Shown here in pieces: positions 1-36,221 of a DNA stretch of 36,221 nucleotides. The notes beneath the pieces are model-generated. The model was not told where the DNA came from. It did not search any database and was given only the letters and a program-made list of their open reading frames with translations. How positions within the stretch are numbered: the stretch's first letter is position 1; every line of letters begins with the position of its first letter. Source of the DNA: a virus; the IMG/VR virus record IMGVR_UViG_3300045988_173666, one strand, 5' to 3'. The position numbers and the translations under genes were made by a program.

Positions 1-141
1 AGATGTGGCTGGGGCGCTGCGAGCCCAAGGAGACGGCGGCGCCGACGCTCGAGGGCGCGGCCCAGGACGCCGCCATGCCGTGCCTAAAGGACGACGGGGC
101 GCACAGCTTCGCGATGCCCGACGTGAGCGTCGAGATAAACG
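1..141. repeat. Terminal direct repeat, copy 1 (identical to 36081..36221)
   Basis: Read by eye. Bases 1-141 (agatgtggctggggcgctgcgag...cgagataaacg) recur exactly at 36081-36221. An ORF crosses the junction in frame. Confidence 0.9.
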
Positions 142-218
142 CCGAGAAGGTCGCCGAGACAGTGGCGAAAAGCCTGCGCGAATCAGTGCAGCCGGCCCTG
201 CGGATGGCGGTGGAGTAG
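3..218 (+). CDS. 3' portion of the junction-spanning gene (continuation of 35726..36221); hypothetical protein
   Basis: ORF-track entry 3..218 is in the same frame as 35726..36221 once the 36,080-nt offset is applied. The stop is at 216-218. The combined product is about 190 aa. Confidence 0.6.
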   Translation: MWLGRCEPKETAAPTLEGAAQDAAMPCLKDDGAHSFAMPDVSVEINAEKVAETVAKSLRESVQPALRMAVE

Positions 219-220
219 CC

Positions 221-406
221 ATGGAGCAGCAGACGAGGCCCAAGCGCCGCCCCAGCATCGAGGTGCGCTGCCCGGAGTGCGGCACGCGCGATACGTGGCA
301 CCACCTGCCGAAGGGCGGAGACCGCTGCCGGTGGTGCGGGCACCCGTTCGGCGACTTCGAGTGGCATGCGGTCAAGGGGGTGCGCGGTGGACGCGGGACC
401 GAATAG
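221..406 (+). CDS. Small zinc-ribbon protein (CPEC...CRWC), hypothetical
   Basis: The ATG at 221 follows GGTGGAG and lies 2 nt after the upstream stop. The 61-aa product MEQQTRPKRRPSIEVRCPECG...CRWCGHPF has two CxxC pairs. Confidence 0.55.
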   Translation: MEQQTRPKRRPSIEVRCPECGTRDTWHHLPKGGDRCRWCGHPFGDFEWHAVKGVRGGRGTE

Positions 407-559
407 GGGCTGCCTGCTCGTGCTGCTGGCGGCGCTCGCCATCGACCTCATGGTGCTGCGCGGGTGCATGGCGCTCGCCGCGGCGCTGGCGGGCTAGGCG
501 ACAACAACCGGATACTGGGGGCACGCCGGGGCGGGCTGGGCCCGGCGGGTCTCCTCCAC

Positions 560-594
560 GGGGCCGTCCTTCGGGGCGGCCCCTTCGCTTTTGG
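560..594 (+). terminator. Rho-independent terminator (end of the early/replication transcription unit)
   Basis: GGGGCCGTCC (560-569), loop TTCG, GGGCGGCCCC (574-583) form a 10-bp stem with one G-U pair. The tail is TTCGCTTTTGG. Confidence 0.7.
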
Positions 595-608
595 CGACAC
601 GTGCCCGA
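595..608 (+). promoter_or_regulatory. Conserved box CGACACGTGCCCGA, copy 1 (candidate late-operon control site)
   Basis: The 14-nt string is identical at 5693-5706. Both copies sit directly after near-identical terminator hairpins and upstream of late operons. The box contains a CACGTG palindrome core. Confidence 0.45.
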
Positions 609-610
609 AG

Positions 611-2299
611 ATGCCGCCCATGGGAAGCAACAGGACCGACATACTCACGCCCGCGCAGGAGGCGTACGCCCGCGAGAGGGCGAAGGGGGCCACGCAGCGC
701 GCGGCCTACCGCGCCGCATACCCCGGCTCCGCGAAGTGGAAGGACAGCGCCGTGGACAGCGCGGCGTGCCGCCTGGAGGCCACCGGCAAGGTATCGGCAA
801 GGCTGAAGGCCCTGCAGGAGGCCGCCGCCCGCGCCGCCACCGTCACGCGCGCCGAGATCATCGACGCCCAGGGGCTGCTGCTGCGCAAGGGCCGCGAGGC
901 CGTGGAGCGGCACTCGCTGGCGGACAAGGAGATGGCGCCCGCCGTCAAGGCGCTGGCCGACGCCTCCGACCGCCTCATGGAGTGGCTGCCCGACGAGGCG
1001 CCCGAGGATGGCGCGGCGTTCTGCCGCGACTTCGCGCTGCTGCTGGCCCCGCCGTTCCTGGAGCCGCACCGCATGATCGCCGGCGGCCACCGCGGCGACA
1101 TATGGCTGGCCGGCGGCCGAGGCTCCACCAAGTCCTCGTTCTGCTCGCTGGAGGTCGTGAAGTACATCGAGTCGCACCCCGACCAGCACGCCGTCGTGCT
1201 CATGAAGCGCAAGGCGGACCTGCGCGACGCGGCCTACGCCCAGGTGGTTTGGGCCATCCGCGCGCTGGGGCTGGAGGACGGGTACGACATGCCCGAGTCC
1301 ACGCTGCGCATCACCAGGAAGGCCACGGGGCAGAAGATCATCTTCCGCGGCTGCGACAACGCCAACAAGATCAAGTCGATAAAGGTGCCGTTCGGCTACG
1401 TGGGCTGCGCGTGGTTCGAGGAGGCCGACCAGTTCGCCGGCATGGCCGAGATACGCAAGGTGACGCAGTCCCTCACGCGAGGCGGCGAGGGCTGCGTGCG
1501 CCTGTACTCGTTCAACCCGCCGCGCTCGGCGCGCTGCTGGGTCAACGCCGAGATGGAGCGCCGCGAGGCAGCGGGCCTGCCCGTGTTCCGCTCGACCTAC
1601 CTGGACGTACCGCCGGAGTGGCTGGGCGGGCAGTTCATCGAGGACGCCGAGAGCCTGAAGGCGGCCGACGAGCGCGCGTACCGCCACGAGTACCTGGGCG
1701 AGCCGGTGGGCATCGGCACCGAGGTGTTCGACAACGTGGTGTTCCGCGCCATCACGGACGACGAGGTGGAGCAGTTCGAGCGCCTGCGCTTCGGCCAGGA
1801 CTTCGGCTGGTACCCCGACCCGTGGGCCGTCACGGGCAGCGAGTGGCGCCCCGGCGGCCGCGCGCTGCTCACCTTCTGCGAGGACGGCGCCAACAAGCTG
1901 CCACCCGACGGGCAGGCCAAGCGCGTCAAGGCGCTGCTCACGTGGGACGGCGGCGACGGGCGCGCGGCCTACCACCACCTGCCGGTGCTGTCCGACGACG
2001 CCGACCCCACGGCCATCGCCGTGCAGCGCGACCACGGCGTCAACGCCAGGGCGGCGGGCAAGGGCAAGCCGGGCCGCATGGCCAGCTACCGCTTCCTGCA
2101 GTCGCTGTCCGAATGGGTCATCGACCCGGAGCGCTGCCCGAGGCTGGCCGCGGAGGTGCGCGCGCTGGAGTACGCGCAGACGCCGGACGGCGAGGTGCTC
2201 AACGAGATACCCGACGGGAACGACCACTGGGTGGACGCTACCCGCTACGCAACGATGGACGAGGCGCGCAGGGCGCGCGGATACAGGAAGGTGGCATAG
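611..2299 (+). CDS. Terminase: small-subunit-like N-terminus fused in frame to a PBSX/XtmB-type large subunit
   Basis: The N-terminal part [30 protein letters not shown]... resembles Terminase_2 small subunits. Downstream come Walker A GGRGSTKS and Walker B-like AWFEEAD. There is no stop between the two parts. The first ATG after the terminator is at 611; alternatives are 620 and internal 977. Confidence 0.8.
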
Positions 2300-2302
2300 G
2301 GC

Positions 2303-3709
2303 ATGGCAGTGGACGAGTTCAGCGTGCCGGCGCACGTGACCAAGAAGCTGAAGGAGCTGGGGTACGCCGTCGACACCTCGATGGACACCTACATCCAGTC
2401 GTGGTTCGACTGGTACAGCGGCAAGGACGACTGGTACCGGGACGGCTACACCGACCTGCAGGGGCGCCGCCGCACCCGCAACCGCATGAGCATCCGCCCC
2501 GCCAAGCGCGTGGCGTCCGAGTGGGCCAGCCTGCTGATCACCGACGACACGCAGGTGAGCGTGGCGGCCGACGCCGCGAACAGGTGGCTGCAGGACTGGC
2601 TGGACCGCGCCAACTTCTGGCCCACCGGGCAGATGGTCGTGGAGAAGGCGTTCGCGCTGGGCACCGCCGCGTGGGCGCTGTGGCTGGACGTGCGCGACGA
2701 GGGCGCCGAGCTGAAGGTGCGCCGCTACGACGCCCGCATGGTGCGCCCGCTGTCCTGGGACGAGGAGGGCGTGAGCGCGTGCGCGTTCGTCACCCGCGCC
2801 GCCGTGGCCGGCAAGCGCGTCGACCAGCTGCAGGTGCACGCGCCGGACCCCGAGACGGGCACCTACCACATCAGCACCTACCTGTTCAGCGAGGGCGAGG
2901 AGCAGGACGCGGAGGCCGCCGGCGTGATCGCCGACTTCGACACGCTGCAGGACTGCCCCACGTTCGGCATCATCCGCCCCGCGCTGGAGAACACCGTGGT
3001 GGACCTGTCACCGTTCGGCCAGTCCGTGTTCGCCGACGCGCTCGACGCCATCAAGGCCGTGGACCTCGCCTACGACTCCATGTTCCAGGAGGTCGAGCTG
3101 ACCGCCGCCAAGGTGTTCGTGGACGAGAGCATGGTCGACGTGCGCAGCGAGAACGGCAAGGTCATACCCTCGCCGCGCATCGAGGGCCGCCTGTTCCGCC
3201 GCCTCGCCGGGCAGGACCCGACCAAGAACCTGATCAGCATCTACAGCCCCGAGATACGCGTGGAGCCGCTGCGCTCCGCCTTCGACATGGCGCTCGCGGA
3301 GCTGGGCGACCTGTGCGGCTTCGGCCAGCAGTACTTCGCGCTGGACAGGTCCGGCGGCCTGAAGACGGCCACCGAGGTGGCGGCCGACAACTCCGCGCTC
3401 ATGCGCAACGTGCGCAAGCACGAGAACGTGCTGCGCGGCGCCGTCCAGCGCGTGGTGACCAGCCTGCTCAACTGCGCCCGCATCCACTGCGGCGCGGCCA
3501 TCGAGGAGGACTTCGGCGCCGTCAAGGTCCAGTTCGACGACTCCGTGATCGCCGACACCCAGACCGAGAAGAACATGGCGCTGGCCGAGATAGCCGCGCT
3601 GGGCGTCCCGGAGCTGAAGCAGCGCTACCTGATCGACTGGCACGGCTTCAGCGAGGAGGAGGCGGCCGCGGCCGTGCCCTCCGCCCAGCTGCTCGACGAG
3701 GGCTTCTGA
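2303..3709 (+). CDS. Portal protein (SPP1 gp6-like)
   Basis: 468 aa, directly after the terminase. The RBS AGGAAGGTGG lies upstream. Size and position are typical, and the sequence has an SPP1 portal-like character. Confidence 0.8.
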   Translation: MAVDEFSVPAHVTKKLKELGYAVDTSMDTYIQSWFDWYSGKDDWYRDGYTDLQGRRRTRNRMSIRPAKRVASEWASLLITDDTQVSVAADAANRWLQDWLDRANFWPTGQMVVEKAFALGTAAWALWLDVRDEGAELKVRRYDARMVRPLSWDEEGVSACAFVTRAAVAGKRVDQLQVHAPDPETGTYHISTYLFSEGEEQDAEAAGVIADFDTLQDCPTFGIIRPALENTVVDLSPFGQSVFADALDAIKAVDLAYDSMFQEVELTAAKVFVDESMVDVRSENGKVIPSPRIEGRLFRRLAGQDPTKNLISIYSPEIRVEPLRSAFDMALAELGDLCGFGQQYFALDRSGGLKTATEVAADNSALMRNVRKHENVLRGAVQRVVTSLLNCARIHCGAAIEEDFGAVKVQFDDSVIADTQTEKNMALAEIAALGVPELKQRYLIDWHGFSEEEAAAAVPSAQLLDEGF

Positions 3710-5343
3710 TGCTGTCCCCGGAGGCGCTGGAGGAGGCCGGCGAGGCGCTGGCGCGCGTGTACCGCGGCATAGAGGCCGACATGCTGGACTACCTGGTGGA
3801 CCTCATGCTGTCCGGCGCCGGCATCACGTCCAAGAGCGTGACGGCCGCGGCGCTGCTGGGCCAGACCCACGCCGACGAGCTGCGCCGCATCATCGAGAGC
3901 CACGCCGGCGAGGTGGACGCCGAGCTGCGCGCCACCGTCGAGAAGTTCATGAGGGCGTCCGACGCCGACGACATGGAGCGCCTGGGCAGGCCCGGCACGG
4001 AGAGGGCGTGGCCGCGCCAGATGGACGCCACCGTGCGAGGGCTCGCCGCCATCCTGCAGCGCGACAACCTGCACATGGAGCAGGGCGCCCTGGACGCGTT
4101 CCTGTCCGCGTCCACCGAGGCCATCACACGGGTGAACTCCGGCGCCTCCACGGCCGAGCGCGCGCTGCACTCCGCCGTGCGCAGGCTGGAGCGCGACGGC
4201 GTGTGCGTGGTGCAGTACCGCGACGCCGCCGGCAACCTCACCGTGCGCAACCGCGTGGACGTGGCCGTGCGCCGCCACGTGCGCACCCAGATCGCCCAGG
4301 ACGGCGCCCGCATGACCGCGAGGGCCATGGACGAGTACGGCGTGCAGCTGGTCGAGGTGTCGAGCCACCCCAACGCGCGCCCGAGCCACGCCGCGTGGCA
4401 GGGGCGGGTGTACGGCTGGCGCGGCGCCGTGAGCATCGACGGCCGCTCGTACGAGGGGCTGGAGGCGGCCACGGGCTACGGCTCGGTGGACGGCCTGCTG
4501 GGCGCCAACTGCCGCCACTCGTTCGGGCCGTACCTGCCGGGCGCGCCGCGCGCCTACGAGCGCGACCCCAAGCACGCCAGCGGCCTGCCGGGCGACGAGG
4601 TCTACAGGCTGGAGCAGAGGCAGCGCGCCGGGGAGCGCGCCATCCGGGAGGCCAAGCGCGAGCTGGCCGGCGCCCGCAAGTGCTACGACGCCTCCCCCAC
4701 CAACGAGTCGCTCGTGGAGGTGGTGAGGGCGCAGGACCTGCTGACCCGCCGGCAGGAGGCCATGCGCAGGCTGGTGGCGGAGTCCAACGCCAGGAGCCTG
4801 ACCGGGCGGCCGGTGCTGCACCGCCACCCCGCGCGCGAGTGGGCCGGGGACATGCCGAGGGTAACGCTGTCCGTGAGCGCGAGGACCAAGCAGCGGGCGC
4901 GTGAGACCTTCAAGCTGATGGAGGCGTGCGCGAAGAAGCGCCGCCCCATCTACGACAACGGCGCGCTGGGGCACGTGGCGAGAACGGCGTACGGCAAGAT
5001 GGACAAGGAGAAGGGCTATATCGTCGTGTGCCATGGCGCCCCTTCGTTCGTCGACCTCCTTGGCCAGCGCTCCGACCACAAGGTGCTAGCAGACGTGATC
5101 AGGGCGCGCGACGACTACGAGGACGGTACACCCGTGCAGCTCATGGCGTGCTCGACCGGCAAGGCGCCAAAAAACGGCAGCCCGTGCTTCGCGCAGCGCC
5201 TGGCGGACGAGCTGGGCGCGCCCGTCACCGCACCCGACGGCACGCTGCAGGTTTACAGCAACGGCAGGCTTGAGGTCGGGGACAGTCCGGGGGATAATAC
5301 AGGCGAGTTCATAACGTTCCAGCCGAGGGAGGGGAAGAAGTGA
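3709..5343 (+). CDS. Minor head protein, MuF/SPP1 gp7 family, with an extra C-terminal domain of about 140 aa
   Basis: The ATG overlaps the portal stop (TGATG). The MuF-like core reads ...VEVSSHPNARPSHAAWQGRVYG...GLLGANCRHSFGPY. The C-terminal extension starts at about 4912. Confidence 0.8.
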   Translation: MLSPEALEEAGEALARVYRGIEADMLDYLVDLMLSGAGITSKSVTAAALLGQTHADELRRIIESHAGEVDAELRATVEKFMRASDADDMERLGRPGTERAWPRQMDATVRGLAAILQRDNLHMEQGALDAFLSASTEAITRVNSGASTAERALHSAVRRLERDGVCVVQYRDAAGNLTVRNRVDVAVRRHVRTQIAQDGARMTARAMDEYGVQLVEVSSHPNARPSHAAWQGRVYGWRGAVSIDGRSYEGLEAATGYGSVDGLLGANCRHSFGPYLPGAPRAYERDPKHASGLPGDEVYRLEQRQRAGERAIREAKRELAGARKCYDASPTNESLVEVVRAQDLLTRRQEAMRRLVAESNARSLTGRPVLHRHPAREWAGDMPRVTLSVSARTKQRARETFKLMEACAKKRRPIYDNGALGHVARTAYGKMDKEKGYIVVCHGAPSFVDLLGQRSDHKVLADVIRARDDYEDGTPVQLMACSTGKAPKNGSPCFAQRLADELGAPVTAPDGTLQVYSNGRLEVGDSPGDNTGEFITFQPREGKK

Positions 5344-5621
5344 GAGGCATAGCGACGACCGATTACGCCAAGGGCACGGACTTCCCGACCAAGGCGCTGG
5401 CGGAGAAGGACAAGGTGCTGGCGTTCATGCGGAAGCCGGCTCCATTCTGCGCGACTGCCGGGCGCTTCAAGGACGCAGTCACCGGCAAGACGGTGTACGA
5501 CAGCGCATGGGGCTGGTACAGGCGCGGCGGCTGGCAGTGGAGCGACCGCGACGCCTACCACGTCGAGAAGTACGACCTGGAGCTAGAGCCCGAGTTCGTG
5601 AACTACGCGCTGAGCCACTAA
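5340..5621 (+). CDS. Hypothetical 93-aa protein translationally coupled to the MuF-fusion gene (possible cognate partner or immunity protein)
   Basis: The GTG at 5340 overlaps the upstream TGA (GTGA). The RBS GAGGGAGGGGA lies upstream. A terminator follows. Confidence 0.6.
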   Translation: MRGIATTDYAKGTDFPTKALAEKDKVLAFMRKPAPFCATAGRFKDAVTGKTVYDSAWGWYRRGGWQWSDRDAYHVEKYDLELEPEFVNYALSH

Positions 5622-5655
5622 CGGGCAATACGAGACAACAGAACAGAACGAGGCG

Positions 5656-5688
5656 AGGGCCGTCCGCAGGGGCGGCCCTTCCTTTTGG
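5656..5688 (+). terminator. Rho-independent terminator, near-identical in sequence to the one at 560..594
   Basis: AGGGCCGTCC (5656-5665), loop GCAG, GGGCGGCCCT (5670-5679), then TCCTTTTGG. Confidence 0.7.
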
Positions 5689-5692
5689 CGGG

Positions 5693-5706
5693 CGACACGT
5701 GCCCGA
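5693..5706 (+). promoter_or_regulatory. Conserved box CGACACGTGCCCGA, copy 2
   Basis: Identical to 595-608. It lies about 125 nt upstream of the scaffold gene start. Confidence 0.45.
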
Positions 5707-5830
5707 CCATCCAAGCTGCGCGGGCACCCGGCGGCAACGGGGTGCGGCGCGGCAGCGGCGGCAACAGCTGCAAGTACCGAAGCGCGCAGAGAAGCGCGGC
5801 AACCAAACACCGGAAAGGACTGGTACGGAC

Positions 5831-6361
5831 ATGGGAGCACAGCAACCGCAGGGGCAGCAGACCGACCCGCAGGAGGGCCAGCAGCCCGCAGGGGGCGCCG
5901 GCGACGGCACCCAGGCACAGCAGCCCCAGGCGCCGGCGAACGAGCCGGCAGGCGGCACCACGGACCCGCAGGGCGGCGATGGCGGCGCGACCGTCAACCG
6001 CCACAAGTACGAGCGCGACCTGAAGGCCAAGGACGACGAGATCGAGAAGCTGCGCGCGCAGCTCGACGAGGCGGCCAAGACCAAGGAGGGGCGCGAGGAG
6101 CTGCAGAAGAAGCTCGACGAGATGAAGGCGTCCATGGCGAGCGAGAAGGCGGCCTACCGCCTGGAGATCGCCGGGTGCAAGAACGTCAAGGCGGCCAAGG
6201 CGCTGCTGGACGACTACGAGGGCGACGTGGACAAGCTGAAGGAAGCCTGCCCGTACCTGTTCGAGGAAACCAAGAAGACCGGCTCCACGGGGCTGAAGCC
6301 CGTGGGCGCGGCCAAGGACGACGACGCGGCGCTCGACCGCGCCTTCGGCCTGAAGAAGTAG
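5831..6361 (+). CDS. Scaffolding protein (GP20-like), Q/P-rich N-terminus and coiled coil
   Basis: ATG at 5831 after GGAAAGGA. The product reads MGAQQPQGQQ...RHKYERDLKAKDDEIEKLRAQLDEAAKTKEGREELQKKLDEMK and sits immediately upstream of the capsid gene. Confidence 0.7.
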   Translation: MGAQQPQGQQTDPQEGQQPAGGAGDGTQAQQPQAPANEPAGGTTDPQGGDGGATVNRHKYERDLKAKDDEIEKLRAQLDEAAKTKEGREELQKKLDEMKASMASEKAAYRLEIAGCKNVKAAKALLDDYEGDVDKLKEACPYLFEETKKTGSTGLKPVGAAKDDDAALDRAFGLKK

Positions 6362-6374
6362 AGAGGGGCAGCAA

Positions 6375-7280
6375 ATGGCTGCAACCAACAACCTATCCAA
6401 CTGCATCGACAAGTTCACCACCCGACTGGACAAGGTCATCGCGCAGGAGACCGTCACCGGCGACCTGAACATGAACCAGGACCTGGTCGGCGAGATGAGC
6501 GGCAACGGCAAGATCGAGATCGCCACCATCAGCATGGACGGCCTGGCCACCCACAAGCGCGGCCAGGGCTTCACCAAGGGCGGCATCTCCCTCACCTGGA
6601 ACCCCTACCAGCTGGAGTACGAGCGCGACCGCGAGTTCGACATCGACGTGCTCGACGACGACGAGCGCGCCAAGCTCGTATCCGCCAACGTCATGGGCGA
6701 GTTCGCCCGCACCCAGGTGGTGCCCGAGGTGGACGCCGTCCGCTTCGCCAAGCTCGCCAAGAACGCCGGCACCACCGTCAAGAAGGACCTGTCCGGCGCC
6801 GACGAGACCGTGGCCGCCCTGCTGGAGGCCGAGCAGTGCATGGAGGACCACGGCGTGAAGCTGTCCCAGTGCCTGTTCTACCACTCCGCCGCCACCAAGA
6901 AGCTGCTGCGCCTGTCCAACAAGTACCAGCTGTCCGCCGGCCAGGCACCGAACAGCAACTTCTCCACCTACGACGAGATGAAGATGATCGGCGTGGCCGG
7001 CGACCGCTTCTACTCCGCCATCAAGCTGCTGGACGGCACCACCTCCGGCGAGGAGAAGGGCGGCTACGAGAAGGCCGCCGACGGCAAGGCGCTGAACTTC
7101 ATCGTCATGGCCCCCGAGGCCGCCGCGGCCATCTCCAAGCACGAGAAGCTGCGCTACTTCTCCCCCGACGTGAACCAGAACGACGACGCCCACCTGTGGC
7201 AGTACCGCCTGTTCCATGACCTGATCGTGTACGCCCAGAAGAAGGGCCTGATCTACGCCCACGTCGCGGAGACCGCCTAA
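6375..7280 (+). CDS. Major capsid protein
   Basis: 301 aa with the RBS GAGAGGGG. It sits after the scaffold gene and has non-biased composition. Confidence 0.8.
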   Translation: MAATNNLSNCIDKFTTRLDKVIAQETVTGDLNMNQDLVGEMSGNGKIEIATISMDGLATHKRGQGFTKGGISLTWNPYQLEYERDREFDIDVLDDDERAKLVSANVMGEFARTQVVPEVDAVRFAKLAKNAGTTVKKDLSGADETVAALLEAEQCMEDHGVKLSQCLFYHSAATKKLLRLSNKYQLSAGQAPNSNFSTYDEMKMIGVAGDRFYSAIKLLDGTTSGEEKGGYEKAADGKALNFIVMAPEAAAAISKHEKLRYFSPDVNQNDDAHLWQYRLFHDLIVYAQKKGLIYAHVAETA

Positions 7281-7459
7281 TGGGCACCATCGTGGGGCTG
7301 ACCTTCCCCGAGGAGCCGGCCGAGAAGCCGGCGGAGGCCAGCCGGGAGCAGGTTCCCGAGCCGGAGCCCGAGCCTGCGGCGGAGCCCGAGGAGCCGGCCG
7401 AGAAGCCGGCCCGCAAGCCGCGCAAGAGGGCCGCGGCCAAGGCAGCGGAGGCGGAGTAG
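7280..7459 (+). CDS. Small P/E/A-rich protein (59 aa), hypothetical
   Basis: Hand-translated; it is below the length cut-off of the ORF track. The ATG overlaps the capsid stop (TAATG) and the TAG is at 7457-7459. The product is MGTIVGLTFPEEPAEKPAEASREQVPEPEPEPAAEPEEPAEKPARKPRKRAAAKAAEAE. Confidence 0.4.
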   Translation: MGTIVGLTFPEEPAEKPAEASREQVPEPEPEPAAEPEEPAEKPARKPRKRAAAKAAEAE

Positions 7460-7461
7460 CC

Positions 7462-7800
7462 ATGCTGCCGGAGGTCGAGAGCGCCGACTACCACGGCGCA
7501 CACACGTGGGACGACGTGCGCCCGCACCTGGGCGCCGCCGTGGCCGCCGTGCGCGAGGTGATCGGATTCAACGAGCCGGAGGGCGAGGCGCAGGTGGAGG
7601 CGTACAAGGCCGCCGTCTGCGCGGCGCTGGACGTCGACGCGGCGTACGGCTTCTCCGGCGGCATCGAGGCGTCCGGCTCCGTCCGCCTGGGCTCGCTCAC
7701 CATCGAGCAGGGGCAGGGCGGCGGCTACGACGCCGCGATGGACCGGGCGGTGCGCCGCGCGCTGTCCGGCTCCGGCCTCCTGTACCAGGGTCTGGGGTGA
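7462..7800 (+). CDS. Putative head-tail connector / head completion protein
   Basis: 112 aa. The call rests on position in the head-tail joining block and tight packing with neighbours. Confidence 0.45.
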   Translation: MLPEVESADYHGAHTWDDVRPHLGAAVAAVREVIGFNEPEGEAQVEAYKAAVCAALDVDAAYGFSGGIEASGSVRLGSLTIEQGQGGGYDAAMDRAVRRALSGSGLLYQGLG

Positions 7801-7805
7801 TCGGC

Positions 7806-8135
7806 ATGGTGCCCATACCCAAGCGCCTGCTGCCCAGCCGCGCCGAGGTGCGCGTGCCCGAGGAGGAGGACGGCCGCCAGGGCTTCTCCGGCAAGAGGCT
7901 CCTGCTGGGCGTGCGCTACGAGCAGAGGGCGTCCGTGCGCGCCACGGACTACCAGCTGCAGGACGCCACGACCGGCCTGCTGTTCATCGACGCCGTGAAC
8001 ACGGCGGGGGCCATGGAGCTGCCGGCCGGCAGCCTCGTCTCCGTCGACGGCGCCACCGAGTGCTGCGTCGCGTCGTGCACCCGCTACGTCGACGAGCGCG
8101 GCCACGTGCACCACTGGGAGGTCGAGCTGAAGTGA
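7806..8135 (+). CDS. Putative head closure / minor capsid protein
   Basis: ATG at 7806. An alternative GTG at 7797 overlaps the upstream stop. The call is positional. Confidence 0.45.
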   Translation: MVPIPKRLLPSRAEVRVPEEEDGRQGFSGKRLLLGVRYEQRASVRATDYQLQDATTGLLFIDAVNTAGAMELPAGSLVSVDGATECCVASCTRYVDERGHVHHWEVELK

Positions 8136-8467
8136 GCATCGCCGTGGACGTCGTCACCGCCGGCATCGACCTGGCGACCGCGCCGGCCGAGTGCAAGAGG
8201 CGCCAGGCGCTGTACGCGCGCCGCTGCGCGTTCACCATGCGCAAGTACGTGCCGGTGCTGGAGGCCATCCTGCGCTCCAGCGAGCCGGTCAACTCCGACT
8301 ACGGCGCGGGCGTGCTCACGTGGAACACGCCCTACGCGGCGCGGCAGTACTACGAGCCGATGAACCACACCGACCCGGCGACCACCGACCACTGGGACGA
8401 GAAGTGCCGGCGCGAGGACGGCGACGACCTGCGCGAGTTCGCGCGGCGCCTGTACATGGACTACTAG
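8132..8467 (+). CDS. Putative head-tail joining (minor capsid family) protein
   Basis: The GTG at 8132 overlaps the upstream TGA (GTGA). The motif NTPYAARQYYEP resembles minor-capsid / gp10-like proteins. Confidence 0.45.
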   Translation: MSIAVDVVTAGIDLATAPAECKRRQALYARRCAFTMRKYVPVLEAILRSSEPVNSDYGAGVLTWNTPYAARQYYEPMNHTDPATTDHWDEKCRREDGDDLREFARRLYMDY

Positions 8468-8478
8468 GAGGCACGCAC

Positions 8479-8883
8479 ATGGAAGAGAACGGCACGCTGG
8501 ACCTCGTGGACGTGGTGAAGGACCGCCTGGAGGCGGCCGGCGTCCGCGACGTGTTCACCTACCTGCCCGACACCCGGCGCCACGCCGAGTTCTGCGCCAT
8601 CCGCACCGGCGTGCCGGGCGGCGAGGACGGCTACTTCGACCTCGCCTTCGACACGGCCGTGCGCCTGAGCCTGTTCTTCGCGCGCCGCGTCGAGCTGGAC
8701 GCCATGGCGGACGCGCTCCTGGCGGAGCGCACGCTGCGGACCGTGCCGCTCGACAGCGCCAACGGCAGCTACCGCATGATACGCATCGAGACAGTGAAGC
8801 CGCGCCCGGTCCAGTGGGACGAGAGCGGCCGCAACGTGTGGGTGGTCGAGGCCACCGCGCACATCGAGATCAAGGAGTTTTAG
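8479..8883 (+). CDS. Putative tail completion / tail terminator protein
   Basis: ATG at 8479 after TAGGAGG. 134 aa, immediately upstream of the major tail gene. Confidence 0.5.
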   Translation: MEENGTLDLVDVVKDRLEAAGVRDVFTYLPDTRRHAEFCAIRTGVPGGEDGYFDLAFDTAVRLSLFFARRVELDAMADALLAERTLRTVPLDSANGSYRMIRIETVKPRPVQWDESGRNVWVVEATAHIEIKEF

Positions 8884-8886
8884 AAG

Positions 8887-9597
8887 ATGGATATCGGTTT
8901 CGCGCTGAACTACCAGCACGTGGTCGAGGTCGACACCACCCCGGACGGCGACAAGCGCCACTGGGCATGGGTCGGCCCCGGCATCTCCAACATCGGCAAG
9001 GACAACAGCGAGAGCACGAGCGAGGACGCCTACTACAACGGCGGCGGCAACACCAAGACCGACGTCACCGGCGTGAGCGCCAAGTACAGCGTCGAGGGCC
9101 ACCGCCTGATCGGCGACCCGTTCCAGGACTACGTGGCCTCCATCGAGGACGGCATCGGCGCCGAGCGCGAGACGACCTACCGCGTCACCGACCCGACCGG
9201 CAAGTGCATCGAGGCGCCCTGCACCGTCCTCGACATCGCGGCCAACGGCCCCAACGGCGCCGCCAACGAGAAGACGAGCTTCAAGTGCTCGCTGTCCCGC
9301 TCCGGCGTGGCCACCGTCGTGACCCCCGCCGCCGGCACCCTGCTGCCCGAGTCCGTCAACGTGGCGCAGGAGGTGACCGTGGGCATCAACAAGACCGCGG
9401 CCGCCATCAAGCCCTCCGTGCTGCCCGAGGGCGCGTCCACGCGCTGCCTGTTCGCCATCGAGGACACCGGCATCGCCCGCGTGGCCGCCGACGGCACCGT
9501 GACCGGCGTCAAGGCCGGCAAGACCCGCCTGGCCGTCAAGTGCGCGGCCAAGCCGTCCGTCTCCACCGTCGTGGACGTGACCGTCTCCGCGTCCTAG
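8887..9597 (+). CDS. Major tail protein with a C-terminal Ig-like (Big_2-type) domain
   Basis: 236 aa. The C-terminal part ...IEDTGIARVAADGTVTGVKAGKTRLAVKCAAKPSVSTVVDVTV is a typical Big_2 motif. A strong terminator follows. Confidence 0.75.
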   Translation: MDIGFALNYQHVVEVDTTPDGDKRHWAWVGPGISNIGKDNSESTSEDAYYNGGGNTKTDVTGVSAKYSVEGHRLIGDPFQDYVASIEDGIGAERETTYRVTDPTGKCIEAPCTVLDIAANGPNGAANEKTSFKCSLSRSGVATVVTPAAGTLLPESVNVAQEVTVGINKTAAAIKPSVLPEGASTRCLFAIEDTGIARVAADGTVTGVKAGKTRLAVKCAAKPSVSTVVDVTVSAS

Positions 9598-9629
9598 GCG
9601 CGGGGCGACAGCCGGGGGAACATCTGCCG

Positions 9630-9674
9630 AGGAGGCCGGGGCTACGCGCTGCAGCCCCGGCCTCCTTTCTCTTT
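9630..9674 (+). terminator. Rho-independent terminator after the major tail gene
   Basis: AGGAGGCCGGGGCT (9630-9643) pairs perfectly with AGCCCCGGCCTCCT (9653-9666). The loop is 9 nt and the tail is TTCTCTTT. Confidence 0.8.
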
Positions 9675-9707
9675 GAACGCAGCGCACGATGGGAAGGCAG
9701 CGCAACC

Positions 9708-10169
9708 ATGAAGACACTGAAGGTAAGGAAGTCGTTCGAGCGCTTCGAGGTCGAGGTCGGCGACGAGACGGTGGAGTGCGCCATCGACTGCACCGACGGC
9801 ACCGTCAACGCGTTGGCGGCCAGGTGCATGAAGGCGCGCCAGCAGGCGCTCGCGCTCGACACGCTGAAGGAGAAGACGTTCGACCGCAAGAAGCTGAACA
9901 AGCTGTCCGAGGACATGGCCGCCATCATCGGCCCCATCATCGTCGAGGGCATCGGCGAGGAGTCCTACGACGCCATCCTCACGGCGTGCGGCGACGGCGT
10001 GAAGCTGAAGCCGGCGCAGTGCAACCTCGTCATGGTCCAGGTATTCGCCACCGTGTGCCAGGCGATCTTCGACCGCCTGAACGACGTGAAGCAGAGCAAG
10101 GCAGCGCACTACCTACAGGACGTGGTGGCAGATGCGCAGAAGCCTGACGACGAGAAGCGGGACCGTTAA
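9708..10169 (+). CDS. Tail assembly chaperone (gpG-position protein)
   Basis: ATG at 9708 after GGGAAGG. 153 aa, between the major tail and tape measure genes. Confidence 0.6.
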   Translation: MKTLKVRKSFERFEVEVGDETVECAIDCTDGTVNALAARCMKARQQALALDTLKEKTFDRKKLNKLSEDMAAIIGPIIVEGIGEESYDAILTACGDGVKLKPAQCNLVMVQVFATVCQAIFDRLNDVKQSKAAHYLQDVVADAQKPDDEKRDR

Positions 10170-10809
10170 CGGACGGTTCTGCACAACTTACGAATACGAG
10201 GGGGCGGAGTACGACGTGTGCGACTCCGCCCTCAACGCCATGCTGGTGAACGAGCTGTTCGCCGACACCGAGCTGAGCGAGGAGGACAAGCAGCGGCTGC
10301 TCCCCGCCATGCTGTTCGCCGACCTGCCCGCCGCCATCGAGACGGCCGGGCGCGACGGCTTCTGGGACATGGTGGACGCCGTGCTGTGGGACGCCATGGG
10401 CGTGGACCTGTACGGCACGAGGGGCGCCGCAGGCCGCGAGGAGCCCGTGTTCGACTGGGACGAGGACGCCGGGCGCATCCGCGCCTCGCTCCTGCAGGCG
10501 TACGGCCTCGACTGGGACGCCGTGGCCGGCAGCATGAGCTACGGCGCGTTCCTCGACCTCGTGGCCGGCCTGATGGAGTCCGGCGAGACGCCGCTGCAGC
10601 AGGCGATCTACTACCGCACGGCCAAGTGCCCGAGGGAGAACAAGAACAACAGGGAATACGTGGAGGCGTTCCGCGCCCGCGCGGCGCACTTCGCGCTGCA
10701 CGCCGACCGCACCGAGGCCGGCCGCATGGACGCGGCCAACGGCGCCATGGCGGCCGCGTTCGCCGCCGAGTTCGCCGCAGCGGAGCGGGCGGTGAGGGCC
10801 GATGGGTAG
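10132..10809 (+). CDS. Gp15-like second tail chaperone (gpT-position), +1 frame relative to 9708..10169
   Basis: It overlaps the upstream gene by 38 nt. This frame is open from 10090. Its end overlaps the tape measure start. Confidence 0.55.
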   Translation: MRRSLTTRSGTVNGRFCTTYEYEGAEYDVCDSALNAMLVNELFADTELSEEDKQRLLPAMLFADLPAAIETAGRDGFWDMVDAVLWDAMGVDLYGTRGAAGREEPVFDWDEDAGRIRASLLQAYGLDWDAVAGSMSYGAFLDLVAGLMESGETPLQQAIYYRTAKCPRENKNNREYVEAFRARAAHFALHADRTEAGRMDAANGAMAAAFAAEFAAAERAVRADG

Positions 10810-13210
10810 CGCATCCAACGCCGTCTCCGTCCTCGCGCGCCTGGACGACCAGGGCGTGGTCTCCGGCCTGAAGAAGATCAAGGTCTCCATGGAGGAGATC
10901 AAGGGCAAGGACGGCAAGCTCAACTGGGAGGGCCTGAAGAAGGGCGGCTCCGCCACCAAGGCGCTCGGCGAGGGCATCACCGACCTGGGGCGCTCCATGA
11001 CGCTGGGGCTCACCGTGCCCATCGTGGCGGCCGGCGGCGCGGCCACCTCCGTGGCGGCCAGCTTCGACGACGCCATGAGCCAGGTGCAGGGCGCGCTCGG
11101 CGGCGCATCCGCCGACATGGACGGCCTGCGCAACCTCGCGCTGCAGCTGGGCGCCGACACCGTGTTCAGCGCCACCGAGTCCGCGCAGGCCATGGTTGAG
11201 CTGGCCAAGGGCGGCCTGACCGAGGCCCAGATCAAGGGCGGCGCGCTCGCGGCGTCCATGGACCTCGCCGCCGCCGGCCAGCTCAACCTCGCCGACGCAG
11301 CGGCCACCACGGTGCAGATGATGGGCAGCTTCGGCCTGGGCGCCGGCGACGCCACACGCATCGCCAACGCGCTCGCCGGCGCCGCCAACGCCTCCTCCGC
11401 CGACGTCTCGGACCTCACGCAGGCCATGAGCCAGTGCAGCGCGCAGGCGTCGCTGGCCGGATGGAGCCTGGAGGACACGGCCGCGGCGCTCGCCCTGTTC
11501 GCCGACCACGGCGTGAAGGGCTCCGACGCGGGCACCAGCCTGAAGACGATGCTGCAGCGCCTCGCCGCGCCCACCGACCAGGCCGCCGAGGCCATCGCCG
11601 CCTACGGCCTGAACATCCGAGACTCCAACGGCAGGATGAAGGACATCTCCGGCATCGCCGACGAGCTGACCGGCAAGCTGGGCGGCCTGAGCGACGCCGA
11701 GCGAGACGCCGCGCTGCAGACCATCTTCGGCTCCGACGCCTCGCGCGCCGCCGCCATCCTGATGCAGTCCGGCAGCGAGGGGCTGGCCAAGTACATCGCC
11801 GCGACCAACGACGCCACCGCCGCCGAGACCATGGCAAACGCCCAGAAGGGCGAGCTGTCCTGGGCGCTGGAGAACATGGGCGGCGCCGTCGAGTCGGCGT
11901 CCATCGCGTTCGGCACCGCGCTGGCGCCCGCCATCACCGCCGTGGCCGGCGTGATAGGCAACGTCGCCGAGGCGTTCGCCTCGCTGCCGGCGGGCGTGCA
12001 GACCGGCATCGCCGTGGTGCTCGCGCTCGTGGCCGCGCTGGGCCCGCTGCTGATGGTGATCGGCTCCATCGTGGCGGCGCTGCCCGCCATCTCCGAGGGC
12101 TTCGCCGTGCTGGGCGGCGCGCTGGCCATCCCGCTGGCGCCAGCCGCCGCCGTGGTGGCCGCGATAGCCGCCATAGCCGCGGCCATCTACGCCGCGTGGA
12201 CCACGTCCGAGACGTTCCGCGCCGCCGTGATGGCCGGCGTGGACGCCATCAGCTCCAAGGTGCAGGAGATATGCGCGTTCCTCGCGCCGTACGTGCAGGC
12301 GTTCGTCGACCAGATCGTCTCGACCGTGCAGGTGGCCATGGACACGCTGGGCCCGATTATCGGCGCCGCGCTGACCGTAATCGTCTCGACCGTCGTGCCC
12401 ATCCTGACCTCCATCATGGACACCGTGGCCAACGTCCTCGCCACGATACTGGCCACCGTGACCAACGTCATGGCGGCCGTGGGAACCGTCATACAGGGCG
12501 CCTGGCAGATAATCTCCGGCATCTTCCAGACGGTGCTGGGCGTGATCCTCGCCGTGACCACCGGAGACTTCACGATGCTGCAGCAGGGCGTGACCTCGAT
12601 CATGCAGGGAACGATGGTGGCCATAAACGGCGTCATGCAGGGCATCCTGTCCATCGTCTCCGGCGCCTGGAACGCCGTGAAGGCCGTGTTCATCGGCGCG
12701 TGCAACGCCGTCTCCGGCGCCATCAGCGGCGCGTTCAACGGCATCAAGTCCGTGATCGACAGCACGATGAACGGCGCGAAGGGCACCGTGTCCGGCGCGC
12801 TCAGCGCCATCAGCGGCTTCTTCGCGGGACTCCACCTGCAGTTCCCGCACATCAACCTGCCGCACTTCTCCATCAGCGGAGACTTCAGCCTCGTGCCGCC
12901 GAGCGTGCCGTCCATCTCGGTGAGCTGGTACCGCACCGGCGCCATCGCCATGGGCGCCAGCGTCGTCGGCATCGGCGAGGCCGGCCCCGAGGCCATCGTG
13001 CCGCTGAGCGGCCGCGAGATGGACCCGTACGCGGACGCGGTGGCCGAGCGCATGGCGCAGCGCGGGGGCGCAGCCGGCACCACGGTCGTCTACAACATAG
13101 GCGACGTCACGCTGAACATGGAGCAGCTGCGCGACCTGGCGACGCTGGAGGACTTCGTGGACCTCGTGCTAGACGCCAAGCGCGCGAACCCGACGAGAGC
13201 GAGAGGATAG
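10802..13210 (+). CDS. Tape measure protein
   Basis: 802 aa. The N-terminal TMP core reads ...SFDDAMSQVQGALG...GADTVFSATESAQAMVELAKGGL. Long Ala/Gly/Val-rich hydrophobic segments follow. Confidence 0.9.
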   Translation: MGSASNAVSVLARLDDQGVVSGLKKIKVSMEEIKGKDGKLNWEGLKKGGSATKALGEGITDLGRSMTLGLTVPIVAAGGAATSVAASFDDAMSQVQGALGGASADMDGLRNLALQLGADTVFSATESAQAMVELAKGGLTEAQIKGGALAASMDLAAAGQLNLADAAATTVQMMGSFGLGAGDATRIANALAGAANASSADVSDLTQAMSQCSAQASLAGWSLEDTAAALALFADHGVKGSDAGTSLKTMLQRLAAPTDQAAEAIAAYGLNIRDSNGRMKDISGIADELTGKLGGLSDAERDAALQTIFGSDASRAAAILMQSGSEGLAKYIAATNDATAAETMANAQKGELSWALENMGGAVESASIAFGTALAPAITAVAGVIGNVAEAFASLPAGVQTGIAVVLALVAALGPLLMVIGSIVAALPAISEGFAVLGGALAIPLAPAAAVVAAIAAIAAAIYAAWTTSETFRAAVMAGVDAISSKVQEICAFLAPYVQAFVDQIVSTVQVAMDTLGPIIGAALTVIVSTVVPILTSIMDTVANVLATILATVTNVMAAVGTVIQGAWQIISGIFQTVLGVILAVTTGDFTMLQQGVTSIMQGTMVAINGVMQGILSIVSGAWNAVKAVFIGACNAVSGAISGAFNGIKSVIDSTMNGAKGTVSGALSAISGFFAGLHLQFPHINLPHFSISGDFSLVPPSVPSISVSWYRTGAIAMGASVVGIGEAGPEAIVPLSGREMDPYADAVAERMAQRGGAAGTTVVYNIGDVTLNMEQLRDLATLEDFVDLVLDAKRANPTRARG

Positions 13211-13213
13211 AGC

Positions 13214-15628
13214 ATGGCGAAGGGATACTTCGGAGAGAAGGCCGGCCCCGGCGCGCACATGCGGGCGTACGTGGAGTGCAAGACCACGGCGCAGGAGGAG
13301 GGGCGCGCCTACGTCCAGTACAAGCGCAGCATCCGCGTGGACGACGCCAACTTCGGCGGCACCATCGTCGACCGCAACTGGGGCGGCCAGGTGCAGCTGT
13401 ACGGCCCCGGGTGGTACGGCGATTCCGGATGGGTCAACTACGGATGGGTCAACTACGGGGAGCAGGCCGTCATCACGGCCACCATCTCCTACCTGAGCTG
13501 GTCCGGCGTCCACTACAGCTCGTCCGTGACCGCCCGGTACAGCCCGGACGTCCCCACGTGGCTGCCCAACGCGGTGAGCCAGTGCAGCGCCGTGCTGGAC
13601 GGCGGCAAGATCAAGGTCAAGTGGAGGAACAACAACACCACCACGCGCCCCTACGCCGGCATCTACGTCGACGTCTCGGTGGACGGCGGGGACTTCACAC
13701 TCCACAAGGACGTCGAAGGCGGGGACACGGAGTGCGAGTACGCGTGCGAGCCCAACCGCGTGTACGAGTTCCGCGTGCTGCCGCACAACGGGGCGGGCAA
13801 CGCCAACTCGCACACCTACACGGGCAAGGTCTGCACGCTGCCGGCACCGCCCACGGACGTCAAGGCGGCCCGCCTGAGCGATACCGAGAACGCCGTCACG
13901 TTCGGGCACGGCTCGGGCAACGACGGCCTGTACCTCGCCCACGACGTGCAGCGCCAGATGGACGGCGGCGCGTGGTCCGACTTCGCCGCGGTCGAGCCCG
14001 CCGGCACCCGGTGCCCCGACCGCTCGACGAGCGCGAACCACTCGTGGCGCTACCGCGTCCGCAGCCGCAACTCGGCCGGCGCGTCCGACTGGGTGTACAC
14101 GGAGACCGTCTACAACACGCCAGCCGCGCCCGGCAAGATCGCCATGGCGCGCGTCTCGAACACCCGCGTGCGCGGCACGTTCGAGAACCCGGCGAACACG
14201 GCCACGTCCGCCGAGATAGAGCGCAGCCAGGATATGGAGCGGTGGACGGCGGTGCGCACCGTCGAGGGCCACGTGGCGTCGTTCGAGGACGACCCCGGCG
14301 GCGGCACGTGGTACTACCGCGTCCGCAACGCCCGCGGCGGGCTGAGGAGCGCCTGGACGGCCAGCAGCGGCATCGTGACCATCTGCGCGCCGGCGGCGCC
14401 CACCGTCACCTCGCCGTCCTCCTCGCAGGTCATCCCCAAGACGCAGGCCACCATCTCCGTCACGTGGCGCCACAACCCCATCGACGGCTCCGCCCAGACG
14501 GCAGCCCAGTGGCGCTGGAGCACCGACGGCAAGACCTGGACGACCGTCGACGTCTCCGGCAAGGCGTCGGGCGCGACGCTGGCCAACTCCTTCGCGGTCA
14601 ACACCCGCCTGTCCGTGCAGGTGCGCACCAGGGGCGCCCATGCCGACTTCGGCCCGTGGTCGCCCGCCGTGGCCACCTACGTGCGCCAGGTGCCCACGCT
14701 GTCCATCGAGGAGCCGGCCGACGGCTTCACGGTCGAGACCGTGCCCGTGCACGTCCGCGTGCGCTACAGCGACCCGAGCGGCACCATGGCCGCCGGCACG
14801 CTCACCATCTGCGACGCGGCGGGCACCGCCGTCTACAGCCGCGACCTCGCCGCCGGGCTGGAGTTCGACATACCGGCCTCCGAGTGGCTGCCGGCCGACG
14901 GCGCCGCGTACCGGCTGGCCGCCACCGCCCGCTCGTCCTCGACGCTGCAGGGCTCGGCCGAGCGCTCCGTCTCGGTGCGCTACAGCCTGCCGGCGCCCGC
15001 CATCGTCGACGCCGTGCCGGACCCGGCGACCGGCCGCGTGGCCATCACGGTGCACGCGGGCGTCGAGGACGGCGCCGCGCCCATGGAGTCGGCGAGCGTC
15101 TGGCGCAACGTCGGCGGCGTGCGCACGCTGCTGGCCGACGGCCTGCACGACGGCGCGGAGCTCACGGACGACTATGCGCCGCTCAACACGGACTACGCCT
15201 ACGAGACCGCCAGCATAGCCGCGTCCGGCGCCGTGCGCGAGACGAGGTTCCCGGGGCACATCGACTCGGGCCACGTGTTCGTCTACTGGTCCGGCGGCAT
15301 CGCCCGCGGCAGGTACAACCCCGCCGACGAGATCGCCGTCGAGCCGGAGTTCTCCACGTTCCGCCTGGCCGGCAGGCGCTACCCGGTGGGCGTGTCCTCC
15401 GACCGCGTGGCCGAGAAGCACACGGCGTCCGTGACGCTCAACAGCCGCGAGGAGGCGCTGGCGTTCTACCGCGCCGTGTGCAGCGGCGAGCGGCTGGTGA
15501 TGAAGACGCTGTACGGCTTCGTCTTCCCGTTCATGGCCACGGCCAAGCTGGCGCCGTCGCTGGGCAACGCAGAGCGCCAATGGAGCGTGAGCCTGGAGGC
15601 CACGAGGCTGGACGGTGAGGGCCTATGA
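13214..15628 (+). CDS. Distal-tail-position minor tail protein with multiple FN3-like repeats
   Basis: 804 aa, directly after the tape measure. It has repeated segments of about 90 aa with W...YRVRxxN-type FN3 signatures, such as HSWRYRVRSRNSAGASDW and TWYYRVRNARGGLRSAW. Confidence 0.6.
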   Translation: MAKGYFGEKAGPGAHMRAYVECKTTAQEEGRAYVQYKRSIRVDDANFGGTIVDRNWGGQVQLYGPGWYGDSGWVNYGWVNYGEQAVITATISYLSWSGVHYSSSVTARYSPDVPTWLPNAVSQCSAVLDGGKIKVKWRNNNTTTRPYAGIYVDVSVDGGDFTLHKDVEGGDTECEYACEPNRVYEFRVLPHNGAGNANSHTYTGKVCTLPAPPTDVKAARLSDTENAVTFGHGSGNDGLYLAHDVQRQMDGGAWSDFAAVEPAGTRCPDRSTSANHSWRYRVRSRNSAGASDWVYTETVYNTPAAPGKIAMARVSNTRVRGTFENPANTATSAEIERSQDMERWTAVRTVEGHVASFEDDPGGGTWYYRVRNARGGLRSAWTASSGIVTICAPAAPTVTSPSSSQVIPKTQATISVTWRHNPIDGSAQTAAQWRWSTDGKTWTTVDVSGKASGATLANSFAVNTRLSVQVRTRGAHADFGPWSPAVATYVRQVPTLSIEEPADGFTVETVPVHVRVRYSDPSGTMAAGTLTICDAAGTAVYSRDLAAGLEFDIPASEWLPADGAAYRLAATARSSSTLQGSAERSVSVRYSLPAPAIVDAVPDPATGRVAITVHAGVEDGAAPMESASVWRNVGGVRTLLADGLHDGAELTDDYAPLNTDYAYETASIAASGAVRETRFPGHIDSGHVFVYWSGGIARGRYNPADEIAVEPEFSTFRLAGRRYPVGVSSDRVAEKHTASVTLNSREEALAFYRAVCSGERLVMKTLYGFVFPFMATAKLAPSLGNAERQWSVSLEATRLDGEGL
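13426..13455 (+). repeat. Perfect 15-bp tandem duplication (cggatgggtcaacta x2), in frame (GWVNY-GWVNY)
   Basis: Read directly from the sequence: 13426-13440 equals 13441-13455. Confidence 0.9.
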
Positions 15629-16743
15629 GGTGGCACGGCAACCGCTACCACGAGCACTGGACGTTCCGGCGCGTCAAGTGGCCGGGGATGGAGGAGGCGG
15701 AGGACTACGGCCAGATCACCGGCGGCAAGTCCTCCGAGAGCCAGTTCAAGGAGCTGAAGGCCACCGGCTCCATCGACTACGAGGGCTCCACGGTGCCCGA
15801 CGAGGACGACGCCGTGCGCGTGTACTACGGCTTCACCGACGACGCCGGCGAGAGCTGGGAGGGGCCCGTGGTGACCGGCTTTTTGGAGCTGGGCGAGACC
15901 GACCTGGACGGCTCGCTGGTGAGCGGCAGCGCCGACCTGTCCGGCATGCTCACCGTGGCGGCCTCCACCGGGCCCGGCTACCCGCTCACGCTGCCCGCCG
16001 GCACGCCCACCGTGGACACCGCCGCCGGGTTCCTTCGCGCGCTCGGTCTCGTCGTCAACGCCGCGCCGTCGTCCCACAGGCTGAGCGGCGCGCACACGTT
16101 CGAGCGCGACGAGAAGTGGCTGGGCATAGCCAACTGGCTGCTGTCCGCCGCCGACTTCGGCAGCGCGACCACCGACGCGTGGGGCGCCGTCCAGATGCAG
16201 CCCTACGTCGAGCCCACGGAGCGCGCGCCGTCGTGGACGTTCCGCGACGACGAGACCAGCGTGTTCTTCCCCTCCGTCACGGTGAGGGACAACCGAGCCG
16301 ACACGCCCAACGTGGTGCGCCTGTGGTACGAGGACGACAGCGTGGGGCTGTACGCCGAGGCGCGCAACGACGACCCGCGCAGCGCGGCCTCGACCGTCAC
16401 GCGCCGCCGCGAGCGCCAGCTGGACGACGAGGTGACCGAGCTGTCCGGCGACACGCCCGAGAAGATGCTGGAGGCGCTGAAGGCCGCCGCGCGCAAGAGG
16501 CTGCTGGACAACTCCACCCGCATCGACTACGTGGAGGTGCACGGCCTGTTCATCCCGTCGCGCGTCGGCGAGTGCGGGCTGCTCGACTACCGCGAGGCCG
16601 GCGTCGAGCAGCTGGGCGGCATCACCGCCAAGGACGTCGAGTTCGGGCTGGGCGGCGAGACGACGCACACCATGCGGCGCCTGCTGCGCCCGGACTTCAA
16701 GGTGACGACTGCTGGAGAGGTGGTGTGGAGGAATGACGCCTAG
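15625..16743 (+). CDS. Tal-like / baseplate hub-like minor structural protein
   Basis: The ATG overlaps the upstream stop (ATGA). 372 aa, in the position after the Dit-like gene. Confidence 0.5.
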   Translation: MRWHGNRYHEHWTFRRVKWPGMEEAEDYGQITGGKSSESQFKELKATGSIDYEGSTVPDEDDAVRVYYGFTDDAGESWEGPVVTGFLELGETDLDGSLVSGSADLSGMLTVAASTGPGYPLTLPAGTPTVDTAAGFLRALGLVVNAAPSSHRLSGAHTFERDEKWLGIANWLLSAADFGSATTDAWGAVQMQPYVEPTERAPSWTFRDDETSVFFPSVTVRDNRADTPNVVRLWYEDDSVGLYAEARNDDPRSAASTVTRRRERQLDDEVTELSGDTPEKMLEALKAAARKRLLDNSTRIDYVEVHGLFIPSRVGECGLLDYREAGVEQLGGITAKDVEFGLGGETTHTMRRLLRPDFKVTTAGEVVWRNDA

Positions 16744-16978
16744 CGGAGAGCTGGCGGACCGGCTGGCCGCGGCGCTGTGGCCCGAGAGGACCGCCGCCGA
16801 CTACCACACGCGCGCGCCGGTGCTGTCCGTCGACGGCCCCACGGTGAACGTGAGGCTGCGCGGCTCGACCGAGCCGACGCCGTGCAGCAAGCTGGCATCG
16901 TGCTCGCCGAGGGCCGGCGACACGGCGCTCGTGCTGGTCATGCCCGCGGGCTGCGTCGTGCTCGGGATTATCGGATAG
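16733..16978 (+). CDS. Small baseplate/tail-tip protein, hypothetical (81 aa)
   Basis: The ATG at 16733 follows GGAGAGGTGGTGTGGAGG and overlaps the upstream gene by 11 nt. Confidence 0.5.
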   Translation: MTPSGELADRLAAALWPERTAADYHTRAPVLSVDGPTVNVRLRGSTEPTPCSKLASCSPRAGDTALVLVMPAGCVVLGIIG

Positions 16979-16995
16979 AGAGAGAAAGGAACGGC

Positions 16996-17685
16996 ATGCG
17001 CGAGATACTCACGCTGGACCTGCAGAAGTCCAGCACCCAGTTCATGCCAGTCATCGCGCTGAGGGCGCGCCGCGGCGACTCGCGGAGCCTCCAGCGCACG
17101 TTCCAGATCATGGACGACGGCGTGGCGCTGGACCTCACGGACTGCACCGTCTCGTTCATGGCTGAGAACGCCGGCGGCTTCCCCATCATGGAGGAGGTGG
17201 TCGACAAGGGGCAGGGCGGCCAGTTCACCTACCGCTTCCCCGACGCCGTCGCGGCCGTGCGCGGCTCCGTGACCATGGCCTACTTCCGCATCGTCGGCCG
17301 CGACTTCACGGGCTCCACCAACAGCCTGCGCATCGAGGTGCTGGACAACGTGGACCTCACGGACGCCGTGACCGGCGCCTACGTGCCCATGCTGGACCGC
17401 ATCATCGAGCAGTCGACCGAGATGGCCGCCAACGCCGACGAGATCACCCGCCAGGCCACCGCCGCCATCAACGCCTGCACGTCCATCACGGAGACCGCGA
17501 CGGCGCAGGAGCAGGCGCGAGTGGCGAAGGAGGCGGAGCGCGTGACGGCCGAGGCCGAGCGCGCCAGCAACTACAGCCAGAAGATGGCCGAGTGGGAGCG
17601 CGACGTGCTGGCGCTCACCAACGGCCTGTGCGTCAACAGCAAGGGCCAGCTTTGCGTGGCCGTGAGAGTAAAGAGGAAGGGCTAG
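16996..17685 (+). CDS. BppU-like baseplate upper protein (N-terminal Ig-like domain plus coiled coil)
   Basis: ATG at 16996 after GAGAGAAAGGAA. The N-terminus reads MREILTLDLQKSS...DLTDCTVSFMAEN...GSVTMAYFRIVG and resembles a BppU N-terminal domain. A coiled coil follows. Confidence 0.5.
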   Translation: MREILTLDLQKSSTQFMPVIALRARRGDSRSLQRTFQIMDDGVALDLTDCTVSFMAENAGGFPIMEEVVDKGQGGQFTYRFPDAVAAVRGSVTMAYFRIVGRDFTGSTNSLRIEVLDNVDLTDAVTGAYVPMLDRIIEQSTEMAANADEITRQATAAINACTSITETATAQEQARVAKEAERVTAEAERASNYSQKMAEWERDVLALTNGLCVNSKGQLCVAVRVKRKG

Positions 17686-17687
17686 AC

Positions 17688-18905
17688 ATGGCAGAGAACG
17701 ACAGCATCGTCGAGTACCCGGTCATCACCGACGACACGGGCCGCGCCATCGCGGGCGCGCTGCAGGCGATGGCGCACGACAAGGTGGCGGCGCTGAAGAC
17801 GGACTGGGACGGCCTGGCGCGCATGAGCCGCGACGGCCTGGGGCGCTACATGCTCGGCATCGGCGACCAGATTACCTCAAAGTGGACCGACCCGGACGGC
17901 GGCACCGCCTACGACGTGCCCAACGACGTGTGCCACTTCCCCGCCGAGCTGGAACTGCAGGACGGCGAGAAGCTGCCCGGCACCATCCTGCAGTGGCACT
18001 ACACCCTGCCCTTCGGCACGCAGTTCGACCAGAAGGAGGCCTTCTGGTACTGCGAGGCCGCGCTGGCCGCGGGCACCTACAACCTGACCATGGGCGCCTC
18101 GTGGGGCACCAACGTGGTCAAGGGCAAGACCTACCAGTTCACGCTCGCCAAGGACGTGCCGAAGGGCGGCGTGCTGGCCGGCATGGAGTACGCACCGGAC
18201 CGCGACCCGGGCACGTGGCAGGTCAAGTCCTACAAGACCGTGAGCGACGCCGACCCCATCGAGACGGTGGGCATGAGCGAGGGTGCGCAGGGCACGAGCC
18301 TGGGCACCATCGGCACCAAGCCGGACGGCAACATGAACAGCATCTACCGCTGCGCCTACGGCTACAACCGCTGGAGCCAGTCCGCGCTGCGCCAGTACCT
18401 CAACGGCAAGGGCACGAACTGGTGGAAGCCGCAGAACAAGTGGGACCGCCCGCCGGAGTACGTCGGCAAGCGCGGCTTCCTGGACGGCATCCCCGAGGCC
18501 GAGCTGGCCGTCATGCGCCGCGTGAAGGTCGTCACCGGCGTGCCCTACTGCGAGGAGGGCACCGACAGCGAGCCGGTGCTGGACACCACCTACGACCTCG
18601 TGTTCCTGCCGAGCATGGAGGAGCACTTCCTGGCGCTCGGCGAGTCCGGCATGAAGGGCAAGGAGGGCGAGGCGTGGGAGTACTGGGCGCGCGTCGCGCA
18701 GTCCCCGACGCCGCTGGCGCTGTGGCAGACGTGGCCGCAGCTGATCACCTACGCCATCAACGGCAAGACCAGTCCACAGGGCGTCTGGGCGCGTTCCGCT
18801 TATCGCTACTACGGCCACTACACGTTCTGCGTGAACACGTCGGGCACCGTCCGCGGCAACCACGCGCAGAACGCGCTGCGCTGTGCTCCCGCCCGCGCCA
18901 TCTAG
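17688..18905 (+). CDS. DGR target protein; putative receptor-binding tail fibre protein with a C-terminal C-type-lectin-fold-like variable region
   Basis: The ATG at 17688 follows AAGAGGAAGG and lies 2 nt after the BppU-like stop. 405 aa. The C-terminus ...GVWARSAYRYYGHYTFCVNTSGTVRGNHAQNALRCAPARAI carries the VR. Confidence 0.9.
   Translation: MAENDSIVEYPVITDDTGRAIAGALQAMAHDKVAALKTDWDGLARMSRDGLGRYMLGIGDQITSKWTDPDGGTAYDVPNDVCHFPAELELQDGEKLPGTILQWHYTLPFGTQFDQKEAFWYCEAALAAGTYNLTMGASWGTNVVKGKTYQFTLAKDVPKGGVLAGMEYAPDRDPGTWQVKSYKTVSDADPIETVGMSEGAQGTSLGTIGTKPDGNMNSIYRCAYGYNRWSQSALRQYLNGKGTNWWKPQNKWDRPPEYVGKRGFLDGIPEAELAVMRRVKVVTGVPYCEEGTDSEPVLDTTYDLVFLPSMEEHFLALGESGMKGKEGEAWEYWARVAQSPTPLALWQTWPQLITYAINGKTSPQGVWARSAYRYYGHYTFCVNTSGTVRGNHAQNALRCAPARAI
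18775..18899 (+). repeat. DGR variable repeat (VR)
   Basis: Aligns without gaps to TR 19394..19518 at an offset of 619 nt. 105 of 125 positions are identical. Nineteen of the 20 differences are at TR adenines. It ends 4 nt before the stop codon. Confidence 0.92.
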
Positions 18906-18921
18906 CCATCGATGCCAATCC

Positions 18922-18943
18922 GGGGCGGGCCACCGCCCGCCCC
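18922..18943 (+). promoter_or_regulatory. GC hairpin downstream of the VR (candidate DGR target-recognition hairpin/cruciform)
   Basis: GGGGCGGGC (18922-18930), loop CACC, GCCCGCCCC (18935-18943) form a perfect 9-bp stem. It lies 23 nt past the end of VR homology and has no T-tract. Confidence 0.55.
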
Positions 18944-18964
18944 CTGTTCGAAAAGGAGGCCGCT

Positions 18965-19375
18965 TTGTCGGTACCTAAAAGGTTGAGGAAGAAAAGCAAG
19001 CTCGAAGTGTTCGTGAACGCCTGCGACCTCGTGGAGTACGTGCTGAAGATCACGGCGAACGAGAAGGTGTTCAAGCCGGAGCAGTCCGCCGTCACGGACA
19101 AGATAAAGGCGGCGGCGCTCGACATAGCGCGCTTCATATGGTGCGCCAACAACATCCGCGTGCGCCAGGACGCGCAGCTGTACGCCGAGCGGCGCCGCCT
19201 GCAGGACATGGCCATGACGTGCTGCCGCGAGCTGCTTTTCCTCATCGACCTCGCATGGGACGTCATGCACCTGTCTGAGCGCCGAGCCGTCTACTGGGTC
19301 GGCAAGACAATGGACCTGCGAGACGAGATAGCCGCATGGAGGGCATCCGACGCCAAGAGATACGGGCGTCTGTGA
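18965..19375 (+). CDS. avd: Accessory variability determinant (Avd)-like protein
   Basis: The TTG at 18965 lies 6 nt after AAGGAGG. 136 aa, basic and helical in character (...LVEYVLKITANEKVFKPEQ...ALDIARFIWCANNIRV...RRRLQDMAMTCCRELLFLIDLAWDV...). It sits between the target gene and the TR. Confidence 0.75.
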   Translation: MSVPKRLRKKSKLEVFVNACDLVEYVLKITANEKVFKPEQSAVTDKIKAAALDIARFIWCANNIRVRQDAQLYAERRRLQDMAMTCCRELLFLIDLAWDVMHLSERRAVYWVGKTMDLRDEIAAWRASDAKRYGRL

Positions 19376-19393
19376 TAGCCGGGGCCGCGGCTG

Positions 19394-19518
19394 AACAGAA
19401 CGTCTGGACGCGTTCCGCTAATCGCAACAACGGCAACAACACGTTCATCGTGAACACGTCGGGCAACGTCAACAACAACAACGCGCAGAACGCGCTGCGC
19501 TGTGCTCCCGACCGAACC
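19394..19518 (+). repeat. DGR template repeat (TR)
   Basis: It is adenine- and AAC-rich and reads QNVWTRSANRNNGNNTFIVNTSGNVNNNNAQNALRCAPDRT in the VR frame. It begins 19 nt after the avd stop. Confidence 0.92.
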
Positions 19519-19719
19519 GGCGAAAGCCCCACCGAAGCCTGCGGCGCAGCCGCGGAGCGGGGCGAAACCGGCGCGGGGAGCCGCGACCCCGAGCCCGAGA
19601 GGGCCGAACAACGCCGGGGCGACGCCGACGCGGCTGGAACGCGGGCGGCTATCGCGCGCCCCGGACCCACACCCGAACTGGAACCCGGCGAGCTGAACGG
19701 CGTCGTCGGGTTCCTCGCT
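19519..19719 (+). other. TR-RT spacer (probable non-coding part of the DGR RNA)
   Basis: GC-rich and low-complexity when translated. It lies between the TR and the first conserved RT residues. Assignment is by analogy with the BPP-1 TR-Sp RNA. Confidence 0.4.
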
Positions 19720-20715
19720 TTGAGGGAGAGCGCGAAGAAGTGCCGGCGCGGCGTCATATGGAAGGACAGCGCCGCCAGCTACATGCTGAACCTGTCAGAG
19801 CGCACGCTGGCCATGAGCCGCAAGCTGCAGGCGGGCACGTTCAGGTGCGGGCCCACGCGGGAGTTCTACGTGACGAGGCCCAAGCGCCGCACCATCGTGA
19901 GCGTGGGCTTCGCCGACCGCGTGTTCCAGCGCAGCCTCAACGACAACAGCATCTACCCCCGCATGGTGCGCGGCTTCATATCGGACAACGCGGCATGCCG
20001 GAAGGGCAAGGGCACCGACTACGCCCGCGAGCGCTTGAAGGAGTTCATGCGCCGCCACTACCGCAAGAACGGGCCGAACGGCTGGGTATGCCAGATGGAC
20101 GTGGCGGGCTACTACCCGAACATGCGGCACGAGACGGCCGAGGCGGCGTTCGCCCGTAAGCTGCCGCCCGAGATCATGGCCATGGCCATGGCGGTCATGC
20201 GGAACCAGTACCCGGGCGAGGTCGGCTACAACCCGGGCAGCCAGATGATACAGATAGCCGGCATCAGCGTGCTGGACCCGCTGGACCACATGGCCAAGGA
20301 CCTCATGGGAATCAGGCACTACATCAGGTACATGGACGACGCCGTGGCCATCCTGCCGACGCGCGAGGAGGCCGAGAGAGCCATGGCGGCCTTCGGCGAC
20401 ACGCTGCATAACCTAGGCTTCGAGCTGAACCCCAAGAAGTCACGCGTGCACCCGCTGCGCGACGGCATCGAGTTCCTGGGCTTCGACTTCCACCTGACCG
20501 ACACGGGGAAGGCCCTCATGTTCGTCAAGCCGTCGAACGTCAAGGAGATGCACCGCCGTATCCGCCGCATGGCGCGGCTGGCGCAGACGGGCAAGATGTA
20601 CCGCTCCGAGGTGGACGGGAGCTACCAGGGCTGGCGCGACCACGCTTCCAAGGGTGACAGCTTCGGGCTGATCAGGCGCTCCGACGCCTGGTACAAGGGA
20701 CTATGGAAGGAGTAG
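19720..20715 (+). CDS. DGR-type reverse transcriptase
   Basis: The RT motifs are ...PKRRTIVSVGFADRVFQRSL..., ...CQMDVAGYYPNM..., ...YNPGSQMIQIAG..., HYIRYMDDAVAIL (YMDD box) and ...IEFLGFDF. The start is uncertain: candidates are CTG 19693, TTG 19720 and ATG 19783. The stop is TAG at 20713-20715. Confidence 0.88.
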   Translation: MRESAKKCRRGVIWKDSAASYMLNLSERTLAMSRKLQAGTFRCGPTREFYVTRPKRRTIVSVGFADRVFQRSLNDNSIYPRMVRGFISDNAACRKGKGTDYARERLKEFMRRHYRKNGPNGWVCQMDVAGYYPNMRHETAEAAFARKLPPEIMAMAMAVMRNQYPGEVGYNPGSQMIQIAGISVLDPLDHMAKDLMGIRHYIRYMDDAVAILPTREEAERAMAAFGDTLHNLGFELNPKKSRVHPLRDGIEFLGFDFHLTDTGKALMFVKPSNVKEMHRRIRRMARLAQTGKMYRSEVDGSYQGWRDHASKGDSFGLIRRSDAWYKGLWKE

Positions 20716-20718
20716 CCG

Positions 20719-20889
20719 ATGCTGAACATCAAGAAGGCCCCGGACGACCTGGCCGCCGCGCGCGAGCAGGAGAACCTGGCCAGCCGCATCGAGCGCCAGG
20801 AGGCGCTGACCGAGCTGGTGGCCGCCTGCGCCGACGTGGAGTTGCCGATCGACGACGAGGACGAGACCGCACCCGGGGAGGTGGAGTAG
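20719..20889 (+). CDS. Small acidic hypothetical protein (56 aa)
   Basis: Hand-translated; it is below the ORF-track cut-off. The ATG at 20719 lies 6 nt after GGAAGGAG. The product is MLNIKKAPDDLAAAREQENLASRIERQEALTELVAACADVELPIDDEDETAPGEVE. Confidence 0.55.
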   Translation: MLNIKKAPDDLAAAREQENLASRIERQEALTELVAACADVELPIDDEDETAPGEVE

Positions 20890-21039
20890 ATGGCCGTGAA
20901 GCTGAGCAAGTTCGCGCAGCGCGTGCAGAAGTGGTACCTGAAGGGCTTCTACAACGACGCGAGCCTGGAGCAGCTGCTGGCTGCCGGCAAGATCACCAAG
21001 CGAGAGCGCGACGCCATCATCGCGTCCAAGGAGGAGTAG
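20890..21039 (+). CDS. XkdX-like small phage protein (49 aa)
   Basis: Hand-translated. The ATG abuts the upstream TAG. The product MAVKLSKFAQRVQKWYLKGFYNDASLEQLLAAGKITKRERDAIIASKEE has the typical XkdX pattern W..G.Y....L...V..GKIT. Confidence 0.6.
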   Translation: MAVKLSKFAQRVQKWYLKGFYNDASLEQLLAAGKITKRERDAIIASKEE

Positions 21040-21042
21040 GCC

Positions 21043-21456
21043 GTGGAGGTACTGAGCCTGTTCGCACCGTATGGTCCGGCGTGGCTCGGCGGCGTCCTGC
21101 TCGGCCTCATAGCGTTCTACTTCGGCCGCCAGTTTCTGGACGAATACAAACGGCAGAACGAACGCAAGGGCGCCCTGGACCTGAAGCGCGAGGAGCGCAA
21201 GCAGGAGGAGGTGGCCGAGAGGGCGCAGCGCGACCGCGAGCGCTCGCAGATGGAGGGCCGCATCGCCGCGCAGATGGAGCGCAGCAACAGCCTCATGGAG
21301 GCCATGAAGACGCTGATGGAGTCCGTGGTGGCCTCGAACAAGGTGCTGCACTCGGACCTCGCTCACAGCCAGGCGCGCAGCCAGGGCATGGCCGCCAAGG
21401 TGGACCACATCTGCGACCGCGTCGACCTGCTGTACGACAAGGAATCGAACAACTAA
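21043..21456 (+). CDS. Membrane-anchored coiled-coil protein (lysis-cassette accessory or holin-like)
   Basis: GTG start at 21043. It has an N-terminal TM helix (AWLGGVLLGLIAFYFG) followed by a charged coiled coil, and lies directly upstream of the holin. Confidence 0.5.
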   Translation: MEVLSLFAPYGPAWLGGVLLGLIAFYFGRQFLDEYKRQNERKGALDLKREERKQEEVAERAQRDRERSQMEGRIAAQMERSNSLMEAMKTLMESVVASNKVLHSDLAHSQARSQGMAAKVDHICDRVDLLYDKESNN

Positions 21457-21467
21457 AGGAGAAAGTC

Positions 21468-21773
21468 ATGAATGAAGTGCAGGCAGGGCTCACGGTGCTG
21501 ACCGTGCTCGTGGTGCCCTATATCGTGCAGGCGATCAAGTCCAAGGCCATGGGCGGCAACACGGCGCGCTGGCTCGCCATCGCAGTCTCGGCGCTGTGCG
21601 GCGCCCTCACCGCGATGGCCGGGGGCATGCCGACCGACGCGTCGGCGTGGGTGACCTCCATCTTCGCGTGCGTCGGCGGCGTGCAGGTGGCCTACGCCTC
21701 CTTTAGGGCCGTCGGCGTGACCGACAAGTGGCTGGACGCACTGCTGGCGCTCGGCGAGGTCAAGGAGGACTAG
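21468..21773 (+). CDS. Holin (three predicted TM helices)
   Basis: ATG at 21468 after AAAGGAG. 101 aa with three hydrophobic segments and a charged C-terminus. It lies immediately upstream of the endolysin. Confidence 0.65.
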   Translation: MNEVQAGLTVLTVLVVPYIVQAIKSKAMGGNTARWLAIAVSALCGALTAMAGGMPTDASAWVTSIFACVGGVQVAYASFRAVGVTDKWLDALLALGEVKED

Positions 21774-21775
21774 CC

Positions 21776-22585
21776 GTGGACTTCGACAAGCTGCAGGCGG
21801 ACGTGAACATGCTGCTGACCCGCCACTTCACCAAGGGGCGCAGCGGCCACAAGCTCAAGTTCACCGTCGTGCACTACAACGCCGGCGACCTCACCGTGGA
21901 GCAGTGCTACAACATCTGGCAGTCCTGCGAGGCGTCCGCGCACTATCAGGTCGAGTCCGGCGGCCGCATCGGCCAGCTGGTCAACGACTCCGACACCGCA
22001 TGGCACGCCCGCGACTGGGACGCCAACTGCGAGAGCATCGGAATCGAGCACGCCAACCAGGGCGACTCGATCACGGACGCGTGCCTGGAGAGCGGCGCGC
22101 ACCTGCTGGCCGCCATCCACAAGTTCTACGGCCTGGGGCGCCCGGAATGGGGCGTGAACGTGTTCCCGCACTCGCACTTCGCCGCCACGCAGTGCCCCGG
22201 GCCGCTCCGCGAGGGCACGACCTACCACAACCGCTACATGGCGCGCGCCCAGCAGTGGTACGACGCCATGGAGGCCGGCACGGAGCCCGGGGACGCCCCG
22301 ACGGGCGAGACCACGCAGCCAAGCGGGGAGCACTCCGGCCAGGGCTTCGGCGGCCGCTACCGCTGCACCGTGAACTACCTGCGCGTGCGCGACGCGCCCG
22401 GCCTATCTGGCACCGAGGTGGCGCACTACTCGGAGGGCGAGACAGTGACCCTCGACGACTGGTACAAGATCGCCGACGGCTACGTGTGGGGACGCTACAC
22501 CGGATACAGCGGCAAGGTCCGCTACGTCGCCGCGGGCAAGGCCACCGGCAAGCCCGAGGCCGACGACTACCTGGTGCGTGTCTAG
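21776..22585 (+). CDS. Endolysin: N-acetylmuramoyl-L-alanine amidase (Amidase_2/PGRP type) with a C-terminal SH3-like wall-binding domain
   Basis: GTG at 21776, 7 nt after AAGGAGG. The motifs are VVHYNAG, ASAHYQV, AWHARDWDANCESIGIEHAN and HSHFAATQCPG. The SH3b-like tail reads YRCTVNYLRVRDAPG...DGYVWGRY. Confidence 0.88.
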   Translation: MDFDKLQADVNMLLTRHFTKGRSGHKLKFTVVHYNAGDLTVEQCYNIWQSCEASAHYQVESGGRIGQLVNDSDTAWHARDWDANCESIGIEHANQGDSITDACLESGAHLLAAIHKFYGLGRPEWGVNVFPHSHFAATQCPGPLREGTTYHNRYMARAQQWYDAMEAGTEPGDAPTGETTQPSGEHSGQGFGGRYRCTVNYLRVRDAPGLSGTEVAHYSEGETVTLDDWYKIADGYVWGRYTGYSGKVRYVAAGKATGKPEADDYLVRV

Positions 22586-22587
22586 CC

Positions 22588-22929
22588 ATGAGGAACATGG
22601 AAGGACCCGGGCGCGACGGGCTGGCGGCACTCCTCATGGTCGTTATCGGGCTGACCCTGGCCGTGTGCTTCGCCGGCATGCTGGAGGGCTGCACGGACGA
22701 GGCCAGGGCCCAAGAGGTGGACGTCGCCACCGTGTACGACACGCCCGCCGAGACCGCCAAGCCCCGTACGGACGGCCCCATCTACGACCTGCCAGACAAC
22801 GTGCACCAGCAGATCGTGTGCGACCGCCAGAACCGGGAGTACCTGCTGCTGACCACGGCTCGCGGCGGCGTGTGCCTGGTCCCGTTCCTCGACGAGGACG
22901 GCAAGCAGGCGATCATGCCGAACGCGTGA
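22588..22929 (+). CDS. Small secreted or lipoprotein-like protein (moron candidate)
   Basis: ATG at 22588. The N-terminal hydrophobic helix ends in ...FAGMLEGC, which is lipobox-like but atypical. It is the last gene before the terminator and the convergent integrase. Confidence 0.5.
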   Translation: MRNMEGPGRDGLAALLMVVIGLTLAVCFAGMLEGCTDEARAQEVDVATVYDTPAETAKPRTDGPIYDLPDNVHQQIVCDRQNREYLLLTTARGGVCLVPFLDEDGKQAIMPNA

Positions 22930-24424
22930 GCCACGGCGCGTCCGAGACAGCCGCGAAACCGCAGGGCAGGGCATAGATGGAGGTGTTCGCCGTAAGTCTC
23001 CGCAGCCCAGCCCCCAGATACTTACGCGAACCCCTGCCGGGACCGTCCGGCGGGGGTTCCTTTTTGTCGAACGTGAACTCCGCGGTGAGCGTGCCGGCGG
23101 CGCGGTCCACCACCACGCGGCGCACGAACAGCCGCACGGCCTCCAGCGGGTCGGAGCGCCCCATGACGCGGCGCACCCAGAACTCCACCTGGTCGGCGTC
23201 CAGCGCCCCCATGCCGGCCCGCGCGTCGGCGATCTCGGCCTCCAGCGCCGCCCGCTCGTCGGACAGCGCGTTCAGCTTCTCGGCCACGGCGTCCACGGCG
23301 CCGGTCTTCGCGGCCAGGTCCACCATGCGCGACTGCTCGCGGGCGTTCTGCCCCAGCCTCTTCTCCATGGCGCGCACGGCGGCGAGGTCGTCGGCCAGCG
23401 CCGCCTCCTGCTCGGCCATGACGTCGGCCACGATGCCCTCCACGGCGCCGTCGTCGGCGGCCAGGGCGTCGGCCACCATGCGGGCCACCTCCGCCTCCAG
23501 CGCGTCGCGGCGCACCTGGTGGCCCGTCGCCGGGCAGCGGTAGTACGTGTACTTCCTGCCCGACTTCCCGTGGCCGCTGCTGGACTGGTAGCGGTGGCCC
23601 TCCGTGTCGAACAGCTTCCCGGACAGCAGGTAGTCCACCGTGGACCTCCTTCGCCTCGTGCGCAGCGCCAGGCGCCGCTGCACGGCGTCGAACTCCTCGC
23701 GCGGGATGATCTGCGGCATGCCGCCCTCCACCACCGTGTCGCCGTAGCGGTAGACGCCGGCGTACTTGTCGTTGCGCAGCATCTTGCCGACCATCTGGAC
23801 GGTGAGCGGGCCGCCGCCCTTCGAGCGCACGGCCGGCAGCGCGGCGATGATCTCGGCGAACGAGGCGCCCTGCTGGTACATGGCGAACACGCGGCGCACC
23901 GCGGCCGCCTCGCCCTCGTTGACGACGTAGCGGCCGTCCGGCCCGTGGTCGTAGCCGAACACCCGGATGCCGTTGTGGCGGCACTTCATGGCGTTGCCCG
24001 CCAGCCCGCGTCGCACGTTCTCCGACAGGTTGGCGCTGTAGTACTCCGCCAGCCCCTCCAGCATCGACTCCAGCAGGATGCCGTCCGGCCCGTCGCCGGT
24101 GCGCTCCGTGGCGCTCACGAGCCGCACGCCGGCCTGCTTCAGGCGGCGGCGGTACACGGCCGCGTCGTAGCGGTTGCGCGCGAAGCGGTCGAGCTTGTAC
24201 ACGTACACGGCCGAGAACAGCCCCCTCTGGGCGTCGGCGACCATGCGTATGAACCCGGCGCGGCGGTCCGTGGTCGTGCCGGTCGTGGCGCGGTCCTCGT
24301 AGACGTGCCCCACGGCGTCGCCGGCCGCCTCGATGGCCGCGCGGCACACCCTCACCTGGTCCTCGATGGACTCCTCGCGCTGGCCCGCCGAGCTGTAGCG
24401 GGCGTAGATCGCCGCCGTGGCCAT
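22913..24424 (-). CDS. int: Large serine recombinase (phage integrase)
   Basis: 503 aa. The N-terminal resolvase catalytic motif is AAIYARYSSAGQREESIEDQ. A recombinase domain and a zinc-ribbon-like segment ...YYRCP... follow, then a coiled coil. The RBS GAGGAGG lies within the end of the repressor gene. Confidence 0.9.
   Translation of the reverse strand: MATAAIYARYSSAGQREESIEDQVRVCRAAIEAAGDAVGHVYEDRATTGTTTDRRAGFIRMVADAQRGLFSAVYVYKLDRFARNRYDAAVYRRRLKQAGVRLVSATERTGDGPDGILLESMLEGLAEYYSANLSENVRRGLAGNAMKCRHNGIRVFGYDHGPDGRYVVNEGEAAAVRRVFAMYQQGASFAEIIAALPAVRSKGGGPLTVQMVGKMLRNDKYAGVYRYGDTVVEGGMPQIIPREEFDAVQRRLALRTRRRRSTVDYLLSGKLFDTEGHRYQSSSGHGKSGRKYTYYRCPATGHQVRRDALEAEVARMVADALAADDGAVEGIVADVMAEQEAALADDLAAVRAMEKRLGQNAREQSRMVDLAAKTGAVDAVAEKLNALSDERAALEAEIADARAGMGALDADQVEFWVRRVMGRSDPLEAVRLFVRRVVVDRAAGTLTAEFTFDKKEPPPDGPGRGSRKYLGAGLRRLTANTSIYALPCGFAAVSDAPWLTRSA
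23031..23066 (+). terminator. Rho-independent terminator of the late/lysis operon (lies inside the 3' end of the antisense integrase ORF)
   Basis: CCCCTGCCGG (23031-23040), loop GACCGT, CCGGCGGGGG (23047-23056) form a 10-bp stem with one G-U pair. The tail is TTCCTTTTT. Confidence 0.65.
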
Positions 24425-24426
24425 GG

Positions 24427-24831
24427 CTAGCCCTCCTCCGCCGCGTTCGCGGGGTCCTTCGCCAGCGACGTGGCCACGCTGTGCAGTATGTGGCGCCCGT
24501 TCTCGTTCATGGAGTCGTAGGCGTCCTCGATGTTCTGTAGGCGTTTGTCGACCACTCGAATAACCTGCTGCGGCTGAGTCGGCTCGTCCGGTATTCCCAT
24601 CGCCTGGGCAATCGCGCCAGGCTCGGCCAAGTCATCTCCGAACAGATCAGTGACCGAAACGCCGAAGAAGTCAGCTACGCGCTTTAACTCCGTAGCGCTT
24701 TTCGGCGCGTTTTTGCACTGCTCCCAATTCCTGTACGTACCCAACGGCACGTGAAGTTGTTCCGCTGCCTGTTCCTGTTTCAAGCCTGAGCGTTTCCTGA
24801 TGCTTTTCAACTCATACAGCAACGCACTCAC
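24427..24831 (-). CDS. XRE-family HTH repressor (CI-like), co-transcribed with int
   Basis: 134 aa. The HTH is LKSIRKRSGLKQEQAAEQLHVPLGTYRNWEQ. It is divergent from the early operon. The GTG start at 24831 is uncertain; an alternative is TTG at 24822. Confidence 0.8.
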   Translation of the reverse strand: MSALLYELKSIRKRSGLKQEQAAEQLHVPLGTYRNWEQCKNAPKSATELKRVADFFGVSVTDLFGDDLAEPGAIAQAMGIPDEPTQPQQVIRVVDKRLQNIEDAYDSMNENGRHILHSVATSLAKDPANAAEEG

Positions 24832-24884
24832 CCCCGTTAATCCGCCTAGTACACAACACGTAATTATAATTTTGTAATTTGTGC

Positions 24885-24913
24885 TTGACTAGTGCGCAAG
24901 TAGTGTTTACTAT
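24885..24913 (+). promoter_or_regulatory. Sigma70-like early rightward promoter
   Basis: TTGACT (24885-24890), a 17-nt spacer, then TACTAT (24908-24913), in an AT-rich divergent intergenic region. A TATAAT-like palindrome TAATTATAAT at 24861-24870 could serve the leftward repressor promoter. Confidence 0.55.
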
Positions 24914-24920
24914 TCATCAC

Positions 24921-24963
24921 GTGCCAGACACCGACAAACGGCAAATAAGTACACGTTTGGCAC
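24921..24963. promoter_or_regulatory. Inverted repeat GTGCCAGAC / GTTTGGCAC just downstream of the early promoter (candidate operator or leader hairpin)
   Basis: The 9-nt arms at 24921-24929 and 24955-24963 match at 8 of 9 positions, with 25 nt between them. GTACAC-containing motifs at about 24848 and 24948 also repeat. Confidence 0.35.
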
Positions 24964-24982
24964 CCACCGAAAGGAGAAGGCA

Positions 24983-25315
24983 ATGACGAGGAACAGCTAC
25001 TGGGTGGCGATGGTGAACGAGTGCCACGTGGACAGCCCGACGAACGAGGCGTTCGCGTTCGAGATGGCCGAGAACGGATGCATGGAGGAGACCGAGGAGA
25101 GCATCTGCTGCCGCGCCGCCGCCATGTTCGGCTTCGATTTCGAGCGCATCGTGCCGCTGGAGTGCTCCATGCGCACGATGTTCGAGGTGGGCGGCGTGCA
25201 GTTCAACCTGTGCGACTCGCTGCAGTTCAGCGTGGCGGGCAAGGGGTGGAGCACCGACTTCGACACCCTGGCCGAGGCCCCGCAGTACGACGAGAAGAAG
25301 GAGGAAGAGGAGTAG
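24983..25315 (+). CDS. Highly acidic 110-aa hypothetical protein, first gene of the early operon
   Basis: ATG at 24983 after GAAAGGAGAAGG. By hand count it has about 23 D/E residues against about 7 K/R, and it ends ...DEKKEEEE. Confidence 0.7.
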   Translation: MTRNSYWVAMVNECHVDSPTNEAFAFEMAENGCMEETEESICCRAAAMFGFDFERIVPLECSMRTMFEVGGVQFNLCDSLQFSVAGKGWSTDFDTLAEAPQYDEKKEEEE

Positions 25316-25515
25316 TGAACGGGAAGCTGATGAAGGAGCGCCGCAAGGCGCTGGGCATGACCCAGATGCAGCTGGCGGTGGCCGTGGGCGCGTCGAGCAT
25401 CGCCGTGGTCAGCAGCTGGGAGCGCGGCCGCACCGTGGCCAGCGTGCCCAAGCTGAGGAAGCTGGCCGAGGTGCTGGGCGTGACCATGGAGCAGCTGCTG
25501 GAAGAGGAGGAGTAG
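25315..25515 (+). CDS. Small XRE-family HTH protein (Cro-like or Aca-like)
   Basis: The GTG at 25315 overlaps the upstream TAG and follows GAGGAAGAGGAG. An alternative ATG is at 25330. The HTH is RRKALGMTQMQLAVAVGASSIAVVSSWERG. Confidence 0.7.
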   Translation: MNGKLMKERRKALGMTQMQLAVAVGASSIAVVSSWERGRTVASVPKLRKLAEVLGVTMEQLLEEEE

Positions 25516-25536
25516 CGATGGCGGAGGTGATCGTAT

Positions 25537-25692
25537 ATGGGCGCCACAGCCGCGGAGCGTCGGGCGGCGCTGACTGCCGCAAGGTCCGCGTTCGCCCTGC
25601 CGGAGGTCCGGCGGGAGTACGAGAGGTGGAGGGCCGAGCGCGCACAGGCCGCCAAGCACGGCGCGCCCAGTCCCCTGAAGAGGCCCGCGTGA
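25537..25692 (+). CDS. Small hypothetical protein (51 aa)
   Basis: Hand-translated. The ATG at 25537 lies 6-7 nt after GGAGGTGA. The product is MGATAAERRAALTAARSAFALPEVRREYERWRAERAQAAKHGAPSPLKRPA. Its stop overlaps the next start (GTGA). Confidence 0.45.
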   Translation: MGATAAERRAALTAARSAFALPEVRREYERWRAERAQAAKHGAPSPLKRPA

Positions 25693-25934
25693 GCGGGTAC
25701 CCGCAAGTATCGCACAGGCGCGCCGAGTTCTGGCGCACGGTGCGCACGGCGCTGGCCGTGGCCCTGCTCGTGGCGCTGGCCGTGGGGCAGGCGTGGCAGC
25801 TCGGCTACACGCAGGGCACGGCGGCCGGCTACGGCGAGGGCCGCGCGGACGGCGCGGACCGGGCCTACGAGCGCGGCTACTCCGCCGCCGTCTCCGACTA
25901 CCAGGGGGGTGCGGCGGAATGGGCGAGGGAGTAG
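25689..25934 (+). CDS. Small membrane protein (one TM helix), hypothetical
   Basis: The GTG at 25689 is coupled to the upstream stop. The product contains ...FWRTVRTALAVALLVALAVGQAW... . It is the 3' part of ORF-track entry 25518..25934. Confidence 0.45.
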   Translation: MSGYPQVSHRRAEFWRTVRTALAVALLVALAVGQAWQLGYTQGTAAGYGEGRADGADRAYERGYSAAVSDYQGGAAEWARE

Positions 25935-26440
25935 AGACCGTCGTGGCCATCGACCCGGGCGCGCTCCACACGGGCGTGGTCCACATGACGGGGCGCCGGG
26001 TGCTCGACTCGCGCACGTTCGCCTTCAAGGTGGGCTGCGGCGCGGACAACGACCTGCTGGACGCGCGCTGCGAGGAGATCTGGACGCTGCTCCAGAGATT
26101 CCTGGAGACCCACGAGCACGGGCCGGTCGTCATGGAGGGCTTCGTCCCCTACCCGGGCCGCTGCGGCGGCACCAAGGGCTCGCACCAGACGCCGTGGCTG
26201 TGCGGCCAGCTGCTGGGCCACCTGCGCGAGGCCGGCGAGGAGGTCGTGCTGCAGACCAGCAGGCAGGTGCTCAACGGCAGGACGCGCGGCAACGCCGCGT
26301 GGACCGTCGACTGGCTGAGGAACCGCCGGCAGTTCTACCTGGGGCAAGGGCTCGTGACCAACGAGCACGAGCGCAGCGCCTTCGCCCACGGCTGGTACTA
26401 CCTGCACACCGGCGAGGGCGCGCCGAATGAGGAGGGGTGA
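25919..26440 (+). CDS. RuvC-like Holliday junction resolvase (putative)
   Basis: ATG at 25919. The N-terminus VVAIDPGALHTGVV resembles the RuvC catalytic-Asp motif. The C-terminus reads NEHERSAFAHGWYY. Confidence 0.5.
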   Translation: MGEGVETVVAIDPGALHTGVVHMTGRRVLDSRTFAFKVGCGADNDLLDARCEEIWTLLQRFLETHEHGPVVMEGFVPYPGRCGGTKGSHQTPWLCGQLLGHLREAGEEVVLQTSRQVLNGRTRGNAAWTVDWLRNRRQFYLGQGLVTNEHERSAFAHGWYYLHTGEGAPNEEG

Positions 26441-26963
26441 GCGGTGCCGCCCGTGGACTGCCTCCGAGGAGCGCAGGCTGGCCGAGATCGCCGGCACCAT
26501 GCCGAGGCGCGAGGTGGCCAGGGCGCTGAGGAGGTCCAACGAGGCCGTGCGCCAGAAGGCGTCCCGCATGGGCGTGAGCCTGCGCCACTGGGAGCCGAGG
26601 TGCTCCGAGACGTGCCCGGCGTGCGGGATGGCCCGCACGGGGCTGAGGGCGAGCGGCACCTGCCGCCCGTGCGAGCTGCGGGCGCTGGTGGCCCGCGCGG
26701 AGTCCGAGACGGCCGCGGCCATGGAGCGCCTGGCGCCGGGCGACCGCGCCGTGTACGCGTCCACCGAGACGAGGCTGCAGAGCGCACCGGACCCGAGGCC
26801 CGCGCCGCCCCGCACCGAGGGCATGACGCCCTACCGCGCCGCGAGGGCGCGCGACGCCTACGCGGAGGCGCTGGAGCGGTGGGAGGTGAGGACGCTCACC
26901 AGGCTGCTGAAGGCGAGGCGCCGACGCCTCGAACGGATGATTAAAAAAATCTCAAATCAATGA
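26427..26963 (+). CDS. Myb/SANT-like HTH protein with a Cys4 zinc ribbon (putative DNA-binding regulator)
   Basis: The motif WTASEERRLAEIAGTMPRREVARALRRSNEAVRQKASRMG is followed by CPACG...CRPC. It overlaps the upstream gene by 14 nt. Confidence 0.45.
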   Translation: MRRGERCRPWTASEERRLAEIAGTMPRREVARALRRSNEAVRQKASRMGVSLRHWEPRCSETCPACGMARTGLRASGTCRPCELRALVARAESETAAAMERLAPGDRAVYASTETRLQSAPDPRPAPPRTEGMTPYRAARARDAYAEALERWEVRTLTRLLKARRRRLERMIKKISNQ

Positions 26964-27000
26964 CACAAACGCATTTTCCCAGCTAGGAGGAGTAGGAAAC

Positions 27001-28311
27001 ATGCAACTCAAGAGAGTAAAGACCGAGGACGTCTACCCGAGCGAGGGCAACCCCCGCCGCGACTTCGGCGACCTCGACGCGCTGGCCGCCAGCTTCGCCC
27101 TGAACCCGGCGCACCCCGGCGAGCCCATGACCCCGCCGCTGCTCGTGCAGGACGGCGGCGTGTACCGCATCGTCGACGGAGAGCGCCGCTGGCGCGCCAT
27201 GCGCAAGGCCGGCACGGCCGAGTTCGACGCCGTGGTGTGCGAGGACTGGGGCGACGCCGACGCCGCGCTGGCGATGCTGGCCACCGACGACAAGAAGCCG
27301 CTGGACGACGCCGAGCGCAGCCGCGGCGCGCAGCGCTGCCTGCTGCTGGGCGTGGAGCCCGAGAAGGTCGAGCGCGCCGTGCGCAAGAAGGGCATGGCCC
27401 GCGTGCGCCGCGTGGCGTCCGAGATCGGCGCCGAGGCCGAGACCATGAGCCTGGACCACCTGCTGGCCGTGGCCGAGTTCACCGGCCAGCGCGCGGTCCG
27501 CGTGGCGAACGCGAGCGAGCGCGACTGGATACGCGTGGCCAACGAGTGCCGCCGCGAGGTCGAGAGCGAGCGCACCGTGGCCGCCTTCGACGAGGCCGCC
27601 GGGCGCCTGGGCATCGAGCTGCACGGCCAGAAGTCCTTCGACACGGCCGGCTACGCCTACGACTGCCGCGCCGACAGCCCCGAGGTGTTCGAGGCCAAGG
27701 CCGCCGACGACCCGGAGGGCGCCGCGTGGGTGCTGGTGCTGCCGACGGCGGCCGTGCCGTACGCCTACCGCTACGTGCCCGCCGACACCGAGGAGAAGGC
27801 GGCCGCGGCGAAGCTGCGCGAGGACACCGACCGCATGGAGCACGCGTGCCGCGAGGCGGTCGACTCCATGTTCGCGCACCTCGCCGAGCGCCTGCTGGGG
27901 AGCGACTACCCGGAGCACGCCATGGCCAAGGCCGCCGCGTCGTTCCTGGGCGACCCGCAGAACAAGTGGTCGGCCTACACGGAGGCGTCCGAGGCACTGG
28001 ACGCGGCGGGCTACGACGGCACGCGCCCGGACGGCCGCATCACCGGCATGTGCGGGGCCTACGCGCTCCACGACTGGCTCGACGACGCGACCCCGGGCGG
28101 CGGCGCGTGGATGTGCGTGGCCGGCGGCCAGCCCGGCGGCACCGTGCAGGCGCCCGTCGCAATCGCCGCGTGGCTGGAGGCCGTGGCCGCGGCCGTCGAG
28201 GACGGCTGGCGCATGGGCGCGGGCCAGATGCAGCTGGTGGCCGAGGCCAGGGCGTGGCTGGAGGCCGTGCGCGAGGACGAGAACGAGAACGAGAACGAGG
28301 AGGAGCAGTAA
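27001..28311 (+). CDS. ParB-like nuclease domain protein
   Basis: The RBS TAGGAGGAGTAGG lies upstream. The ParB N-terminal motifs are ...YPSEGNPRRDFG... and IVDGERRWRA. Confidence 0.7.
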   Translation: MQLKRVKTEDVYPSEGNPRRDFGDLDALAASFALNPAHPGEPMTPPLLVQDGGVYRIVDGERRWRAMRKAGTAEFDAVVCEDWGDADAALAMLATDDKKPLDDAERSRGAQRCLLLGVEPEKVERAVRKKGMARVRRVASEIGAEAETMSLDHLLAVAEFTGQRAVRVANASERDWIRVANECRREVESERTVAAFDEAAGRLGIELHGQKSFDTAGYAYDCRADSPEVFEAKAADDPEGAAWVLVLPTAAVPYAYRYVPADTEEKAAAAKLREDTDRMEHACREAVDSMFAHLAERLLGSDYPEHAMAKAAASFLGDPQNKWSAYTEASEALDAAGYDGTRPDGRITGMCGAYALHDWLDDATPGGGAWMCVAGGQPGGTVQAPVAIAAWLEAVAAAVEDGWRMGAGQMQLVAEARAWLEAVREDENENENEEEQ

Positions 28312-29636
28312 TGGTCAAGATCGCATCGGTCGAGGCCGAGAACGTCAAGAGGGTGAAGGCGGTCTACCTGGAGCCGCGCGCCGAGGGGCTGACCGTCATC
28401 GGCGGCCGCAACGGGCAGGGCAAGACCAGCCTGCTCGACGCCATCGGCTGGGCGCTGGGCGGCGACAAGCTGCGCCCGTCCAACGCGGCCCGCGAGGGCG
28501 CGGCGAGCGCCCCGGCGCTGCGCGTGGTGCTGGACAACGGCATCGTGGTGGAGCGCCGCGGCAAGAACGGCTCGCTGAAGGTGACCGACCCTTCCGGCCG
28601 CAAGTCCGGGCAGGCGCTGCTGAGCTCGCTGGTGGACCGCCTGGCGCTCGACCTGCCGCGCTTCATGGAGTCGAGCGACAAGGACAAGGCCGAGACGCTG
28701 CTGTCCATCCTGGGCGTGGGCGACCGCCTCGCCGAGCTGGACGCCAAGGCGAGCAGCGTCTACAACCAGCGCCACGACGTCGGCGTGATGGAGCGCCAGA
28801 AGCGCGCGAGCGCCGAGGAGATGCAGTTCTGGCCCGACGCCCCGGCCGAGGAGGTCGACGCCGCCGAGCTGATCGCCGCGCAGTCCGCCATCCTCGCCCG
28901 CAACGGCGAGAACCAGCGCAAGCGCAACGAGGCGGAGCGCATCAACGGCCAGCTGGCCGCGGCGCGCCAGCAGATGGCGGCGCTGAAGCAGCAGGAGTCG
29001 CAGCTGGCCGCGGCCATCGAGACCAAGGCCGCCGAGGTGCTGCAGCTCACCATGGACGCCGCGACGGCGAGCAAGGACGCCGCGCAGCTGCGCGACGAGT
29101 CCACCGAAGAGCTGCAGGCGCAGCTGGCCGCGGCCGACGCCGTGAACGAGAAGGTGCGCACCAACGCCCGCCGCGCCCGCGCCATGGCCGAGGCCGACGA
29201 GCTGAAGTCCCAGTACGACGACCTGGACGCCGAGATGGGCCGCATCCGCGCCGAGCGCACGGACCTGCTGCGCGGCGCCGACCTGCCGCTGCCGGGCCTG
29301 TCCGTCGACGAGGAGGCGCGCCTGACCTACGGCGGCCAGCCGTGGGACTGCATGAGCGGCAGCGAGCAGCTGAAGGTGGCCACGGCCATCGTGCGCCGCC
29401 TGAAGCCGGAGTGCGGCTTCGTGCTGGTCGACAAGCTGGAGCAGATGGACCTGCAGACGCTGGCCGAGTTCGGCGCGTGGGCCGAGTCCGAGGGCCTGCA
29501 GGTGATCGGCACGCGCGTGTCCACCGGCGGCGAGTGCAGCCTGGTGATTGAGGACGGCCGCGGGCAGCTCGGCGAGCCCGACGGCGGCGACAAGGCCGAG
29601 GCGCCCGTCGCGCCGGCCGGATGGGAGATCAGGTAA
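28311..29636 (+). CDS. SMC/RecF/SbcC-like AAA ATPase with a central coiled coil
   Basis: The ATG overlaps the upstream TAA (TAATG). Walker A is GGRNGQGKTSLLDAI. A long coiled coil follows, then SGSEQ and FVLVDKLEQMD as signature and Walker B-like motifs. Confidence 0.7.
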   Translation: MVKIASVEAENVKRVKAVYLEPRAEGLTVIGGRNGQGKTSLLDAIGWALGGDKLRPSNAAREGAASAPALRVVLDNGIVVERRGKNGSLKVTDPSGRKSGQALLSSLVDRLALDLPRFMESSDKDKAETLLSILGVGDRLAELDAKASSVYNQRHDVGVMERQKRASAEEMQFWPDAPAEEVDAAELIAAQSAILARNGENQRKRNEAERINGQLAAARQQMAALKQQESQLAAAIETKAAEVLQLTMDAATASKDAAQLRDESTEELQAQLAAADAVNEKVRTNARRARAMAEADELKSQYDDLDAEMGRIRAERTDLLRGADLPLPGLSVDEEARLTYGGQPWDCMSGSEQLKVATAIVRRLKPECGFVLVDKLEQMDLQTLAEFGAWAESEGLQVIGTRVSTGGECSLVIEDGRGQLGEPDGGDKAEAPVAPAGWEIR

Positions 29637-30727
29637 TGGGAAGCATCCAGATCACGCGGGGGGCCACCGTCCACCCGCAGAAGGTGACAATCTATGGCCC
29701 CGAAGGCGTCGGCAAGACCACGCTGGCCGCGCAGTTCCCCGACCCGCTGTTCATCGACACCGAGGGCGGCACCGAGGGCTACGACGTGGCCCGCACCCAG
29801 GCGCCGCAGAGCTGGACGGCGCTGAAGGACCTCGTGCGCGCCGTGGCCGCGGAGCGCCCGTGCGGCACTCTGGTGCTGGACACGGCCGACTGGGCCGAGC
29901 GCCTGCTGTGCGCCGAGCTGTGCGCCAAGAACAAGTGGGCCAGCATGGAGGCGCTGAACTACGGCAAGTGCTGGCAGTACGCGCTGGAGGAGTTCGGCCG
30001 CCTGCTCGACCTGCTCACCGACGTGCGCGACGCCGGCATGAACGTGGTGGTGACCGCGCACGCGACGGTCAGCAAGTTCGACCAGCCCGACGAGGCGGCG
30101 AGCTACGACCGCTGGACCATGAAGATGTACAGGAGGGACGCCGCCCTGCTGAAGGAGTGGGCGGACGCGCTGCTGTTCGTCAACTACAAGACCGTCGTCG
30201 AGATGGTCGGCGAGGGCTTCAACGCCAAGGGCAAGGCGCGCGGCGCCAAGCGCACCATCTTCACCACGCACCACGCCGCCTGGGACGCCAAGAACCGCTG
30301 GGGGCTTCCCGACGAGGTGCCGCTGGGCTACGAGGCCATCGCGCCGCACGTGCCCTCCCCCATGGCTCCCGCGCAGCCGGCCGCGCAGCAGCCCCAGCAG
30401 GCGCCCGTCGCGGCACCGCAGCCCGCCCCGGCACCCGCCCCGGCACCGGCACCGCAGCCGGCACCCGCGGGCGACGACCCGGCGAGCATCCCCGGCACGG
30501 AGGGGCTGCCCGCGTTCTGGGCGCCGGCCGTCCAGCTCATGGAGCGCGACGGCGTGACGTCCGACGAGGTGCGCGGCTTCGCGGTGCTGCAGGGCCACTT
30601 CACGCCCGACACGCCGCTGGCCAACTACCCGGCCGACTACGTCGCCGGCCTGATCGTCCCGCAGTGGCAGCAGGTCGTGGCCAAGGTCATGGAGTACCGC
30701 GCGGCCGAGGACGTGCCCTTCAACTAG
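29636..30727 (+). CDS. AAA_24 / Sak4-like RecA-type ATPase with a P/A/Q-rich linker
   Basis: The ATG overlaps the upstream TAA; an alternative ATG is at 29621. Walker A is IYGPEGVGKTTLA, followed by LVLDTAD. Confidence 0.7.
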   Translation: MGSIQITRGATVHPQKVTIYGPEGVGKTTLAAQFPDPLFIDTEGGTEGYDVARTQAPQSWTALKDLVRAVAAERPCGTLVLDTADWAERLLCAELCAKNKWASMEALNYGKCWQYALEEFGRLLDLLTDVRDAGMNVVVTAHATVSKFDQPDEAASYDRWTMKMYRRDAALLKEWADALLFVNYKTVVEMVGEGFNAKGKARGAKRTIFTTHHAAWDAKNRWGLPDEVPLGYEAIAPHVPSPMAPAQPAAQQPQQAPVAAPQPAPAPAPAPAPQPAPAGDDPASIPGTEGLPAFWAPAVQLMERDGVTSDEVRGFAVLQGHFTPDTPLANYPADYVAGLIVPQWQQVVAKVMEYRAAEDVPFN

Positions 30728-30770
30728 CAGACGGCCGCCGAGGGCGGCCGAGAAGAGAAAGGATCGAAAG

Positions 30771-31484
30771 ATGGCAGAGATGCAGGACGTGGCGCTCGAC
30801 TGGGACGTGTGCGAGGCGGACCCGGACGACGGGCAGCACGGCGGGTTGACGCTGCTGCCCGAGGGCTTCTACCCCTTCCGCGTCGAGAGGATGGAGCGCG
30901 AGCGCTACCAGGGCTCGCAGAAGATGCCGCAGTGCCCCATGGCAAAGCTCACGCTGGCCGTGGCCGGCACCGACGGCCGCGAGACAACGGTGCAGCAGCG
31001 CCTGTACATCACGCGCAACCAGCTGTGGAAGGTCTCGCGCTTCATGGAGTCGGTGGGGCGCGGCCGCAACGAGGCCGGCAAGGTGGTCATCGACTGGGGC
31101 GGCATCGAGGGCACGGGCGGCTTCGTCAAGCTGAAGGTGCGCTCCTACACCGGCCGCGACGGCCAGGAGCGCCAGACCAACGACGTCGAGTGGTTCGTGA
31201 AGCCCGAGGAGCAGCAGCAGGCGTGGGAGTCCTACGACGCCGCCTGCAGGGCCGCCGCAGCACAGGCCGCCCCGGCCCCGCAGCAGCAGGCGGCCCCCGC
31301 GCCGGGACAGCAGGCGGCAGGATACGCCCCGCAGGCGTCCCAGGCACCCCAGAACGGCGCGTTCGCGCCCGCGCCGCAGTACTCGCCCGCGCCGGGCGCA
31401 CCGGCCCCGCAGGCGGCCTCACAGGGCGTCCAGCCGCCGGCCTTCCAGCAGCAGGCGGCACCCGGCGCCTGGGGCATCCAGTAG
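30771..31484 (+). CDS. DUF669-like (SSB-like) protein with a Q/P/A-rich C-terminal tail
   Basis: The N-terminus reads ALDWDVCEADPDDGQHGGLTLLPEGFYPFRVERMER. Position after the Sak4-like ATPase is typical. Confidence 0.6.
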   Translation: MAEMQDVALDWDVCEADPDDGQHGGLTLLPEGFYPFRVERMERERYQGSQKMPQCPMAKLTLAVAGTDGRETTVQQRLYITRNQLWKVSRFMESVGRGRNEAGKVVIDWGGIEGTGGFVKLKVRSYTGRDGQERQTNDVEWFVKPEEQQQAWESYDAACRAAAAQAAPAPQQQAAPAPGQQAAGYAPQASQAPQNGAFAPAPQYSPAPGAPAPQAASQGVQPPAFQQQAAPGAWGIQ

Positions 31485-31497
31485 GGAGGCGGCACCC

Positions 31498-33102
31498 GTG
31501 GAGCTGAGACCCTACCAGCAGGCCGCGCGCGAGGCCATCGAGCGCGAGTGGGAGGGGGGCCGGGCGCGAACGCTCCTGGTCCTCCCCACGGGGTGCGGCA
31601 AGACCGTGGTCTTCTGCACCGTGGCCAAGGACGTCGTGGACGCGGGCGGCCGCGTCCTGATCCTCGCCCACCGCGGCGAGCTGCTGCAGCAGGCCGCCGA
31701 CAAGCTGCGCGCCGCCACCGGGCTGGGCTGCTCGGTCGAGCGCGCCGAGGAGACGAGCGCGGGCAGCTGGTACCGCGTGACCGTCGGCAGCGTGCAGACC
31801 CTCATGAGGCCCAAGCGCCTGGCGCGCTTCGCCCCCGACCACTTCGACGCCATCGTGGTCGACGAGGCGCACCACGCGCTGTCCGACTCCTACCAGCAGG
31901 TGCTGGGGCACTTCCCCGGCGCCAAGGTCCTGGGCGTGACCGCGACCGCCGACCGCGGGGACAAGCGCGACCTGGGCCAGTACTTCGAGAGCGTGGCCTA
32001 CGAGTACACGCTGCCGACCGCCATCCGCGAGGGGTACCTGTGCCCCATCCGCGCCGAGACCGTGCCGGTGGCCATCGACCTGGCCCGCGTCAAGGTCTCC
32101 TCCGGCGACTTCGCCGCGGGCGACCTGGGCACGGCGCTGGACCCGTACCTGGGGCGCATCGCCGACGAGATGGCCGCGGCCGGGTGCATGGGCCGCAAGA
32201 CCGTGGCCTTCCTGCCGCTCGTGGCGACCAGCAAGAAGTTCGCGGCGGCGCTCGCGGAGCGCGGCTTCGACGCCATGGAGGTGAACGGCGACAGCACCGA
32301 CCGCGCCGAGACGCTGGCGCGCTTCGACGCCGCCGGCCCCGGCTCGGTGCTGTGCAACTCGATGCTGCTCACCGAGGGCTGGGACTGCCCCAGCGTGGAC
32401 TGCGTGGTGGTGCTTCGCGCCACCAAGGTGCGCAGCCTGTACGTGCAGATGGTGGGCCGCGGCACCCGCCTGAGCCCGGCCACCGGCAAGACCGACCTGC
32501 TGGTGCTCGACTTCCTGTGGATGACCGAGCGCCACGACCTGTGCCGCCCGGCGCACATCGTGGCCAAATCGCCCGAGGTGGCCGAGCGCATGACCCAGAT
32601 CGCCGAGACCGCCGGCGGGCCGGTCGACCTGGACGCCGTGGAGCGGCAGGCGTCCGAGGACGTCGTGCGGCAGCGCGAGGAGGCGCTGGCCGAGCAGCTG
32701 GCGTCCATGCGCAAGCGCAAGCGCGCGCTGGTGGACCCGGTGCAGTTCGCCATGAGCATCCGCTCGGAGGACCTGGCCGGCTGGGAGCCGGCGTTCCCCG
32801 CCGAGCTGGAGCCGCCGAGCGAGAAGCAGCTGGCGGCGCTGGAGCGCTACGGCATCTTCCCGGACGCCGTGGAGTGCCGGGGCAAGGCCAGCCTGCTGCT
32901 GGACCGCCTGGCGCAGCGCCGCCGCGAGGGGCTGGCCACGCCCAAGCAGATACGGCGGCTGGAGTCCTACGGCTTCCGCGCCGTGGGCACGTGGCCGTTC
33001 GAGGCGGCCAGCAACATGATCGGCCGCATAGCGGCGCAGGGCTGGCGCGGCGTCCCGCGCGGCGTCGACCCGGCGACCTACGACCCGAGGAACGGGGTGT
33101 AA
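31498..33102 (+). CDS. SF2 DEAD/DEAH-box helicase
   Basis: GTG at 31498, 8 nt after GGGAGG. The motifs are LPTGCGKT (I), VVDEAHH (II), TATA (III) and QMVGRGTRL (VI). Confidence 0.88.
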   Translation: MELRPYQQAAREAIEREWEGGRARTLLVLPTGCGKTVVFCTVAKDVVDAGGRVLILAHRGELLQQAADKLRAATGLGCSVERAEETSAGSWYRVTVGSVQTLMRPKRLARFAPDHFDAIVVDEAHHALSDSYQQVLGHFPGAKVLGVTATADRGDKRDLGQYFESVAYEYTLPTAIREGYLCPIRAETVPVAIDLARVKVSSGDFAAGDLGTALDPYLGRIADEMAAAGCMGRKTVAFLPLVATSKKFAAALAERGFDAMEVNGDSTDRAETLARFDAAGPGSVLCNSMLLTEGWDCPSVDCVVVLRATKVRSLYVQMVGRGTRLSPATGKTDLLVLDFLWMTERHDLCRPAHIVAKSPEVAERMTQIAETAGGPVDLDAVERQASEDVVRQREEALAEQLASMRKRKRALVDPVQFAMSIRSEDLAGWEPAFPAELEPPSEKQLAALERYGIFPDAVECRGKASLLLDRLAQRRREGLATPKQIRRLESYGFRAVGTWPFEAASNMIGRIAAQGWRGVPRGVDPATYDPRNGV

Positions 33103-33105
33103 GAG

Positions 33106-35538
33106 ATGGACGACTGCTACAGCGGCGGCGGCAGCCTGCTGGAGGACGACCTGCAGGGGCTGCTGGACGCCGTGGACCCCGCGGGGCTGGACTACCGCGG
33201 GTGGGTGGACGTCGGCATGGCGCTGGCGGCCGAGGGCGTGCCGTGGGAGGTCTGGGACGCGTGGAGCGCCCGCGACCCCGCCCGCTACCACGCCGGGGAG
33301 TGCGAGCGCAAGTACCGCACCTTCCGCGCCGGCGGCGACGGCCGCGTGAACGGCGGCACGCTCGTGCACATGGCCATGGAGGCCGGCTACGAGCCGCCCG
33401 CCACCGACGACGTGGCGCTGGACTGGGACGTGTGCGAGGCCGACCCGTGGGACGGCCCCGACCGGCCCGGCGCCCGCGACTGGCGCACGACCCGCCCGCA
33501 GGCGGCCCCGGCGGCAAAGCCCGCCAACGTCGTCGTGGACCCCACGTGGCTGGAGTCCGACGAGCTGCGCGAGCCCGCCGCCGACGAGTGGCACCCCGGC
33601 GAGCAGCTCACGCGCTACCTGTCGGCGCTGTTCGACCCCGAGGACGTGGTGGGCTACGTCACCGAGGCGTTCGAGCGCGACGGCCGGTGGACGCCGGCGG
33701 GCAAGGGCATCTACACCCGCACCGCCGGCGAGCTGATCGAGAGCGTGGCCAAGTACGGCGACGACCTCGCCAGCTCCATCGGCGCGCCGAACCCCGAGAG
33801 CGGCGCGTGGATCCGCTTCAACCCGCTGGACGGCGGCGGCGTGCGCAACGACAACGTGGCGGAGTTCCGCTACGCGCTCGTGGAGTCCGACGAGATGGCG
33901 CCGGGCCGCCAGATGGCCGTCATGCGCGCCCTGGAGCTGCCCATCGCCGCCGTGGTCCACAGCGGCAACAAGAGCGTGCACGCCATCGTGAGGGTGGATG
34001 CCCGCGACTACGACGAGTACCGGAAGCGCGTGGACTTCCTGTACCGCACGTGCGCGGACAACGGCCTGAAGCTGGACACCCAGAACAAGAACCCGTCGCG
34101 CCTGTCCCGCATGCCCGGCGCCATGCGCTCCGGCCGCAGGCAGTGGATGGTGGCGGGCTCCATGGGCAGGGCGAGCTGGAAGGAGTGGCGCGAGTGGCTG
34201 GAGGAGCAGAACGACGACCTGCCCGACCCCGAGACGCTGGCCGCCACGTGGGACGACCCGCCCGAGCTCGCGCCGCCGCTGATCGAGGGCGTGCTGCGCC
34301 AGGGGCACAAGATGCTTTTGGCCGGGCCGTCCAAGGCGGGCAAGTCCTTCGCCCTGATCGGCCTCACCGTGTCGCTGGCCGAGGGGCTGCCGTGGTTCGG
34401 GTGGAGGTGCGCCCAGGGCCGCGTCATGTACGTGAACCTGGAGCTGGACCGCGCCAGCTGCCTCCACCGCTTCCGCGACGTCTACGCCGCCATGGGCGCC
34501 GAGCCGCGCAACCTGGAGAACGTGTGCATCTGGAACCTGCGCGGCCGCTCCAAGCCCATGGACCAGCTGGCGCCGGCGCTCATACGCCGCGCGGCCAAGG
34601 AGCGCCCCATCGCCGTCATCATCGACCCCATCTACAAGGTGATCACCGGCGACGAGAACAGCGCCGACCAGATGGCGGCGTTCTGCAACCAGTTCGACCG
34701 CGTGGCCGACAGCCTGGGGTGCGCGGTCATCTACTGCCACCACCACTCCAAGGGCGCCCAGGGCGGCAAGCGCTCCATGGACCGCGCATCCGGCTCGGGC
34801 GTGTTCGCCCGCGACCCCGACGCGCTGCTCGACATGCTGGAGCTGCACGTCTCCGACAAGCTGCGCGCCCAGCTGGAGGCCCGGCGCGTCGGCGGCTGGT
34901 GCGAGGCGTGGATGGACGCCAACGCCGCCGCGCTCGGCGACTGGCGCGCCGCCGTGCCCGACGACGCCCGGGCCGCGGGCGGGGACGCGATGGTCTCGGC
35001 GTGCCGCTCGCGCGTCGAGGCCGCCCGGCCGGAGTGGGCCGGCGCGTTCCTGGACGGCGTGGTGGCCGCGCGCCGGTCGGCCCGCGCCATGACCGCGTGG
35101 CGCGTCGAGGGGACCCTGCGCGAGTTCCCGCGCTTCGAGCCGGTGAACCTGCTGTTCGACTACCCCATGCACCGCATCGACGCCACCGGCGCGCTCGCCG
35201 ACGCCAGCCCCGAGGGCGAGGAGCTGGGGCGCGCGGACTACCGCGCCCAGGGCCGCGAGCGCAAGGCGAAAAACGACGCCAGGAAGCAGGAGGAGAAGCT
35301 GGCCGCGCTGCGCGAGGGCATGGCCGCCTGCGCCGAGGACGGCGTGGACGCCACCGTGGCCAACGTGGTGGAGCGCATGCCCGAGGTCGGCGGCAGGCAG
35401 GTGACCAAGGCCACGGTTCAATCGTGGGTGAAAGCATCCGCGAACGACTGGTGCACGATCACCTGCGAGGGCGGCAAGGGCAAGCAGCCGGGCATCCTCC
35501 GCGACCCCGAGATGGAGGCGGCCATGACCGGCTGGTAG
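33106..35538 (+). CDS. Primase-helicase: PriCT-2-like N-terminus, AEP prim-pol core and AAA_25/RepA-like ATPase
   Basis: 810 aa. The motifs are ...YRGWVDVGMAL..., ...VHSGNKSVHAIVRV...NPSRLSRMPG... and Walker A LLAGPSKAGKSF. Confidence 0.8.
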   Translation: MDDCYSGGGSLLEDDLQGLLDAVDPAGLDYRGWVDVGMALAAEGVPWEVWDAWSARDPARYHAGECERKYRTFRAGGDGRVNGGTLVHMAMEAGYEPPATDDVALDWDVCEADPWDGPDRPGARDWRTTRPQAAPAAKPANVVVDPTWLESDELREPAADEWHPGEQLTRYLSALFDPEDVVGYVTEAFERDGRWTPAGKGIYTRTAGELIESVAKYGDDLASSIGAPNPESGAWIRFNPLDGGGVRNDNVAEFRYALVESDEMAPGRQMAVMRALELPIAAVVHSGNKSVHAIVRVDARDYDEYRKRVDFLYRTCADNGLKLDTQNKNPSRLSRMPGAMRSGRRQWMVAGSMGRASWKEWREWLEEQNDDLPDPETLAATWDDPPELAPPLIEGVLRQGHKMLLAGPSKAGKSFALIGLTVSLAEGLPWFGWRCAQGRVMYVNLELDRASCLHRFRDVYAAMGAEPRNLENVCIWNLRGRSKPMDQLAPALIRRAAKERPIAVIIDPIYKVITGDENSADQMAAFCNQFDRVADSLGCAVIYCHHHSKGAQGGKRSMDRASGSGVFARDPDALLDMLELHVSDKLRAQLEARRVGGWCEAWMDANAAALGDWRAAVPDDARAAGGDAMVSACRSRVEAARPEWAGAFLDGVVAARRSARAMTAWRVEGTLREFPRFEPVNLLFDYPMHRIDATGALADASPEGEELGRADYRAQGRERKAKNDARKQEEKLAALREGMAACAEDGVDATVANVVERMPEVGGRQVTKATVQSWVKASANDWCTITCEGGKGKQPGILRDPEMEAAMTGW

Positions 35539-35560
35539 GCCGTTGTGTGTATGTATGGAC

Positions 35561-35576
35561 TATCTCTAAAGAGATA
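35561..35576. repeat. Perfect palindrome TATCTCT-AA-AGAGATA in an AT-rich non-coding island
   Basis: Read directly. It is flanked by TGTGTG...CACACA imperfect outer arms (35544-35590). Confidence 0.85.
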
Positions 35577-35607
35577 AGTGTATCCACACAGGCAAAACCA
35601 GCTAGTT

Positions 35608-35680
35608 GGATGGTGGCGGGGCCGTGCGTGCGGGCTGAAGCCGCGCCCGCACTCGTGCGCGAGGCTACGCCCCGCCATCC
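35608..35680. other. GC-rich nested stem-loop element (about 73 nt), function unknown
   Basis: GGATGG(TG)GCGGGGC (35608-35622) pairs with GCCCCGCCATCC (35669-35680). The inner hairpin is GTGCGGGC (35628-35635) with GCCCGCAC (35645-35652). Confidence 0.4.
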
Positions 35681-35725
35681 ATGCAACCAGACGAAATAAG
35701 AACGAACGAACGAAGGAGAACGAAC

Positions 35726-36221
35726 ATGGGAATCATCTGCGAGGCCTGCGGGCGCGACATCGACGCCCTGGGGCAGGACAACATGGGAGTGGACGCGCCG
35801 CTGTGCGAGGACTGCTGGGGCGAGCAGCAGAACCACGCGGTGGCCGCGCTGAAGCGCGAGAACGCCAGCCTGCGCCGCAGGAACGAGTCGCTGGACAAGA
35901 GCCGCAAGGCGCTGGGGCTTCAGCTGGCGGAAGCCAACCGAAAGCTGCGCGAGGATGGCGCCCGTCCCGAGACGACGAAGTTCGCGGCGGGCGCGGTCAA
36001 GGACGCGCGCCTGAGCATCGAGACGGTCTACAAGGTGAGCCGCGAGCGAGCCCTGGCGCTCACGAAGCTGGACGAGTGCGAGATGTGGCTGGGGCGCTGC
36101 GAGCCCAAGGAGACGGCGGCGCCGACGCTCGAGGGCGCGGCCCAGGACGCCGCCATGCCGTGCCTAAAGGACGACGGGGCGCACAGCTTCGCGATGCCCG
36201 ACGTGAGCGTCGAGATAAACG
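35726..36221 (+). CDS. 5' portion of the junction-spanning gene: zinc-ribbon (CEAC...CEDC) plus coiled-coil protein, hypothetical
   Basis: Hand-translated. The ATG at 35726 follows GAAGGAGAA. The product begins MGIICEACGRDIDALGQDNMGVDAPLCEDCWGEQQNHAVAALKRENASLRRRNESLDKSRKAL... . It is open to the window end and continues in frame into 3..218. Confidence 0.6.
   Translation, partial: MGIICEACGRDIDALGQDNMGVDAPLCEDCWGEQQNHAVAALKRENASLRRRNESLDKSRKALGLQLAEANRKLREDGARPETTKFAAGAVKDARLSIETVYKVSRERALALTKLDECEMWLGRCEPKETAAPTLEGAAQDAAMPCLKDDGAHSFAMPDVSVEIN
36081..36221. repeat. Terminal direct repeat, copy 2 (identical to 1..141)
   Basis: Same 141-nt string as 1..141. This is the usual signature of an assembly overlap in a circular or circularly permuted molecule. 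Confidence 0.9.

Follow-up and report, generated by a model that had tools for sequence, protein, structure and literature searches.

Does this phage genome carry a complete and working diversity-generating retroelement (DGR), and if so, which protein does it diversify? A sequence-only reading of the window, i.e. the whole stretch of 36,221 nucleotides analysed (IMG/VR record IMGVR_UViG_3300045988_173666), had described such a cassette, with the gene order of Bordetella phage BPP-1 and in a high-GC temperate phage. All parts of the cassette are supported by our analysis (Table 1), and the description of the phage holds as well. The phage genome is circularly closed, with 36,080 bp and 70% GC, and it belongs to a temperate siphovirus of Collinsella, a gut bacterium. 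Genes for an endolysin and a large serine integrase are found downstream of the cassette, and the phage is found integrated as a prophage in Coriobacteriaceae CHKCI002 as well as in cultured strains of Collinsella aerofaciens. Cultured lysogens are C. aerofaciens TM115-146 and J1101004_170508_A10 and Collinsella sp. CLA-ER-H10. As argued below, the cassette is very probably a canonical cis-acting DGR of this phage that diversifies the tip of the target tail protein.

Table 1. Features of the DGR cassette and its upstream neighbour (positions in the window)
Feature	Position	Strand	Evidence or description
BppU_N baseplate protein, 229 aa	16996..17685	+	Pfam BppU_N E=2e-16; gene call in L001
target-avd-TR-RT cassette	17688-20715	+	gene order and coordinates confirmed
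DGR target gene, 405 aa	17688..18905	+	Pfam DUF6273, phrog_19280, AF2 model
VR	18775..18899	+	TR alignment; natural variants
IMH-like constant GC-rich VR 3' end	about 18879-18899	+	CGCTGTGCTCCCGCCCGCGCC
Hairpin/cruciform candidate	18922..18943	+	9-bp all-GC stem GGGGCGGGC / GCCCGCCCC, 4-nt loop CACC
avd, 136 aa	18965..19375	+	TTG start, AAGGAGG Shine-Dalgarno 5 nt upstream; phrog_3206
TR	19394..19518	+	VR alignment; 37 adenines, 12 AAC codons
IMH*-like TR 3' end	19498-19518	+	CGCTGTGCTCCCGACCGAACC
TR-RT spacer	19519..19692	+	substitution pattern, conservation
DGR RT	19693..20715	+	start CTG 19693 or TTG 19720; RVT_1, phrog_1423

The repeat pair and its surroundings

Recomputing the VR/TR alignment reproduced exactly the ungapped 125-nt match reported earlier, with an offset of 619, 105 identities and 20 mismatches. 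No further TR/VR copy was found on either strand of the window. Nineteen of the mismatches are located at TR adenines (7 A>C, 7 A>G and 5 A>T, from TR to VR), such that 19 of 37 adenine sites are mismatched in this cassette versus 1 of 88 other sites (Fisher p=2e-11). Both the anatomy of the cassette and the A-specific divergence of its repeats are thus directly apparent. The count of the sequence-only reading is correct, but three or four of the 19 mismatches that it took for marks of mutagenic homing are boundary or IMH differences. The hypervariable core of the VR, at about 18777-18881, holds 15 A-mismatches, all of them within 18780-18861. Position 18775 is a mismatch at the 5' edge, preceded by a Pro codon that is invariant among relatives, and the mismatches at 18892, 18896 and 18897 are the same in all close relatives and therefore represent differences between IMH and IMH* rather than mutagenesis footprints.

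The sole non-A mismatch opposes T19448 of the TR to G18829 of the VR, in a codon that reads ATC in the TR and TGC in the VR. In the TRs of two related loci, this codon is AAC (L014) or TAC (L013). As TGC is unreachable from the present ATC, drift of the TR or recombination is needed since the last homing event there. The VR corresponds to the last 42 codons (~40 aa) of the target ORF, and the TR adenines are distributed 17/16/1 over codon positions 1/2/3. We computed that the 32 adenines of the TR core make ~10^19 protein variants possible, with stop codons unreachable.

At their 3' ends, beyond the last variable codon, the two repeats differ, with the GC-rich CCCGCCCGCGCC in the VR versus CCCGACCGAACC in the TR. 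Judging from these sequences, the GC-rich VR end would be the IMH and the non-identical TR end the IMH*, marking the 3' limit of mutagenesis. GC-rich inverted repeats downstream of the IMH occur in about one third of all DGRs, and most phage DGRs have one. Here, a candidate hairpin begins 22 nt past the end of the TR/VR homology and is not followed by a T-run. Its stem, loop length and distance fit the ranges published for phage DGRs (7-10 bp GC stem, 4-nt loop, 4-34 bp distance; PMC3240598), and its loop departs from the GRNA consensus. In each of the 13 loci that we inspected, a hairpin follows the VR stop codon; between distant loci, the stems are unrelated in sequence.

The spacer between the TR and the RT gene shows 20/20/21 substitutions by codon position, versus 109/84/146 for the body of the RT. 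Its core is 85% identical to that of a related locus (L004) in which avd and RT are 75-77% identical. RNAalifold analysis of the spacer revealed 7 pairs with compensatory changes, mostly contributed by one sequence, and there were no Rfam matches of any kind, including to group II intron RNA, within 18700-20000. The spacer is probably non-coding and forms the 3' part of the DGR RNA, analogous to the Sp region of BPP-1. What gene callers systematically report as the RT is a 459-aa ORF starting at ATG 19336 and spanning the TR and the spacer; that ORF is probably an artefact of the 70% GC content.

The target protein and its likely role

The target protein harbours helices at residues 15-55, a beta-rich domain at residues ~60-210 and a DUF6273 domain at residues ~215-405 that includes the VR. 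The sequence-only reading had found no known tail fibre family in its N-terminal two thirds and suggested a novel scaffold, which is not borne out. The protein matches Pfam DUF6273 (35.5 bits for a gathering cut-off of 23.5, E=1e-8, residues 223-394) and phrog_19280 (E=1e-30). Its homologs number above 300, many spanning the full length, and include proteins of Blautia, Roseburia and Lachnospiraceae prophages with 40-46% identity. Foldseek aligned its AF2 model (pLDDT 91.5) over 356-385 columns with DUF6273 proteins of uncultured gut siphoviruses. No full-length homologs were found in deposited cultured phages, only in uncultured 'Bacteriophage sp.' records (MT835491, 42%). In the PDB, a single fold match was significant, namely that to 9qa6, the DUF6273 domain at the N-terminus of the T. 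ramosa IgA peptidase. Because Foldseek retrieved neither Mtd nor TvpA, with faint matches to CD23/CD94 lectins and DUF1566, the CLec assignment of the target rests on the DUF6273 literature, which describes this domain as a CLec-like DGR target whose C-terminus carries the VR (PMC10743442, PMC11792537).

The target gene is the last of the tail module and adjoins the 3' side of the BppU_N gene, whose 229-aa call was taken from the ENA copy of the source contig (L001 in Table 1). The BppU_N protein also falls into PHROG minor tail and virion structural families. The target had been placed after Dit-, Tal- and BppU-like genes; BppU_N is confirmed, but the labels Dit-like and Tal-like reflect gene position only, with Dit and Tal models matching neither the 804-aa nor the 372-aa upstream protein. 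In TP901-1-type phages, BppU anchors the receptor-binding protein (RBP) at the periphery of the baseplate. Since the target is encoded directly after BppU_N, which is the RBP position in such tails, diversification of host-receptor binding is likely, and from this gene position we infer that the target is a receptor-binding tail protein.

Alternatively, an active DGR might diversify a decoration or adhesion protein of the Hoc-like or tentaclin-like type, with mucus or other ligands, or else a protein of the lysogen. We consider this unlikely. DUF6273 is indeed also present in Hoc-like/tentaclin decoration proteins and in the N-terminal domain of a bacterial IgA peptidase, and the target has a weak match to phrog_10993 'Hoc-like head decoration' (E=3e-7) and resembles none of the characterised RBPs, BppL included, in sequence or structure. 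However, its AF2 model is devoid of the Ig-like repeats of Hoc or tentaclins, and its location at the end of the tail module, next to the gene for the RBP-anchoring type of protein, is retained in CHKCI002 and other prophages.

Avd, reverse transcriptase and signs of activity

For the avd-like gene, the PHROG match and the predicted fold agree with the earlier assignment. The 136-aa protein, which has no Pfam match and no PDB profile match by sequence, is identified as an Avd by its similarity to phrog_3206 'Avd protein of DGR' (E=3e-13) and by its AF2 model (pLDDT 91), a four-helix bundle. Foldseek matched this model with 2gsc/2rld of the Avd-like family (TM 0.82-0.88) and with bAvd 4dwl and chains C/E of 8ub7 (TM 0.73-0.78, prob ~0.99).

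The RT harbours RVT_1 as its only Pfam domain and matches phrog_1423 (E=6e-74). Its best PDB match is Brt (8ub7_A, E=1.4e-17), with group II maturases at 1e-8. Known DGR phages dominate among the 89 phage records with RT homologs, which occur in nd4/nd12, FP_Brigit, Toutatis, Lelie, Shimadzu and the Bordetella, Bacteroides and Vibrio DGR phages. The best PDB match, the phage homologs and the TR/VR pairing would thus place the RT that adjoins the TR in the DGR clade. The YMDD box noted earlier is present, with the catalytic box intact within RYMDDAVAIL; the equivalent of Arg74 is conserved and the frame ends at 20715. No clear canonical start lies upstream of the conserved N-terminus of the RT. 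TTG 19720 is the sole canonical in-frame start after the TR, RT homologs harbour 11-19 residues ahead of the ES.KKC motif, and the ATG of L014 aligns to CTG 19693 of this cassette.

The GSQ that had been taken for a DGR RT motif is in the wrong register, as it aligns without gaps to G182-S183-L184 of Brt, and the signature position is occupied by the homologous heptad PGSQMIQ. The literal [I/V/L]GxxxSQ, which is found in domain 4 of ~90% of DGR RTs with an almost invariant '[ILV]G' (PMC3521204, PMC7826257), is absent from this RT. Compared with motif 4 of Brt, it has Pro in place of Ile181 and Ile in place of Ser186. Ile181 of Brt reportedly promotes adenine mutagenesis. All 120 of the closest RT homologs harbour [PA]G[SN]Q[LMI][IV]Q, and PGSQxIQ marks a whole, large RT subclade of gut phages that extends over Collinsella and Clostridia prophages. 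In the literature, the signature motif is a frequent marker and not an absolute requirement. The cassette combines an A-specific TR/VR pair with an RT, which is the functional definition of a DGR, and we therefore retain it as such despite the departure of the motif. The subclade displays A-only footprints despite its non-canonical motif, and substitutions affect ~46% of the TR adenines. It is rather doubtful that its members achieve selective infidelity at adenine by a distinct mechanism that involves a different dNTP pocket; if they did, this subclade with a conserved spacer RNA would usefully complement BPP-1 as a second model system.

Pooled over 13 related loci, 194 of 418 TR adenines are mismatched versus 6 of 953 other bases (p=1e-107), and in related loci the RT is always paired with an A-biased TR/VR. 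A further set of about 27 genome loci, ranging from Collinsella to Clostridia, shows a repeat where the target gene encodes its C-terminus, with an offset of ~610-680 nt. For the majority of these loci, every mismatch or almost every one falls on an adenine in the downstream copy. Among 35 target homologs (73-93% identity), variation is almost confined to the last 44 columns (entropy 0.97 versus 0.23), and the codons that vary in the natural variants correspond to AAC or other adenine-containing codons of the TR. Across these genomes, hypervariability in the population is limited to A-templated codons, with an invariant TR beside variable VRs. In particular, the TR core is identical at 105 of 105 positions in three other genomes (L002, L007 and L016) and their VRs differ; for L007 and L016, the flanks are 97-99.6% identical and the VRs are identical at 85 and 87 of 105 positions, respectively. 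These combined features argue for very recent homing in the lineage, and such comparisons between genomes suggest that this copy of the DGR may be active at present.

A fossil DGR, i.e. a once active copy that is now inert, with TR/VR differences as mere relics, is very unlikely. The non-A mismatch does imply a TR-side change since the last homing, the RT start codon is ambiguous, and decayed relatives exist: adenines have disappeared from the TRs of L015 and L012, 20 nt of IMH* are deleted in L006, and L002/L003 are remnants left by deletions. In this cassette, however, the YMDD box, the avd ORF with its strong Shine-Dalgarno sequence, the 37 TR adenines, IMH/IMH* and the hairpin are all intact, and the shared TR core next to VRs that all differ within near-identical flanks speaks against inertness. 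Finally, an ordinary duplication or recombination hotspot beside an unrelated group II intron, retron or defence RT is ruled out: the match to the NCBIfam group II RT/maturase (E=1.6e-21) reaches 77 bits for a cut-off of 300 and the PADLOC DRT matches are weak, all scores with group II and defence RT models being far below family cut-offs, the RT has no maturase or endonuclease domain, Rfam is blank for 18700-20000, Brt is the closest solved relative, homologs are found in DGR phages, Avd is present, and the A-specificity of the pooled mismatches is unexpected from duplication and drift.

Proposed mechanism and comparison with known systems

For the canonical DGR that we favour, the biochemical steps of homing may be proposed by homology with BPP-1. 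An RT-Avd complex would bind a transcript that spans the TR and the downstream spacer, and reverse transcription would misincorporate solely opposite template adenines. The resulting cDNA would take the place of the VR in the 3'-terminal part of the target gene, with the difference between IMH (CCCGCCCGCGCC) and IMH* (CCCGACCGAACC) setting the directionality and the GC hairpin located 22 nt 3' of the VR as a probable helper. As an outcome, ~17 codons (12 AAC) would be randomised in the last ~40 residues of the DUF6273 (C-type-lectin-like) domain, which would yield up to ~10^19 protein variants without stops and likely diversify host-receptor binding.

The architecture, the DUF6273 target, the Coriobacteriia host class and the likely tail-protein diversification have all been published already, and this cassette leaves the knowledge of DGRs unchanged. 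It provides a well-resolved DGR example from a phage of Collinsella, an actinobacterium that is abundant in the gut and for which few phages have been characterised. Its added value is modest and lies in the subclade-wide non-canonical RT motif and in the 459-aa RT ORF of gene callers, which swallows the TR and the spacer. As cultured Collinsella lysogens exist, the cassette is experimentally testable.

The gene order is the same as in BPP-1 (mtd-avd-TR-brt), with a target gene that carries the VR at its 3' end and the TR between avd and RT, followed by a non-coding spacer. Both systems also share A-only TR/VR differences (with one non-A mismatch here), a GC-rich IMH versus a non-identical IMH*, a GC hairpin 3' of the VR whose loop has 4 nt (GAAA in BPP-1, CACC here) and an Avd four-helix bundle, and Brt is the closest solved structure to our RT. 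In contrast, no sequence or Foldseek similarity is detectable between Mtd and the DUF6273 target, RT motif 4 is IGSLTSQ in Brt and PGSQMIQ here, and BPP-1 is a podovirus, whereas the phage described here is a siphovirus with a BppU-type baseplate and a Gram-positive, high-GC actinobacterial host.

Prophage DGRs of Eggerthella lenta (clades 3, 4, 7 and 10) have been described with an mtd-avd-TR-RT order and a ~130-bp TR upstream of the RT, and VR changes were demonstrated experimentally for DSM2243phi4 (PMC8778435). Compared by layout as described, they have the same arrangement as our cassette, in temperate phages of the same host class, Coriobacteriia, the host genus being Eggerthella rather than Collinsella. 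The Faecalibacterium phages Lelie, Roos, Pioen and CP11, and phages nd4/nd12 (target2), have a DUF6273 target with a C-terminal VR (PMC11792537, PMC10743442). The RTs of these gut Firmicutes phages are homologous to that of the Collinsella phage, with 31-36% identity, but they keep [IL]GxxxSQ where the latter has PGSQMIQ.

Cassette organization and the adenine-restricted repeat

The ORF map and the sequence confirmed the gene layout proposed by an earlier sequence-only reading, in which the target gene is followed by a 136-aa ORF and a reverse transcriptase (RT) frame. A repeat search yielded one outstanding direct repeat in the window, with an offset of 619. Its copies, the variable repeat (VR) at the 3' end of the target gene and the template repeat (TR) ahead of the RT, align without gaps over 125 nt with 20 mismatches, 19 of which fall at TR adenines (7 A>C, 7 A>G and 5 A>T). 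The recomputed alignment agrees with that reading, and the enrichment at the 37 adenines among the 125 TR positions corresponds to a Fisher's exact p of 2e-11. When the non-A positions of the TR were searched for along the full window on either strand, only VR and TR themselves matched, so the window contains no remote second target.

Features of the cassette and of the target protein
Feature	Position	Description
Target ORF	17688-18905	405 aa
N-terminal helices	aa 15-55	AF2, lower confidence
Beta-rich middle domain	aa ~60-210	AF2
DUF6273 domain	aa ~215-405	AF2; VR in last strands
VR	18775-18899	
Hairpin	18922-18943	9-bp all-GC stem, 4-nt loop CACC; 22 nt past VR
avd ORF	18965-19375	136 aa; TTG start, AAGGAGG Shine-Dalgarno 5 nt before
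TR	19394-19518	
TR-RT spacer	19519-19692	Non-coding substitution pattern
RT frame	ends 20715	Long open frame with RYMDDAVAIL

All 19 adenine mismatches had been taken as the hallmark of mutagenesis, which holds for the 15 located within 18780-18861 but not for three, perhaps all four, of the others. Position 18775 lies at the edge of the repeat, and the Pro codon there is constant in every relative. The mismatches at 18892, 18896 and 18897 are the same in all close relatives (...CCCGCCCGCGCC... in the VR, ...CCCGACCGAACC... in the TR), and the encoded 'CAPARAI' tail is constant in 35 homologs. In mutagenic homing, IMH in the VR and IMH* in the TR together determine direction and 3' boundary (PMC5758913); these three mismatches are as expected for such a pair and are not mutagenesis footprints.

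The sole non-A mismatch opposes T19448 in the TR to G18829 in the VR. The corresponding codon is ATC in the window TR and TGC in its VR, and it is AAC and TAC in the TRs of the related loci L014 and L013, respectively. TGC can be obtained from AAC through two A substitutions. These sequences are most simply explained by a change in the TR, or by recombination, later than the last homing at this site. Non-A mutagenesis was considered as well, but the AAC and TAC codons of the other TRs favour a TR-side change.

The TR harbours 12 AAC codons, and its adenines occupy codon positions 1, 2 and 3 in 17, 16 and 1 cases, respectively. No stop codon can be reached by any A substitution in the TR, and its 32 core adenines give access to about 10^19 possible proteins.

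Variation among related cassettes

Homologs of the target number more than 300. Among these, 35 with 73-93% identity hardly differ over about 360 residues, whereas the final 44 columns are hypervariable (mean entropy 0.97 versus 0.23 elsewhere), the codons concerned being exactly those with AAC or another A-containing codon in the TR. Cluster sizes of 2061 and 815 were discarded as indicators of target hypervariability: the N-terminus of a 459-aa RT ORF corresponds to the TR-encoded peptide, so that protein clustering at 90% puts RT, target and Avd into common clusters and inflates these sizes.

Thirteen related loci with their own TR/VR pairs were drawn from IMG/VR, ENA, Logan and NCBI. When pooled, they show mismatches at 194 of 418 TR adenines versus 6 of 953 other positions (p=1e-107). 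The TR cores of loci L002, L007 and L016 are identical to that of the window (105/105), and the flanks of the latter two are 97-99.6% identical to the window flanks, whereas the VR cores of all three match the window VR at only 82-87 of 105 positions. A constant template combined with differing targets in near-identical genomes is what an active DGR would leave in a population.

Target relatives turned up at 38 loci when 185,579 species genomes were scanned. In about 27 of these, the end of the target gene coding for the C-terminus is repeated at an offset of ~610-680 nt, and in most of the 27 the mismatches are confined, entirely or almost so, to adenines of the downstream copy. Where no TR/VR repeat could be detected, the locus is mostly short and truncated; L056 (Lachnospira eligens) and L061 encode a target homolog, with no TR detectable within 3 kb. 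Across loci L028-L064, from 70%-GC Collinsella to low-GC prophages of Lachnospiraceae, Blautia, Roseburia and Oscillospiraceae, the VR-to-TR offset is near-constant at target identities of 30-46%. In the metagenome protein database, RT homologs of the next tier share ~52-57% identity. Such a distribution indicates that the target-avd-TR-RT module is a cassette moving between gut phages of different phyla.

Decayed relatives were also found. A ~9-kb remnant of the same prophage, integrated between host genes, is present in L002 (4992-13955 of that locus; ENA k115_52164, a 243-kb host contig) and L003, and on at least 4 contigs in all. It encodes a serine recombinase, a repressor, small ORFs and a 292-aa chimeric ORF, followed by Avd, the TR, the RT and lysis genes, the entire packaging and structural module being deleted. 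The chimeric ORF (L002:9063-9941) has a ParB-like N-terminus, and its last ~120 aa are the target C-terminus with a VR showing 15-16 A-only mismatches to the intact TR, depending on the boundaries used. At L015 (~5724-5850; TR ...TATCGCTACTGCGGCTCCTGC...) and L012 (~5699-5760), the TRs are short of many adenines and VR-like, and three former A positions match between TR and VR in L012. These sequences suggest VR-to-TR conversion, or cDNA homing that hit the TR instead; either would leave the system frozen. Lastly, L006 (~2000-2060) carries CHKCI002 prophage sequence except for a 20-nt deletion relative to the CHKCI002 prophage locus L004 (11811-11830), which takes out the IMH* region of its TR and disrupts the long ORF; given the low coverage of this contig (2.5x), either a defective element or a misassembly may be the cause.

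Avd, non-coding elements and reverse transcriptase

The avd-like identity of the 136-aa ORF is supported by a match to phrog_3206, 'Avd protein of DGR' (3e-13), and by its predicted fold, a confident four-helix bundle (pLDDT 91). The best structural matches are to the Avd-like family (2gsc and 2rld, TM 0.82-0.88), and bAvd is matched as well (4dwl; 8ub7 chains C/E; TM 0.73-0.78, prob ~0.99). By sequence alone, Avd had no match in Pfam or, with single-sequence and profile searches, in the PDB.

A hairpin is found at the equivalent site after the VR in 13/13 loci, even in distant ones whose stems are unrelated in sequence; the window hairpin has no T-run on its 3' side. Hairpins of phage DGR targets have a 7-10 bp GC stem and a 4-nt GRNA loop at a distance of 4-34 bp (PMC3240598). 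The window hairpin fits in stem, loop length and distance but differs in its CACC loop. In L011 (~5258-5280), the same stem carries a GGTG loop, the reverse complement of CACC, as if the loop had been inverted.

Variable columns of the spacer are spread over codon positions as 20/20/21, versus 109/84/146 in the RT body, and it appears from this pattern to evolve as non-coding sequence. Its core is 85% identical to that of L004, versus 75-77% for neighbouring genes. RNAalifold detected some compensatory pairs, but as they are mostly contributed by one sequence and the folding z-score is only -1.5, RNA structure is suggestive only. An Rfam scan of 18700-20000 gave no match. The spacer may plausibly correspond to the Sp RNA of BPP-1.

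The RT matches Pfam RVT_1 and phrog_1423 (6e-74). Its assignment as a DGR RT withstood the HMM check: the closest solved relative is BPP-1 Brt from the DGR ribonucleoprotein structures (8ub7_A, E=1.4e-17), with group II maturases at 1e-8, and group II, DRT and retron-type models scored far under their cut-offs. A tblastn search of deposited phages returned 89 records, mostly known DGR carriers, including nd4/nd12, FP_Brigit, FP_Toutatis, Lelie, Roseburia phage Shimadzu and Bordetella, Bacteroides and Vibrio phages.

Candidate RT starts are CTG 19693, TTG 19720 and ATG 19336. TTG 19720 is the sole canonical in-frame start past the TR, L014 has an ATG at the codon equivalent to CTG 19693, and homologs have 11-19 residues ahead of the conserved ES.KKC motif. 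The gene-caller model, a 455-459-aa ORF from ATG 19336 (19336-20715 in the window), spans the TR and spacer. We rejected this ORF as the true RT and consider it a chance open frame in 70%-GC DNA, because spacer substitutions lack codon-position bias and stop codons occur between TR and RT in the lower-GC loci L017 and L021.

The 'GSQ' had been presented as a motif typical of DGR RTs. In ungapped register, VGYNPGSQMIQ of the window aligns with VGIPIGSLTSQ of Brt, so that GSQ pairs with Brt G182-S183-L184 and not with the signature SQ, and PGSQMIQ replaces the signature heptad [I/V/L]GxxxSQ. Of the Brt sequence used in these alignments, residues 46-315 are confirmed by HMMER alignment. Related DGR RTs have canonical heptads (IGNQTSQ in nd12, IGNQSSQ in nd4, LGSETSQ in Shimadzu, LGYQTSQ in Brigit and Lelie), and the 120 closest homologs of the window RT all harbour [PA]G[SN]Q[LMI][IV]Q. 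The variant is a trait of the whole RT subclade, not a peculiarity of the window. The [ILV]G part of the signature is almost invariant in DGR RTs, and Ile181 of Brt promotes adenine mutagenesis (PMC3521204, PMC7826257). The PGSQMIQ-type subclade deviates from this marker, yet leaves canonical A-only footprints; that it achieves adenine-specific infidelity through a different active-site solution is an idea we consider rather unlikely.

The target protein, its phage and known systems

The target matches Pfam DUF6273 (aa 223-394), and its AF2 model (pLDDT 91.5, pTM 0.88) consists of three parts. Single-sequence and profile searches of the PDB retrieved nothing meaningful. The full two-domain architecture is shared with numerous proteins of uncultured gut siphoviruses (TM 0.67 over 356-385 columns) and with proteins from prophages of Blautia, Roseburia, Lachnospiraceae and others (30-46% identity). 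The scaffold is uncharacterised, but it is not novel, as the earlier reading had suggested it might be.

The target gene is the last of the tail module, just after a BppU_N baseplate protein and downstream of genes for PhageMin_Tail, 804-aa, 372-aa and 81-aa proteins. This position fits a receptor-binding protein, a role inferred from location. The 804-aa (13214-15628) and 372-aa (15625-16743) proteins occupy the Dit and Tal positions, and their Dit-like and Tal-like labels came from position alone: no Dit or Tal model of Pfam or NCBIfam matches them, and they hit only unnamed or generic PHROGs, with a faint fn3 in the CHKCI002 homolog.

Nucleotides 1-141 are repeated at 36081-36221, and this 141-nt terminal direct overlap indicates a circularly closed genome of 36,080 bp. 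Its GC content is 70%, and genes for an endolysin and a 503-aa serine integrase are present. Megablast of 12.5 kb of the window against deposited phages gave no match. Close target relatives (82-94% identity) occur only in Collinsella genomes, cultured C. aerofaciens strains included, and a 73%-identical relative belongs to an integrated prophage of Coriobacteriaceae bacterium CHKCI002. Together with the integrase and endolysin, these relationships identify the phage as a temperate Collinsella siphovirus.

The cassette matches the BPP-1 paradigm in all essentials. Its architecture equals that of DGRs in prophages of Eggerthella lenta, another member of the Coriobacteriia, for which VR change was shown experimentally (PMC8778435), and DUF6273 DGR targets like that of the window have been published for Faecalibacterium phages and the nd4/nd12 phages (PMC11792537, PMC10743442). 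The window DGR is therefore already covered by the BPP-1 paradigm and by published descriptions of gut-phage DGRs.
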